DNA from: Eledone cirrhosa
Taxonomy: Eukaryota
Assembly (NCBI GenBank): GCA_964016885.1
Contig: OZ024762.1
Coordinates: forward strand, 7,192,001 to 7,256,000
Length of the DNA: 64,000 nt
Reading direction: 5' to 3'
Every line of letters starts with the position of its first letter. The stretch's first letter is position 1. A model generated the notes under the pieces. That model did no database searches and was not told the origin of the DNA. It worked only from the letters and a program-made list of their open reading frames with translations. The position numbers were made by a program, and so were the translations under genes. Below, piece after piece: positions 1 through 64,000 of the stretch.

Positions 1-340
1 GGGGAAAGGGGATGTTTGGGGTGGGTGGGACAGAAGGGTTGGAGGGAAGAGGTATTTTTCTTTTGTTTATTGGGGGTGGAGGTCTTTTTTTTTAGGGGGA
101 AAGGGGATGTTTGGGGTGGGTGGGACAGAAGGGTTGGGGGAAGGGGTATTTTTATTTTGTTTATTGGGGGTGGAGGTCTTTCTTTTTTAGGGGGAAAGGG
201 GATGTTTGGGAGGGTGGGACAGAAGGGTTGGGGGGAAAGGGTGTTTTTCTTTTGTTTATTGGGGTGGAGGTCTTTCTTTTTTAGGGGGAAAGGGGATGTG
301 GGGGGAAGGGGTGTTTTTCTTTTGGTATTGTGGTGGGGTG
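1..340. repeat. G-rich degenerate tandem repeat (~95 bp unit, ~3.5 copies)
   Basis: Recurring ggggaaaggggatgtttggg...gggacagaagggttgg...tttattgggggtggaggtc blocks. Confidence 0.8.
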
Positions 341-504
341 TTCTTTTTTTACTTCAACTAATTGCAGCAGACAGAACATCTTGATGGCTATGGCTGAAGA
401 GTGTCCAGTTGGATTAAGTCAGTAGTATGTATTATAACACTTGGACACAGACTGACACATGATCAACCTCAGTTGGATCAACCTCCTCTTGGATGAGGGG
501 AACT

Positions 505-908
505 GTGTTGTAAGACCGTTTGAAACACCCAGTGACTCCAAGATACAACACTGAGGATATATCCTACAGTTGGTTCACCTGGATGAAGGTGACTATGTTG
601 TAAGACCTGAGACAATCAGTGACTCCAGAATACAACACTGATGATGTGTCCTGCAGTTGGTTCATCTGGATGAAGGTGACTATGTTGTAAGACCTGAGAC
701 AATCAGTGACTCCAGAATACAACACTGATGATGTGTCCTGCAGTTGGTTCATCTGGATGAAGGTGACTATGTTGTAAGACCTGAGACAATCAGTGACTCC
801 AGAATACAACACTGATGATGTGTCCTGCAGTTGGTTCATCTGGATGAGGGTGACTATGTTGTAAGACCTGAGACAATCAGTGACTCCAGAATACAACACT
901 GAGGATAT
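505..908. repeat. Minisatellite, 87-bp unit, ~4.5 copies
   Basis: Unit gactatgttgtaagacctgagacaatcagtgactccagaatacaacactgatgatgtgtcctgcagttggttcatctggatgaaggt; 29-aa periodicity in ORF 564..899. Confidence 0.9.
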
Positions 909-1149
909 ATATGTCCATGGTTTTGCATCAGTTGATATGTGAAAAGTGTTCTAGGTTGTTGAGTCACACTCATGTGTCATGTGACTGATCACATGTTTAG
1001 GGGCGGAGCTAAAATATTTATATATGGTAGTTGTTGAGTTGCTCATATGTGTCAAATAAGCTCTGAGATCAGTTGTTGAGAGTGAAGCTATTATGAATGT
1101 TTAAATGATGATGATGATGATGATGATGATATGAATATATTCTTTACAG

Positions 1150-1242
1150 TTCCAACAAATCCACCAAGCATGTTTTCAGTGTTGTTCTCAGACACAAGAG
1201 CTGATATACGATGGAGAAAACCACAAAAACTTATATACCAAG
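1150..1242 (+). CDS. ROS1: ROS1/Sevenless-like RTK, exon 1 of 28 in window (FN3 start)
   Basis: tttacag acceptor, gtgagt donor; PTNPPSMFSVLFSDTRADIRWRKPQKLIYQG resembles the ROS1 SVLFGSHQALVQWKPP FN3 segment; phase 1-1. Confidence 0.85.
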
Positions 1243-1393
1243 GTGAGTAACAAGAAATTATTCCACTTTCACAAGTAATTATCTTAAATCCTTCCCTTAC
1301 TATATTCACAATGGTGGACTTACCTTTGAGCTACATAAGCTTTAGCTTAGGCCCACATACCCTCATTATATATATATTTATATATATATAATG

Positions 1394-1580
1394 AGGGTGG
1401 ATTGGCAGTATCGGTAGAGGGTCGGACGCCATGCTTTCCAGCACAGTTACGTCCCTTTACGATCCGAGTTCAAATCCCGCCGAGGTTGACTTTGCCTTTC
1501 ATCCTTACGGGGTCGATAAAATAAAGTACCAGTAATGCACTGGGTAATTGCTGGCCTTGTGCCTAAAGTAGAAACAATTA
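1394..1580 (+). mobile_element. tRNA-derived SINE family A (representative copy; ~30 full or partial copies in window)
   Basis: A-box tggcagtatcgg, B-box gagttcaaatcc, central gcctttcatccttacggggtcgataaaataaagtaccag (resembles Meta-type SINE central domain, from memory), tail gctggccttgtgcc...agtagaaacaattatt. Other copies near 5285, 6727, 11627, 11824, 12297, 12666, 16305, 18691, 26968, 27201, 31060, 35325, 35523, 43213, 44228, 44346, 48100, 61240, 61425 (+) and 17658, 28690, 43691, 56210 (-). Confidence 0.9.
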
Positions 1581-1780
1581 TATATATATTTATATAGTTA
1601 ACCTCGGCGGGATTTGAACTCAGACCATAAAGGGCCTTTTCAACGAAGAGTTACGGCCCTTTATGGTCTGAGTTCAAATCCCGCCGAGGTTAACTTTGCC
1701 TTTCATCCTTACGAGGTCGATAAAATAAAGTACCAGTAATACACTGGGATAATTGCTGGCCTTGTGCCAAAAGTAGAAAC

Positions 1781-1821
<41 letters not shown>

Positions 1822-1834
1822 TATATACACAATT

Positions 1835-2025
1835 TCTTCTTCTTCTTCTTCTTCTTCCCCTTCTCCTCCTCCTACCTTCCACTTATTCCTGAGAGGGTCA
1901 TGGGGGCAGAATCCTCAAACACTCCTCCTTCATGCAGGTCCTGTCAGAAGCAACCATCTCCAGTTGATCTGGCTGGGTTCGTAGTCAAAACTAACCAACT
2001 TCGTGGATATTATCCAACCATCTTT
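1835..2025 (-). mobile_element. RTE-like LINE 3' end fragment with (GAA)n tail
   Basis: Similar to 28825-29060 (encodes RWLDNIHELGWSCLEIQTDQLEMVA); related pieces at 7000-7260 (+), 24010-24290, 44815-45100, 52035-52750 (-). Confidence 0.6.
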
Positions 2026-2270
2026 CCAAATAACTATGAAAATAATCCAGGATTTGTAGGGATTTAGTAATATAATAAATTTTCTCATTATTTATCTGGT
2101 GTTTAGAACATAACTTAACAAAGGTCCTTACATAAGATTATGATGGTAGTTTTTTAGATAAATATAAACACTAACCCTTCCATTACCATATTCCTAATGA
2201 AAGGCACTGTCTATGGCTTTCAAATAGTTTTGAAAATAATCAAGAATTTATTAATATAATTAACATTCTC
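2020..2270 (+). repeat. Dispersed/tandem AT-rich ~190-bp element family
   Basis: aaccctt..ttaccatatttctaatgaaagacactg...ttttgaaaataatcaagaa...gtttggaacataacttaacaaaggttcttacataaaattatgatgg; recurs at 2530, 6610, 22220-22710, 34790-35070, 43580-43900 (-), 62070-63600. Confidence 0.75.
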
Positions 2271-2630
2271 ATTATTTTTTTTTATATAAGGAATAAATCA
2301 TTTATTAAGTTTTCATAATTAATTATATAAATAATGGGGGGAAAAAGGGTTAAATAAGGGCAGATCTGGTTGTACAGGAAAGTAAAGGAAAGGACTATAA
2401 ATGCCACAAATGAGAAGAAAAGGAAGGAAAGAGCAAGGACTGTTAGGCTACAGATAAAAGAGAGGGGGAAAGGGAGAGGGTGACAGGCTCTATGCCTAGG
2501 TCAGATTTCGGCTGAACAGGGTCTAAGGTGTTTGGAACATAACTTACCAAAGGTTCTTACATAGAATTATGATTAAAGGATTTCAGATAAACATAAACTC
2601 TTTCGTTACCATATTTCTAATAAAACACAC

Positions 2631-3207
2631 TACCAGTGATTATGGGTTTAGGGAACTAGGACACCACTGTTATGGGTTTTGGGAACTAGGACACCACTGT
2701 TGTGGGTTTAGGGAACTAGGACACCACTGTTGTGGGTTTAGGGAACTAGGACACCACTGTTGTGGGTTTAGGGAACTAGGACACCACTGTTATGGGTTTT
2801 GGGAACTAGGACACCACTGTTGTGGGTTTAGGGAACTAGGACACAACTGTTGTGGGTTTAGGGAACTAGGACACAACTGTTGTGGGTTTAGGGAACTAGG
2901 ACACAACTGTTGTGGGTTTAGGGAACTAGGACACAACTGTTGTGGGTTTAGGGAACTAGGACACCACTGTTGTGGGTTTAGGGAACTAGGACACCACTGT
3001 TGTGGGTTTAGGGAACTAGGACACCACTGTTGTGGGTTTAGGGAACTAGGACACCACTGTTATAGGTTTTGGGAACTAGGACACAACTGTTGTGGGTTTT
3101 GGGAACTAGGACACAACTGTTGTGGGTTTTGGGAACTAGGACACCACTGTTATGGGTTTTGGGAACTAGGACACAACTGTTGTGGGTTTTGGGAACTAGG
3201 ACACCAG
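2631..3207. repeat. Minisatellite, 30-bp unit, ~19 copies
   Basis: tgtgggtttagggaactaggacaccactgt repeated. Confidence 0.95.
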
Positions 3208-3499
3208 TTAAAGTAAAGTATCAGTAAAATACCTGGGGTCACTTTAATTGACATTCTGGGCCTAACCTCACCCCCACCTAATCATCCACCCAAGCCCCAC
3301 CCCTTCGAATTGTTGGCCTTGTGCCTAAATTAGAAACTGTTGTATGTTCCATGTGTTGAGTTAACATTATTACTTGTGTGCGTTTGTTGTAGGTTGAGTC
3401 ATTGTTAGTTTAGTTTGGCTGCAGCCTCCCTCATCTTTAAAGAAGAGACTTTATTTACAACCTAGCCCTAACAGACAACTTCCTTTCTCTGATATTGGT

Positions 3500-4380
3500 T
3501 GAGGAGGGAGGAAGAGGGGTAGGGAGGAAGAGGAAGGAGAGGGTGGGGAATGGGGAGGGTGGGAGGGAGAGGAAGGAGAGGGTGGGAGGGAGAGGAAGGA
3601 GATGGTGGGGGGGGATGAATGAGAGGGGGAGGAGGACGAGGGGGAGGAAGGAGAGAGTGGAAGGGAGGGAGGGGAAGGAGAGAGGTGGGAGGGAGAGGAA
3701 GGAGAGGAAGGAGAGGGTGTGATGGAGATGAAGGAGAGGGGGAGGGGGAGACGAGGAGGGAGAGGGGTATGGGGTAGGGAAGAAGAGGAGGGAGAGATGT
3801 GGGAGGGAGAGGTGTGGGAGGGAGAGAGATAGGGATGAAGAGGAGAGAGGTAGGGAGGAAGCGGAGGGAGAGGGGGGCAGCGAAGGAGGTAGGGAGGGAG
3901 AGGAAGGAGAGAGATGGGAGGAAGAGGAGGGAGAGAGGTAAAAGGAAAAGAGGGAGAGAGGTGGGAGAAGATGAGGAAAGCATTTTTTCAAAAAAAATGT
4001 TGGTCTATTTTATTTTTAATATGTACATTGCTGACTTTTAGGAATTGGTGTGTGGGGGGGGGTAGTGGTGATGGTGGTGGTAGTGGTGGTATGGTGGTGG
4101 GGGTGTAGTGGTGTGGGGTAGTGGTGGGGGTATGGTGGTGGTGGTGGTGGTATGGTGGTGGTGTAGTGGTGATGGTATGGTGGTGGTGGTGGTGGTATGG
4201 TGGTGGTGTAGTGGTGATGGTGGTGGTAGTGGTGGTATGGTGGTGGTGGTGGGGGTAGTGGTGTGGGGTAGTGGTGGGGGTATGGTGGTGGTGGTGGTGG
4301 TATGGTGGTGGTGTAGTGGTGATGGTATGGTGGTAGTGGTGTAGTGGTGGTAGTGGTATTTGTGGTGGTGGTGGTGTGAT
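3500..4380. repeat. Polypurine (GGA/GGGA) tract followed by (GGT)n-like repeat
   Basis: Direct inspection. Confidence 0.9.
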
Positions 4381-4688
4381 GAAAAAAAAAAATGCCCCCA
4401 CCCCGCTCCTTCCTCTTCTAAAAAAAAAAAAAAAACTAGAAAAGAGAAAGGAAAAAAATAAAGGCATCTTTTTAAAAAAAATGAACAGAATGCAAGCCAT
4501 TTTTTTTCTGTAGTTTTCTAATAATTGCCAGGTGTCTGTGTGTCTGTGAGAGAGGTAGCACCAACATTATTGAGCCTTGCTTGCGGTTTGGATGGCTGCC
4601 ACAAAATGACACAACATTTCAGTTGTCTGAAATTATCTTAGAACAAATGCACCATTTTCATTACCACCATTATTATTACCATTATTTA

Positions 4689-4719
<31 letters not shown>

Positions 4720-4768
4720 GTTGTTGTTGTTGTTGTTGTTATAATTGTTATTGTTCTTATATTTATTT

Positions 4769-4799
<31 letters not shown>

Positions 4800-4849
4800 C
4801 AGTAGTAGTATCTTCTCTTTGCTCAGCATTTTCGTTGTTCTTCTGCAGA

Positions 4850-4898
<49 letters not shown>

Positions 4899-4905
4899 GT
4901 TGTTA

Positions 4906-4940
<35 letters not shown>

Positions 4941-4947
4941 GTTGTTA

Positions 4948-4985
<38 letters not shown>

Positions 4986-5429
4986 CTAGAGATTTCTTTT
5001 GTAGTTTGTAAGTAGAATTCTTGTGTAGTTTACAAGTCCCAAAATAGTTCCATTTATAGTAAATCAAGTATGAAAGAATATGCATTTTTTTTTTTTTGTG
5101 CAAATTGTATTTTTATTTTTTCTTTATTTATTATTTTTAATAATATTATTAAGTTCAAATCCCACCAAGGTTAGCCTTTGCTTTTCATCCTTAAGGGGTC
5201 GATAAAATAAAGTACCAGTAATGCACTTCCCCTCCCCTTCAATTTGCTGGCCTTGTATTCAAATCAGAAACCATTATTATTATTAGGTGAATTGGCAGTA
5301 TCGGTAGAGGGTCGGACATGCTTTCCAGCATAGTTACGTCCCTTTACAATCTGAGTTCAAATCCCACCAAGGTTAACTTTGCCTTTCATCCTTACGGGGT
5401 CGATAAAATAAAGTACCGGTAATTTCATT

Positions 5430-5861
5430 TTTTCATTTCATTTTACGTCCGCTTTTCCCTGCTTGCAAGGGTGGGACGGGAACTGATTCTGGCTTGATTT
5501 CTACAGCTGGATGCCCTTCCTAACACCAACCTCATTACAGTGAGTGCTGGGTGCTTTTTTCCGTGGCACCTCCACGACCACTTTACAGTAAGTGCTGGGT
5601 GCTTTTTTTGCCGTGGCACCTCCACGACCACTTTACAGTAAGTGCTGGGTGCTTTTTTTGCCGTGGCACCTCCACGACCACTTTGCAGTGGAATGATATG
5701 GACCCCAGTCCCTATCATCTCATTTCTACAGCTGAGTAAACTGGAGCAATGTGAAATATAGTGTCTTGCTCAAGGAAACAACACATCACCCGGTCTGAGA
5801 ATTGAACTCACAACCTTTCGATTGCAAGGCCAATGCTCTAACCACTAAGCCATGTGCCTCC
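5430..5861 (-). mobile_element. tRNA-derived SINE family B (V-SINE-like ccttgagcaagacact domain), with 3 internal tandem ~50-bp units
   Basis: Reverse complement of the copy at 30120-30440; tail ggtgttaggaagggcatccagctgtagaaa. Confidence 0.85.
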
Positions 5862-6367
5862 TGTACTGGGTAATTACTGGCCTTGTGCCAAAAGTAGAAA
5901 CAATTATTATTATTATTTAAATACAAGGCCAGCAAATTGAAGGATGCCATCCCACTACGCAGAATTCCATCCTTAGATGGGCAGCTGTCATTCTGATTTT
6001 CATTCTTGTCTCAGGAATAGAAGTTGGAAAGGACTATCTGGACTTAAGTGCCTTTATTTAAGATATGTAGGAGGTTTGTATCGTAAATCTCGGGGGTAGT
6101 TTCGGACAGCTTTGATATATGAAAAGGTTTAAAATCAATTAATAAATCACACAGCTTGCACGGCTTCCTTTCACTCCCTGTTACCATCTAATTCTATTGC
6201 TTATCATATTCAGCAGGTGAGAGAGATTGCAGTTTATGTTGTCACAAATCTGCTTGATATAGGTCCTGGTTTGCCATCTTCTGTTAGCTTTTCCTTATGT
6301 TGGCTACCACATCAGAGTTAACCACGCAACCATATAGAGAACTTTTGTTATTTTTATTCTTTCCCAG

Positions 6368-6574
6368 GTAATGGAAGCTGGAGAGGATGGAAATATGAAC
6401 TGACAGTTCAAGAAGGAGATTCACCTGAAGTAACAAAATATCACCCTGTTGGCTTCAAGCACACAATCACCAGTCTGAAACCAAATACTATATACAAGAT
6501 GAAGATTCGAGCATATATTGACAACAAATATGGCCCCTGGACAAGGATATTTGTTGGTCGGACATTACTTACAG
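6368..6574 (+). CDS. ROS1: ROS1-like exon 2 (FN3)
   Basis: cccag/gtattt; NGSWRGWKYELTVQEG...LKPNTIYKMKIRAYIDNKYGPWTRIFVGRTL, cf. ROS1 SAWQNWTYEVKV...GPWSEPSVGTTL. Confidence 0.9.
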
Positions 6575-7354
6575 GTATTTCTTTCTAATTTACATCTTAG
6601 TTTCAATCTTTGTTAACCCTTTCAATTACCATATTTCTAATGACAGATACTGTCATTGATTTCAAAGCATTTTGAAAATAATCAACAATTTAGAAAGACT
6701 TAGTACATTTCTCATTATTAAAAAAGTGGAGGGTCAGAGACCATGCTTTCCAGCATAGTTACGTCCCTTTACGATCTGAGTTCAAATCCCGCCGAGGTTG
6801 ACTTTGCCTTTCATCCTTACGGGGTCGATAAAATAAAGTACCAGTAATGCACTGGGTAATTGCTGGCCTTGTGCCTAAAGTAGAAACAATTATCACCATT
6901 TAACGTCCATTTTTTTTCCTCGCTAGCATGGGTTAGACAATATGTAGAAGGGAGGTAGGTGTAAAAGCTAAACTCGCTATCTTCAATTTGGTATTTGTGC
7001 CAGCCCTTAACTATGGCCATGAATGAATCTTGGGTAATGACTAATAGAATATAATACAAACAGCCAAAATGAGGTTCCTCCAAAGGGCCTTTGGAGTGAC
7101 GTTCCTCGATATAGTGCATAGCTCGGAGATCAGAGAGTTGCTCCAGGTAGAGCCGCTACTTCTCTGAATTGAGATATCACAGCTCCAGAGCTATGGACAT
7201 GGGTTAGAATGTCTCAGGAAAGAATCACTGGACAGATTTTGATGGCTCTGACCGCACAACCCAACCCCCTCAGTGGCAAAGAAGAAGCAGCAGAAGCAGC
7301 AGCAGCATGTGTTAAACTATATGTATATATCTTCTTTCCCAATTTTAATTGTAG

Positions 7355-7486
7355 ATATCATGCCAATTATCACATATGAAACCTCCGACTACATAGCACA
7401 AATTGGTTTGGATGGCCGAAGCTTGAATGGTCAATTTGTTGATGGCCCATATGATACAAATCTCCGAAAATATGAACTTGCAAAAC
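7355..7486 (+). CDS. ROS1: ROS1-like exon 3
   Basis: gtag/gtaagt; IMPIITYETSDYIAQIGLDGRSLNGQFVDGPYDTNLRKYELAK; phase 1-1 fits neighbours. Confidence 0.75.
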
Positions 7487-7849
7487 GTAAGTTATTTATT
7501 TTCTGTAACCTTTTCAGAATGTTGTTTCTTTAAATCCATAGGAATTGTCTAGTGGATGAGCAGGATATTACTGGTATTGCTAAAAGAAAGATGAATTGCA
7601 GAGGGTGAAGATCAGGGTGAGCCAGTGATGGTAGTGAAAAGAAGTGAGTGGTTGTGTCGTCAGGTGGTTTGGTATCAAAAGGGCTCTATATACAGCTCTG
7701 AACCATAAACCAGGGGTGGTGTCAGATAGTTTGGTAGCAAAAGGGCTTTATATACAGCTCTGAACCATAAACCAGGGGTGGTGTCAGATAGTTTGGTAGC
7801 AAAAGGGCTTTATATACAGCTCTGAACCATAAACAGTTACATGAATGTA

Positions 7850-8245
7850 CAACAAGCACTCTAACAAATTGTCTGGCAAAGAAAATTGATGGAACTTATA
7901 CAAGAATTCTTTGAACTGCTTTGGACATCTGGAGACAGAACCCTATGAAAGAACTTCTCCATGGTAATTTACCGTGAATATCACACATCATCAGAGAAAG
8001 ATGATTCACTGGACATTGCTGGAGAACGATGAGAGATCATCAGTGACATTCTTCATTGGGAACCAAAGCTTGGATGTGTAAATGCTGTAGACCACATCAA
8101 ACCTAGGTAAAGCAACTGTACGAGGGTTCTGAGTGCACTTGAAAAGCCCTACAATGAGCAGTGCAGTGGCAGACTAAACAGACTGAAGAGAATGGATCAT
8201 AGTAATCCATGTAATAAGCATGCCCAAATGATGATGATGATGATG
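7850..8245 (+). mobile_element. Degraded RTE-like LINE 3' fragment with (TGA)n tail
   Basis: gatggaacttatacaagaattctt (DGTYTRIL), ttcactggacattgctgg (FTGHCW); same family as 25724-26620. Confidence 0.55.
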
Positions 8246-8323
8246 TACAATAAATCCAGGCACAGTTTTGTATCGTAAGTGTTAAATTGAAAATGTTACA
8301 TGAAATATTTTGTTATGTTGTAG

Positions 8324-8463
8324 GTCTATTCCCAGTGAACGCTGCCCATACTTCTGCCACTCCTTACAATGTCGCCATGAAAATGGAAAGTAAAATTCAA
8401 GCATTTAGTATAGCAGTGGATTGGTTATCAAACAAAATATACTGGTCTAATGGTAAATGTGGA
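8324..8463 (+). CDS. ROS1: ROS1-like exon 4 (YWTD-like propeller)
   Basis: tgtag/gtaagt; ...AFSIAVDWLSNKIYWSNGKCG. Confidence 0.85.
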
Positions 8464-8644
8464 GTAAGTGGGCTTATCTCTCTCTCTCTCTCTCTCCCCT
8501 TCCTCTCTCTCCCATTCATCTCTCCCTTTCCTATCTCTCACTATCCCTGCTCATTCCCTCTCCCATCTCTCTCCCCTTCCACTGGCTCTCTGTCATCTCT
8601 ACCATCTCTCTCTATCTCCCTCTATGTTTCTCTTTCTCCTTTCT

Positions 8645-9470
8645 CATCATGAGATGGACCACATAAGATATGGCTCATCATGAGATGGACCACATAAGAT
8701 ATGGCTCACCATGAGATGGACCACATAAGATATGGCTCACCATGAGATGGACCACATAAGATATGGCTCATCATGAGATGGACCACATAAGATATGGCTC
8801 ACCATGAGATGGACCACATAAGATATGGCTCACCATGAGATGGACCACATAAGATATGGCTCATCATGAGATGGACCACATAAGATATGACTCATCATGA
8901 GGTTGACCACATAAGATATGACTCATCATGAGATGGACCACATAAGATATGGCTCACCATGAGATGGACCACACAAGATATGGCTCATCATGAGATGGAC
9001 CACATAAGATATGACTCACCATGAGATGGACCACATAAGATATGGCTCATCATGAGATGGACCACATAAGATATGGCTCACCATGAGATGGACCACACAA
9101 GATATGGCTCATCATGAGATGGACCACATAAGATATGGCTCACCATGAGATGGACCACATAAGATATGGCTCACCATGAGATGGACCACATAAGATATGG
9201 CTCACCATGAGATGGACCACATAAGGTATGACTCACCATGACATGGACCACATAAGATATGACTCATCATGAGATGGACCACATAAGATATGACTCATCA
9301 TGAGGTTGACCACATAAGATATGACTCATCATGAGATGGACCACATAAGATATGGCTCACCATGAGATGGACCACATAAGATATGGCTCACCATGAGATG
9401 GACCACATAAGATATGACTCATCATGAGGTTGACCACATAAGATATGACTCATCATGAGGTTGACCACAC
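8645..9470. repeat. Minisatellite, 31-bp unit, ~26 copies
   Basis: catgagatggaccacataagatatggctcat. Confidence 0.95.
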
Positions 9471-9700
9471 TACAAAAGATTTCAAAGCAATTTTGAAGTT
9501 AAGTGAACCATTCAGAAATCCAAACAAGCTACAGTTTGCCCATCGCTGTTACTGAGTTACTGAGTCTCAAAGAATGTCATTGGAAATCATCTTTTTTTTT
9601 CTTTTCTTCAAAGAGTTTCATCTAAAACCCCGTTGTTTTTTTGTTTTTTTTTCTTCAAAGAATTTCGTCTAAAACGCTTTTTCTTTTCATTCTCTTCCAG

Positions 9701-10032
9701 ATCTGCCGAGTTGACTGGAGTTTAACAAAAGCCGAGAAAATCATACGAAAGAGTGCCGACAACTTGTGCATTGATTCATTGAAAGGAGTTCTATATTGGA
9801 ACACAAAATATATCGTGCAGGCATCTTACTTAAATGGCATAAATATCCATGAATACTACAGAAGACCATTCGAAGAGAAATTCATATACTCGATGACATT
9901 AGACATGGACTCACACACTCTCTACTGGATCCAACCAACAAACACAGGATCCCGAATATACATGGCAAATATGATTGGTTATGACAATAACATTTTCAAA
10001 GGTTCAACGAAAATCATCCATGTTAGACACAC
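9701..10032 (+). CDS. ROS1: ROS1-like exon 5 (YWTD-like propeller)
   Basis: ttccag/gtaagt; ICRVDW...LCIDSLKGVLYWNT...MTLDMDSHTLYWIQ. Confidence 0.9.
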
Positions 10033-10122
10033 GTAAGTTCCTACTTCTCTCCTTCTCTCTCTCTCTCTTTGTCAGTCTCTCTTTCTTTCTCTCTATCTAT
10101 CACTCACACACACACTTACTCA

Positions 10123-10155
<33 letters not shown>

Positions 10156-10329
10156 ACATACACATTCATTCTCCTCAACTCTCACTTTTTCTCACATGCA
10201 CACACACTCACACACTCCCACACACACTCACACATACACTTACTCTCTCTTTCACTCTCTCTCCCTTTCTCTCTTAGGGTCCTTCAATTAATCGTAAATG
10301 TTCAGATTTGAATATCTCATATATTTGTA

Positions 10330-10830
10330 AACTATATATACCCAATATATATACTATATATACCCAATATATATACTATATATACCCAACATATATACTA
10401 TATATACCTAATATATATACTATATATACCCAACATATATACTATATATACCTATTATATAAACTATATATACCTAATATATATACTATATATACCTAAT
10501 ATATATACTATATATACCCAACATATATACTATATATCCCTAATATATATACTATATATACCCAACATATATACTATATATACCCAACATATATACTATA
10601 TATACCCAACATATATACTATATATACCCAACATATATACTATATATACCCAACATGTATACTATATATACCCAACATATATACTATATATACCCAACAT
10701 GTATACTATATATCCCTAATATATATACTATATATACCCAACATATATACTATATATACCCAACATATATACTATATATACCCAACATATATACTATATA
10801 TACCCAACATATATACTATATATACTATAT
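10330..10830. repeat. Minisatellite, 22-bp unit
   Basis: atatatactatatatacccaac. Confidence 0.9.
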
Positions 10831-10834
10831 CATT

Positions 10835-11500
10835 ATCATCTAACATCCATCTTCCATGCTAGCATGGGTTTGACGGGAATTGTCCCACTTGAGACAAGAT
10901 TGGTCGGGTGACCGTGTCTTACTCGTATAGGACTATCTGGCAGGTTTTCTACAGCTGGATGCCCTTCCTAACACCAACCACGTTTACGGTGTGGACTGGG
11001 AACTTTTTACCGTGTTACCTACTTGGCCACATTACAGCATGGACTGGATGTTCTGTGGTACCAACATAACTTTACAGAGAAAGGGTGGTGTTGGTGGGAG
11101 TAAGAGGATGGAGTAGGGGTAGTAGGTTGGGGTATATATTTGGTTATGAGGGGCCTACTGACTGTAGGTTTACTTCGTACATAAGGGAAGGTGGGTCTTC
11201 TGTATTACTGCATGGCACCAAAGATCTCGGTCCAGTGACATTGTCTTAGAGAGGTGTAAGTGTACAAGGTCGGATTTTATCATGTCGTCCCAGGTTTCTC
11301 TGGGTCTACCTACTCTGTAACTTCCATCAATTTTGATTGCTCTGCACTTTTTTTATACAGCTATCATCTTTCATGCGCCTCACATGACCATACCAATGTA
11401 ATCTTCTCTCAAGTAAACTGCATCTGATCCCTCTTATTCCTAATTTCTCATTTAGTTCATTTATGTTTTGCTGTTCATGTATATTACTATTACACATATA
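10835..11500 (-). mobile_element. RTE-clade LINE 3' fragment
   Basis: Paralogous to 13373-14190 (ORF C-terminus plus 3'UTR and (GAT)n tail). Confidence 0.8.
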
Positions 11501-12093
11501 TATTTGTTATCCATTTTTCTATCTCATTTCTATCAAATGCCCCACCCCACCTTAACATTATAACTTGTATTGTAATGGCACCTTCCTCTGATGCCCTTCT
11601 GGCAAATAAAACAAATCATTATTTTTATTGGCAGTATCGGTAGAGGGTTGGACGCCATGCTTTGACACATAGAGTTACGGCCCTTGCCATTCAGTGTTCA
11701 AATCCCGCCAAGGTTAACTTTGCCTTTCATCCTTACGGGGTCAATAAAATAAAGTACCAGTAATGCACTGGGTAATTGCTGGCCTTGTGCCAAAAGTAGA
11801 AACAATTATTTTTATGGTTGTTGGGGCAGTAGATTGGTATCGCTAGATCATCAAAGAGAATGCTTTGGGGCATAGAGTTACAGCCCTTTATGGTCTGAGT
11901 TCAAATCATCCCACCAAGGTTAGCTTACCCTTTCATTCTTACGGGGCCGATAAAAAAAAAAAAAAAAAGGACCAGTAATGCGCTGGGGTCGATTTAATCA
12001 CCCCCCCCCCCACACACACACACACACACAATTGTTGACCTTGTGCCTAAATCAGAAATCGTTATTATTATTGTTGTTGTTGTTGTATTGCAG

Positions 12094-12257
12094 GATTATA
12101 CAGATACAGTACTTCAGCCATCGTTTTATCTGGCTCAACAACAAAGGACAAATTATGACCAGTGACACTAAAGGCCAGAATGTTTCTCGTTTGGTCAATA
12201 TCAATAATAGAATCAAGTTATTCTCCTTCTTCCACCAATCTCAATATAAATATCCAG
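12094..12257 (+). CDS. ROS1: ROS1-like exon 6
   Basis: tgcag/gtgac; IIQIQYFSHRFIWLNNKGQ...SFFHQSQYKYP; phase 2-1. Confidence 0.85.
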
Positions 12258-12989
12258 GTGACATATTTATTTTTATCATTATCCACCTCACCTTTAGCGG
12301 TGGATTGGCAGAATCGGTAGAGGGTCGGATGCCATGCTTTGTAGCATAGAGTTACGCCCCTTCACGTCCTGGGCTCAAATCCCGCCGAGGTTAACTTTGC
12401 CTTTCATCCTTACGGGGTCGATAAAATAAAGTACCAGTAATACACTGGATAATTTGCTGGCCTTGTGCCAAAAGTAGAAACAATTATTATTATTAATTGA
12501 AATAATTTTAAAATCCATACAATGCATTAGAAAATTAAAGGTGCCAATATAATTTTATCTTAGCACTTTTAATTTTCTAATGCATTGTATGGCTTTTAAA
12601 ATTATTTAAATCTATATTTCCTATTCAACATTGCTTCAAACAAATTATAACACTCTATTATCTATGGTGAATTGACAATATCGGTAGAGGGTCGGACACC
12701 ATGCCTTGCAGCATAGAGCTACGGCCCTTTGTGGTCTGAGTTCAAATCCCGCCGAGGTTAACTTTGCCTTTCATCCTTACGGGGTCGATAAAATAAAGTA
12801 CCAGTAATACACTGGGATAATTGCTGGCCTTGTGCCAAAAAGTAGAAACAATTATTTAGTCAGTGTTTACAGCAAAGCCACTATTTCTATTCCAATTCTA
12901 AACTTTGCTTGCCATATTCAACTCATACTTCCTAAACAAGCAAATAGCATCTCTAACATATTTATTCTCCCTACTCTGTTCATCTGCAG

Positions 12990-13174
12990 ATGGTTTGACT
13001 GCCAGCACCGTCAAGGTAATCCCGAACAATATCAATAAGAAATCCATTATAATGGTTGGAAATTGGTCCAACTTTAATATTACATGGCGTGAAGCAAGTG
13101 AAGTGAACCATGGAGAGGTACATTATCGACTTACCCTTAAAGTACGAGAATTTAAAAACTACAGCACCGTCGAG
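12990..13174 (+). CDS. ROS1: ROS1-like exon 7 (FN3)
   Basis: ctgcag/gtaaga; VKVIPNNINKKSIIMVGNWSNFNITWREASEVNHGEVHY, cf. ROS1 KVIPDSVQESSFRIEGNASSFQILW. Confidence 0.9.
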
Positions 13175-13372
13175 GTAAGACAATTCATTTACTGGATTTT
13201 AGCACACATATATATATATATATATGTAGAAGTTCTATTTAAATTGGTCTATATTATATTTTATCTGATGAAAGCACACCATAATTTAACTTGGTGTCCT
13301 TGAAATATGTATAATGAAATAAATATGGTTTTATAAATATAGTTTCCATTTGTTAATATATTGTATATATAT

Positions 13373-14190
13373 CATCATCATCATCATCATCGTTTAACGT
13401 CTATCTTCCACGCTAGCATGGGTTTAGACGGGAATTGTCCCACTTGAGGCAAGATTGGTTGTCTCGCTCGTATGGGACTGTCTGGCAGGTTTTCTATGGC
13501 TGGATGCCCTTCCTAACACCAACCACGTTTACAGTGTGGACTGGGAGGTTTTTACCGTGTTACCTTTACGGCCACATTACAGCGTGGACTGTGTGTTTTT
13601 TTTTGTCGTGACACCTACATGACCTCATTTATTTAGGACTGGATGTTGTGTTACCAACATAACTTTACAGAGAAAGGGGTGGTGTTGGTGGGGGTGGGGG
13701 AGTTGGGGAGAGTGGGATGGAGGGGGGTATATTTGATTAAGAGGTGCCTACTGATGTAGGTTTCACTTTGTACATAGGCAAGGCAGGTTTTCTGTATTAT
13801 TGCGTAGTGCCAAAGATCTCGGTCCAGTGACATTGTCTTGGAGAGGTGTACGTGTGTAAGGTCGGAATTTATCAAATCGTCCCAGGTTTTTCTGGGTCTG
13901 CCTACTCCGTAACTGCCGTCAATTTTGATCACCCTGCACTTTTTTATACAGCTGTTGTCTTTCATGCGCATCACGTGGCCATACCAACGTAGTCTTCTCT
14001 TGAGTAAACAGCATCTGATCCCTTTTATTCCTAATTTATCACTTAGTTCATTTATGCTTTGCTGTTCACGTATATTACTATTACACATCCAACGGAGCAT
14101 ACAAGCTTCGTTCCTCTCCAGTCTGCGCAGATCCTCTGCACACAATGCCCATGTCTCACTGCCATGTAACATTGCTGTTCATATACAGGC
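13373..14190 (-). mobile_element. RTE-clade LINE 3' portion (ORF C-terminus, 3'UTR, (GAT)n tail)
   Basis: MLHGSETWAL...RRLRWYGHVMRM...GRPRKTW is a typical RTE C-terminus; 3'UTR-only copies at 14380-14690 and 35780-36090. Confidence 0.9.
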
Positions 14191-14690
14191 ATCATACATA
14201 TATAGTATAAATAAAGTTTCATACACTTAGCATGGGTGGCCATAACTGGACTCTGAAATCAATGGCCACTCATTCATGTTAAATGTATAAAACTTTATTT
14301 ATACTAAATAAACTCTCTTGCAATGGATTGAGCTTTGTTTTCCTTGACCTTTTTTCTACGGATATCCTGCATATATATATCATCATCATCATCATCATCA
14401 ACGTTTAACGTCCGCGTTCCACGCTTGCATGGGTTTGGACGGGGGTAGTCCCACTTGAGGCAAGAGTGATTGTCTTGCTCGCATAGGACTGTCTGGCAGG
14501 TTTTCTACAGCTGGATGCCCTTCCTAACACCAACCACATTTACAGTGTGGGTCTGGGAGGTTTTTACCGTGTTGCCTACACGGCCACATTACAGCGTGGA
14601 CTGTGTGTTTTTTTGTCGTGACACCTACACGATCTCATTTGTTTCGGCCTGGATGGCGCGGCACCAACATAACTTTACATAGAACGGGGT

Positions 14691-14726
<36 letters not shown>

Positions 14727-14900
14727 GCAACTATTTTATTATTATCAAATCCCTCTGCAGTCAACTTTATCTTTTGTTCTTTCAAGGTTGATAAAATAAA
14801 CTACCAGTTATATACTGGTGTCATTTTAACCGACTATATCATCCCTCAAAATTACTTGCCTTGTGCCCATCTTAGAAACCTGTATTTTCTTACATTCTAG

Positions 14901-15030
14901 GACACCCTTCATAACTGGTACTCTATAAAAGGAATGCCACCTTATACAGAAATAGACCTTCGTCTCAGAGCTTCAACTTATTATGGTTCATCGCAGGAAA
15001 TCACATTGAAAATGCACTCACCCATGGCAG
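14901..15030 (+). CDS. ROS1: ROS1-like exon 8 (FN3)
   Basis: ttctag/gtttgt; DTLHNWYSIKGMPPYTEIDLRLRASTYYGSSQEITLKMHSPMA. Confidence 0.9.
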
Positions 15031-15235
15031 GTTTGTTTGTTTGTTTTGTTTTTTTAAATGAATCATATATCTCACTACAACTCCTTGAACAAAACCATCC
15101 TCCTACTACTATTATAATGGCCCCTTTATGTAAGAACCTTTGTTAAGCTATACTCCAAACACCAGCTTAATTCTAGATTATTTTCAAAATGATTTGAAAG
15201 TTTTGGGCAGAACTGAAGGGAGTGGGATCATATAT

Positions 15236-15915
15236 AAATGAAATGCAGACACCTTCCTCTCCTGGCCTCTCTGGGAAGTCAGTGTCCTGGGTTGAGTACT
15301 GACTTGGTCTATGAAAGCCCACCATCGCTAGCAAATGAAATGTAGACACCTTCCTCTCCTGGCCTCTCTGGGAAGTCAGTGTCCTGGGTTGAGTACTGAC
15401 TTGGTCTATGAAAGCCCACCATCGCTAGCAAATGAAATGTAGACACCTTCCTCCCCTGGCCTCTCTGGGAAGTCAGTGTCCTGGGTTGAGTACTGACTTG
15501 GTCTATGAAAGCCCACCATCGCTAGCAAATGAAATGTAGACACCTTCCTCCCCTGGCCTCTCTGGGAAGTCAGTGTCCTGGGTTGAGTACTGACTTGGTC
15601 TATGAAAGCCCACCATCGCTAGCAAATGAAATGCAGACACCTTCCTCCCCTGGCCTCTCTGGGAAGTCAGTGTCCTGGGTTGAGTACTGACTTGGTCTAT
15701 GAAGGCCCACCATCGCTAGCAAATGAAATGTAGACACCTTCCTCTCCTGGCCTCTCTGGGAAGTCAGTGTCCTGGGTTGAGTACTGACTTGGTCTATGAA
15801 AGCCCACCATCGCTAGCAAATGAAATGTAGACATTTTCCTCCCCTGGCCTCTCTGGGAAGTCAGTGTCCTGGGTTGAGTACTGACTTGGTCTATGAAGGC
15901 CCACCATCGCTAGCA
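15236..15915. repeat. Minisatellite, 97-bp unit, 7 near-identical copies
   Basis: aaatgaaatgyagacacc starts at 15236, 15333, 15430 etc. Confidence 0.95.
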
Positions 15916-15980
15916 AGGAAATCATTAGAAATACAATTTAAAAAGTGGGTTAATTTTGTTTCAATTTTTTTTTTTTTCAG

Positions 15981-16228
15981 TTCCTGAGGAGCCACTTAAT
16001 CCAAGAGTCTACATTAACGAGAGAAAAGAGCTGCAATCAAGCAAAGAATTTCTGTCGGCTGATTTACGCTGGTCAGCACCAAATAACCGTTTTGGTTTGC
16101 TTAAGAAATACGTAGTATCTTACATAACAGATTCCAATACAGTTGTAGCAGAAAGAAAAGAGATAGAACCTCATACCCGACAGTTTGTTGTTGAACGTCT
16201 CAAATCTAATTGCACTTATACTTTTAAC
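15981..16228 (+). CDS. ROS1: ROS1-like exon 9 (FN3)
   Basis: tttcag/gtaaga; PEEPLNPRVY...DLRWSAPNNRFGLLKKYVVSY...LKSNCTYTFN, cf. ROS1 PSAPENPRIF. Confidence 0.92.
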
Positions 16229-17248
16229 GTAAGAACAATTTATTTTTGGTTATGTATTTGTTTTGTAAGTTTCTTGGTGTGAAATCATATTGTTATTTTG
16301 GGGCATGGCACGTTCTATGTTCAAAATCCCAACAAGGTTAACTTTGCCTTTCATCCTTACAGGGTCGATAAAATAAAGTACCAGTTACACACTGGGGTCG
16401 ATTTAGTCAACTTTCCCCTCCCCCCAAATTATTGCCCTTGTGTCTAAATCAGAAACCGTTATTATTAATTATTAGTTGTTTTGTCAAAGCTCTTTTGTCA
16501 CACATTCTGTGACCTCAATGGCTATATGTTCTTTTTCTCTGTGTCTCCTCTTCTTTTTGATCTTATTCTATTTAATCCATCTTGTTCTTCTGATGGAGTA
16601 AATGAAATAAAATCAAAAAGAAGAGGAGACTCAGAAAAGAACAAAAGAAGAAAGAATTGTCATTGATGAGGTTACAGAATGTGTGATGAAAAACCTTTCA
16701 TAAAATAACCCAATAACTAATAATCATAAAGTTGTTGTTGTCGTCATCTTCTTCTTCTCCTCCTCCTCCCCCTCCTCCTCAGTAATACCAGATTTTCCAT
16801 AAATTCTTCTCTCACTTAATGGAGAAGAGATGGAGGCCATCACCAAGCAGTGGTTCATTTGATCTGGTGTGACACATGCAGTGTATGTCACACTTGCCTT
16901 GACAGTCACCAATACAGCTTATGTGAGACCCTTAGTTAAGAACAGTGTTGTTGGTCTGGTAGTTTTATAGTAGGTCTTTCAAAGGGATAATGATTAATTG
17001 AAAATGAAGTAATGTATGTTTTATTGGCAACATGGCCATCCCCAAATATTACAATAATTTTATTGTTGTAATATTTGAGATTTATCCTGCTCTGGAAAGA
17101 AAGATTTTGCCATTGCTGCTGCTGCTGCTGTGTTTGATGTGGTTGTTATGGTGGTGGTGTTGGTTGTTGTTGTTGTTGTTGCTGTTGCTGTTGCTGCTGC
17201 TGTGTTTGATGTGGTTGTTATGGTGGTGGTGTTGGTTGTTGTTGTTGT

Positions 17249-17281
<33 letters not shown>

Positions 17282-17657
17282 GTTTGATGTGCTTGTTATG
17301 GTGTTGGTGTTGGTTGTTGTTGTTGTTGTTGTTGCTGTTGCTGTTGCTGTGTTTGATGTGCTTGTTATGGTGTTGGTGTTGGTAGTTATTGTTGTTATAG
17401 CTGTCATTATTGTTATGGCTGTTGTTGTAGTTGTAATGAAATGATTAATAATTTCCATAAATCCCTCAAAATTATTCATTAATTCATTGAAATGGTGTGT
17501 AGTTTATAAGAAATATGGTGAAGAAAGTGTCAATGTATTTTAACATCTCACTTAATATGTAAATAAGAAAATAGAAGTATCAAACACCTCAATCTGAATG
17601 TAGATACATCTAGAACAAATGCAGAGTAATCACTGAATGTCTCTATATGTAAATAAT

Positions 17658-17849
17658 TGTTTCTACTTTTGGCACAAGGCCACCAATTACCCAGTGTATT
17701 ACTGGTACTTTATTTTATCTTATCAACCCCGTAAGGATGAAAAGCAAAGTTAACCTCGGCGGGATTTGAACTCAGAATGGCAAGGGCCGTAACTCAATGT
17801 GTCAAAGCATGGCGTCCGACCCTCTACCGATACTGCCAATCCACCGCCC
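17658..17849 (-). mobile_element. SINE family A copy with 14-bp TSD
   Basis: tatatgtaaataat at 17644-17657 and 17850-17863. Confidence 0.9.
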
Positions 17850-17899
17850 TATATGTAAATAATATTCACTTAATACAAAGCCAACAATAAACAAAGCAC

Positions 17900-18530
17900 C
17901 CTAAGGATAAGACCATCAAATGCCAAACTGGTAACCAATTCACTCATTAAAACAAAGCCTGGAGCCAGCAGGCCTTGACCATAGAGATGGTAAGTGCCCT
18001 GACAGAATGGCCCTCTTCCCATTCGAAAGAGGTAAATCCTTTATCTGGGACGTGGCATATTGTAACATGTTCTCCACCTCCAACTGAGTCACTTTAGCCC
18101 CAAATCCGGTACCGTACCTTCAATGCAGAAGACAGGAAGACAAGTAAATACCGGGGCTTGTTCAGCCATTTCATCTTTGCACTGGTCACTGTTGAGACCT
18201 CAGGCATCTTCAGACCCCAAACAGCTGACCTCCTACATAAAATGGGAATGATAGTAGCCCATCTGTGGAAAGAGCCCCAAGAGGCTGGGTTGCTGTTGCA
18301 GTGCATGTTGTTGGCATGCCTCTGCCATTTTGTTCACTGGGCCAAAACACCGCTTTGACCTGGGTATAGAGTCTGTCACCCTCTCCCCTTCCCTCTTCCT
18401 TTCTCTAATAGTCTTTTTCTCTTATTTATGGCATTTATAGTATTTTCCACTTCTGCTTTCTTTTTCTTTATGTCTGACCAAATTATATCAGCAATAAATG
18501 TATAAAGATATTCCCAGTAAAATAAACAAT
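17900..18530 (+). mobile_element. CRE/R2-group non-LTR retrotransposon relic (restriction-like endonuclease end)
   Basis: Fragments PFERGKSFIWDVAYCNMF, AEDRKTSKYRGL, FIFALVTVETSGIF match the RLE C-terminal pattern (WD..C.D / K..KY / VET.G). Confidence 0.6.
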
Positions 18531-18573
18531 TAAAAACTGTCCATACTTATATATATTTCCTTGTTTTATCTAG

Positions 18574-18637
18574 ATTCAGGCCTGTACAGAGTTTGTCTGC
18601 AGCAAACCATCAGTTAAAGTCTCTATTACAAGTAACA
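18574..18637 (+). CDS. ROS1: ROS1-like exon 10
   Basis: tctag/gtaagc; IQACTEFVCSKPSVKVSITSN completes the FN3 F/G strands; phase 0-1. Confidence 0.85.
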
Positions 18638-19181
18638 GTAAGCATTCTTTCTTCTCCCTATTTGAATAACATTAATATGTATGTATTAATGTGGCGGTGG
18701 ATTGGCAGTATTGGTAGAGGGTCGGATGCCATGCTTTGACGCATAGAGTTACGGCCCTTGCCATTCTGAGTTCAAATCCCGCCGAGGTTAACTTTGCCTT
18801 TCATCCTTACGGGGGTCGATAAAATAAAGTACCAGTAATGCACTAGGTTGGTGGTCTTGTGCCAATAGTAGAAACAATTAATATGTATATATTAACTTTA
18901 ACGAGGTTAACTTTGCCAATGATGACAATGATGACAACTATGATGATGATGATGATAATGATGCTGGGGGTGGTGGTGGTGGTGGTGGTGGTGGTGGTGG
19001 TCGGGGCGATGACGATGCTGATTGATGACAACTATGATGATGATGATGATCCTGGGGGTGATGGTGGTGGTGGTGGTGGTGGTGGTGGTGGTGGTGGTGG
19101 TGGTGGTGGTGGTGGTGGTGGTGGTGGTGGTGGTGGTGGTGGTGGTGGTCGGGGCGATGACGATGCTGATTGATGACAACT

Positions 19182-19213
<32 letters not shown>

Positions 19214-19247
19214 AATTCTGGGGGTGGGCGCGGATGACAATGATGAT

Positions 19248-19290
<43 letters not shown>

Positions 19291-19409
19291 AATTGTGGGG
19301 GTGGAGGTGTTGGGCGCGGATGACAATGATGATTGATGACGATGATGATGATGATGATGATTGTGGGGGTGGAGGTGTTGGGCGCGGATGACAATGATGA
19401 TTGATGACA

Positions 19410-19451
<42 letters not shown>

Positions 19452-19525
19452 GTGGGGGTGGAGGTGTTGCGTGGTGATGACAATGATGATTGAAAGCAAC
19501 TATGGTGACTGATGATCTTTTCCAG

Positions 19526-19731
19526 ACACTAAACCATTGCCGGAATTGCTGATAGCATCTGAAGAAGGCATCAAATTAGCTGAAATGGATAATGACCTGA
19601 AGATCTCGAAGAAAGTCTCCTTAAAAGAGTCCACTCGTGCATTCACCTTTTTGGCTAAAGACAACTCCTTCTTCTGGATTGACGGTGGATCAACGCTGGT
19701 GATGCGGAACAACAAGATGGAGATAATAACA
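19526..19731 (+). CDS. ROS1: ROS1-like exon 11
   Basis: tccag/gtaagg; TKPLPELLIASEEGIKLAEMD...NSFFWID. Confidence 0.88.
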
Positions 19732-19784
19732 GTAAGGAGTTTCTTGCCTTTCAACCTTTTGACATTGATAAGATAAAATATAAT

Positions 19785-21830
19785 GTGACGTGATGTGATG
19801 TGGCCTGTTGTGATGTGATATGGTGTGGTGTGATGTGGTGTGGTGTGATGTGGTGGGTGTGGTGTGGTGTGTGTGTGGTGTGGTGTGGTGGGATGTGGTG
19901 TGGTGTGGTGTGGTGTGGTGTGGTGTGGTGGGGTGGGATGTGGTGGGATGTGATGTGGTGTGGTGTGGTGTGGTGTGGTGTGATGTGGTGTGGTGTGGTG
20001 TGGTGGGGTGTGTGTGTGGTGTGGTGTGGTGTGTGTGGTGTGGTGGGATGTGGTGTGGTGTGGTGTGGTGTGGTGTGGTGTGGTGGGGTGGGATGTGGTG
20101 GGATGTGATGTGGTGTGGTGTGGTGTGGTGTGGTGTGATGTGGTGTGGTGTGGTGTGGTGGGGTGTGTGTGTGGTGTGGTGTGGTGTGGTGTGGTGTGGT
20201 GGGGTGGGATGTGGTGTGGTGTGGTGTGGTGTGGTGTGGTGTGGTGTGGTGTGGTGTGGTGTGATGTGGTGTGATGTGGTGGGATGTGGTGTGATGTGAT
20301 GTGGTGTGGTGTGGTGTGGTGTGGTGTGGTGTTATGTGACGTGATGTGATGTGATGTGATGTGGTGTGATGTGGTATGATGTGGTGTGGTGTGGTGTGGT
20401 GTGATGTGGTGTGATGTGGTGTGGTGTGATGTGATGTGGTGTGGTGTGGTGTGATGTGGTGTGGTGTGGTGTGATGTGGCATGTTGTGATGTGGTGTGAT
20501 GTGGTGTGATGTGGTGTGGTGTGGTGTGATGTGATGTGGTGTGTTGTGGTGTGATGTGATGTGGTGTGGTGTGTTGTGGTGTGATGTGATGTGGTGCATT
20601 GTGGTGTGGCGTGGCATGATGTGGTGTGATGTGTTGTGATGTGCTGTGATGTGTTGTCGTGTGGCATGTTGTGAAGTGATGTGATGTGATGTGGTGCGTT
20701 GTGGTGTGGTGTGATGTGATGTGATGTGGCATGTTGTGATGTGACGTGGTGTGATGTGTTGTGGTGCGTTGTGGTGTGGCATGTTGTGATGTGATGTGAT
20801 GTGGTGCGTTGTGGTGTGGCGTGATGTGATGTGATGTGGTATGTTGTGATGTGACGTGTTGTGATGTGTTGTGGTGTGTTGTGGTGTGGCATGTTGTGAT
20901 GTGGTGTGTTGTGGTATGATGTGATGTGATATGATGTGATGTGGTGTGGTGTGATGTGATGTGGTGTGTTGTGATATGATGTGATGTGGTGTGATGTGGT
21001 GTGTTGTGTTATGATGTGATGTGATGTGATGTGGTGTGATGTGGTGTGATGTGATGTGGTGTGTTGTGATATGATGTGATGTGGTGTGTTGTGATGTCAT
21101 GTGGTGTGTTGTGGCAAGTTGTGATGCGGTGTGTTGTGGTGTGGTATGATGGGATGTGATGTGATATGGTGTGTTGTGGTGTGGTGTGATGTGACGTGGT
21201 GTAGCGTGATGTGATGTGATGTGACATGGTGTGTTGTGATGTGACATGGTGTGTTGTGGTGTGGTGTGATGTGATGTGACATGGTGTGTTGTGATGTGAC
21301 ATGTTGTGGTGTGGTGTGGTGTGATGTGATGTGGTGTGGCGTGATGTGAATGTGATGTGGTGTGTTGTGGTCTGGTGTGATGTGATGTGACATGGTGTGT
21401 TGTGATGTGACATGGTGTGATGTGACATGTGATATGACATGGTATGATGCGACGTGACATGTGATGTGACATGATGTGTTGTGATGTGACATGATATGAT
21501 GCAACGGGACATGTGTTGTGATGTGACATGGTATGATGCGACGTGACATGTGTTGTGGCATGACGTGGTGTGACATGATGTAATGTGATGTGGTGTGATG
21601 TGATGTGATGTGGTGTGGCGTAATGTGGCATGGTGTGTTGTGACATGGTGTGATGTGATGTGACGTGACGTGACATGACATGATGTGATGTGACATGACG
21701 TGGTGTGCCGTGATGTAATGTGACATGATGTGATGTGACGTGGTGTGATGTGATGTGACATAATGCAACATGGCGTGACATAGTGGGATGTGATGTAATA
21801 CAACATGACCTGGTGTGATGTGATGTGATG
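19785..21830. repeat. (GTGTG/GTGAT)n pentanucleotide-type array, ~2 kb
   Basis: Direct inspection. Confidence 0.95.
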
Positions 21831-21971
21831 TTCTTGTTGCCACGTTACTGTCTGTCTATGTTGTTGTTCTTGTTGTTGTTGTTGCCATGTTACTGTCTAT
21901 ATTGTTGTTGTTGTTGCCATGTTACTGTCTGTTGTTGTTGTTGTTGACACGTTCCTCTATCCAATTGACAG

Positions 21972-22144
21972 CTGAAGAAACTGACGAAAGAAATCAATGA
22001 CCTCACTGTTGATTGGATTGATCAGACGCTGTATATAGCAGCAGGAGCAGAGATCCATTGCTACAACATCTATACTAAACTTCCCTGTATTCTCAGATAT
22101 GGCAATGGTGTCATCTATACTATCAAAGTCAGCCCTTTTACCAG
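21972..22144 (+). CDS. ROS1: ROS1-like exon 12
   Basis: gacag/gtagct; LKKLTKEINDLTVDWIDQTLYIAAG...IKVSPFT. Confidence 0.85.
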
Positions 22145-23184
22145 GTAGCTACAATCTTCATCTCTCTTTTCTTGTTGGTTCTTGTTGTTTTCTTTAGCTT
22201 TTTGTCAGAAATTAATTTTAACCCTTTCGTTAACATATTTCTAATGAAAGATACCATCTATGATCTTCAAATAGTTTTTTAAATAATTTTTAAAATGTGG
22301 AGATTTGGAGGACATTTACTCATATAACTAACTTTCTCAGTTTAAGATGGTGTATGGAACATAACTTAACAAAGGTTCTTACATAAAATTATGATGATTA
22401 AAACACTTTAAACATTTTGCTACTATATTTCTAACGAAAGTCACTGTTTATAATCTTCAAATAATTTTGAAAATAATCAAGAACAATTTTTTACATTATT
22501 AAGCTGGTATTTGGAAAATAACTTAACAAAAGTTCTTACATACAATTCTGATGGAATGTTGTTTACATAAAATTATGATGGTTAAAACATTTAAAACATT
22601 TTGTTACCATATTTCTTATGAAAGACATTGCCTAAGATTTTCAAATAATTTTGAAAATAATCAAGAAATTGGAGTGATTTAGTAATATAACAAACTTTCT
22701 CAATGTAAGCTGGTGTTGAGAGAAAGATATAGTCAATAGCCTGTATGAAAAGTCTGTAAGTAGATATGATTAAGTAATTAAGTAATGACTCGGTCTGTAA
22801 AAACCTGTGGAAAAGCAGACATTAAATGATAATGATGTTGATAATGAAGTATGTATCTATATTGAATAAAATGAAATTTATTGAATCATATATTGAATAT
22901 GAACTGTATTTAATTATATTGAACTGAACTATATAGAACTGTATTGAACTGAACTCTATGTAACTGTACTGAACTCTATGCCATATTCTTTGCAGCATAT
23001 AGTTACGTCCCTTTACGTTCTGAGTTCAAATCCTGCCAAAGTTAGCTTTACCTTTCATACTTTTTGTGGTCAATAGAATAAAGCACCAGTAATGCACTGG
23101 GGTCAATTTAATCAACTTTCCCTTCCCCCCAAAAAATTGTTTATATTGTATTGTATTGATCTATATTGAACTGTATATTTGCAG

Positions 23185-23474
23185 CACATTGTTCTGGACT
23201 GAAGCTGAAGAAATGAAAAGTTCGAGAGTGTTTAAAAGTCGAACAAATGGTAGTGATGTTGTTGAAATATTGCCAGCTCGGTACTCAAGACTTCAGAAGA
23301 GAAGCCCAGGAAATAATTGCCAGTGTCCAACAGATATCAAAATTGACAGTAGTCTTGGCGTTGACTACACCAATGACAACATTTACTTTGTTGATCTCCT
23401 TCAGAATAATTTGTGGCAGTCTGATACAGATGGCTGCCAGTGTCAGAAGTTGTTTTCTCAGACATTGAATGAAT
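23185..23474 (+). CDS. ROS1: ROS1-like exon 13
   Basis: tgcag/gtaaga; TLFWTE...QKRSPGNNCQCP...LWQSDTDGCQCQKLF, cf. ROS1 DLEGCQCW. Confidence 0.9.
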
Positions 23475-23527
23475 GTAAGAAGAATTGCCTCCGATTTCTA
23501 CATTATTTGCACTTATTGTGAAACTGT

Positions 23528-24010
23528 TTGGCTTAGTGGTTAGGGGTACTCAGCTTGTGATTGTAAAGGTCATGAGTTTGATTTTCAGTGGCACATTCTG
23601 TCTTTGAGCAAGACATTTTATTTCATGTTGTTATATTGTCATGTTGAATCTCCCTGAGAACTATGTTAAAGATACACATGTTGCTTAGGGGTTAGGGTGT
23701 TCCCTCCATGATTATAACATCATGCATTTGATTTCTAGTGGCACATTGTGCCTTGAGCAAGACACTTTATTTCACATTGCTAAAATTCAAAGAGCCAGCC
23801 TTGTCATGTTACGTTGAATCTCCCTGAGAATTATATTAAGGGTACATGTTACTTAGGTGTTAGGGTGTTTCGCTCATGATTGTCAAGTAATGAGTTTGTT
23901 TCCTAGCAGTGTGTCATGTCCTTGAGCAAGAAACTCTATTTCTTGTTGCTCCAGTGAGACCACTCAGTTGTATCTGATTGAAAGAGCCAGCCTTGTCATA
24001 TACTGTTTCA
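23528..24010 (+). mobile_element. Three degraded tandem SINE family B copies
   Basis: Repeated gcttagtggttagggt...ccttgagcaagacactttatttcac. Confidence 0.65.
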
Positions 24011-24472
24011 TGCTGGTCTTGCTTGGGGATCCAACTGAGCTGATGGATGTTATCCAACCATCTTGCTCAGGGTCTACCCCTGGGTCTCCTCTCGGTTAGT
24101 TTTGCCCTTAAAATCTGTCTAGCAGTTATCTCCTTAGACATTCTAACCACATGACCATAATTTAGGGACTATAATCTCTCAATTTGGGAAAGTACCTGAA
24201 ACAATTCTCTGATTTCTGAGCTACACACTCTATCAAGTAACATTACTCCAAATACCCTTCAGAGAAACCTCACAGTGGGCCCATATTGGACCCATATTCC
24301 TCATCATGATAATCTCAATTTTCAATGATATTTGTTCCCAAATCAAATTTTTCAATCAATTTTGTAACATAATTAATACTTTGAAGGGATTTAGTAAAAT
24401 AACTCTGTATGTCATACGATTAATAATTTTTTCTGAAATCAATTTTTCTCCTCCTCTTCCTTCTAATTTCAG

Positions 24473-24652
24473 TTTCTTCCCTCAATTCTCTGACCACGGA
24501 CCACCTACGTGTCTATTGGTCCAACAAAAATAACAACAGTGATAATTATATCTATAGTGTCCGCAAGGTTGATGGCAAGGACCTACGAAAGAACCAAGTA
24601 TCCAATGTTTATAAGATTGTTGCCTTTGGATCTCATCTTCAACCATTACCTG
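24473..24652 (+). CDS. ROS1: ROS1-like exon 14
   Basis: tttcag/gtagga; SLTTDHLRVYWSN...IVAFGSHLQPLP. Confidence 0.9.
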
Positions 24653-24894
24653 GTAGGATATTACTTACCTTTATTGATTACTGATTCAATTAGAAAATAC
24701 CCCCCCCCCCAAAAAAAAAACTTATTTTGCTTCATTGCATGGTTTTGGGGTGAAAGTTTCATATACAATGGATGACACCAACCTGTAGTCCTATCCAGGT
24801 TTACTGGAGCTCCACTTCTCACATAAGCAAACATGAATTACATATCCAACAGACCAAACTCATTTCCTTTCTCTCCAGTCTCCACAAGTCTTAC

Positions 24895-25600
24895 ACAACC
24901 AACACCCACTGCCTCCACCACCACCCACAACCAACACCCACCGCCTCCACCATCACCCACCCACCACCACCACCACCCACCGCCTCCACCACCACCCACA
25001 ACCAACACCCACCACCTCCACCATCACCCACCCACCACCACCACCACCACCCACCGCCTCCACCACCACCCACAACCAACACCCACTGCCTCCACCACCA
25101 CCCACATCCAACACCCACCACCTCCACCATCACCCACCCACCACCACCACCACCACTACCATCACCTCCAACCAACCACCCACAACCAACACCCACCGCC
25201 TCCACCACCACCCACAACCAACACCCACCACCTCCACCATCACCCACCCACCACCACCACCACTACCATCACCTCCAACCAACCACCCACAACCAACACC
25301 CACCGCCTCCACCACCACCCACATCCAACACCCACCACTATCACCCACCACTTCCTCCACCACCACCCACAACCAGCACCCACCACCTCCACCACCACCC
25401 ACAACCAACACCCACCACCCTCCACCAACACCCACCACTATCACCCACCACTTCCTCCACCACCCACCACCCACAACCAACTGCCCACCACTACCATCAC
25501 CTCCAACCAACCACCCACAACCAACACCCACCACCCTCCACCAACACCCACCACTATCACCCACCACCCACCACCCACAACCAACTGCCCACCACCTCCA
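24895..25600. repeat. (CAC/CCA)-rich degenerate repeat
   Basis: Direct inspection. Confidence 0.9.
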
Positions 25601-25723
25601 CCATTGTTGCTGGCTTGTGTGTTCATTACTTAAGACACAGTTCATCAATTGAGACATTTGTTCATGATGAAAAGCATTCGTAAGCAAAGTTCCACTGTAT
25701 TTGTATTTCGTCTAAGATGAATG

Positions 25724-26620
25724 AGCCTCTGCCCTTCTAAAATCCCGGAGAGCTCAATTTGCTGGCCACTGTCACCGTGCCAGCAATGAAATCATATCTC
25801 CTCTCTTGTTCTGGAACCCTGACTCTGAGAGGAGATTGGATGGCACATATACCCGCCTCTTAATGAGAGTGCAAAACCTATCCTGGAAACGACATCCCAC
25901 CTTGTCTAAAATCTATGGCAAACTCCCTCGAGCCTCTGCCCTTCTAAAATCCCGGAGAGCTCAATTTGCTGGCCACTGTCACCGTGCCAGCAATGAAATC
26001 ATATCTCCTCTCTTGTTCTGGAACCCTGACTCTGAGAGGAGATTGGATGGCACATATACCCGCCTCTTAATGAGAGTGCAAAACCTATCCTGGAAACGAC
26101 ATCCCACCTTGTCTAAAATCTATGGCAAACTCCCTCGAGCCTCTGCCCTTCTAAAATCCCGGAGAGCTCAATTTGCTGGCCACTGTCACCGTGCCAGCAA
26201 TGAAATCATATCTCCTCTCTTGTTCTGGAACCCTGACTCTGAGAGGAGATTGGATGGCACATATACCCGCCTCTTAATGAGAGTGCAAAACCTATCCTGG
26301 AAACGACATCCCACCTTGTCTAAAATCTATGGCAAACTCCCTCGAGCCTCTGCCCTTCTAAAATCCCGGAGAGCTCAATTTGCTGGCCACTGTCACCGTG
26401 CCAGCAATGAAATCATATCCGCTCTCTTGCTCTGGAACCCTGACTCCAGCCTGACTAGGAGTAGGAAGCTGTCATTCCCTGACGTTATCTCTAGGGATAC
26501 GGGAATCAGTAGACAGGACCTGGGGGCAGCGATGGGGGACGGGGAATTCTGGGGCATGAGAGTGAGATCCATCATCTCGACAGTAGTCGACGAATGATGA
26601 TGATGATGATGATGATGATT
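25724..26620 (+). mobile_element. RTE-like LINE 3' end with internal 207-bp tandem amplification and (TGA)n tail
   Basis: LDGTYTRLLMRVQNLSWKRHPT...FAGHCHRA repeated 3x in frame; stop at 26595-26597 followed by (tga)n. Confidence 0.9.
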
Positions 26621-26651
26621 ACTAATGATCTGTTTGTTTGTTTTTTTGTAG

Positions 26652-26869
26652 ATCTAACTTGCCTGAAATCATTACCAAAAGAAAACAACATCAGTGTCAT
26701 TTTTCGCACCAACACCAGCATCATGTTACGCTTGCCTGATATAAAGAGACATTCAGATTGTGAAGATGTTTCTCGCCCTACCACCAACTATACAGTCCAC
26801 TACACTGAATGGACAGATGACATGGCCGACGTCTCCTGCAAAATGAAGAATATTCACTGCCAAACAGCT
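26652..26869 (+). CDS. ROS1: ROS1-like exon 15 (FN3)
   Basis: tgtag acceptor, gtagct donor (weak, chosen by phase); LTCLKSLP...RTNTSIMLRLP...CEDVSRPTTNYTVHY, cf. ROS1 TNTSLTIRLP...ITSPTPTYLVYY. Confidence 0.85.
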
Positions 26870-26921
26870 GTAGCTATTCTTTAGTACCCTTTCTTCTTCA
26901 CTGTTGTTTATACTAATGTTG

Positions 26922-26967
<46 letters not shown>

Positions 26968-27399
26968 GAGGGTGGTGGATTGGCAGTATCGGTAGAGAGT
27001 CGGACGCCATGCTTTGAAGCATAGAGTTACCTCCCTTTATGATCTGAGTTCAAATCCCGCCGAGGTTGACTTTGCCTTTCATCCTTACGGGGGTCGATAA
27101 AATAAAGTACCAATCACGCGCTGGGGTCGATTTAATCGACTTTCCCCTCCCCTCAAATTACTGGCCTTGTGCCTATATAAGAAACCATTATTATTATTAT
27201 TCGGTGTATTGGCAGTATCGGTAGAGGGTCAGACGCCGTGCTTTGCAGCAAAGAGTTACGGCCCTTTATGGTCTGAGTTCAAATCCCGCCGAGGTTAACT
27301 TTGCCTTTCATCCCTACGGGGTCGATAAAATAAAGTACCAGTAATACACTGGGATAATTTCTGGCCTTGTGCCAAAAGTAGAAACAATTATTATTATTA

Positions 27400-27560
27400 T
27401 TATTATTATTGTTCTTTGAGTCTCAGTCATTGATGTTATTTAACTGGAAAGTTTGTTGAAATGAATATCAAGCCACTACCTGCAGCCTCAGATATTCAGG
27501 ACGTATCGGAGGGTTCTTGCTGTTCCCAGCAAGCATGCCTTTTAAAGTGTTCCAAAAAGC
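27400..27560 (-). mobile_element. R4/Dong-like LINE 3' end
   Basis: Minus strand encodes KACLLGTARTLRYVLNI-stop and runs into (TAA)n. Confidence 0.6.
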
Positions 27561-27619
27561 GGGGCTGGACTAATCTTCTTTAACCATTATGTGTCTGTAA
27601 ATTAAAGGTGGAAAACTGG

Positions 27620-27850
27620 GAGAGGGCACTTGCCCTGGTGGTCAGGGCCACTGTGGTCTTTTAATGGGCTTTCTCCACAAATGTCCCTCGGAAGTCTCCC
27701 CCCTATTGGGGAATTTTTCTTTGTTATTTTATTTTATCCTCTGTTTTTTTTACACGCAGAAATGCCCATTTGTACCGTCCTGTATTGTCCTGTACTGTCC
27801 TTAATGTCTACTTTATGTAAACCCTTGTGGTTAATAAAGAAAACATTATT
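27620..27850 (+). mobile_element. LINE-like 3'UTR family ending cccttgtggttaataaagaaa(ATT)n
   Basis: Related copies at 30800-31040 and 61690-61745. Confidence 0.6.
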
Positions 27851-27858
27851 ATTATTGG

Positions 27859-27891
<33 letters not shown>

Positions 27892-27991
27892 TGTTAGAGC
27901 ATTGGATTAAATACCTTGCAGTATTTTTTTCTAGTTCTCTCTGTGTCCTGAGTTCAAATCCCACCAAGGTGAATTATATTTATTTTTCCAG

Positions 27992-28133
27992 GAAAGTTAC
28001 CAAAAGAGAATGGCCATCCATATGTTGAAACCTTTTACTAAATATTTGTTTCAAGTTGCCGTAAGCAACATATTTACTGACTATCTGGCTGACATTCTTA
28101 GTCAGCCTCTCATTACTCAAACTCTGGCTGGAG
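27992..28133 (+). CDS. ROS1: ROS1-like exon 16
   Basis: ttccag/gtaagt; ESYQKRMAIHMLKPFTKYLFQVAVSNIFTD, cf. ROS1 LQPFSTYMIQIAVKNYY. Confidence 0.9.
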
Positions 28134-29352
28134 GTAAGTCCATTGCTAATTTACTCATCATCATCATCATCATTTAACATCTACTGTTCCATGCTCACTT
28201 GAGTTGAACAGGTCTTTTTCAGCACATCCTCTCTCTACTAATCGCTTTCTTTCACTATCTCCTCTCTGGCTTCCCTCCACTGGGATGTTTGGCACTTTAT
28301 GTTGATTAGTTGGCTACCTTGGCTTATAAATGCAGTTTGGATTTTTGTCCATTTCTCAGATAGGGGGAGGGGGATTATAGTCAAGTATATATTGTAATCT
28401 CTGGAAAGCAGGATCAAACCTTTAGCCTCTCTTTCAGCTGCTTACTGTCATAGTTAAAGTTGATTGGAAGGATGGAAGATTAGCAGAGCTGTTAAAGCAG
28501 CAGACAAATTCTGCAGTATTGGTCCCATAACTCCTGATGGAGTTGTAGAGGTGCCATATTGACTTACAGCATTTCTTGGGAATTTTAAGCCTGGCAGAGC
28601 CCATCACTCTCCAGGTCTGAACACAGCAGATTTCTGTCATAGAAGGATAGAGAGTGAGAAAGAGGAAGTGCGGAAGAGATTTAGAGAAAGAATAAACTCC
28701 AGTACTAGACTGGTACTTTTTTTATTGACCTCGAAAGGATGAAAGGCAAAGTTGACCTCGGCAGGATTTCACCTCAAAGAGCAGAGAGCTGGAATGAATA
28801 CCACAAAGCATTCTATCTGACGTTCTAATGATCCTGCCAGCAGGTCCTGTCAAAAGCAACCATTTCTAGTTGATCTGTCTGGATCTCCAAGCAAGACCAG
28901 CCAAGTTCATGGATGTTATCCAACCATCTTGCTTGGGCTCTACCCCTGAGTCTCCCATTGACTGGTTTTGTCCATAAAATCTGTCCACTGGTTCTTTCCT
29001 TAGACATTCTAAGCAAATGTCTGTCGTATTGGAGCTGCAATCACTCAATTCAAAGAGGCAGCCTTATCCCACACTCATGTAAATTTTTTGTATCCTATAT
29101 AATTATTGTATCAGATAACCTTTGTATAACTTTTGTATCATGTAGGACATCTAGCAGATGACATCATCAGATAACTTTTTTATCATATAGGACATCTAGC
29201 AGATGACAGCATCAGATAACTTTTTTATCATATAGGACATCTAGCAGATGACAGCATTAGATAACTTTTGTATGATATTGGATGTTTATCAGATGAAACA
29301 TTAAATAATTTCTGTATCATATAATGTGTCTAGCAAATAACACTATGAGGTA

Positions 29353-29541
29353 GAGTGGAACCTCACTTCACAAACACCTTTCATCATGAGCAAATTGGTT
29401 CAAGAATGATTTCTCGAGTAACAAACACACAAGCTGGCAACAACGGTTGGTGACAAGCTGGGAGTATGGGTGAGAAAGTGTCAGTTGCTGTGTAGTTAGT
29501 TACTATGGTGATATCTATCTGTCTTTCACACACAATCTCTC

Positions 29542-29598
<57 letters not shown>

Positions 29599-29697
29599 GT
29601 ATTTCTTTTTCAACATTTTGTATGGGGAAAATAGTTTTGGTTTTTACGAACATTTTGGTTGAGGAACAAATTAAGGTCATGAAATGAGGTTCCAATG
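29353..29697. mobile_element. Tigger/pogo-type MITE (diverged copy)
   Basis: TIR-like gagtggaacctc...gaggttccaatg, flanking TA; internal sequence shared with 47175-47479. Confidence 0.75.
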
Positions 29698-29736
29698 TAC
29701 TTTATTAGATCCTAGTTCTCTCTCTCTCTCTTTTAG

Positions 29737-29993
29737 TTCCTTCTCCAGTCCGGAATCTTGATGCCTCTACTTTAACTTATGAAGACATCATAATAAGCTG
29801 GAGTCCCCCTCGTCAGCCTAATGGTAATGAGTCTTATTTAGTATATATGGTTACATTCACAACAACTCTGTCCAGTGGTGAGATACTCCCAAACACAATC
29901 AATTTGCTTCATCATAAAAAATATCAGCACAAATCAAATTCCCTGATACATATTCTATCAAAATTGCGGCCAGAACATGAATACAAGATCCAG
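29737..29993 (+). CDS. ROS1: ROS1-like exon 17 (FN3)
   Basis: ttttag/gtaaaa; PSPVRNLDASTLTYEDIIISWSPPRQPNG...LRPEHEYKIQ. Confidence 0.92.
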
Positions 29994-30119
29994 GTAAAAA
30001 GGGATTTTGTTTTTTCTTCTTTTGTTTTGTTTTCATTTGATTTTTAGTGTTATTATAATTTAGATAGGAAACCAATATTTATTTCCATTGAATACATATA
30101 AATAAATACTATATATATG

Positions 30120-30440
30120 GGAGGCACATGGCTTAGTGGTTAGAGCATTGGCCTTGCAATCGAAAGGTTGTGAGTTCAATTCTCAGACCGGGTGATGTGT
30201 TGTTTCCTTGAGCAAGACACTTTATTTCACATTGCTCCAGTTTACTCAGCTGTAGAAATGAGATGATAGGGACTGGGGTCCATATCATTCCACTGCAAAA
30301 AAAGCACCCAACACTCACTGTAAATGAGGTTGGTGTTAGGAAGGGCATCCAGCTGTAGAAATCAAACCAGAATCAGTTCCCGTCCCACCCTTGCAAGCAG
30401 GAAAAAGTGGACGTAAAATGAAATGGTGATGATGATGATG
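30120..30440 (+). mobile_element. tRNA-derived SINE family B, near full length
   Basis: A-box tggcttagtgg, B-box gagttcaattc, ccttgagcaagacactttatttcac domain, RTE-like tail and (GAT)n. Confidence 0.9.
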
Positions 30441-31289
30441 ATAATATAATGAGTCGGCACTCGATAGCTGAGCTCTTGCCATTTCAACAGCTAGTTCTAG
30501 CCTGGAACTAGCTGTTGAAATAGCATGAGCTCAACTGCCTGGCCCCGATTCTTTATATATATAGCTATACTCTACTATCCCAAGTATCAAGTGTTTTGTT
30601 AAGTAATAGTCTAACTAGTTTAAAACTAGTTCTATCCTGATATATATATATCATCATCATCATCATCATCAATATTTTATGCCCGCTTTTGCCTGCTTGC
30701 AAGGGTGGGACGGGTCTTCTTCAACACAGCATCTCTCCATTCGTTATATATATATTCAAAAGACAAACAGAAATAACAAAGCAATGACACAGTACTCAGA
30801 GAGGGCACTTACCCTGGTGGTCAGGGTGGCCGTGGTCTTTTGTGTGGTTTTCACCACGAGTGACCCTGGGAGGCTTCCCCCTTGTTGGAGAATTTTTTGT
30901 TGTTTGAATTTTAATTTATTTTACACGTTTCTGTCTTTTATAACCTTTTTACACGGCCAAAACCCACTTTGTATTGTCCTGTGCCGGCTGTAATGTTTTT
31001 CTTCATGTTAGCCCTTGTGGCCAATAAAGAAAGCATTATTATTATTATTATTATTATTAAGGGCGGTGGCTTGGCAGTATCGGTAGAGGGTCAGATGCCA
31101 TGCTTTGGCGCATAGAGTTACGGCCCTTGCCATTCTGAGTTCAAATCCTGCCGAGGTTAACTTTGCCTTTCATCCTTACGGGGTCGATAAAATAAAGTAC
31201 CAGTAATACACTGGGTAATTGCTGGCCTTGTGCCAAAAGTAGAAACAATTATTATTAACAGCATGTATTGAGTGCATTTAATGTTTAAC

Positions 31290-32430
31290 GTGTAGGTCAC
31301 CAACACTAGGAGGGTGTCATGTGTACTGAGTGGTTTAATGTGTAGGTCACCAACACTAGGAGGGTGTCATGTGTACTGAGTGGTTTAATGTGTAGGTCAC
31401 CAAGACTAGGAGGGTGTCATGTGTACTGAGTGGTTTAATGTGTAGGTCACCAACACTAGGAGGGTGTCATGTGTACTGAGTGGTTTAATGTGTAGGTCAC
31501 CAACACTAGGAGGGTGTCATGTGTACTGAGTGGTTTAATGTGTAGGTCACCAACACTAGGAGGGTGTCATGTGTACTGAGTGGTTTAATGTGTAGGTCAC
31601 CAACACTAGGGGGGTGTCATGTGTACTGAGGAGTGGTTTAATGTGTAGATCACCAACACTAGGGGGGTGTCATGTGTACTGAGGAGTGGTTTAATGTGTA
31701 GATCACCAACACTAGGGGGGTGTCTTGTGTTCTGAGTGGTTTAATGTGTAGGTCACCAACACTAGGAGGGTGTCATGTGTTCTGAGTGGTTTAATGTGTA
31801 GATGTGTAGATCACCAACACTAGGGGGGTGTCATGTGTACTGAGTGGTTTAATGTGTAGGTCACCAACACTAGGAGGGTGTCATGTGTACTGAGTGGTTT
31901 AATGTGTAGATCACCAACACTAGGAGTGTGTCATGTGTACTGAGTGGTTTAATGTGTAGATCACCAACACTAGGAGGGTGTCATGTGTACTGAGTGGTTT
32001 AATGTGTAGATCACCAACACTAGGGGGGTGTCATGTGTACTGAGTGGTTTAATGTGTAGGTCACCAACACTAGGAGGGTGTCATGTGTACTGAGTGGTTT
32101 AATGTGTAGATCACCAACACTAGGAGTGTGTCATGTGTACTGAGTGGTTTAATGTGTAGATCACCAACACTAGGAGGGTGTCATGTGTACTGAGTGGTTT
32201 AATGTGTAGATCACCAACACTAGGGGGGTGTCATGTGTACTGAGTGGTTTAATGTGTAGGTCACCAACACTAGGAGGGTGTCATGTGTACTGAGTGGTTT
32301 AATGTGTAGATCACCAACACTAGGAGTGTGTCATGTGTACTGAGTGGTTTAATGTGTAGATCACCAACACTAGGAGGGTGTCATGTGTACTGAGTGGTTT
32401 AATGTGTAGATCACCAACACTAAGGAGGGT
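31290..32430. repeat. Minisatellite, 50-bp unit, ~23 copies
   Basis: tgtaggtcaccaacactaggagggtgtcatgtgtactgagtggtttaatg. Confidence 0.95.
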
Positions 32431-32528
32431 GTCTTGTCATCGACATGATTGAAGGGGTTGAAGATATAAAAGAAAAGATTATTTCCTTATCTGTTTGACT
32501 TTTGTTGACATTTCACCTCTGACCTTAG

Positions 32529-32702
32529 GTGAAAGCATGTGAAAGTACAATGAAATGGTGCAGCAACAGTTTAGAAACGACAAAGAAAACGGCAAAACAT
32601 TTGAACCCTGTGGAGTTCCTCAACGCCACTGCCACATCTATCAGTGTCTCCTGGACGACACCAGCCGATACGCGGATACACGCCATTGTATTTGCAAAAA
32701 AG
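32529..32702 (+). CDS. ROS1: ROS1-like exon 18
   Basis: ccttag/gtaatt; VKACESTMKWCSNS...NATATSISVSWTTP, cf. ROS1 VLACHSEEMWCTES. Confidence 0.88.
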
Positions 32703-32732
32703 GTAATTACAAAATTGATTTATAAAATATTT

Positions 32733-32815
32733 TCATCACCATCATCAATACCATCATCATCATCATCATCATTATCATCGGCACAATCATCATCATCAAC
32801 ATCACCACCACCATC

Positions 32816-32846
<31 letters not shown>

Positions 32847-32889
32847 CCACCACAGCAATCATCATCAATACCATCATCATTATCATCAA

Positions 32890-32942
<53 letters not shown>

Positions 32943-33007
32943 CCACAGCAATCATCATCATCATCATCATCATTATCATCGGCACAATCATCACCATCAA
33001 CATCACC

Positions 33008-33041
<34 letters not shown>

Positions 33042-33574
33042 TCATCACCATAGCAATCATCATCATCATCATCATCGGCACAATCATCATCATCATCAAC
33101 ATCACCACCACCACCACCATCATCATCATCAACAACATCAACATTATCACCACAGCTACCAACTTTATCATCATCATCATCAACATCAATACAATCATCA
33201 ACACCGCCACCATCATCATCATCATCGCCACCACCACCATCAACCACCATCATCCAACATCATCGCCACAGCTACCAACATTATCATCATCATCATCAAT
33301 ACAATCATCAACACCATCATCATCATCACCATATCACTCCCACTATCATCATCATTGTCAATAGGACATGTGTATGTGGAATGCTCAGCCACTTGCAGTT
33401 CAACAACTGGAGTATTTGTTGTCGGAAGTGACAGATGTGCAGCAGCAGCAGCAACATGTGTGTGTATCAATGTATGTGTATGTGTATGTGTGTGTGTGTG
33501 TATCAATGTGTGTATGTGTATGTGTATGTGTGTGTATCAATGTATGTATGTGTATGTGTATGTGTGTGTATCAA

Positions 33575-33605
<31 letters not shown>

Positions 33606-33930
33606 GTGTATCAATGTATGTATGTGTATGTGTATGTGTATGTGTGTGTATCAATGTATGCATGAGTGTGTATCAATGTATGTCTGTGCGTATCAATGTA
33701 TGTATGTGTATGTGTATGTGTATGTGTGTGTATCAATGTATGTATGTGTATGTGTATGTGTATGTGTGTGTATCAATGTATGTATGTGTATGTGTATGTG
33801 TGTGTATCAATGTATGCATGAGTGTGTATCAATGTATGTCTGTGCGTATCAATGTATGTATGTATGTATGTGTGTGTGTGTGTGTGTATATATATACATG
33901 TGTATGTATGTGTGTGTGTGCGTATGCATG
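32733..33930. repeat. (CAT/CAC)n then (GTAT/GT)n simple repeats
   Basis: Direct inspection. Confidence 0.9.
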
Positions 33931-34077
33931 AATAAGAATTTTGTTTTTTTTTTGTTTTTTTTCATTCTGAGTAATTTTGTGATTTCACCAAGAAATTATT
34001 ATATTTTTGTGTTTTTCTTATTCCCCCCCACCCCCACCATATAATGGACCATCATCACCACGATCTGTGTTCCACAG

Positions 34078-34294
34078 AAATCCACAATAAAAAAATGGAC
34101 TATTCAAACGATGGACTTGGTGTCTGGAATCCAGCCTGAACTCAACCAAACCGACAATTACTACTTCAACAACCTCCAATCAAATACCGTGTATGAATTT
34201 GCTGTACGCGTGACATACATTTACCATAACCTTCATCTCCAGAAACACTGGCCCCGTATTAACTCAAGCCTTGCTTACGCGTTCAAAACACTTA
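34078..34294 (+). CDS. ROS1: ROS1-like exon 19 (FN3)
   Basis: ccacag/gtaagt; ...YYFNNLQSNTVYEFAVRVTY...AFKTL. Confidence 0.88.
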
Positions 34295-36148
34295 GTAAGT
34301 ACAATTCTTTCCATGTTTCTATGCTTATTTGCTTATCTTCTCTACTGCTTTACATGCCTAATGGTTGAAGTGTTGGGTATGATTCTTGGACTCAGCAGCA
34401 TGTTCTGTTCTTGAATATAATGCTTCATTTCACATTGTTTTTCATGACAGGACTGGGGCCCTAGTATTAAAACGTCTGAGAAACCTCCTATGAGATACAA
34501 CTTTGTAAGAGGCCAGTTAAACCTACATATGTATATATGTGACAGGGCTGGAGACCTTATCGTTAAAACAACTGAGAAACCTCCTAATAATTACAACCTC
34601 ATAACAGACCAGATGTGATCTGTAACAACATACATATGTGTATATATGAAAGGGACTGAGGTTCCTATCATGAAAACACCTGAGAAGCCTCATGAGAGGA
34701 AACCACGTAGAAGGCCAGCAAAACCTATATAGTTGTGAGCTGTAGATTTCATTTCATGTACTAATGAGATACTAATGACCATAAAGTTGGTTAACCCTTC
34801 CAATACCATATTTTTAATGAAAAACTGAAATTTTCAAGGAATTAGAGAGACAATAATATAACAAACTTTCTTATTATCGAGTTGTTGTTTGGAACATAAC
34901 TTAACAAAGGCTCTTGTATAAAATTATAATGGAAAGTTTTTATATAAATGTGAACATTTTAACTCTTTTGTTAATATATTTCTAATGAAAGACACTGCCT
35001 ATAGTTTTCAAACTATTTTGAAAATAATCAAGTATTTGAAAGGAATTAGTGATATAACTAATGTTCTTGTTATTATTTTCATGTTTAAAACAGTAAGATG
35101 GCTGAATCATTAGAGTATCAGATTAAAAATACCTCAGTACTTGTTCAGGCTCATTGCACTCTGAGTTCAAATCCTGCTGAGGTCATATTTGGCTTTCCTC
35201 CCATGTGGATAAATAGAATAAAATACCAGTAATGCACTGGGGTTATTTAATTAACGTCCCTGCAAAAAAAAAAAAAAAATTGTTGGCCTGGTACCTTAAT
35301 CAGAAACCATTATTATTATTATTAAGGGCAGTGGATTGGCAGTATTGGTAGAGGGTTGGGCACCATGCTTTGAAGCATAGAGTTACCTCCCTTTATGATC
35401 TGAGTTCAAATCCCGCTGAGGTTAACTTTGCCTTTCATCCTTGTAGGGTCGATAAAATAAAGTACCAGTAATGCACTGGGTAATTGTGGCCTTGCGCCAA
35501 AAGTAGAAACAATTATTATTAAGAGCAGTGGATTGGCAGTATCGGTAGAGAGTTGGGCGCCATGCTTTGAAGCATAGAGTTACCTCCCTTTATGATCTGA
35601 GTTCAAATCCCGCCGAGGTTAACTTTGCCTTTCATCCTTACGGGGTCGATAAAATAAAGTACCAGTAATGTACTGGATAATTTCTGGCCTTGTGCCAAAT
35701 GTAGAAACAATTATTATTATTATGGTGTTTGGAACAATCTTACCAACAGCTCTTACTTCGAATTATCATGGTAGGAATCATCATCATCATCACCATCATT
35801 GTTTAACGTCTATCTTCCAAGCTAGCATGAGTTAGACGGGACTTGTCCCACTTGAGGCAAGATTGATCTGGTGACTGTGTCGTGCTCGTATAGGACTGTA
35901 TCTGACAGGTTTTCTACAGCTGGATGCTCTTCCTAACACCAACCACATTTACAGTGTGGATTGGCAGCCTTTTTACTGTGTTTCCTACACGACCACTTTA
36001 CAGTGTGGACTGGGTGCATTTTGTCATGACACCTACACAACCACTTTAGTGTGGGCTGGATGTTCTGGTACCAACATAACTTTACAGAGAAATTATTCCA
36101 GCGATGACTGATCCCTAATGTTTCCTCTTTTGTTTCCTTTCTTTCCAG

Positions 36149-36272
36149 TGGAACTCCCATATCCACCACTGACACCCTTCATACACAAACTAAACTTCGG
36201 AGTCCAGGAAGTTACATGGAAGAAACCAGAAGAAGAGACAGTTACACCGACTATCTACGAACTTCAGTACAA
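36149..36272 (+). CDS. ROS1: ROS1-like exon 20 (FN3)
   Basis: ttccag/gtaagt; ELPYPPLTPFIHKLNFGVQEVTWKKPEEETVTPTIYELQY. Confidence 0.88.
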
Positions 36273-36329
36273 GTAAGTACGACGACTTTGTGATATCTAC
36301 AGTTAAGGGAACAACATGGGATTGTATCA

Positions 36330-39300
36330 AGTAGTGTTGGTGGTAGTGGTGGTCTTAGTGTTGGTGGTAGTGTGTTGGTGGTAGTGTGTTGGTGGTGGTG
36401 GTCTTAGTGTTGGTGGTAGTGTGTTGGTGGTGGTGGCCTTAGTGTTGGTGGTAGTGGTGTTGATGGTGGTGGTCTTAGTGTTGGTGGTAGTGTGTTGGTG
36501 GTAGTGGTGTTGATGGTGGTGGTCTTAGTGTTGGTGGTAGTGTGTTGGTGGTGGTGGCCTTAGTGTTGGTGGTAGTGTGTTGGTGGTAGTGGTGTTGATG
36601 GTGGTGGTCTTAGTGTTGGTGGTAGTGTGTTGGTGGTGGTGGTCTTAGTGTTGGTGGTAGTGTGTTGGTGGTAGTGGTGTTGATGGTGGTGGTCTTAGTG
36701 TTGGTGGTAGTGTGTTGGTGGTGGTGGCCTTAGTGTTGGTGGTAGTGGTGTTGATGGTGGTGGTCTTAGTGTTGGTGGTAGTGTGTTGGTGGTAGTGGTG
36801 TTGATGGTGGTGGTCTTAGTGTTGGTGGTAGTGTGTTGGTGGTGGTGGCCTTAATGTTGGTGGTAGTGGTGTTGATGGTGGTGGTCTTAGTGTTGGTGGT
36901 AGTGTGTTGGTGGTAGTGGTGTTGATGGTGGTGGTCTTAGTGTTGGTGGTAGTGTGTTGGTGGTAGTGGTGTTGATGGTGGTGGTCTTAGTGTTGGTGAT
37001 AGTGTGTTGGTGGTGGTGGCCTTAGTGTTGGTGGTAGTGGTGTTGATGGTGGTGGTCTTAGTGTTGGTGGTAGTGTGTTGGTGGTAGTGGTGTTGATGGT
37101 GGTGGTCTTAGTGTTGGTGGTAGTGTGTTGGTGGTGGTGGCCTTAGTGTTGGTGGTAGTGGTGTTGATGGTGGTGGTCTTAGTGTTGGTGGTAGTGTGTT
37201 GGTGGTAGTGTGTTGGTGGTAGTGGTGGTCTTAGTGTTGGTGGTAGTGTGTTGGTGGTAGTGTGTTGATGGTGGTGGTCTTAGTGTTGGTGGTAGTGTGT
37301 TGGTGGTGGTGGCCTTAGTGTTGGTGGTAGTGGTGTTGATGGTGGTGGTCTTAGTGTTGGTGGTAGTGTGTTGGTGGTGGTGGCCTTAGTGTTGGTGGTA
37401 GTGGTGTTGATGGTGGTGGTCTTAGTGTTGGTGGTAGTGTGTTGGTGGTGGTGGTCTTAGTGTTGGTGGTAGTGGTGTTGATGGTGGTGGTCTTAGTGTT
37501 GGTGGTAGTGGTGTTGATGGTGGTGGTCTTAGTGTTGGTGGTAGTGTGTTGGTGGTGGTGGCCTTAGTGTTGGTGGTAGTGGTGTTGATGGTGGTGGTCT
37601 TAGTGTTGGTGGTAGTGTGTTGGTGGTGGTGGCCTTAGTGTTGGTGGTAGTGGTGTTGATGGTGGTGGTCTTAGTGTTGGTGGTAGTGTGTTGGTGGTGG
37701 TGGTCTTAGTGTTGGTGGTAGTGGTGTTGGTGGTGGTGGTCTTAGTGTTGGTGGTAGTGGTGTTGGTGGTGGTGGTCTTAGTGTTGGTGGTAGTGTGTTG
37801 GTGGTGGTGGCCTTAGTGTTGGTGGTAGTGGTGTTGATGGTGGTGGTCTTAGTGTTGGTGGTAGTGTGTTGGTGGTGGTGGTCTTAGTGTTGGTGGTAGT
37901 GGTGTTGATGGTGGTGGTCTTAGTGTTGGTGGTAGTGGTGTTGATGGTGGTGGTCTTAGTGTTGGTGGTAGTGTGTTGGTGGTGGTGGCCTTAGTGTTGG
38001 TGGTAGTGGTGTTGATGGTGGTGGTCTTAGTGTTGGTGGTAGTGTGTTGGTGGTGGTGGTCTTAGTGTTGGTGGTAGTGGTGTTGGTGGTGGTGGTCTTA
38101 GTGTTGGTGGTAGTGGTGTTGGTGGTGGTGGTCTTAGTGTTGGTGGTAGTGTGTTGGTGGTGGTGGCCTTAGTGTTGGTGGTAGTGGTGTTGATGGTGGT
38201 GGTCTTAGTGTTGGTGGTAGTGTGTTGGTGGTGGTGGTCTTAGTGTTGGTGGTAGTGGTGTTGATGGTGGTGGTCTTAGTGTTGGTGGTAGTGTGTTGGT
38301 GGTGGTGGCCTTAGTGTTGGTGGTAGTGGTGTTGATGGTGGTGGTCTTAGTGTTGGTGGTGGTGGTCTTAGTGTTGGTGGTAGTGGTGTTGGTGGTGGTG
38401 GTCTTAGTGTTGGTGGTAGTGTGTTGGTGGTGGTGGCCTTAGTGTTGGTGGTAGTGGTGTTGATGGTGGTGGTCTTAGTGTTGGTGGTAGTGTGTTGGTG
38501 GTGGTGGCCTTAGTGTTGGTGGTAGTGGTGTTGATGGTGGTGGTCTTAGTGTTGGTGGTAGTGTGTTGGTGGTGGTGGTCTTAGTGTTGGTGGTAGTGGT
38601 GTTGATGGTGGTGGTCTTAGTGTTGGTGGTAGTGTGTTGGTGGTGGTGGCCTTAGTGTTGGTGGTAGTGTGTTGGTGGTGGTGGCCTTAGTGTTGGTGGT
38701 AGTGGTGTTGATGGTGGTGGTCTTAGTGTTGGTGGTAGTGTGTTGGTTGTGGTGGTCTTAGTGTTGGTGGTAGTGGTGTTGGTGGTGGTGGTCTTAGTGT
38801 TGGTGGTAGTGGTGTTGGTGGTGGTGGTCTTAGTGTTGGTGGTAGTGGTGTTGATGGTGGTGGTCTTAGTGTTGGTGGTAGTGTGTTGGTGGTGGTGGCC
38901 TTAGTGTTGGTGGTAGTGGTGTTGATGGTGGTGGTCTTAGTGTTGGTGGTAGTGTGTTGGTGGTGGTGGCCTTAGTGTTGGTGGTAGTGTGTTGGTGGTG
39001 GTGGCCTTAGTGTTGGTGGTAGTGGTGTTGATGGTGGTGGTCTTAGTGTTGGTGGTAGTGTGTTGGTGGTGGTGGTCTTAGTGTTGGTGGTAGTGGTGTT
39101 GGTGGTGGTGGTCTTAGTGTTGGTGGTAGTGGTGTTGGTGGTGGTGGTCTTAGTGTTGGTGGTAGTGGTGTTGATGGTGGTGGTCTTAGTGTTGGTGGTA
39201 GTGTGTTGGTGGTGGTGGCCTTAGTGTTGGTGGTAGTGGTGTTGATGGTGGTGGTCTTAGTGTTGGTGGTAGTGGTGTTGGTGGTGGTGGTCTTAGTGTT

Positions 39301-39870
39301 GGTGGTAGTGTGTTGGTGGTGGTGGCCTTAGTGTTGGTGGTAGTGGTGTTGATGGTGGTGGTCTTAGTGTTGGTGGTAGTGTGTTGGTGGTGGTGGTCTT
39401 AGTGTTGGTGGTAGTGGTGTTGATGGTGGTGGTCTTGGTGGTGGTGGTCTTAGTGTTGGTGGTAGTGGTGTTGATGGTGGTGGTCTTAGTGTTGGTGGTA
39501 GTGTGTTGGTGGTAGTGTGTTGGTGGTGGTGGTCTTAGTGTTGGTGGTAGTGGTGTTGGTGGTGGTGTGTTGGTGGTGGTGGTCTTAGTGTTGGTGGTAG
39601 TGGTGTTGATGGTGGTGGTCTTAGTGTTGGTGGTGGTGGTCTTAGTGTTGGTGGTAGTGGTGTTGATGGTGGTGGTCTTAGTGTTGGTGGTAGTGTGTTG
39701 GTGGTAGTGTGTTGGTGGTGGTGGTCTTAGTGTTGGTGGTAGTGGTGTTGGTGGTGGTGTGTTGGTGGTGGTGGTCTTAGTGTTGGTGGTAGTGGTGTTG
39801 ATGGTGGTGGCCTTAGTGTTGGTGGTAGTGGTGTTGATGGTGGTGGCCTTAGTGTTGGTGGTAGTGGCAG
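36330..39870. repeat. 3.5-kb GT-rich minisatellite (~34-36-bp variant units)
   Basis: gtgttggtggtagtggtgttgatggtggtggtctta and gtgttggtggtagtgtgttggtggtggtggcctta alternate. Confidence 0.95.
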
Positions 39871-39958
39871 TGGTGTTGATGCCAGTGTTAGTGATTGTGT
39901 TTCGCGGCTAGCGTCTCTGATTCGAATGCTGGTTTACACACACATTTATAAATAATTA

Positions 39959-40480
39959 TCTATATCTACATATAAAATAAAATATTGGAACTTCCACCAT
40001 CCCCGCTACTTCTATGCAGTGGCACACATTTTACAGTCAGGCAGATGAGGAACCATCTCCTAGAGGTCACTATTCTTGGAGGCAATCATCAAGGAGAAAG
40101 TGCCTTTATTCCTCTTATCCCTTCCTCTACTGAGCTGCCATTCAAATTCTCAAGACTTCAGTTCCCTGTTAGAACCAGTTTTACTATGACCATACATAAA
40201 GGTTAGATTCAGAGTTTCAAAGTTGTAGAATTGAATAGAAGAGAATCGCTTTTTACTCATGGACAGTTATATGTAGGTTGTTCACAAGTGGAAACACCTA
40301 GAATTCTTCACATACTACGTACAAACGGTAAAACGAAGTATTTTTTACTGTTTTTTGTTTTGTCACACACACACTATGGTCTCACCTCATACTGTAAACC
40401 AAACAAACATCCGATACAGTCATTTTCTCTTCTATCTGTCTTCTCTTATCATCCTGGGTAAAGCTGGGTACATCAGCTAG
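39959..40480 (+). mobile_element. Non-autonomous Helitron carrying a PIF1-helicase C-terminal relic
   Basis: 5' TC, 3' subterminal cctgggtaaagctggg hairpin then CTAG, inserted between A and T; FPVRTSFTMTIHKG and LFTHGQLYVGCS match helicase motifs V/VI (FPxRLAFAMTINKSQG, FSHGQLYVACSR). Confidence 0.85.
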
Positions 40481-40586
40481 TAGCTTATAAATCTTTATCT
40501 CCTCAGCACTTCATAAAAATCTGAGAGACTGGCTATGTATACTCTGTGTATATGTTTTGTGAGTTATTTTATCTTTTATTTTTCAG

Positions 40587-40750
40587 ACCAGCCAGACATG
40601 GGAACTGGACAACGGTGTACAATAATTCTGCTCCTCAATGGGTCATTGAGGAGAGGTTTCTAAATGGAGAGAATTACATCTTCCAGGTGAGAGCTAAAAA
40701 TCCTCGAGGCTGGAGTGACTTCAGCAAAACTAGCCAACCATTCTTTCACA
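40587..40750 (+). CDS. ROS1: ROS1-like exon 21 (last FN3)
   Basis: tttcag/gtgagt; WTTVYNNSAPQWVI...YIFQVRAKNPRGWSDFS. Confidence 0.92.
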
Positions 40751-41762
40751 GTGAGTTGTTGTTATATCTATTTCTCATCACCCCCATCATCATCACCACC
40801 ATCACCATCACCACCATCACCACTACCATCACCATCGTCATCATCTAGTGATTTAGTGAAGAACACGACACACAACTCAGTCCAGGAATCGAACCCACAA
40901 CATGATGATCATATATCCAACACTCTTACTACTAGGACATCAAAAAGATGACAGGATTACTTGCCAACGTATTTCTGAATAGACCAAGAAAGAAACGAAG
41001 AACATAAAGTATACAGTCCCCTCTCCACAGCTCCCGCCTTACCGAGCCCCTTGCAATAGAGCTAATCATGTAAAAATAGCTGATGAACTGTAGAACTCCA
41101 GTGGGAAATAAACCGAAATATATGAATGTATTTAGTATTTACGGTAATTTTGTGAATAAACCAAGAGTTATGTACCTTGGTTAGAGATTATTTAGAATTA
41201 TCTCCCTTGTTTCTTTTCATTTATGCTTTTCCTTTCGCTACATTTGTAATAATTACTGTTAATAAAATGGGGACGGATTAACCAAGACCGCCATGTCCCG
41301 ATGTACAATAGTGAACCGGATTAGATCACTCTCCTTCTCGCAGTTTAGGATAGAGTTGAGGCCATTATCGTCTGACTTATGAGAGAGAGAGAGGTGACTA
41401 ATAATGATAAGCTATTCAAAATTCAATGGAATTATCAGTGCAGGCAGTACTAGATTTACCTACAAGCCGACTATATTTGGGCCACACGCCTCCGGAAGCT
41501 TCATTTTAATCATTAGTTTTTATTCTTTAACACTAAATCATTAAACATTATATATATATACCACTGTAAAGTTGGTACCACAACATCCAGTCCAAATAAA
41601 TGAGATAATGAGATCGAGATCGTGTAGGTGTCACGAGAAAAAAAAACACACAGCCCACGCTGTAATGTGGCCGTGTATATACTAATACTCAGCTGTAGCA
41701 ATGAGATGAAAGGGACTGGGGTACATATCATTCCACTGGAAAGTGGACGATTATTAGGAAGA

Positions 41763-41816
<54 letters not shown>

Positions 41817-42215
41817 AGTAAGTAAGACCCCGACGGCTGAGCTCAAGCCGTTTCGACGGCTAATTCTGTACAGAATTAGCCGTCGAAACGGCTTGAGCTC
41901 AGCCGTCGGGGTCTTACTTACTCCTATTACCCACTCTACTACCCTAAGTATTGAGTACTTTGGTGCGTTGTGGTCCACCTGGTTCCTTACCACTTTTCCC
42001 TCGCTATATATATATATATATATATATGTATTGAAATTTCCGTTGAAAACAGAAAAGGTCATAGAAGTAAAGAGTGCTCTATGTAAGTACCAGAGCAAAT
42101 TTTAATGTATAAAAATCAATACAATATAATTACCTCATTACCAGAGGTTTCCCGAATGAGGCGAATACGAAAGAAACGTCTTCATTCGTTCGTCAGACGA
42201 CCATGTTTTATATTG

Positions 42216-42285
42216 CCTCGTCTGACGAACGAATGAAGACGTTTCTTTCGTATTCGCCTCATTCGGGAAACCTCTGGTAATGAGG
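42216..42285 (+). ncRNA. Candidate minimal type-I hammerhead ribozyme (Penelope-like-element type)
   Basis: Stem I cctcgt/atgagg; core CTGACGA 42222-42228; stem II cgaatga/tcattcg; GAAA 42267-42270; short stem III cc/gg; GTA site ending at 42279. Mirror copy on the minus strand at ~42133-42200. Confidence 0.6.
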
Positions 42286-42393
42286 TAATTATATTGTATT
42301 GATTTTTATACATTATATATATATATATATATATATATTGTCCCTCATTGAATATGTTGATAATGTTACTACTTGATGTTTCCAATATTTCAG

Positions 42394-42486
42394 AAATAGA
42401 CCGACCCGAGGGAAATATGTTCCAGTACACAATAATCCCAATAACGTTGTTTATTGTCATCTTCATCTTAATTTTAATTTGTATTT
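42394..42486 (+). CDS. ROS1: ROS1-like exon 22 (transmembrane helix)
   Basis: ttcag/gtaagt; IDRPEGNMFQYTIIPITLFIVIFILILICI, followed in the next exon by the stop-transfer FKKR. Confidence 0.9.
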
Positions 42487-43690
42487 GTAAGTAATATATA
42501 TTTTATATATTTTTATTTTGTTGTTATTTTATGGTGGTGAATTGGCAGTATCAGTTCAGTGGAATGTTAGGCGGTTTGGAGTTACGTCCCTTTACATTCT
42601 AATTTCAAATCTAATTTCAAATTTGGTGATCTTATCCTAAACCCATGATAGCATGGAAGATAGACGTTAAACGATGATGATGATGATGATGATCCACTGA
42701 GTGCTTTGTTCTTTGTATTCAGTGTGTATTATTTACACTAGCAGAAAAACCATCCAAAGGGTGGTTTTCTGCTAGCATGTGTAGTGTGTATATTGATATT
42801 ATACGCAAGTATATATACATGTAGATATGATACATCAAATAAAATCGTAAGTGACAATATACACAGAAATTGAACGAAGTCTATGTTACACTGTCTAATC
42901 CATGAGACATTAAAAAAAAGACGATATTATATATAAACTGCATTAGGAGAAAATTAGTGACGGAAATATATAAATGTTTATTTAAGCGATCGCTAACTGG
43001 AAGTGTTGCCATTTGAAAATTTTATAGAAGTGAATCTTAAAATAACCAACAAAATTATTCATATTTAATCAAGAATAACGAAATTTAGTAGATAAATTAT
43101 GTAATATTCATTCATTATTTATTCAAAGTAATCCAACTTATTTTACAAACGGGATAAAAAAATATATTCTGGACGCAGTCCCGCACTCCTTACTTAGCTA
43201 ATAGTTTAGATAAGGGCAGTGAATTGGCAGTATCGGTAGAGGGTCGGACGCCATGCTTTGCAGCATAGAGTTACGGCCCTTTGCATTCTGAGTTCAAATC
43301 CCGCCAAGGTTAACTTTGCTTTTCATCCTTACGGGGTCGATAAAATAAAGTACCAGTAATGCACTGGAATAATTGCTGGCCTTGTGCCAAAAGTAGAAAC
43401 AATTATTTACATATAGGGACATTCAGATTGAGGTGTTTCACGCTCCTATTTACTTATTTACATAAACAATATATTTTTAGAACTGTTGAGCAGGTAAGAA
43501 TTTTATTGGCTAAGTGGACCAGTCCATTGTGGTTGAAGTCTCCCAGGTCATCTACTAAGTGAACAAGTAGTTGTTTTTGTCAGAACCTTTGTTATGTTAT
43601 GTTCCAGATATCAACTTAATAATGAGAAAGTTAGTTATATTACAAAATCTCTCCAAATTCTTGATTATTTTCAAAATTACTTGAAAATAA

Positions 43691-43807
43691 CTGTTTCTAC
43701 TTTAGGCACAAGGCCAGCAATTATTTGAACTCAGATCGTAAAGGGACGTAACTATGCTGGGAAGCATGGCGTCCGACCCTCTACCGATACTGCCAATCCA
43801 CCGCCCT
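43691..43807 (-). mobile_element. Internally deleted SINE A copy with 15-bp TSD, nested in the AT-rich element
   Basis: attacttgaaaataa at 43676-43690 and 43808-43822; central domain missing. Confidence 0.85.
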
Positions 43808-43947
43808 ATTACTTGAAAATAATAGGCAGTGTCTTGCATTAGAAATATGGTAAAGAAAGTGTTAAAGTGTTTATATTTATCTAAAAACATTTGTTCATAT
43901 TTAATAATGTAATAATACTTAATTAGGTTGCTGCTTAATTATTTCAG

Positions 43948-44083
43948 TGTTCAAGAAGAGACAGACTGAGAAGAAACGAATCACTCATGTTAATGATGGT
44001 CACAACCCTGATGTGGAATTGGCTACATTACAAGATCTACCCCACATTGCCGTCCAACAGAACAACACCCTTTACTCAGTCGG
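43948..44083 (+). CDS. ROS1: ROS1-like exon 23 (juxtamembrane)
   Basis: tttcag/gtacat; FKKRQ...PDVELATLQDLPHIAVQQNNTLYSV, cf. ROS1 DKELAELR. Confidence 0.9.
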
Positions 44084-44528
44084 GTACATACACATTCTCT
44101 CTCTCTCTCTCTTGTCTGCCTCTCTCTTTTTCCCCACTATCATCCCCCTCCCTCTCTCTCAGGGATGTATTAACCCCAAGGAAAGGGTTAAAGAATTCCT
44201 ATTAAAATATTCTAAGATTATTTGATATCCCGCCGAGGTTTACTTTGCCTTTCATCCTTACGGGGTAGATAGAATATAGTACCAGTAATGCACTGGGTAA
44301 TTGCTGGCCTTGTTCCAAAAGTAGAAACAATTATTTGATATAAGAACGCCATGCTTTCTAGCATAGTTACGTCCCTTTACAGTTTGAATTCAAATCCTGT
44401 CGAGGTTAACTTTGCCTTTCATCCTTACGGGGTTGATAGAATATAGTACCAGTAATGTACTGGGTAATTGCTGGCCTTGTGCCAAAAGTAGAAACAATTA
44501 TTTGATATAAGAACCTTTTGCTAAAATA

Positions 44529-44726
44529 CGAGGGTCAGCTAAAAAGTTCATAGGCTGACCAAGATACTCTCATGGAATGACAAAATGAGGTTTATTTTTC
44601 AACATAGATCCTGGAAAGAAGCAATGCCATTATTAATAAGAAGAGTTGAAATTAATGCATGCAAGATTTCCCAGCTCTACCATCACTCCTTCATAGTCAG
44701 CCTATGAACTTTTCAGCTGACCCTTG
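44529..44726. mobile_element. Mariner-type MITE
   Basis: ~31-bp TIRs cgagggtcagctaaaaagttcataggctgac / gtcagcctatgaacttttcagctgacccttg, TA duplications. Confidence 0.9.
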
Positions 44727-45248
44727 TATGTTACAAATGTCATCTTTACAATGAAATAATTAATATTTTTAGGTCAGGAAAAAGTTAAAGAATCCCTATT
44801 AAAATTAAAATATTCTTCACTCACTTATTCCTAAGAGGGTCATAGGGGCAGTTTCCTCAAATACTCCTGCCAGAGGGTCCTATCAGAAGCAACTGTCTCC
44901 AATTGATCTGGCTGGATCTTGAAGTGAGACCAGCCAAGCTCATGGATGTTATCCAGCCATCTTACTCAGGATCTCCTCCTGGGACTCCTGCCAGTTGGTT
45001 TTGCCTGTAAAATCTGTCCAATGATTCTTTCGTGGGACATTCTAACCACATACATGTCCGTAGTACTGTAGCAACTCTACCTGGAGCAACTCTCTGATCT
45101 TTATCATGAAATAATTAATATTTTTGTAAAGCCTCCCTCCACCCCTATCCAAAGCCTTTGCCAATTAATTCAAATCGAATGTATTTCATTCTTCAAAATA
45201 TTGTGAGGAAAGTGTTAAAATGTTCCTGTGATTTTGTGACTCTTGCAG

Positions 45249-45405
45249 TATGGTACCAACTGACGCTGATCTCATTGCTTTGCCACACTTCCGACATGAC
45301 CAACTTATCAGGAAGAAATTCTTGGGAAGTGGAGCTTTTGGTGAAGTCTTTGAAGGTGTTTGTAAAAGCTGTGTAGCAAATGGAGAAACGCGCGTTGCCG
45401 TCAAG
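45249..45405 (+). CDS. ROS1: ROS1-like exon 24 (kinase P-loop, VAVK)
   Basis: tgcag/gtattt; FLGSGAFGEVFEG...VAVK. Confidence 0.97.
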
Positions 45406-45571
45406 GTATTTTTTGTTGTTGTTACTGTTGTTGTTGTTGTTGTTGTGGGTAGACATATATGATGTTGTTGCCATTGTTGTTAGACTATACAATGTCATTG
45501 TTGTTGTTTGTGTTGCCGTTCTTAGTGGTATATATGATGCTATTAGTGTTATTGGTTGTGGGAGTGTATAT

Positions 45572-46186
45572 TTCCTAGGGCAGGTAAAATTCCCAAGATC
45601 CATGGATGAGTTCTCTCCAGCGGTCTCTGTCCCTCATTATCGCTGCCATGTCCTGCGTCTCCAACAGACCAGTGTCTGTCCTTAGGGCATCAACATACGT
45701 TAACCTTGGTCTTCCTCTTCCAGTGTGTCCATGTAGGGGATCCCACAGGAGCATTGAGTGCAATGTCAACTCTGGATGTCAGTATTTGTCACCAAAACTA
45801 TGTCGTCAGCAAATTCAGCATCCGATATCTTTTTCGCCTTAACTCTCCTGCTCTGAGCCGGTGCTACAGTAAAGCCAGGATCCAGCCTGAGATGGAGAAG
45901 AAGCTCAGGGACAACCATAACGGCTTCAGAGAGGGAAGATCAACCACCAGTCACATCCTGATGCTGAGGAGGATATTTGAGGGAGCTAGAGCAAAGTGCC
46001 TTCCTGCGGTCATGGTTTTCATTGACTTTAGGAAGGCCTTTGATTCTGTGGACCGTTACTGCCTGATGAAGATCTTACAGGCTTATGGAATCCCCAAGAA
46101 GATAGTGGACCTGATATCACTGCTCTACGCCAACACCAAAGCCCAAGTCATTACACCTGATGGGATGACAGAGTTCTTTGAGATAC
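45572..46186. mobile_element. RTE-like LINE insertion with 5' inversion and 13-bp TSD
   Basis: Minus-strand C-terminus (LLWDPLHGHTGRGRP) and RT motif (AEFADDI); plus-strand RT N-half (GFREGRST...FIDFRKAFDSV); TSD tgggagtgtatat at 45559-45571 and 46187-46199. Confidence 0.88.
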
Positions 46187-46404
46187 TGGGAGTGTATATA
46201 TTGTTGTGAAAGTATGTGGCTTAGTGGTTAGCATGTTCAGCTCAGGATCATAAGGTTGTGAGTTCAATTTCTGGACAGTTATTGAATTTTTTTGTTGTTG
46301 TTAGTGCAGTTGTCATTGTTGTTGTTAATGAGGTTGTTGCTATTGTTGTTGTTAAATAGACAAAGAAGAAAACCTGCACTATCAATATACAGAGTGTGCT
46401 GAGT

Positions 46405-46892
46405 GGATTTTATTGTGGTACCAGTACTACCACTTTACAGAATGTACTGGGTCCATTTTATTGTGACACCAGTATTACCACTTTACAGAATGTACTGGGT
46501 CCATTTTATTGTGACACCAGTATTACCACTTTACAGTATGTACTGGATCCATTTTATTGTGACACCAGTATTACCACTTTACAGAATGTACTGGGTCCAT
46601 TTTATTGTGACACCAGTATTACCACTTTACAGAATGTACTGGATCCATTTTATTGTGACACCAGTATTACCACTTTACAGAATGTACTGGGTCCATTTTA
46701 TTGTGACACCAGTATTACCACTTTACAGAATGTACTGGGTCCATTTTATTGTGACACCAGTATTACCACTTTACAGTATGTACTGGATCCATTTTATTGT
46801 GACACCAGTATTACCACTTTACAGAATGTACTGGGTCCATTTTATTGTGACACCAGTATTACCACTTTACAGAATGTACTGGGTCCATTTTA
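46405..46892. repeat. Minisatellite, 48-bp unit, ~10 copies, with 240-bp higher-order duplication
   Basis: Sequence lines at 46441/46681, 46501/46741 and 46561/46801 are identical. Confidence 0.95.
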
Positions 46893-46936
46893 TCATTGCA
46901 TGAGACTAAGAGATCTGTCTTCTTGTTTTGTTTCAG

Positions 46937-47131
46937 ACACTGAGGAAATGTGCTTCCGAACATGAGAAGGAAGAATTTTTAAAAGAAGCTTTACTCATGA
47001 GTAACTTCAAACATGAACATATTCTAAGACTATTGGGTGTCTGCTTTGATGGTAACCCTCAGTTCATTGTTCTAGAACTTATGGAAGGCGGGGATTTACT
47101 TCTTTATCTGAGAAACTACCGACCATCTTCG
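46937..47131 (+). CDS. ROS1: ROS1-like exon 25 (kinase alphaC, hinge)
   Basis: tttcag/gtaagt; TLRKCASEHEKEEFLKEALLMSNFKHEHIL...FIVLELMEGGDLLLYLR. Confidence 0.97.
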
Positions 47132-47174
47132 GTAAGTATTTTCTATCTAATATGGTTACTGAAATATTGAAATA

Positions 47175-47479
47175 CAGTGGAACCTCCGTTCATGAACAAA
47201 TCAGTTCATGAGCAATTTTTCCAAACATAAAACATCTTGGTTTACAAACAGTGTCTTGAGTAACGAACACAGAAGCCAGCAACAACAGTTGGCAACAAGC
47301 TGGGAGTATCAGCAGGAAAGCATCACTTGTAGTTAGTTACTATGGTGATATCTATCTGTCTTTCATACATAGTCTCTCTCTCAACATTCTGTATAGGAAA
47401 AATAGTTTCAGTTTACAAACATTCCGGATTACCAATGGCCTTCAGGAATGAATTAAGTTTGTGAACTGAGGTTCCACTG
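47175..47479. mobile_element. Tigger/pogo-type MITE
   Basis: TIRs cagtggaacctc / gaggttccactg with TA on both sides. Confidence 0.9.
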
Positions 47480-47489
47480 TATGTGTAAT

Positions 47490-48065
47490 GTAAATAAATG
47501 TGTGTGAACAACAAAGCATGGATGAACTGAGAGAGAAAAACTTGGTATAAGAGGGATCAGATGTTGTGTGTGTTTGTGTGGTAGGAGCATCTGATGCACA
47601 TAACCCTTGGCATTAAGTGCAGAGGGTGCAACTAAGCTGGAGAGAAATGAAACAAGCTTTCTTTGATAGATTTGTGGAGTGTAATGTCAATTAATGCGTG
47701 TGAACACAGCAAAGCATGGATGAACTGAGAGAAAAAAATTGGGTGTTAGAGGAATCAGATGTGTGTGTGTTTGTGTGCAAGAGAGAAGATTGCTAGCTTG
47801 GATGGACATGTGATGCACTTAGCCCTAGGCAGTAAAGGCAGAGGGAGGGACTAGACTGGATAGAAATGAAGTAAACTTGTTTTGATAGATGTGTGATACC
47901 TGTGTGTGAAAGATATGGGCAGTAAATATGCAGAACAGGGAACTACGTTGGAGAGAAATGAAGCAAGCTTGCTTTGATGGTTGTATGACATTAATGTGTA
48001 TGAATGAACTAGATGCAGTGTGTGAGAAGACTGTGCTGGTACAGACATGATGCATATGAATGATG
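47490..48065 (+). mobile_element. Degraded, locally duplicated RTE LINE fragments
   Basis: gaacaacaaagcatggatgaactgagag...gggatcagatg occurs twice and matches the 13651-14172 family. Confidence 0.6.
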
Positions 48066-48374
48066 TTTGTTGAGGGATCTTATTATAATTGTTGTGTGTG
48101 GGCAGTGGATTGGTAGAATCAGTAGAGTGTTGGGCACCATGCTTTGTGGCATAGAGTTACAGCCCTTTACGTTCTGATTTCAAATCCAGCCAAGGTGGGC
48201 TTTGCTTTTCATCCTTACGAGGTTGATACAATAAAGTACCAGTAACACACTGGGGTCAATTTCATCGACTTTCCCCTTCCCCAATAATTGTTGGCCTTGT
48301 GTCTAAATGAGAAACCATTATTATAGTTGTTAATATTATTCACTTCTTTTTCTCCTTCAGTCTAGCCCAGTCTT

Positions 48375-48860
48375 CTTCTGGCATCCTCTCCTTATAGTCC
48401 TCTCCTGTCATCCTCTCCCTATAGTCCTCTTCTGTCATCCTCTCTCTATAGTCCTCTTCTGTCATCTTCTCCCTATAGTCCTGTCATCTTCTCCCTATAG
48501 TCTTGTCATCTTCTCCTTATAGTCTTCTGTCATTCTCTCCCTATAGTCTTCTGTCATTCTCTCCCTATAGTTTTGTCATGTTCTCCTTATAGTCTCGTCA
48601 TGTTCTCCCTATAGTCTTGTCATCTTCTCCCTATAGTCTTGTCATCTTCTGCCTATAGTCTTGTCAACCTCTCGCTATAGTTCTCCGCCATCTTCTCCCT
48701 ATAGCCTTCTGTCCTCCTCTCCTTATATTCTTTTGTCACCCTCTCCCTATATTCTTGTCATCCTCTCCCTATAGTCTTGTCATCTCCCTATAGTCTTCTG
48801 TCATCCTCTCCCTTGTTATTCTCTCCCTATAGTCTTTTGTCATCTTCTCCTTATAGTCTT
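48375..48860. repeat. Pyrimidine-rich ~22-27-bp minisatellite
   Basis: tcttctccctatagtcttgtca repeated ~20x. Confidence 0.9.
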
Positions 48861-48898
48861 CTTCCACTTCCAAATACACTTCCTTTCTTTCTTTACAG

Positions 48899-49194
48899 AC
48901 AAACCAGATGGCGCTCACGTTATTGGATCTAATGAAAATTTGCGTGCATGTTTCCCGGGGCTGCAAATATTTGGAAGAGATGCATTTTGTCCATCGAGAC
49001 TTGGCTGCTCGCAACTGTTTAGTCTCATCAAAAAACCCCAGGGACATGGTGGTGAAAATTGGGGACTTTGGCCTTGCCAGAGATATCTATAAAAATGATT
49101 ACTATCGAAAAGAAGGAGAGGGCTTGTTACCTGTTCGATGGATGTCACCAGAGTCACTTGTAGACGGAGTCTTCACTACACAGTCAGATATATG
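48899..49194 (+). CDS. ROS1: ROS1-like exon 26 (catalytic and activation loops)
   Basis: ttacag/gtaaaa; [47 protein letters not shown], the ROS1/Sev-type activation loop. Confidence 0.98.
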
Positions 49195-49606
49195 GTAAAA
49201 ATACTTGCATTCTTTTCTTTTTACTGGTTTCACTCATTAGACAGTGGCCATACTGGGGCACTGCCCCAAAGGGATTCAGTTGATAATATCGACCTCAGCA
49301 CTCTTTTACTGATTTCACTGTGGCCATAATGGAACACTGCCGTGAAGGGATATAGTCAATCATATCGACGCCAGTGTTATTTTTACTGTTTTCTCTCATC
49401 AAACTGTGGCCATGCTGGATTATTATTATTGTTATTATTGTTATTATTATTTTTATTTTTCCTTCAGTATTGTTTCTGGTATATGCCGAGTGTCTTCCTT
49501 ACACCTAAGGCAAATAAATTCACTGTATGCATTGGTAAGCCAGTTAACACACCTCATTAAATATAATTTACAGCTTAACATTCTTACAGAGGGATATTAT
49601 TCTTAA

Positions 49607-50240
49607 AGAGATAGTGCTCTACTCACACTCACACTCACACACACATCTACACAAGGAGGGATATCATTTTAATAGAGATAGTGCTCTATTCACACTCACA
49701 CACACATCTACACAAGGAGGGATATCATTTTAATAGAGATAGTGCTCTACTCACACTCACACACACATCTACACAAGGAGGGATATCATTTTAATAGAGA
49801 TAGTGCTCTACTCACACTCACACACACATCTACACAAGGAGGGATATCATTTTAATAGAGATAGTGCTCTACTCACACTCACACACACATCTACACAAGG
49901 AGGGATATCATTTTAATAGAGATAGTGCTCTTCTCACACTCACACACACATCTACACAAGGAGGGATATCATTTTAATAGAGATAGTGCTCTACTCACAC
50001 TCACACACACATCTACACAAGGAGGGATATCATTTTAATAGAGATAGTGCTCTACTCACACTCACACACACATCTACACAAGGAGGGATATCATTTTAAT
50101 AGAGATAGTGCTCTACTCACACTCACACACACATCTACACAAGGAGGGATATCATTTTAATAGAGATAGTGCTCTTCTCACACTCACACACACATCTACA
50201 CAAGGAGGGATATCATTTTAATAGAGATAGTGCTCTTCTC
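49607..50240. repeat. Minisatellite, 61-bp unit, ~10 copies
   Basis: gagatagtgctctactcacactcacacacacatctacacaaggagggatatcattttaata. Confidence 0.95.
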
Positions 50241-50680
50241 AATACAATCATTCCCAGTGCTCCCACAATCACTGGTATTATAACAGCCTTGAGGTGCCAC
50301 ATTTTTTCAATTTCAATGAGCAGATCTTTATATTTTCTTGTCAAATTCTTTTGCCGTGATATTGTGATCACATGGGATGCTCATATCAATAAATAAACAG
50401 ACCTTGCTGTGTTGGTTTTTTACAATGATATCTGGTCTATTAGCTTTTATGGTCCGCTCAGCATGTACAGGAAAGTCCAAAAGAATTGTTACTTTTTCTC
50501 CTTCAGTTACAGCCTCAGGGTGATGATTGTACCATTTGTTAACAGCTTTGGTTTTATAATGCCAACATATTACCCAGTGTAGATATTAGCCAACTCTGTC
50601 ATGTCTGTATTTGTACTCTACTGGGGCTAAAACTTTACATCCAAAAACTAAGTAGTTCATTGTTTCAACCTCAATTATTA
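50240..50680 (-). mobile_element. R4/Dong-like LINE relic (restriction-like endonuclease region)
   Basis: Minus strand IDMSIPCDHNI and IEKMWHLKAVIIPVIVGALGMI. Confidence 0.75.
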
Positions 50681-51030
50681 TCATTGTTATTATTATCATT
50701 ATTATGTGGTATTGATGTTGTGGCCAGTGTAAATGTTTCCTATCCGACTACATCCCATAGTCTAGGAAAAGAAGCCATCTTGTCTTTTCTCCTATGGAGG
50801 TCTTTCTATAATGTTCATAGCTGTCCTTATTTTGTGCGAAGAACTTTCTGGATAATTCTTGCTGATTTAATTACATTAAAAATATGAAAAGAAAACTAAA
50901 TGGGGGTTTTAAGATCAGTAAAAATATCTGGAAATTTTTTTTGATGTGTAATTTATATCCAAAGTTTTCTTGTATTATACATGAGAAGATATGTTAATTT
51001 AAACTGAAAGATATGTACATCTGTCTGCAG

Positions 51031-51165
51031 GTCGTTTGGTGTTCTTATGTGGGAAGTCATCACATATGGTCAACAACCTTATCCAGCAAGGACAAACTTA
51101 GAAGTTTTGCAGTACGTTCGGTCAGGGGGCAGACTGGACCGGCCAGACAACTGCCCGGAATATTT
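51031..51165 (+). CDS. ROS1: ROS1-like exon 27 (kinase alphaF-alphaG)
   Basis: ctgcag/gtaaga; SFGVLMWEVITYGQQPYPARTNLEVLQYVRSGGRLDRPDNCPEY. Confidence 0.97.
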
Positions 51166-52211
51166 GTAAGAACAACAACTGTTTTCTTCTTTATTTCTTT
51201 TAGAATTAATGCTATTTATTGCTGATATAAACATTTTGAAATGATGCTTGTAAATCGGGGGGGGGGGGTCTTCAAAATGGTCAATACTGACCCCTGGGGG
51301 TTGATGGGACTCTTCAAGGGGCTGAAAAATGCTGGGGGGATCAAAAGGGGGTCGATAAACGCCCGCCAGGGATCGATGGTCTAAAACATTTGGGGAACCC
51401 TGTTATAAACAGTACCAGATTTACATATATTCAAATATATTTTTTAAATGTTCATATCCACAGTAAGGGGCCAATCTTATTTTACATATATATTAAAATA
51501 TTTATTAAAATATTTCATATCCAGAGTGGGGGGGGGGGGCATCTTATTTTTAAATATATATTAAAATATATTATCAGGATAGGAGCCCATCCTGATTTTA
51601 ATTTATATTAAAATGTTTTATATCCAGGGTAGAGGCATATCTTATTTTAAATATTAAAATATATTTTTTAATGTTTTATATGCAGGTTAGGGGCCCACCG
51701 CATGCTTAAATGTATATTAAATCTTTTCAAATCCTGAGTAGGGGCCCGTCATATTTTAAATATATATTAAGGTATAGCCACAAAACATGACATTTTTGTC
51801 CAAATTTAGAATATTATAATTTTTATTAAATACATTTCTTTTTCTTTGGTGTCACCTCTATTTTAGAGATTGGCATGGCTTCATTGATATTGCAATGTCA
51901 CCAGTTGTTTTATATGTAGGCTTATTTTCATGTACCATTAATTTTCATTAGCTTTCTTGTGAGAAGACACTGATGGGCCCAAATGTTCTCTAGCCCCCTC
52001 TAATGGCTTTAGCCAGGGCCCTGACTTTAGGTGTCACTTCTTCTACTTCTTCACCCATTTATTCCTGAGATAGGTTTGAGGGGGTAGAGTCCTGAAACAC
52101 TCCTACCATTGGGTCCTGTCCTGGCTGAATCCCCCAAGTGAGACCAGCCATTCTCTAGTGCGAGTAGAGCCCCCTCTAGTGGTTTTAACCAGGGTCCTGT
52201 CATTAGATGTC

Positions 52212-52242
<31 letters not shown>

Positions 52243-52779
52243 CTTCTTCTTCTTCTTCTTCTTCTTCTTCTTCTTCTTCTTCTCCTCCTCCTCCCCCTCC
52301 TCCTCAGTAATACCAGATTTTCCATAAATTCTTCTCTCACTTAATGGAGAAGAGATGGAGGCCATCACCAAGCAGTGGTTCATTTGATCTGGTGTGACAC
52401 ATGCAGTGTATGTCACAGTTTCCTTGACAGTCACCAATACAGCTTATGTGAGACCCTTAGTTAAGAACAGTGTTGTTGGTCTGGTAGTTTTATAGTAGGT
52501 CTTTCAAAGGGATAATGATTAATTGAAAATGAAGTAATGTATGTTTTATTGGCAACATGGCCATCCCCAAATATTACAATAATAACTTTATTGTTGTAAT
52601 ATTTGAGATTTAACCTGCTCTTCTTCATCCCCTAATTGCTGGGATGGTCATGGGAACAGAGTCATTAAGTACTCCCTCTTCCAGTGAGTCCTGTGATCAG
52701 ATGCAACCATCTCCAATTGCTCTCTGGTTGAGCAAGACCAACCGTTCTCTACGCACAGGTAGATACAGACCCCCCAAGC

Positions 52780-53340
52780 CCACCCCCACCCCCACCACCA
52801 CTCCCTTCCTTCTGTGGCTTTAACCAGGACCCCTGCCCACCCACCCCACCACTACCACCACCACCACTCCCTTCCTTCTGTGGCTTTAACCAGGACCCCC
52901 GCCCACCCCCACGGCCACCCCCACCCCCACCACCACTCCCTCCCTTCTGTGGCTTTAACCAGGACCCCACACCACCCCACCACCACTCCCTTCCTTCTGT
53001 GGCTTTAACCAGGACCCCACACCACCCCCACCCCCACCACCACTCCCTTCCTTCTGTGGCTTTAACCAGGACCCCACACCACCCCCACCCCCACACCCAC
53101 TCCCTTCCTTCTGTGGCTTTAACCAGGACCCCACACCACCCCCACCACCACTCCCTTCCTTCTGTGGCTTTAACCAGGACCCCACACCACCCCCACCCCC
53201 ACACCCACTCCCTTCCTTCTGTGGCTTTAACCAGGACCCCACACCACCCCCACCACCACTCCCTTCCTTCTGTGGCTTTAACCAGAAACCCCACACCACC
53301 CCCACACCCACTCCCTTCCTTCTGTGGCTTTAAACAGGAC
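52780..53340. repeat. C-rich minisatellite (~51-66-bp units)
   Basis: cactcccttccttctgtggctttaaccaggacccc plus a variable cac tract. Confidence 0.9.
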
Positions 53341-53406
53341 CCTCTCTTTTGGTGTCACTTAATCTTAAAATTGATGTCAAATTCTACCGCTGTTTTGTAA
53401 TAACAG

Positions 53407-53537
53407 ATACCAGTTAAAACTGAATTGTTGGAGTTACGCTCCTGAAGATCGACCAACTTCTTTCTTTATCCTGGAACAACTGGAACTTTTCTATCAAAGA
53501 CTTCTCGAAGAGTCGATGCTCAACAAAAACACAACAA
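53407..53537 (+). CDS. ROS1: ROS1-like exon 28 (kinase C-terminal end)
   Basis: taacag/gtaagc; YQLKLNCWSYAPEDRPTSFFILEQLE; phase 2 start fits exon 27. Confidence 0.9.
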
Positions 53538-53599
53538 GTAAGCAACAAAGAAAACGAGAGCAAAATAAAACAAAAAAATTAATTATAAATGTGTTTTTT

Positions 53600-53605
53600 T
53601 TTTAT

Positions 53606-53658
<53 letters not shown>

Positions 53659-53695
53659 GTACATATATATATGTATGTATATACGTATATATATG

Positions 53696-53743
<48 letters not shown>

Positions 53744-53797
53744 CTATTTGTATTATATATATATATATATATGTGTGTGTGTATATATATAAATACG

Positions 53798-53829
<32 letters not shown>

Positions 53830-53863
53830 TTTATATATATGTGTGTATATATATATAAATACG

Positions 53864-53894
<31 letters not shown>

Positions 53895-54001
53895 ATATAT
53901 ATATATATTTATATATATATATATACACACACATATATACATATATATGTATATATATATATATATTCACACATATATATATATATATATGTATGTGTGT
54001 G

Positions 54002-54070
<69 letters not shown>

Positions 54071-54322
54071 GCTTTTGTTTACTTTCTTTCTTTTTTCTTT
54101 TTGTACATCTTTTTTTGCTGCTGTGAATTCTTTGCTAAATTTATTTGTGTGTATATATGTGTGTATATATATATATATATGTAATGTCTGATAGTGTATA
54201 TATGAGTGTATATATATGTTTGTAATGTCTGTTAGAGTATATATGAGTATATATATATATATATATATGTATGTAATGTCTGTTAGTGTATATATGAGTA
54301 TATATATATGTAATGTATGTTA

Positions 54323-54371
<49 letters not shown>

Positions 54372-54509
54372 ATGTATGTTAGTGTATATATGAGTATATA
54401 TATATATGTAATGTCTGTTAGTGTATATATGAGTGTATATATATATATATAATGTCTGTTAGTGTATATATGAGTGTATATATATATAATGTCTGTAGTG
54501 TATATATGA

Positions 54510-54568
<59 letters not shown>

Positions 54569-54764
54569 GTCTGTTAGTGTATATATGAGTGTATCATCAT
54601 CAATGTCTGTTAGTGTATATATGTGTGTATATATATATATATGTAATGTCTGGTAGTGTATATATGAGTGTGTATATATATATATATGTAATGTCTCTTA
54701 GTGTATATATGAGTGTATATATGAGTGTATATATATATATATATATATAATGTCTGTTAGTGTA

Positions 54765-54806
<42 letters not shown>

Positions 54807-55065
54807 ATATCTGTTAGTGTATATATATATATATATATATGTAATATCTGTTAGTGTATATATGTGTATATGTAATGTCTGTTAGTGTGTATGTATATAT
54901 AATCTCTGTTAGTGTATGTGTGTATGTATATATAATGCTTGTTAGTGCGTGTGTATGTATGTATATGTAATGTCTATTAGTGTATGTACATGTAATGTCT
55001 GTTAGTGTGTGTATGTATATGTAATGTCTGTTAGTGTGTATGTGTGTATATGTGTGTGTGTGTGT
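53600..55065. repeat. (TA)n/(TG)n microsatellites and a taatgtctgttagtgtatatatgag compound minisatellite
   Basis: Direct inspection. Confidence 0.9.
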
Positions 55066-55226
55066 TTTTACTCTAAGAATGGCTATGTGTACCTTGGATG
55101 CTTTTTGTTGCAATTTCTTTCCATTCCTTTCCTGTTTTATTTTTTGTTTAACCCAAACCTTCCTATTTAGTTTATTACAGACTCATGAAGCAATGTTGCT
55201 CTCCCCTCCTCATATATAATTAATTA

Positions 55227-55549
55227 CCATATTTGCTGGCATATAAGACGCCCCTTCATATAAGACGCCCCCTCGTTTCACAAGGACATTTTGAGAAAAA
55301 AAGAATTTTAGTACATTTCATAAATTTATTAAAAATTATTTCATTGCTTTTTCAGGAACATCATTTTGCTTATATAAATTGTATTGCTGTATTAGTAATA
55401 CTAATAGTAATACAAACTAAATTTTTGTAACCATGATTGTCCTCACCCTTCATTTTGCCTCCCATTAGTGATATGGGCGTATTGGACGCAGGGAAGAATT
55501 TTTATATGATTTTTGAAAAAAAGTGCGTCCAGTAGGCCGGCAAATACAG
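55227..55549. mobile_element. Tc1/mariner-superfamily (Tc2/pogo-like) MITE
   Basis: Imperfect TIRs ccatatttgctggcatataagacgc / gcgtccagtaggccggcaaatacag, TA on both sides. Confidence 0.7.
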
Positions 55550-56449
55550 TAACTAAATCTAACAGTGAACATTATATTTAGTTAATTATTTCTAACAGGC
55601 TCAGCAAGCAATATTGCTTCTTCTCGTTATGTTTTAATTAGTCAATTAATTCTATGAAACTGAGCCACCAATATTGCTTCTTCTCTTTGTTTTAATTAGT
55701 TCTTAGTGAGAAGAAAAACAAATAAAAGCAAAGAAGAAAAAAGGAAAATATATAATCCATTATTAGATCAGTTTAAAACTATAGCGTTTTGTTTTTTTCT
55801 TAGGTTGACTACTTTCAAGGAATATATTTTTATAAACCTAAATAATAATAATAATAATAATTATTATAATGAATTATTATAATAATAATGATAAGGGTCT
55901 AATGATTACTTATCCCAAATCCCAGGAAACCCACGTATAGAAGAAATACAAAAGTTAGTACTAATGGGAACTGCCCATATACTAAGGAAGATTCAAGTTT
56001 AAACACTTAAAGATACATGTGTGTGTGTGTGTTCTTTCTTGAACATGGCAGACCTTGTTGTCTCTTTAGGTCACTGGTTGTGACTTGGTGATAACTCGTA
56101 TGAACATAAAACAAGATAAATGAAAAAATAATAATAATAATTGTTTCTACTTTTGGCACAAGGCCAGCAATTACCCAGTCTATTACTGGTACTCTACTGA
56201 TAATAATAATGATTTCTAGTATAGGCACAAGGCCAGTAATTTGGGAGGAGGGGAAAGTCGATTAAATCGACCCCAATACGTTACTGGTGCTTTATTTTAT
56301 CGACCCCGTAAGGATGAAAGGCAAAGCTAATCTCTGCGGGATTTGAACTCAGAACGTAAAGGGCCGTAACTCTATGCTGCGAAGCATGTTGTCCGACACT
56401 CTACTGATTCTACCAATCCACCGCCCTTAATAATAATAATAGTCTATTT

Positions 56450-58830
56450 AAATTAAGTGAACAAAAACTAGTTTGTCAGACTCGTGTAATAAGAACTAAT
56501 GAATGGAAAAGCAAGTTGGAATTGGGGGAACTGAGTAGAGAGATTAAGGTGGAAAGTGAGGTAGATCAGGCAAATGAGCATGTAGAAAGTGGAGTGAAGG
56601 TAAATGAGCCAGTAGAAAATTAGGGTGAAGTGGTTGGGAGACTTGAGGAGGTAACTGAAGAAGACAATGATCTAATGATTGAGATAAATAACATCTGGAG
56701 TAAAGATATAGCCATTGAGAAAATGAACGCTGAGACGGGCTAGGGGAAGATTTTGTTGATATTGTGAATTTGATGGTCAATGAAAATAATAACGATAGTG
56801 GAAAACCTATGAAGCTAAGATTTGAAGATAGAAAAAAAAAAGATAAAACAAATGACAGCTACGGTAAACAGAGTCGTCTTATACCTGAAGGTAAAGAATC
56901 CTTACCAAATCAACAACATCCTTAAAGCAGCTGCAAATGTGGTGAAATAATTGCTAGGTTTCAAGACTCTTGGGAAAACAGATGAGAAAGGACAGAACCT
57001 TGGTGGAATGGTCAAATCAAGGAAATAAAGGAGATTGGGAAACTTGACTCTTTATTAAATGGGACACTACAAAACATAGATACTAAGGATAGATTAACAA
57101 GGTGAAGTACTGCAGTGGTTGACAAAAGGTACCATGGTTCTAATAATGGAAGACCTAGTCAAGCGAAATGATGTTACCAACTATAGGCCAATTACATGTC
57201 TGTCCTTAATGTCGCAATTGCTAACAAGAGGAAATCTATCACCACCTCGACATAAACAACTTATAACCGAAGGAACAGAAAGGATGCTGAAAGAAGTCCC
57301 ATGGTACAAAGTTACTTATTAACATGGTACCAGTTACTTATTAACAAGTTAATAATAAGGAACTGCAAGAGGAGACACACTGGTCTTGCCATGGGATGGA
57401 TAGACTACAAGAAGGCATTCAACATGGTTCCTCATTCTTGGATAACAAAGTGCCTGGAAGTCTTCAAGGTGGCAGACAACATCAGACTGTTATTATGTAA
57501 TAGAATGGAGAACTGGGAGACAGAGTTAACATCAGGGGAAGAATATTTGGCAGAAGTGAAAATCAAGAGAGGTATCTACCAAGGATATAGTTTCTCCCCT
57601 TTATTGTTTGTTTTTACCCTCATACCCTTGTCCTTCATATTACAAAAAGTGAAGGCAATATATGAACTGGAAAGAGAACTTATTATCAACCACTTTCTCT
57701 TCATGGATGACCTAAAACTCTTCAGGAAGGGTGGGGAGGAATTGGATGTACTTGTTAACACAGTTCGTATTTTCAGCAATTATATATGTATGGAATTTGA
57801 TGTTAATAGGTGTGAAGTCCTAATTATCAGGAGAGGTAAATTGAAGAGCAACCATTCTCTGGGATATGCCAATACATACAGACAGAGAGATCAAAGCCAA
57901 CCAGATGTTAGAGTCTAAGACCACATAGAAACAAAATGCCTTCAAATAGATGTAGCAATCCCCACAGACGATAATATATCTTCCAAGGAAATAGAGAAAT
58001 TCTCCAAATATAAATATCTAGAGGTAGAAATAACCCGAATGTGGAAAATGAAAACAGAAACAATACCTATAATAATAGGTGCTCTGGGAATGATAAAAAA
58101 CACACAAATACATAGCCAAACCCTGAGACTTACAAATATATACAGCATACAAAAGATAGCACTACTAGGCACTGTATATATATTATATAGAGTACCACAG
58201 GACTTACAAATATATACAGCATACAGAAGATAGCACTACTAGGTACTGTATATATATTATATAGAGTACCACAGGACTTACAAATATATACAACATACAA
58301 AAGATAGCACTACTAGGCACTGTATATATATATAGAGTACCACAGGACTTACAAATATATACAACATACAAAAGATAGCACTACTAGGCACTGTATATAT
58401 ATTATATAGAGTACCACAGGACTTACAAATATATACAGCATACAAAAGATAGCACTACTAGGTACTGTATATATATTATATAGAGTACCACAGGACTTAC
58501 AAATATATACAGCATACAAAAGATAGCACTACTAGGCACTGTATATATATTATATAGAGTACCACAGGACTTACAAATATATACAACATACAAAAGATAG
58601 CACTACTAGGCACTGTATATATATTATATAGAGTACCACAGGACTTACAAATATATACAGCATACAAAAGATAGCACTACTAGGCACTACTAGGCACTGC
58701 ACACATATTACGAAAAGTACTATCAATACAATAGAAACAACATCAGCAAAAAACTACACTGCACATACCCAAGGTACACAGAGCTGTGCTCGGTAAAGCA
58801 GTAATGATGCGCAATAAAAATAATAATGGA
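56450..58830 (+). mobile_element. R4/Dong-clade non-LTR retrotransposon, degraded and internally deleted
   Basis: NYRPITCL, WIDYKKAFNMVPHSWI, RGIYQG.S.SPLLF, HFLFMDDLKLF (RT); IDVAIP...EKFSKY...MWKMKTETIPIIIGALG (RLE); flanked by (TAA)n-like repeats. 5' boundary approximate. Confidence 0.85.
58127..58700. repeat. Minisatellite, ~74-bp unit, ~7.5 copies, derived from the R4 element 3' coding end
   Basis: gacttacaaatatatacagcatacaaaagatagcactactaggcactg... encodes IQKIALLGT. Confidence 0.9.
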
Positions 58831-58871
58831 AATAATGATAATAATAATGACAATGATGATGATGATGATGA

Positions 58872-61230
58872 CAATCAGGGCCCACCCAGTGCCTGGTTCA
58901 TTAGCTACCCTCTCCATGATGTATCGCACGAGGTGGAGGTTGTTGAGGCTGGATCTCTTGGGAATGGCGCGTGTCTGTCCCTCTTCCACCAGACATCTGT
59001 GACAAGTGACAACTTTGTTGGTAATACCTTGACCAGAATGTCAGCATATATTCTTTTCAAGAGGGTCTCTCAATGGTCTCCAATTGCCGCAGGGAACGTT
59101 TTCTTTAAGGGTGTATATGTCTTTTGTGAAATTTTCATTATTTTTATGTACATGGGAGGTGCAATTTTTGGGGTTTGTATGTAATTTAGGAGTTTTTATG
59201 TTGTCTGCGTCTATAGCTGTGTATTGTGTCTGCTTCTGGGATGTTGGTGCTTTCTGTGTTTGCTGTGGCGTTGATGGAGGTGACGATGGGGTTGATGATA
59301 ATGATGGTGGTGGTGGTGGTGGTGGTGGTGGAGGTGATGGTTTTGCTGATGTGGGGGTGTGGCTGTTGATGATGATGGTGATGGGGCATTGATGTCTACA
59401 CTTATTTTGTTTTTTTTTCGTCCTCTTTTTTTTTTTTTTTTTTTTGCTCTGACAGTTTTCCGCCCTTCAGTGTCATCAAACACTTTGCCTATTGCGCGAT
59501 ATCAGGAAGGGGGATGCTTCCCACTAGTCTTGATGGCACTGTTGATGGTGGAGATGGTGTTTCTATTGTTGGTGTCGCTGGTGCTGGTAGTTTAGCCACC
59601 ACTGCAAACTCAGATGGCTTGGCCCCTCTAGTTGTGAGGCATGGGATAGGGGGAAGACGAGAGCACATGTCCACCTTGGTTAGTTTTGAGCAGAAGGCTG
59701 TTAGGTGTGTTTTATCTCTGCATCTGTGACACTTTGACCTTCTACCTTCGACAGTCACGGGTAGGTGGCTGCCGTTGTCCAGCTAGATCACTTTGGAAAT
59801 GGCCTCTATATTTTTTGTGGTTTTATTGGATGATCAGCTCCATCCCCAAGCCTGACCCATTCCCTTGTTTGATGCACATGACATCTAAGATAGTGGTCAT
59901 CCCTTTAACGTCAGCGAGGACAGGCGCCATCAACCAAGCGATTTCTACTGAGGATGGAACCTGGATCATTCGGACCCTCACAAAACTTTTTGACCGCATC
60001 GTTATTTCCTCACTATGGAGTAGTGTAATGGAGTGTGCTCTGGCTTCTTCAGGTGTAGTGAAGAGAACATCCACAATACCATATTTTGTCCTTCGAGCTA
60101 TGTAAGTTTTCTGTGCCCAGACAGCACCCAGAGTCCTTTGGACATGCAACTCAGTCGCCCATTCCACTTGGCGCAATTAATTGTACAGTATGAGACCATA
60201 CACAGGCATTGGTTTTTCAAGACATCGGAGGGATGGGCGAACCTGACGTTGTGTCCACTCTTCTTGACCAAGAGTTTGGCCTCCCTCATCTCACTGTCGC
60301 TGACAGTGGAGTTTTTTCTACATTTTTGGCAGCCCTTGTGAAGGATATTGTCGCTTGGACAGCTCTTGCCTGCTTTACAGGCTCATCTCTTCTGCTGTTT
60401 TTGTTGTTGTTGTTGTTGTTGCTGTTGGTAATGGTGGTGGCAGTAGCGGCAGTGGTGGTAGTGTCTGAACAGATGTTGTTTTCAGTCGGTGTGGTGGTGG
60501 TGGTGGTGCTGGTGGTGGTGGTAGTGGTAGTGTCTGAACAGATGTTGTTTTCAGTCGGTGTGGTGGTGGTGGTGGTAGTGGTAGTGTCTGAACAGATGTT
60601 GTTTTCAGTCGGTGTGGTGGTGGTGGTGGTAGTGGTAGTGTCTGAACAGATGTTGTTTTCAGTCGGTGTGGTGGTGGTGGTAGTGTCTGAACAGATGTTG
60701 TTTTCAGTCGGTGTGGTGGTGGTGGTAGTGTCTGAACAGATGTTGTTTTCAGTCGGTGTGATGGTGGTAGTGGTAGTGTCTGAACAGATGTTATTTTCAG
60801 TCGGTGTGGTGCTGGTGATGCTAGTGTCTGAACAGATGTTGTTTTCAGTCGGTGTGATGGTGGTAGTGGTAGTGTCTGAACAGATGTTGTTTTCAGTCGG
60901 TGTGGTGCTGGTGATGCTAGTGTCTGAACAGATGTTGTTTTCAGTCGGTGTGATGGTGGTAGTGGTAGTGTCTGAACAGATGTTGTTTTCAGTCGGTGTG
61001 ATGGTGGTAGTGGTAGTGTCTGAACAGATGTTGTTTTCAGTCGGTGTGATGGTGGTAGTGGTAGTGTCTGAGCAGATGTTGTTTTCAGTCGGTGTGGTGG
61101 TGGTGGTGGTAGTGGTAGTGTCTGAGCAGATGTTGTTTTCAGTCGGTGTGGTGGTGGTGGCGGTGCTGGTGGCATAATTTGCCTTCAGCTCAATGTCCAA
61201 CCTACTGAAAAGTCACACACTTTTCTCGTG
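58872..61230 (-). mobile_element. Tx1/L1-like retrotransposon relic: ORF1 with CCHC knuckle plus a small RT fragment
   Basis: CHRCRDKTHLTAFC (C-x2-C-x4-H-x4-C); EEGQTRAIPKRSSLNNLHLVRYIMERV resembles the L1/Tx1 RT Q...IPGRSI.DN motif; frameshifts and stops present. Confidence 0.7.
60440..61172. repeat. Minisatellite (45-69-bp units) inside the LINE ORF1 N-terminus
   Basis: gtgtctgaacagatgttgttttcagtcggtgtg plus a variable (GGT)n; ~14 copies encoding PTENNICSDTTT on the minus strand. Confidence 0.9.
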
Positions 61231-61738
61231 CGTCATTCTGCATAGCATATAATTACGGCCCTTTACGTTCTGAGTTCAAATTCTGCCGAGGTTAGCCTTG
61301 CCTTTCATCCTTACAGGGTCGATAAAATGAAGCACCAGTAATGCACTGGGGTCGATTTAATCGACTTTCCCCTCCCCTAAAATTGTTGGCCTTGGGCCTA
61401 TATAAGAAACCATTATTATTATTATTGGCAGTGTCGGTAGAGGGTCGGACAGCATGCTTTGTAGCATAGAGTTACGGTCCTTTACGATCTGAGTTCAAAT
61501 CCCACCGAGGTTAACTTTGCCTTTCATCCTTACGGGGTCGATAAAATAAAGTACCTGTAATGTACTGGGGTCAATTTAATCGACTCTCCCCCTCAAATTA
61601 TTGGCCTTGTGCCTATACTAGAAATTATCATTATTGGGACAATTGCTGGCCTTGTGCCAAAAGTAGAAACAATTATTATTATTATTAAAGTATCCTTAAT
61701 GTCTACTTTATGTAAACCCTTGTGGTTAATAAAGAAAG

Positions 61739-61773
<35 letters not shown>

Positions 61774-62255
61774 CATTGAAGAAGCAATTTGATTTAGTTT
61801 CATTATATTTCCTTCTTTTTTCCTTGTTTTCTTTTTTATTTTTTAATTATTGTTTTATTTATATATTTGTTGTATAATGACACTTTTCTCACAATTTTCC
61901 TTTTTTCCTCAAATAAGTTCCTCTGTTCTCAAACTTGTGATAGATATTAGTTCAATATCCATTGTATTACAGCTCCTTATAATACTTCAATATAGCTTTT
62001 ATGTCAGACTTAGATTAACCTCAGTTCAAACATCAAACATAATCCATTGAAAGAATAAATATAAACACTCTAACCCGTTTGTTACCATATTTAAGATGGA
62101 AGATTTTAGAGTGGAAAGTTTTAAAATAAATATAAAGACATTAAAACAAACGGTTTCTATTTTAGAATTTAGAGGGAATTAGTAAGGTCAGTACTATTAT
62201 TATTAAGTTATTGTTTAGGGTGGTGGGTTAGGCTTAGGATTAGTATTGGTGGAAC

Positions 62256-62610
62256 ATTGAGTCCAGAGAGAGAAATGTGGGAAATTTAAAGGAAGACTTG
62301 CTAATACATAGACTAAACCCAGAAATCAATAACAGACTGGAACTCAGGAAACAATACTTGACATAAAAGGACACACCCACACGGTCACACCCACGCAACC
62401 TAAACACAACAATATTGATATTACATACTGCAATTGACATCATCCTCCTGCTTCTCGTGAATACTACACCAAACATCAAACAATGCTTGAAAGCAGTTTA
62501 TAAATTTTAAATATAAATCTAATTTCAAAGTCAATAGACCGGAACATTTTTCTCTGAGAGTTCCTTATACTCCGATGAAAGGAATTTTAAGTCTCAAAAT
62601 ATTAGGACGA
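62256..62610 (+). mobile_element. Possible Penelope-like element 3' relic
   Basis: IESRERNVGNLKEDLLIHRLNPEINNRLELRKQYLT-stop resembles a GIY-YIG C-terminus (E.LLI..L.P..N); degenerate hammerhead-like motif near 62570. Confidence 0.4.
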
Positions 62611-64000
62611 AATCTACTGCCCTGGTGCCTAAATTAGAAATCAATATTTAGTTATGGCTTTCTCCCTACCTTCTGTGTTCAAATCCCATCAAAGTCAATT
62701 TTGTTTTTCATCCTTCTTGTTATATACTAGTAACACACTGAGGTTGCTGTAATTGTTTTTCCCCATTCCCCAAATTGCTGGCTTTATGTTAGAAAGACTT
62801 ATTAAGTTAGTGTTTGGAACTTAATAATGGTTCTCATAAAATTATGATGGAAGGTTTTTAGATAAATATAAAAACTTTAATGTTTTGTTACCATATTTCT
62901 AATGAAAGTCATTGCCAACTATTTCCTAATGATTTTGAAAATAATCAAGAATTTGGAGGGATTTAGTAATATAACTAACTTTCTCATTATTAAGTTGGTG
63001 TTTGGAACATAACATAAAAAAGGTTCTCACATAAAATTATGATGGAAGGTTTTTAGATAAATATAAACACTTTAAAGAAAACAGTTTTGTACCAGGGTCA
63101 GTTTCTGTTGATTTACTCTCAAAAGGGTAAAAAATATCTTTAAGTGTTTTTTTTTATAAAAAATTAACTTCGTTGCTAATAATTGATAATCTTAAACACT
63201 AACTTTATTAAAAGTTGCTTATTTTTCACGAATGTTATAGAAAAAAAAACCTACCGTGCTTACCATCCTAATATAAAACAAATCTTATATTTCTGATTAA
63301 ATATATTGTATTTGAATTAAATAATGAAGTACTTGGAGAGATTTACTAAAATTATTAATTACTTCTTTATTATGATGGTATTTGTAACACAACTTAACAT
63401 ATGGGTTTTGTATCAAATTATGTTGGAAGATTTTAATTTAAATAGAAACACTTTAACCCTTTTGTGACCATATTTTTAACCAATTACACATTATTTCAAT
63501 TAATTATTGAAGAATTTTGAGTAATTAACAGATCTTAATAAAATTTTCTTAAATCAAATTATGAGGAAGATTTAAATTTAAATAGGAATCCTTTAAAATG
63601 CAGGTGGGTTGTTTTGTAGAAGCCAGGTTGGTTTTGCGCCTTTTGGCATCAAGGAGTTAAAAGCCTGTTAAATGTTACAAGAGGAATGTACCCCACAAAA
63701 TACTTGGTTATGATTTTTCTTTACATTTTTCTTCAATTTTTGCCCAGTTTCTTTCAACTATTGACAACTTAGATATAAGAATTGTAGTTCAAATCAGAAA
63801 AGAATAAAAATAATATGAAAAAAAATAACATAAAAATATATATAAAATGCCAAACATTTCAAAAACATAAATATATGTAAATATAAAGAAAGCAGTTGGT
63901 TTAAGATGCATTAGGAAAAATTTGAAATGTGTATGCCCCAATGCAAATGACCTTAATAATAGTCAATCAATATAAATGACAGTTGAAAAAAAAAAAGTCC

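Follow-up and report, generated by a model that had tools for sequence, protein, structure and literature searches.

In an intron of a ROS1-like gene of Eledone cirrhosa, the perfect inverted repeat analysed here very probably arose when a Hydra-type Penelope-like element (PLE) inserted recently, and with heavy 5' truncation, into a (TA)n tract; the hammerhead motif that it carries is predicted to be a locked passenger. Most likely, the locus is ordinary transposon debris, and as one of dozens of similar stubs it is of little consequence. The family from which it derives is young and abundant, possesses intact ORFs, and may offer a substrate in which PLE inversion and tail formation could be tested, and possibly also the ability of a hammerhead to cut when A-G adjoins its core. 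All coordinates below are those of the window, i.e. the whole stretch of 64,000 nt analysed.

Architecture of the insertion and its host gene

The inverted repeat consists of two arms of 98 nt (42103-42200 and 42218-42315) that are 100% complementary and are separated by a 17-nt spacer, as described with the same coordinates in the initial annotation. That annotation also placed the unit against (TA)n, which holds; however, the repeat is not the whole unit, as the left arm continues for a further 75 nt to 42028, giving an insertion of 288 bp (42028-42315) with both ends in (TA)n. The Penelope-like origin proposed for the unit is borne out by a parent reverse transcriptase (RT)-endonuclease frame lying upstream of the motif in longer copies, and the proposed inverted pLTR arrangement by two head-to-head 3' ends, one of which carries a tail. 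The features discussed are as follows:

40587-40750 (+): upstream exon of the ROS1-like gene, joined directly to 42394 in one contig
41812-42004 (unstranded): insertion of a second family within the same (TA)n array, in short-arm/long-arm layout and made up of a 58-bp perfect palindrome and a 77-nt tail
42005-42027 (unstranded): (TA)n sequence at the long end
42028-42315 (unstranded): whole insertion, two head-to-head 5'-truncated pLTRs (3' ends) of a Hydra-type Penelope-like element, by motif, with the 3' ends outward
42028-42200 (-): long arm, beginning 4 nt upstream of the ribozyme core and stopping at the family's long 3' end
42028-42102 (-): 75-nt 'tail', present on a single arm only; in tandem copies it continues into the ORF leader
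42129-42200 (-): the motif as present on the antisense strand, its stem I shortened to 4 bp
42201-42315 (+): short arm, beginning 21 nt upstream of the core and stopping at the family's short 3' end
42201-42217 (+): 17-nt 'spacer', ordinary upstream pLTR sequence that is part of the short (right) arm
42212-42289 (+): type I hammerhead motif, with CUGACGA at 42222-42228, GAAA at 42267-42270 and a predicted cut after 42279
42314-42338 (unstranded): (TA)n sequence at the short end
42394-42486 (+): transmembrane (TM) exon of the ROS1/sevenless-like gene, coding for a hydrophobic, transmembrane-like stretch

Compared with other copies in the genome, the long arm is 97-99% identical over 172 nt, while the short arm (115 nt) is 100% identical to many copies. 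The junction between the arms (42200/42201) was found once only among the 50 loci listed.

The identity of the host gene is indicated by a downstream exon with kinase homology, for which the three best matches among solved structures are ROS (E 4e-47, versus 7e-33 for ALK), and by another exon, upstream in the gene, that matches fibronectin III. The acceptor AG of the TM exon has its last base at 42393, confirming the 78-nt distance from the end of the repeat (42315) reported previously. In a 5,917-nt contig from run X4, 40587-40750, the TM exon, 43948-44082 and 45248-45405 occupy abutting positions in the record, and the intron 40751-42393 was removed in the molecule behind this contig, with or without the insertion in it; the observation comes from a single contig, from a run whose library type is not on record. 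The same contig reveals a 135-nt exon (43948-44082) between the TM exon and the first kinase exon. Other repeats are also present in this part of the genome. The introns past the TM exon (window 42520-45130) harbour a short repeat of very high copy number several times over, in part as pairs in inverted orientation (43213-43268 with 43752-43807), and long minisatellite arrays occur in introns and downstream (37058-39907, 46360-46965, 60194-61212). Three further fragments (25725-26597, 45610-46209, 57256-58233), the first of which contains a tandemly repeated segment, resemble LINE reverse transcriptases.

The parent family and its hammerhead motif

The insertion belongs to a high-copy family, as a check of genomic copy number indicates. 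Matches to the right arm amount to 1,057 candidates in the genome, and 40 of the 40 scored are 100% identical over 111 nt, while the core-and-stem ribozyme pattern occurs in 1,885 copies, with 0 control matches. Copies stop at either of two fixed 3' ends, each then followed by (TA)n (in a sample of 68 copies, taken in positional order on one chromosome, 36 had the long end and 32 the short end), and (TA)n flanks are found at nearly all loci shown, the window included. A short head-to-head layout, with 0-30 nt between the cores, is found at 54 loci, among them the ROS1 intron copy, again with 0 control matches, and all 15 of the inverted loci examined combine one long arm with one short arm. 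The inverted layout is consequently unlikely to be an assembly artefact and is not specific to the ROS1 locus.

Longer copies possess a frame of 719 codons upstream of the motif (intact in three of the four regions fetched, namely L098, L099 and L100), encoding an RT and a C-terminal endonuclease. The anticipated linkage of motif copies to an ORF for PLE RT and endonuclease is thereby recovered, the endonuclease (GIY-YIG) being called from motifs, as a Pfam search with two element frames gave no match. Read by eye, the frame contains RWK, DKT (DKG being changed), a CxCx5C linker, and conserved E and N flanked by CxxC and CxH, and CCHH is absent. The motif lies about 1.2 kb past the ORF and, in a tandem copy, about 280 nt before the ORF. 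The element unit measures about 3.6 kb, a size accounted for by its long 3' UTR.

According to Craig et al. 2021 (PMC8557442), the Hydra clade is marked by RWK, DKT, CxCx5C, CxxC and CxH without CCHH, targets (TA)n, and is generally short (<3 kb). The Eledone family has in common with it these motifs, a single ORF, a C-terminal endonuclease, (TA)n and a hammerhead near the 3' end, and both the Hydra-clade and the hammerhead assignments are based on motifs read by eye against that paper. Naiad, which was the first candidate clade, was dropped, since in both domain order and motifs the family follows Hydra. Several features set the family apart from the Hydra elements described there: its length of about 3.6 kb as opposed to generally <3 kb, its tail of 75 nt as opposed to 30-40, and a hammerhead in which A-G takes the place of U-U or G-C beside the core and loop II is much longer. 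In one RT segment, 28 of 47 residues are identical (by eye) to Hydra-1_Obim, and the hammerheads of the two differ. The family is distinct from Hydra-1_Obim and would be a new Hydra-type PLE, and a literature search, conducted mostly without subscription papers, returned no paper on this PLE family or its junction hot spot (see below). Other Hydra-like PLE families with different proteins were seen beside copies of this family (L051 7259-8572, minus strand, and L022), with which they often share (TA)n tracts.

Hammerhead positions include the pairs 10.1-11.1, next to the core, and 15.1-16.1, in stem III. On the plus strand, 42212-42221 pair with 42280-42289 to form a 10-bp stem I, 42230-42236 pair with 42259-42265 to form a 7-bp stem II, in which A 42229 faces G 42266, and stem III reaches 42278 with 3 bp, A15.1-U16.1 included. 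The core, GAAA box, GUA site at 42279 and 7-bp stem II of the initial annotation therefore stand, while its 6-bp stem I must be extended to 10 bp and its stem III to 3 bp. A copy of the motif is likewise present on the opposite strand of the left arm, as had been claimed, but with its 4-bp stem I it has a predicted probability of the ribozyme fold of 7e-11. A motif scan of the window returned six sites, the longest stem II (7 bp) being that at 42222 (+) and 42196 (-), and no second same-strand copy with which a dimer might form was found within the window. The proposed check against Rfam hammerhead covariance models was negative: there was no match in the window at gathering score, nor any locally at E up to 10. 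Even so, the CUGANGA and GAAA boxes, the NUH site and helices I and II are all present, and it is the G10.1-C11.1 pair of the minimal consensus that this family lacks.

For the monomer alone, the catalytic fold has a predicted probability of about 0.4%, since the 3' strands of stems I and II pair with each other. A dimer duplex through stem III is predicted to comprise 3+3 bp with three mismatches in its centre (-5.1 kcal/mol); loop III is not palindromic in this subfamily, a 6-nt palindrome being present in a few older copies. Lunse et al. are said to have treated dimeric PLE hammerheads in 2017. As a group, the minimal type I hammerheads of metazoan PLEs described by Cervera and de la Pena in 2014 (PMC4209133) share with the present motif the core boxes, a long helix II and a tiny helix III, and differ in G10.1-C11.1, which is missing here, in the palindromic loop III, and in helix I, here 10 bp; their paper also mentions dual hammerhead motifs on opposite strands, 100-700 bp apart, and low or absent activity in vitro.

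The A-G pair was correctly noted and G10.1-C11.1 is indeed absent, yet the pair is a family trait: among 100 copies listed, 100 have the A and 98 have the G (by eye), and U-U occupies the core-adjacent pair in most Hydra magnipapillata hammerheads listed in PMC8557442 File S2, where many of the listed Hydra hammerheads likewise have a non-Watson-Crick pair next to the core. Being family-wide, and given the published U-U, the A-G pair is no mark of decay in this copy. Published measurements of how the 10.1-11.1 pair affects activity were sought in the literature, and none were found. Among diverged copies, L201 has A-U next to the core, and in copies of an older subfamily stem II continues past a bulge to a length of about 11 bp, and a few of these copies have the palindromic loop III; these copies possibly represent a more canonical ancestral ribozyme. 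Where subfamilies differ in stems I and II, it is mostly one side of a pair that has changed, with pairing retained. Across 32 rows (the window plus 31 of 67 distinct copies, chosen by hand from a search pattern that fixed the core and four stem II pairs), 94.9% of cells are paired, a level reached by 10 of 500 shuffles, and the covariation score of these rows does not exceed that of shuffles (74 of 500 as high).

The hairpin in ROS1 pre-mRNA

Nearest-neighbour prediction favours the hairpin over the ribozyme fold by 104 kcal/mol, a gap that falls to 81 kcal/mol if all 37 left-arm adenosines are read as G and is still 36 kcal/mol if all 37 are forced to be unpaired. Were the right arm edited at such levels, its five core adenosines would presumably be affected. 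Transcription produces the antisense arm before the ribozyme arm, and with every prefix folded all right-arm bases were paired to it. These predictions uphold the earlier proposal that the ribozyme is sequestered in a long hairpin; its caveat that the motif may be an inactive TE relic is likewise supported. The hammerhead is likely a passenger, predicted to be locked in the hairpin and to leave with the spliced intron.

That the hairpin is an ADAR substrate is plausible. Very high hyper-editing is reported for octopus, and palindromic repeats are edited in frog (PMC5625713). The frog Harbinger repeats likewise are short, fold upon themselves and are potential ADAR substrates without a partner copy; in contrast, they are DNA transposons with a consensus that is itself palindromic, whereas here the palindrome would arise at insertion, and they are hyper-edited, whereas the E. 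cirrhosa hairpin is known here from genomic sequence and predicted fold.

A passive effect on splicing, whereby the 98-bp and 58-bp hairpins near the acceptor modestly change inclusion of the TM exon without any catalysis, is the alternative that fares best, although we consider it improbable. In the predicted fold hardly a base of either hairpin is left unpaired (mean unpaired 0.00-0.04), and only 78 nt separate the hairpins from the acceptor, but those last 78 intron bases are outside the hairpin, and the TM exon is included in the one contig seen. The branch point and pyrimidine tract usually fall within this final stretch of an intron.

More doubtful still, and in our view very unlikely, is a releasable switch of the kind proposed in the initial annotation, whereby ADAR or a helicase would open the hairpin and the hammerhead would cut ROS1 pre-mRNA between the ectodomain and TM exons. 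The pre-mRNA strand does retain an intact core, GUA site and 10-bp stem I, hyper-editing is very high in octopus with palindromic repeats edited in frog (PMC5625713), and one PLE hammerhead is protein-assisted in vitro according to PMC11167929. Nevertheless, the gap of 104 kcal/mol, or 36 even with every left-arm A unpaired, the order of the arms, which favours immediate pairing, the monomer fold of about 0.4% and the 54 like loci all speak against it. Moreover, there is no second same-strand copy within the window with which to dimerise, the copy is identical to many young copies and hence too recent for a conserved element, and the flanking exons are joined in the spliced contig.

Junctions and formation of the inverted copies

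PMC8557442 reports, for PLEs and Hydra elements, targeting of (TA)n, tails on one side only and copies that are inverted and 5'-truncated, one such copy being noted for Penelope-13_HM. For a lizard PLE, PMC11167929 describes nicking of both strands in vitro and two internal sites of RT initiation by which the tail is delimited, ribozyme cleavage not being needed. The ROS1-intron insertion shows the same head-to-head truncation, outward 3' ends, one-sided tail and two fixed ends as these inverted pLTRs, but differs from those in the former source in that its arms are only 115-173 nt, so that the whole insertion is a hairpin, and in the concentration of its family's junctions immediately 5' of stem I.

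A potential route for the PLE insertion favoured above, with a twin-priming step taken over from another PLE clade (that of the lizard element), is that the element's endonuclease would nick both strands of (TA)n, and that each nick would prime reverse transcription at one of the two fixed sites on the element RNA, yielding the long end and the short end. Two short cDNAs would then halt just upstream of the ribozyme and be joined head to head, and the perfection of the palindrome would reflect the youth of the insertion. As copies retain the whole core, the template RNA would have been uncut. In ROS1 pre-mRNA, the antisense arm would come first and zip up the ribozyme arm, producing an ADAR substrate and no working ribozyme. 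Against this explanation, the ROS1-intron junction is without microhomology, unlike those of many relatives.

Inversion junctions are concentrated shortly before the start of stem I: 54 loci have 0-30 nt between the cores as compared with 14 that have 31-60 nt (p 1e-6), with nine loci, scored from a different anchor, having junctions around the cut site. Similarly, in the 68 sampled copies, seven end 5-16 nt upstream of the core against four in the next 44 nt, estimates of 5' extent being unreliable beyond about 60 nt owing to subfamily divergence. About 15 of the 50 junctions listed are symmetric at a self-complementary A/T word (by eye), and the cause of the hot spot may be either that the RNA starts there or that the A/T word favours joining. 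We offer tentatively, as something possible though rather doubtful, that the hot spot marks the 5' end of the element RNA (about 10-13 nt upstream of the core), the stubs being run-off cDNAs from both nicks on uncut RNA. If so, the stubs would be the Penelope counterpart of strong-stop DNA, PLE insertion would generate perfect hairpins in introns in a programmed way and would contribute specifically to hyper-editing in octopus, there would be genomic evidence that the hammerhead is mostly uncut when copied, and two-site initiation as published in vitro would be linked to its genomic products.

Cleavage might also leave a footprint among truncated copies. Of the nine inverted loci with a junction near the cut, three begin within 1-2 nt of it, and in a hand tally of 96 truncated copies 44 begin at most 2 nt from the cut versus 52 over the next 10 positions (p 4e-4 to 1e-6). 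The excess disappears, however, when compared with an identical context 8 nt downstream (30 rows from 26 loci against 23 rows from 21 loci, p 0.4-0.8), in a control that was tallied by hand on 100 of 139 rows (21 dropped for internal deletions, duplications or divergence, 2 kept apart, 24 in between) and that is perhaps inflated by chance A/T matches. Among ORF-bearing loci, 2 of 30 begin 1 nt before the cut, and these are apparently one duplicated locus. Given the possible inflation of the control, a small excess of copies beginning at the cut site is conceivable. Several junctions switch between the strands of stem I via shared sequence, whereby the core is lost from one arm (e.g. G000:C4:34170481, G000:C1:277388762).

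The palindrome could conceivably be a self-replicating unit, MITE-like or retrozyme-like, that is copied whole. At least 39 identical palindromes exist in the neighbouring family, and some junctions recur within the ROS1-intron family, but the recurring junctions fall at self-complementary A/T words and could be independent hits, the ROS1-intron junction is unique among the 50 loci listed, and the arms are plain pieces of an autonomous element without tandem monomers; we give this reading very little credence. The non-LTR retrozyme, which according to 10.64898/2026.07.22.740005 comprises tandem head-to-tail monomers, each with a hammerhead, was ruled out, the locus being a single inverted pair without tandem monomers. 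A fold-back artefact of assembly is hardly to be entertained, for although the arms are 100% identical and no examined contig or long read spans the whole unit, the arms differ in length, each stopping at another of the two natural ends of the family, the spacer consists of genuine element sequence, and 54 plus 14 short inverted loci have varied junctions.

The neighbouring palindromic family, one insertion of which shares the (TA)n array, is represented by 2,858 copies of a 5' word. Six of 30 copies extend upstream into shared sequence, in which a parent ORF was not found. The family possesses the GAAA-stem-GUC half of a hammerhead-like fold, a search for the canonical core or CUGANGA box having found neither. 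By eye, and with a pattern that favours this junction, a single built-in microhomology of 4 nt is the joining point at about 19 of 30 sampled loci. Junction clustering is sharper than in the ROS1-intron family, and the longer arm lies on either side, an arrangement that would be more in keeping with end-to-end joining of two cDNAs than with the folding back of a single one.
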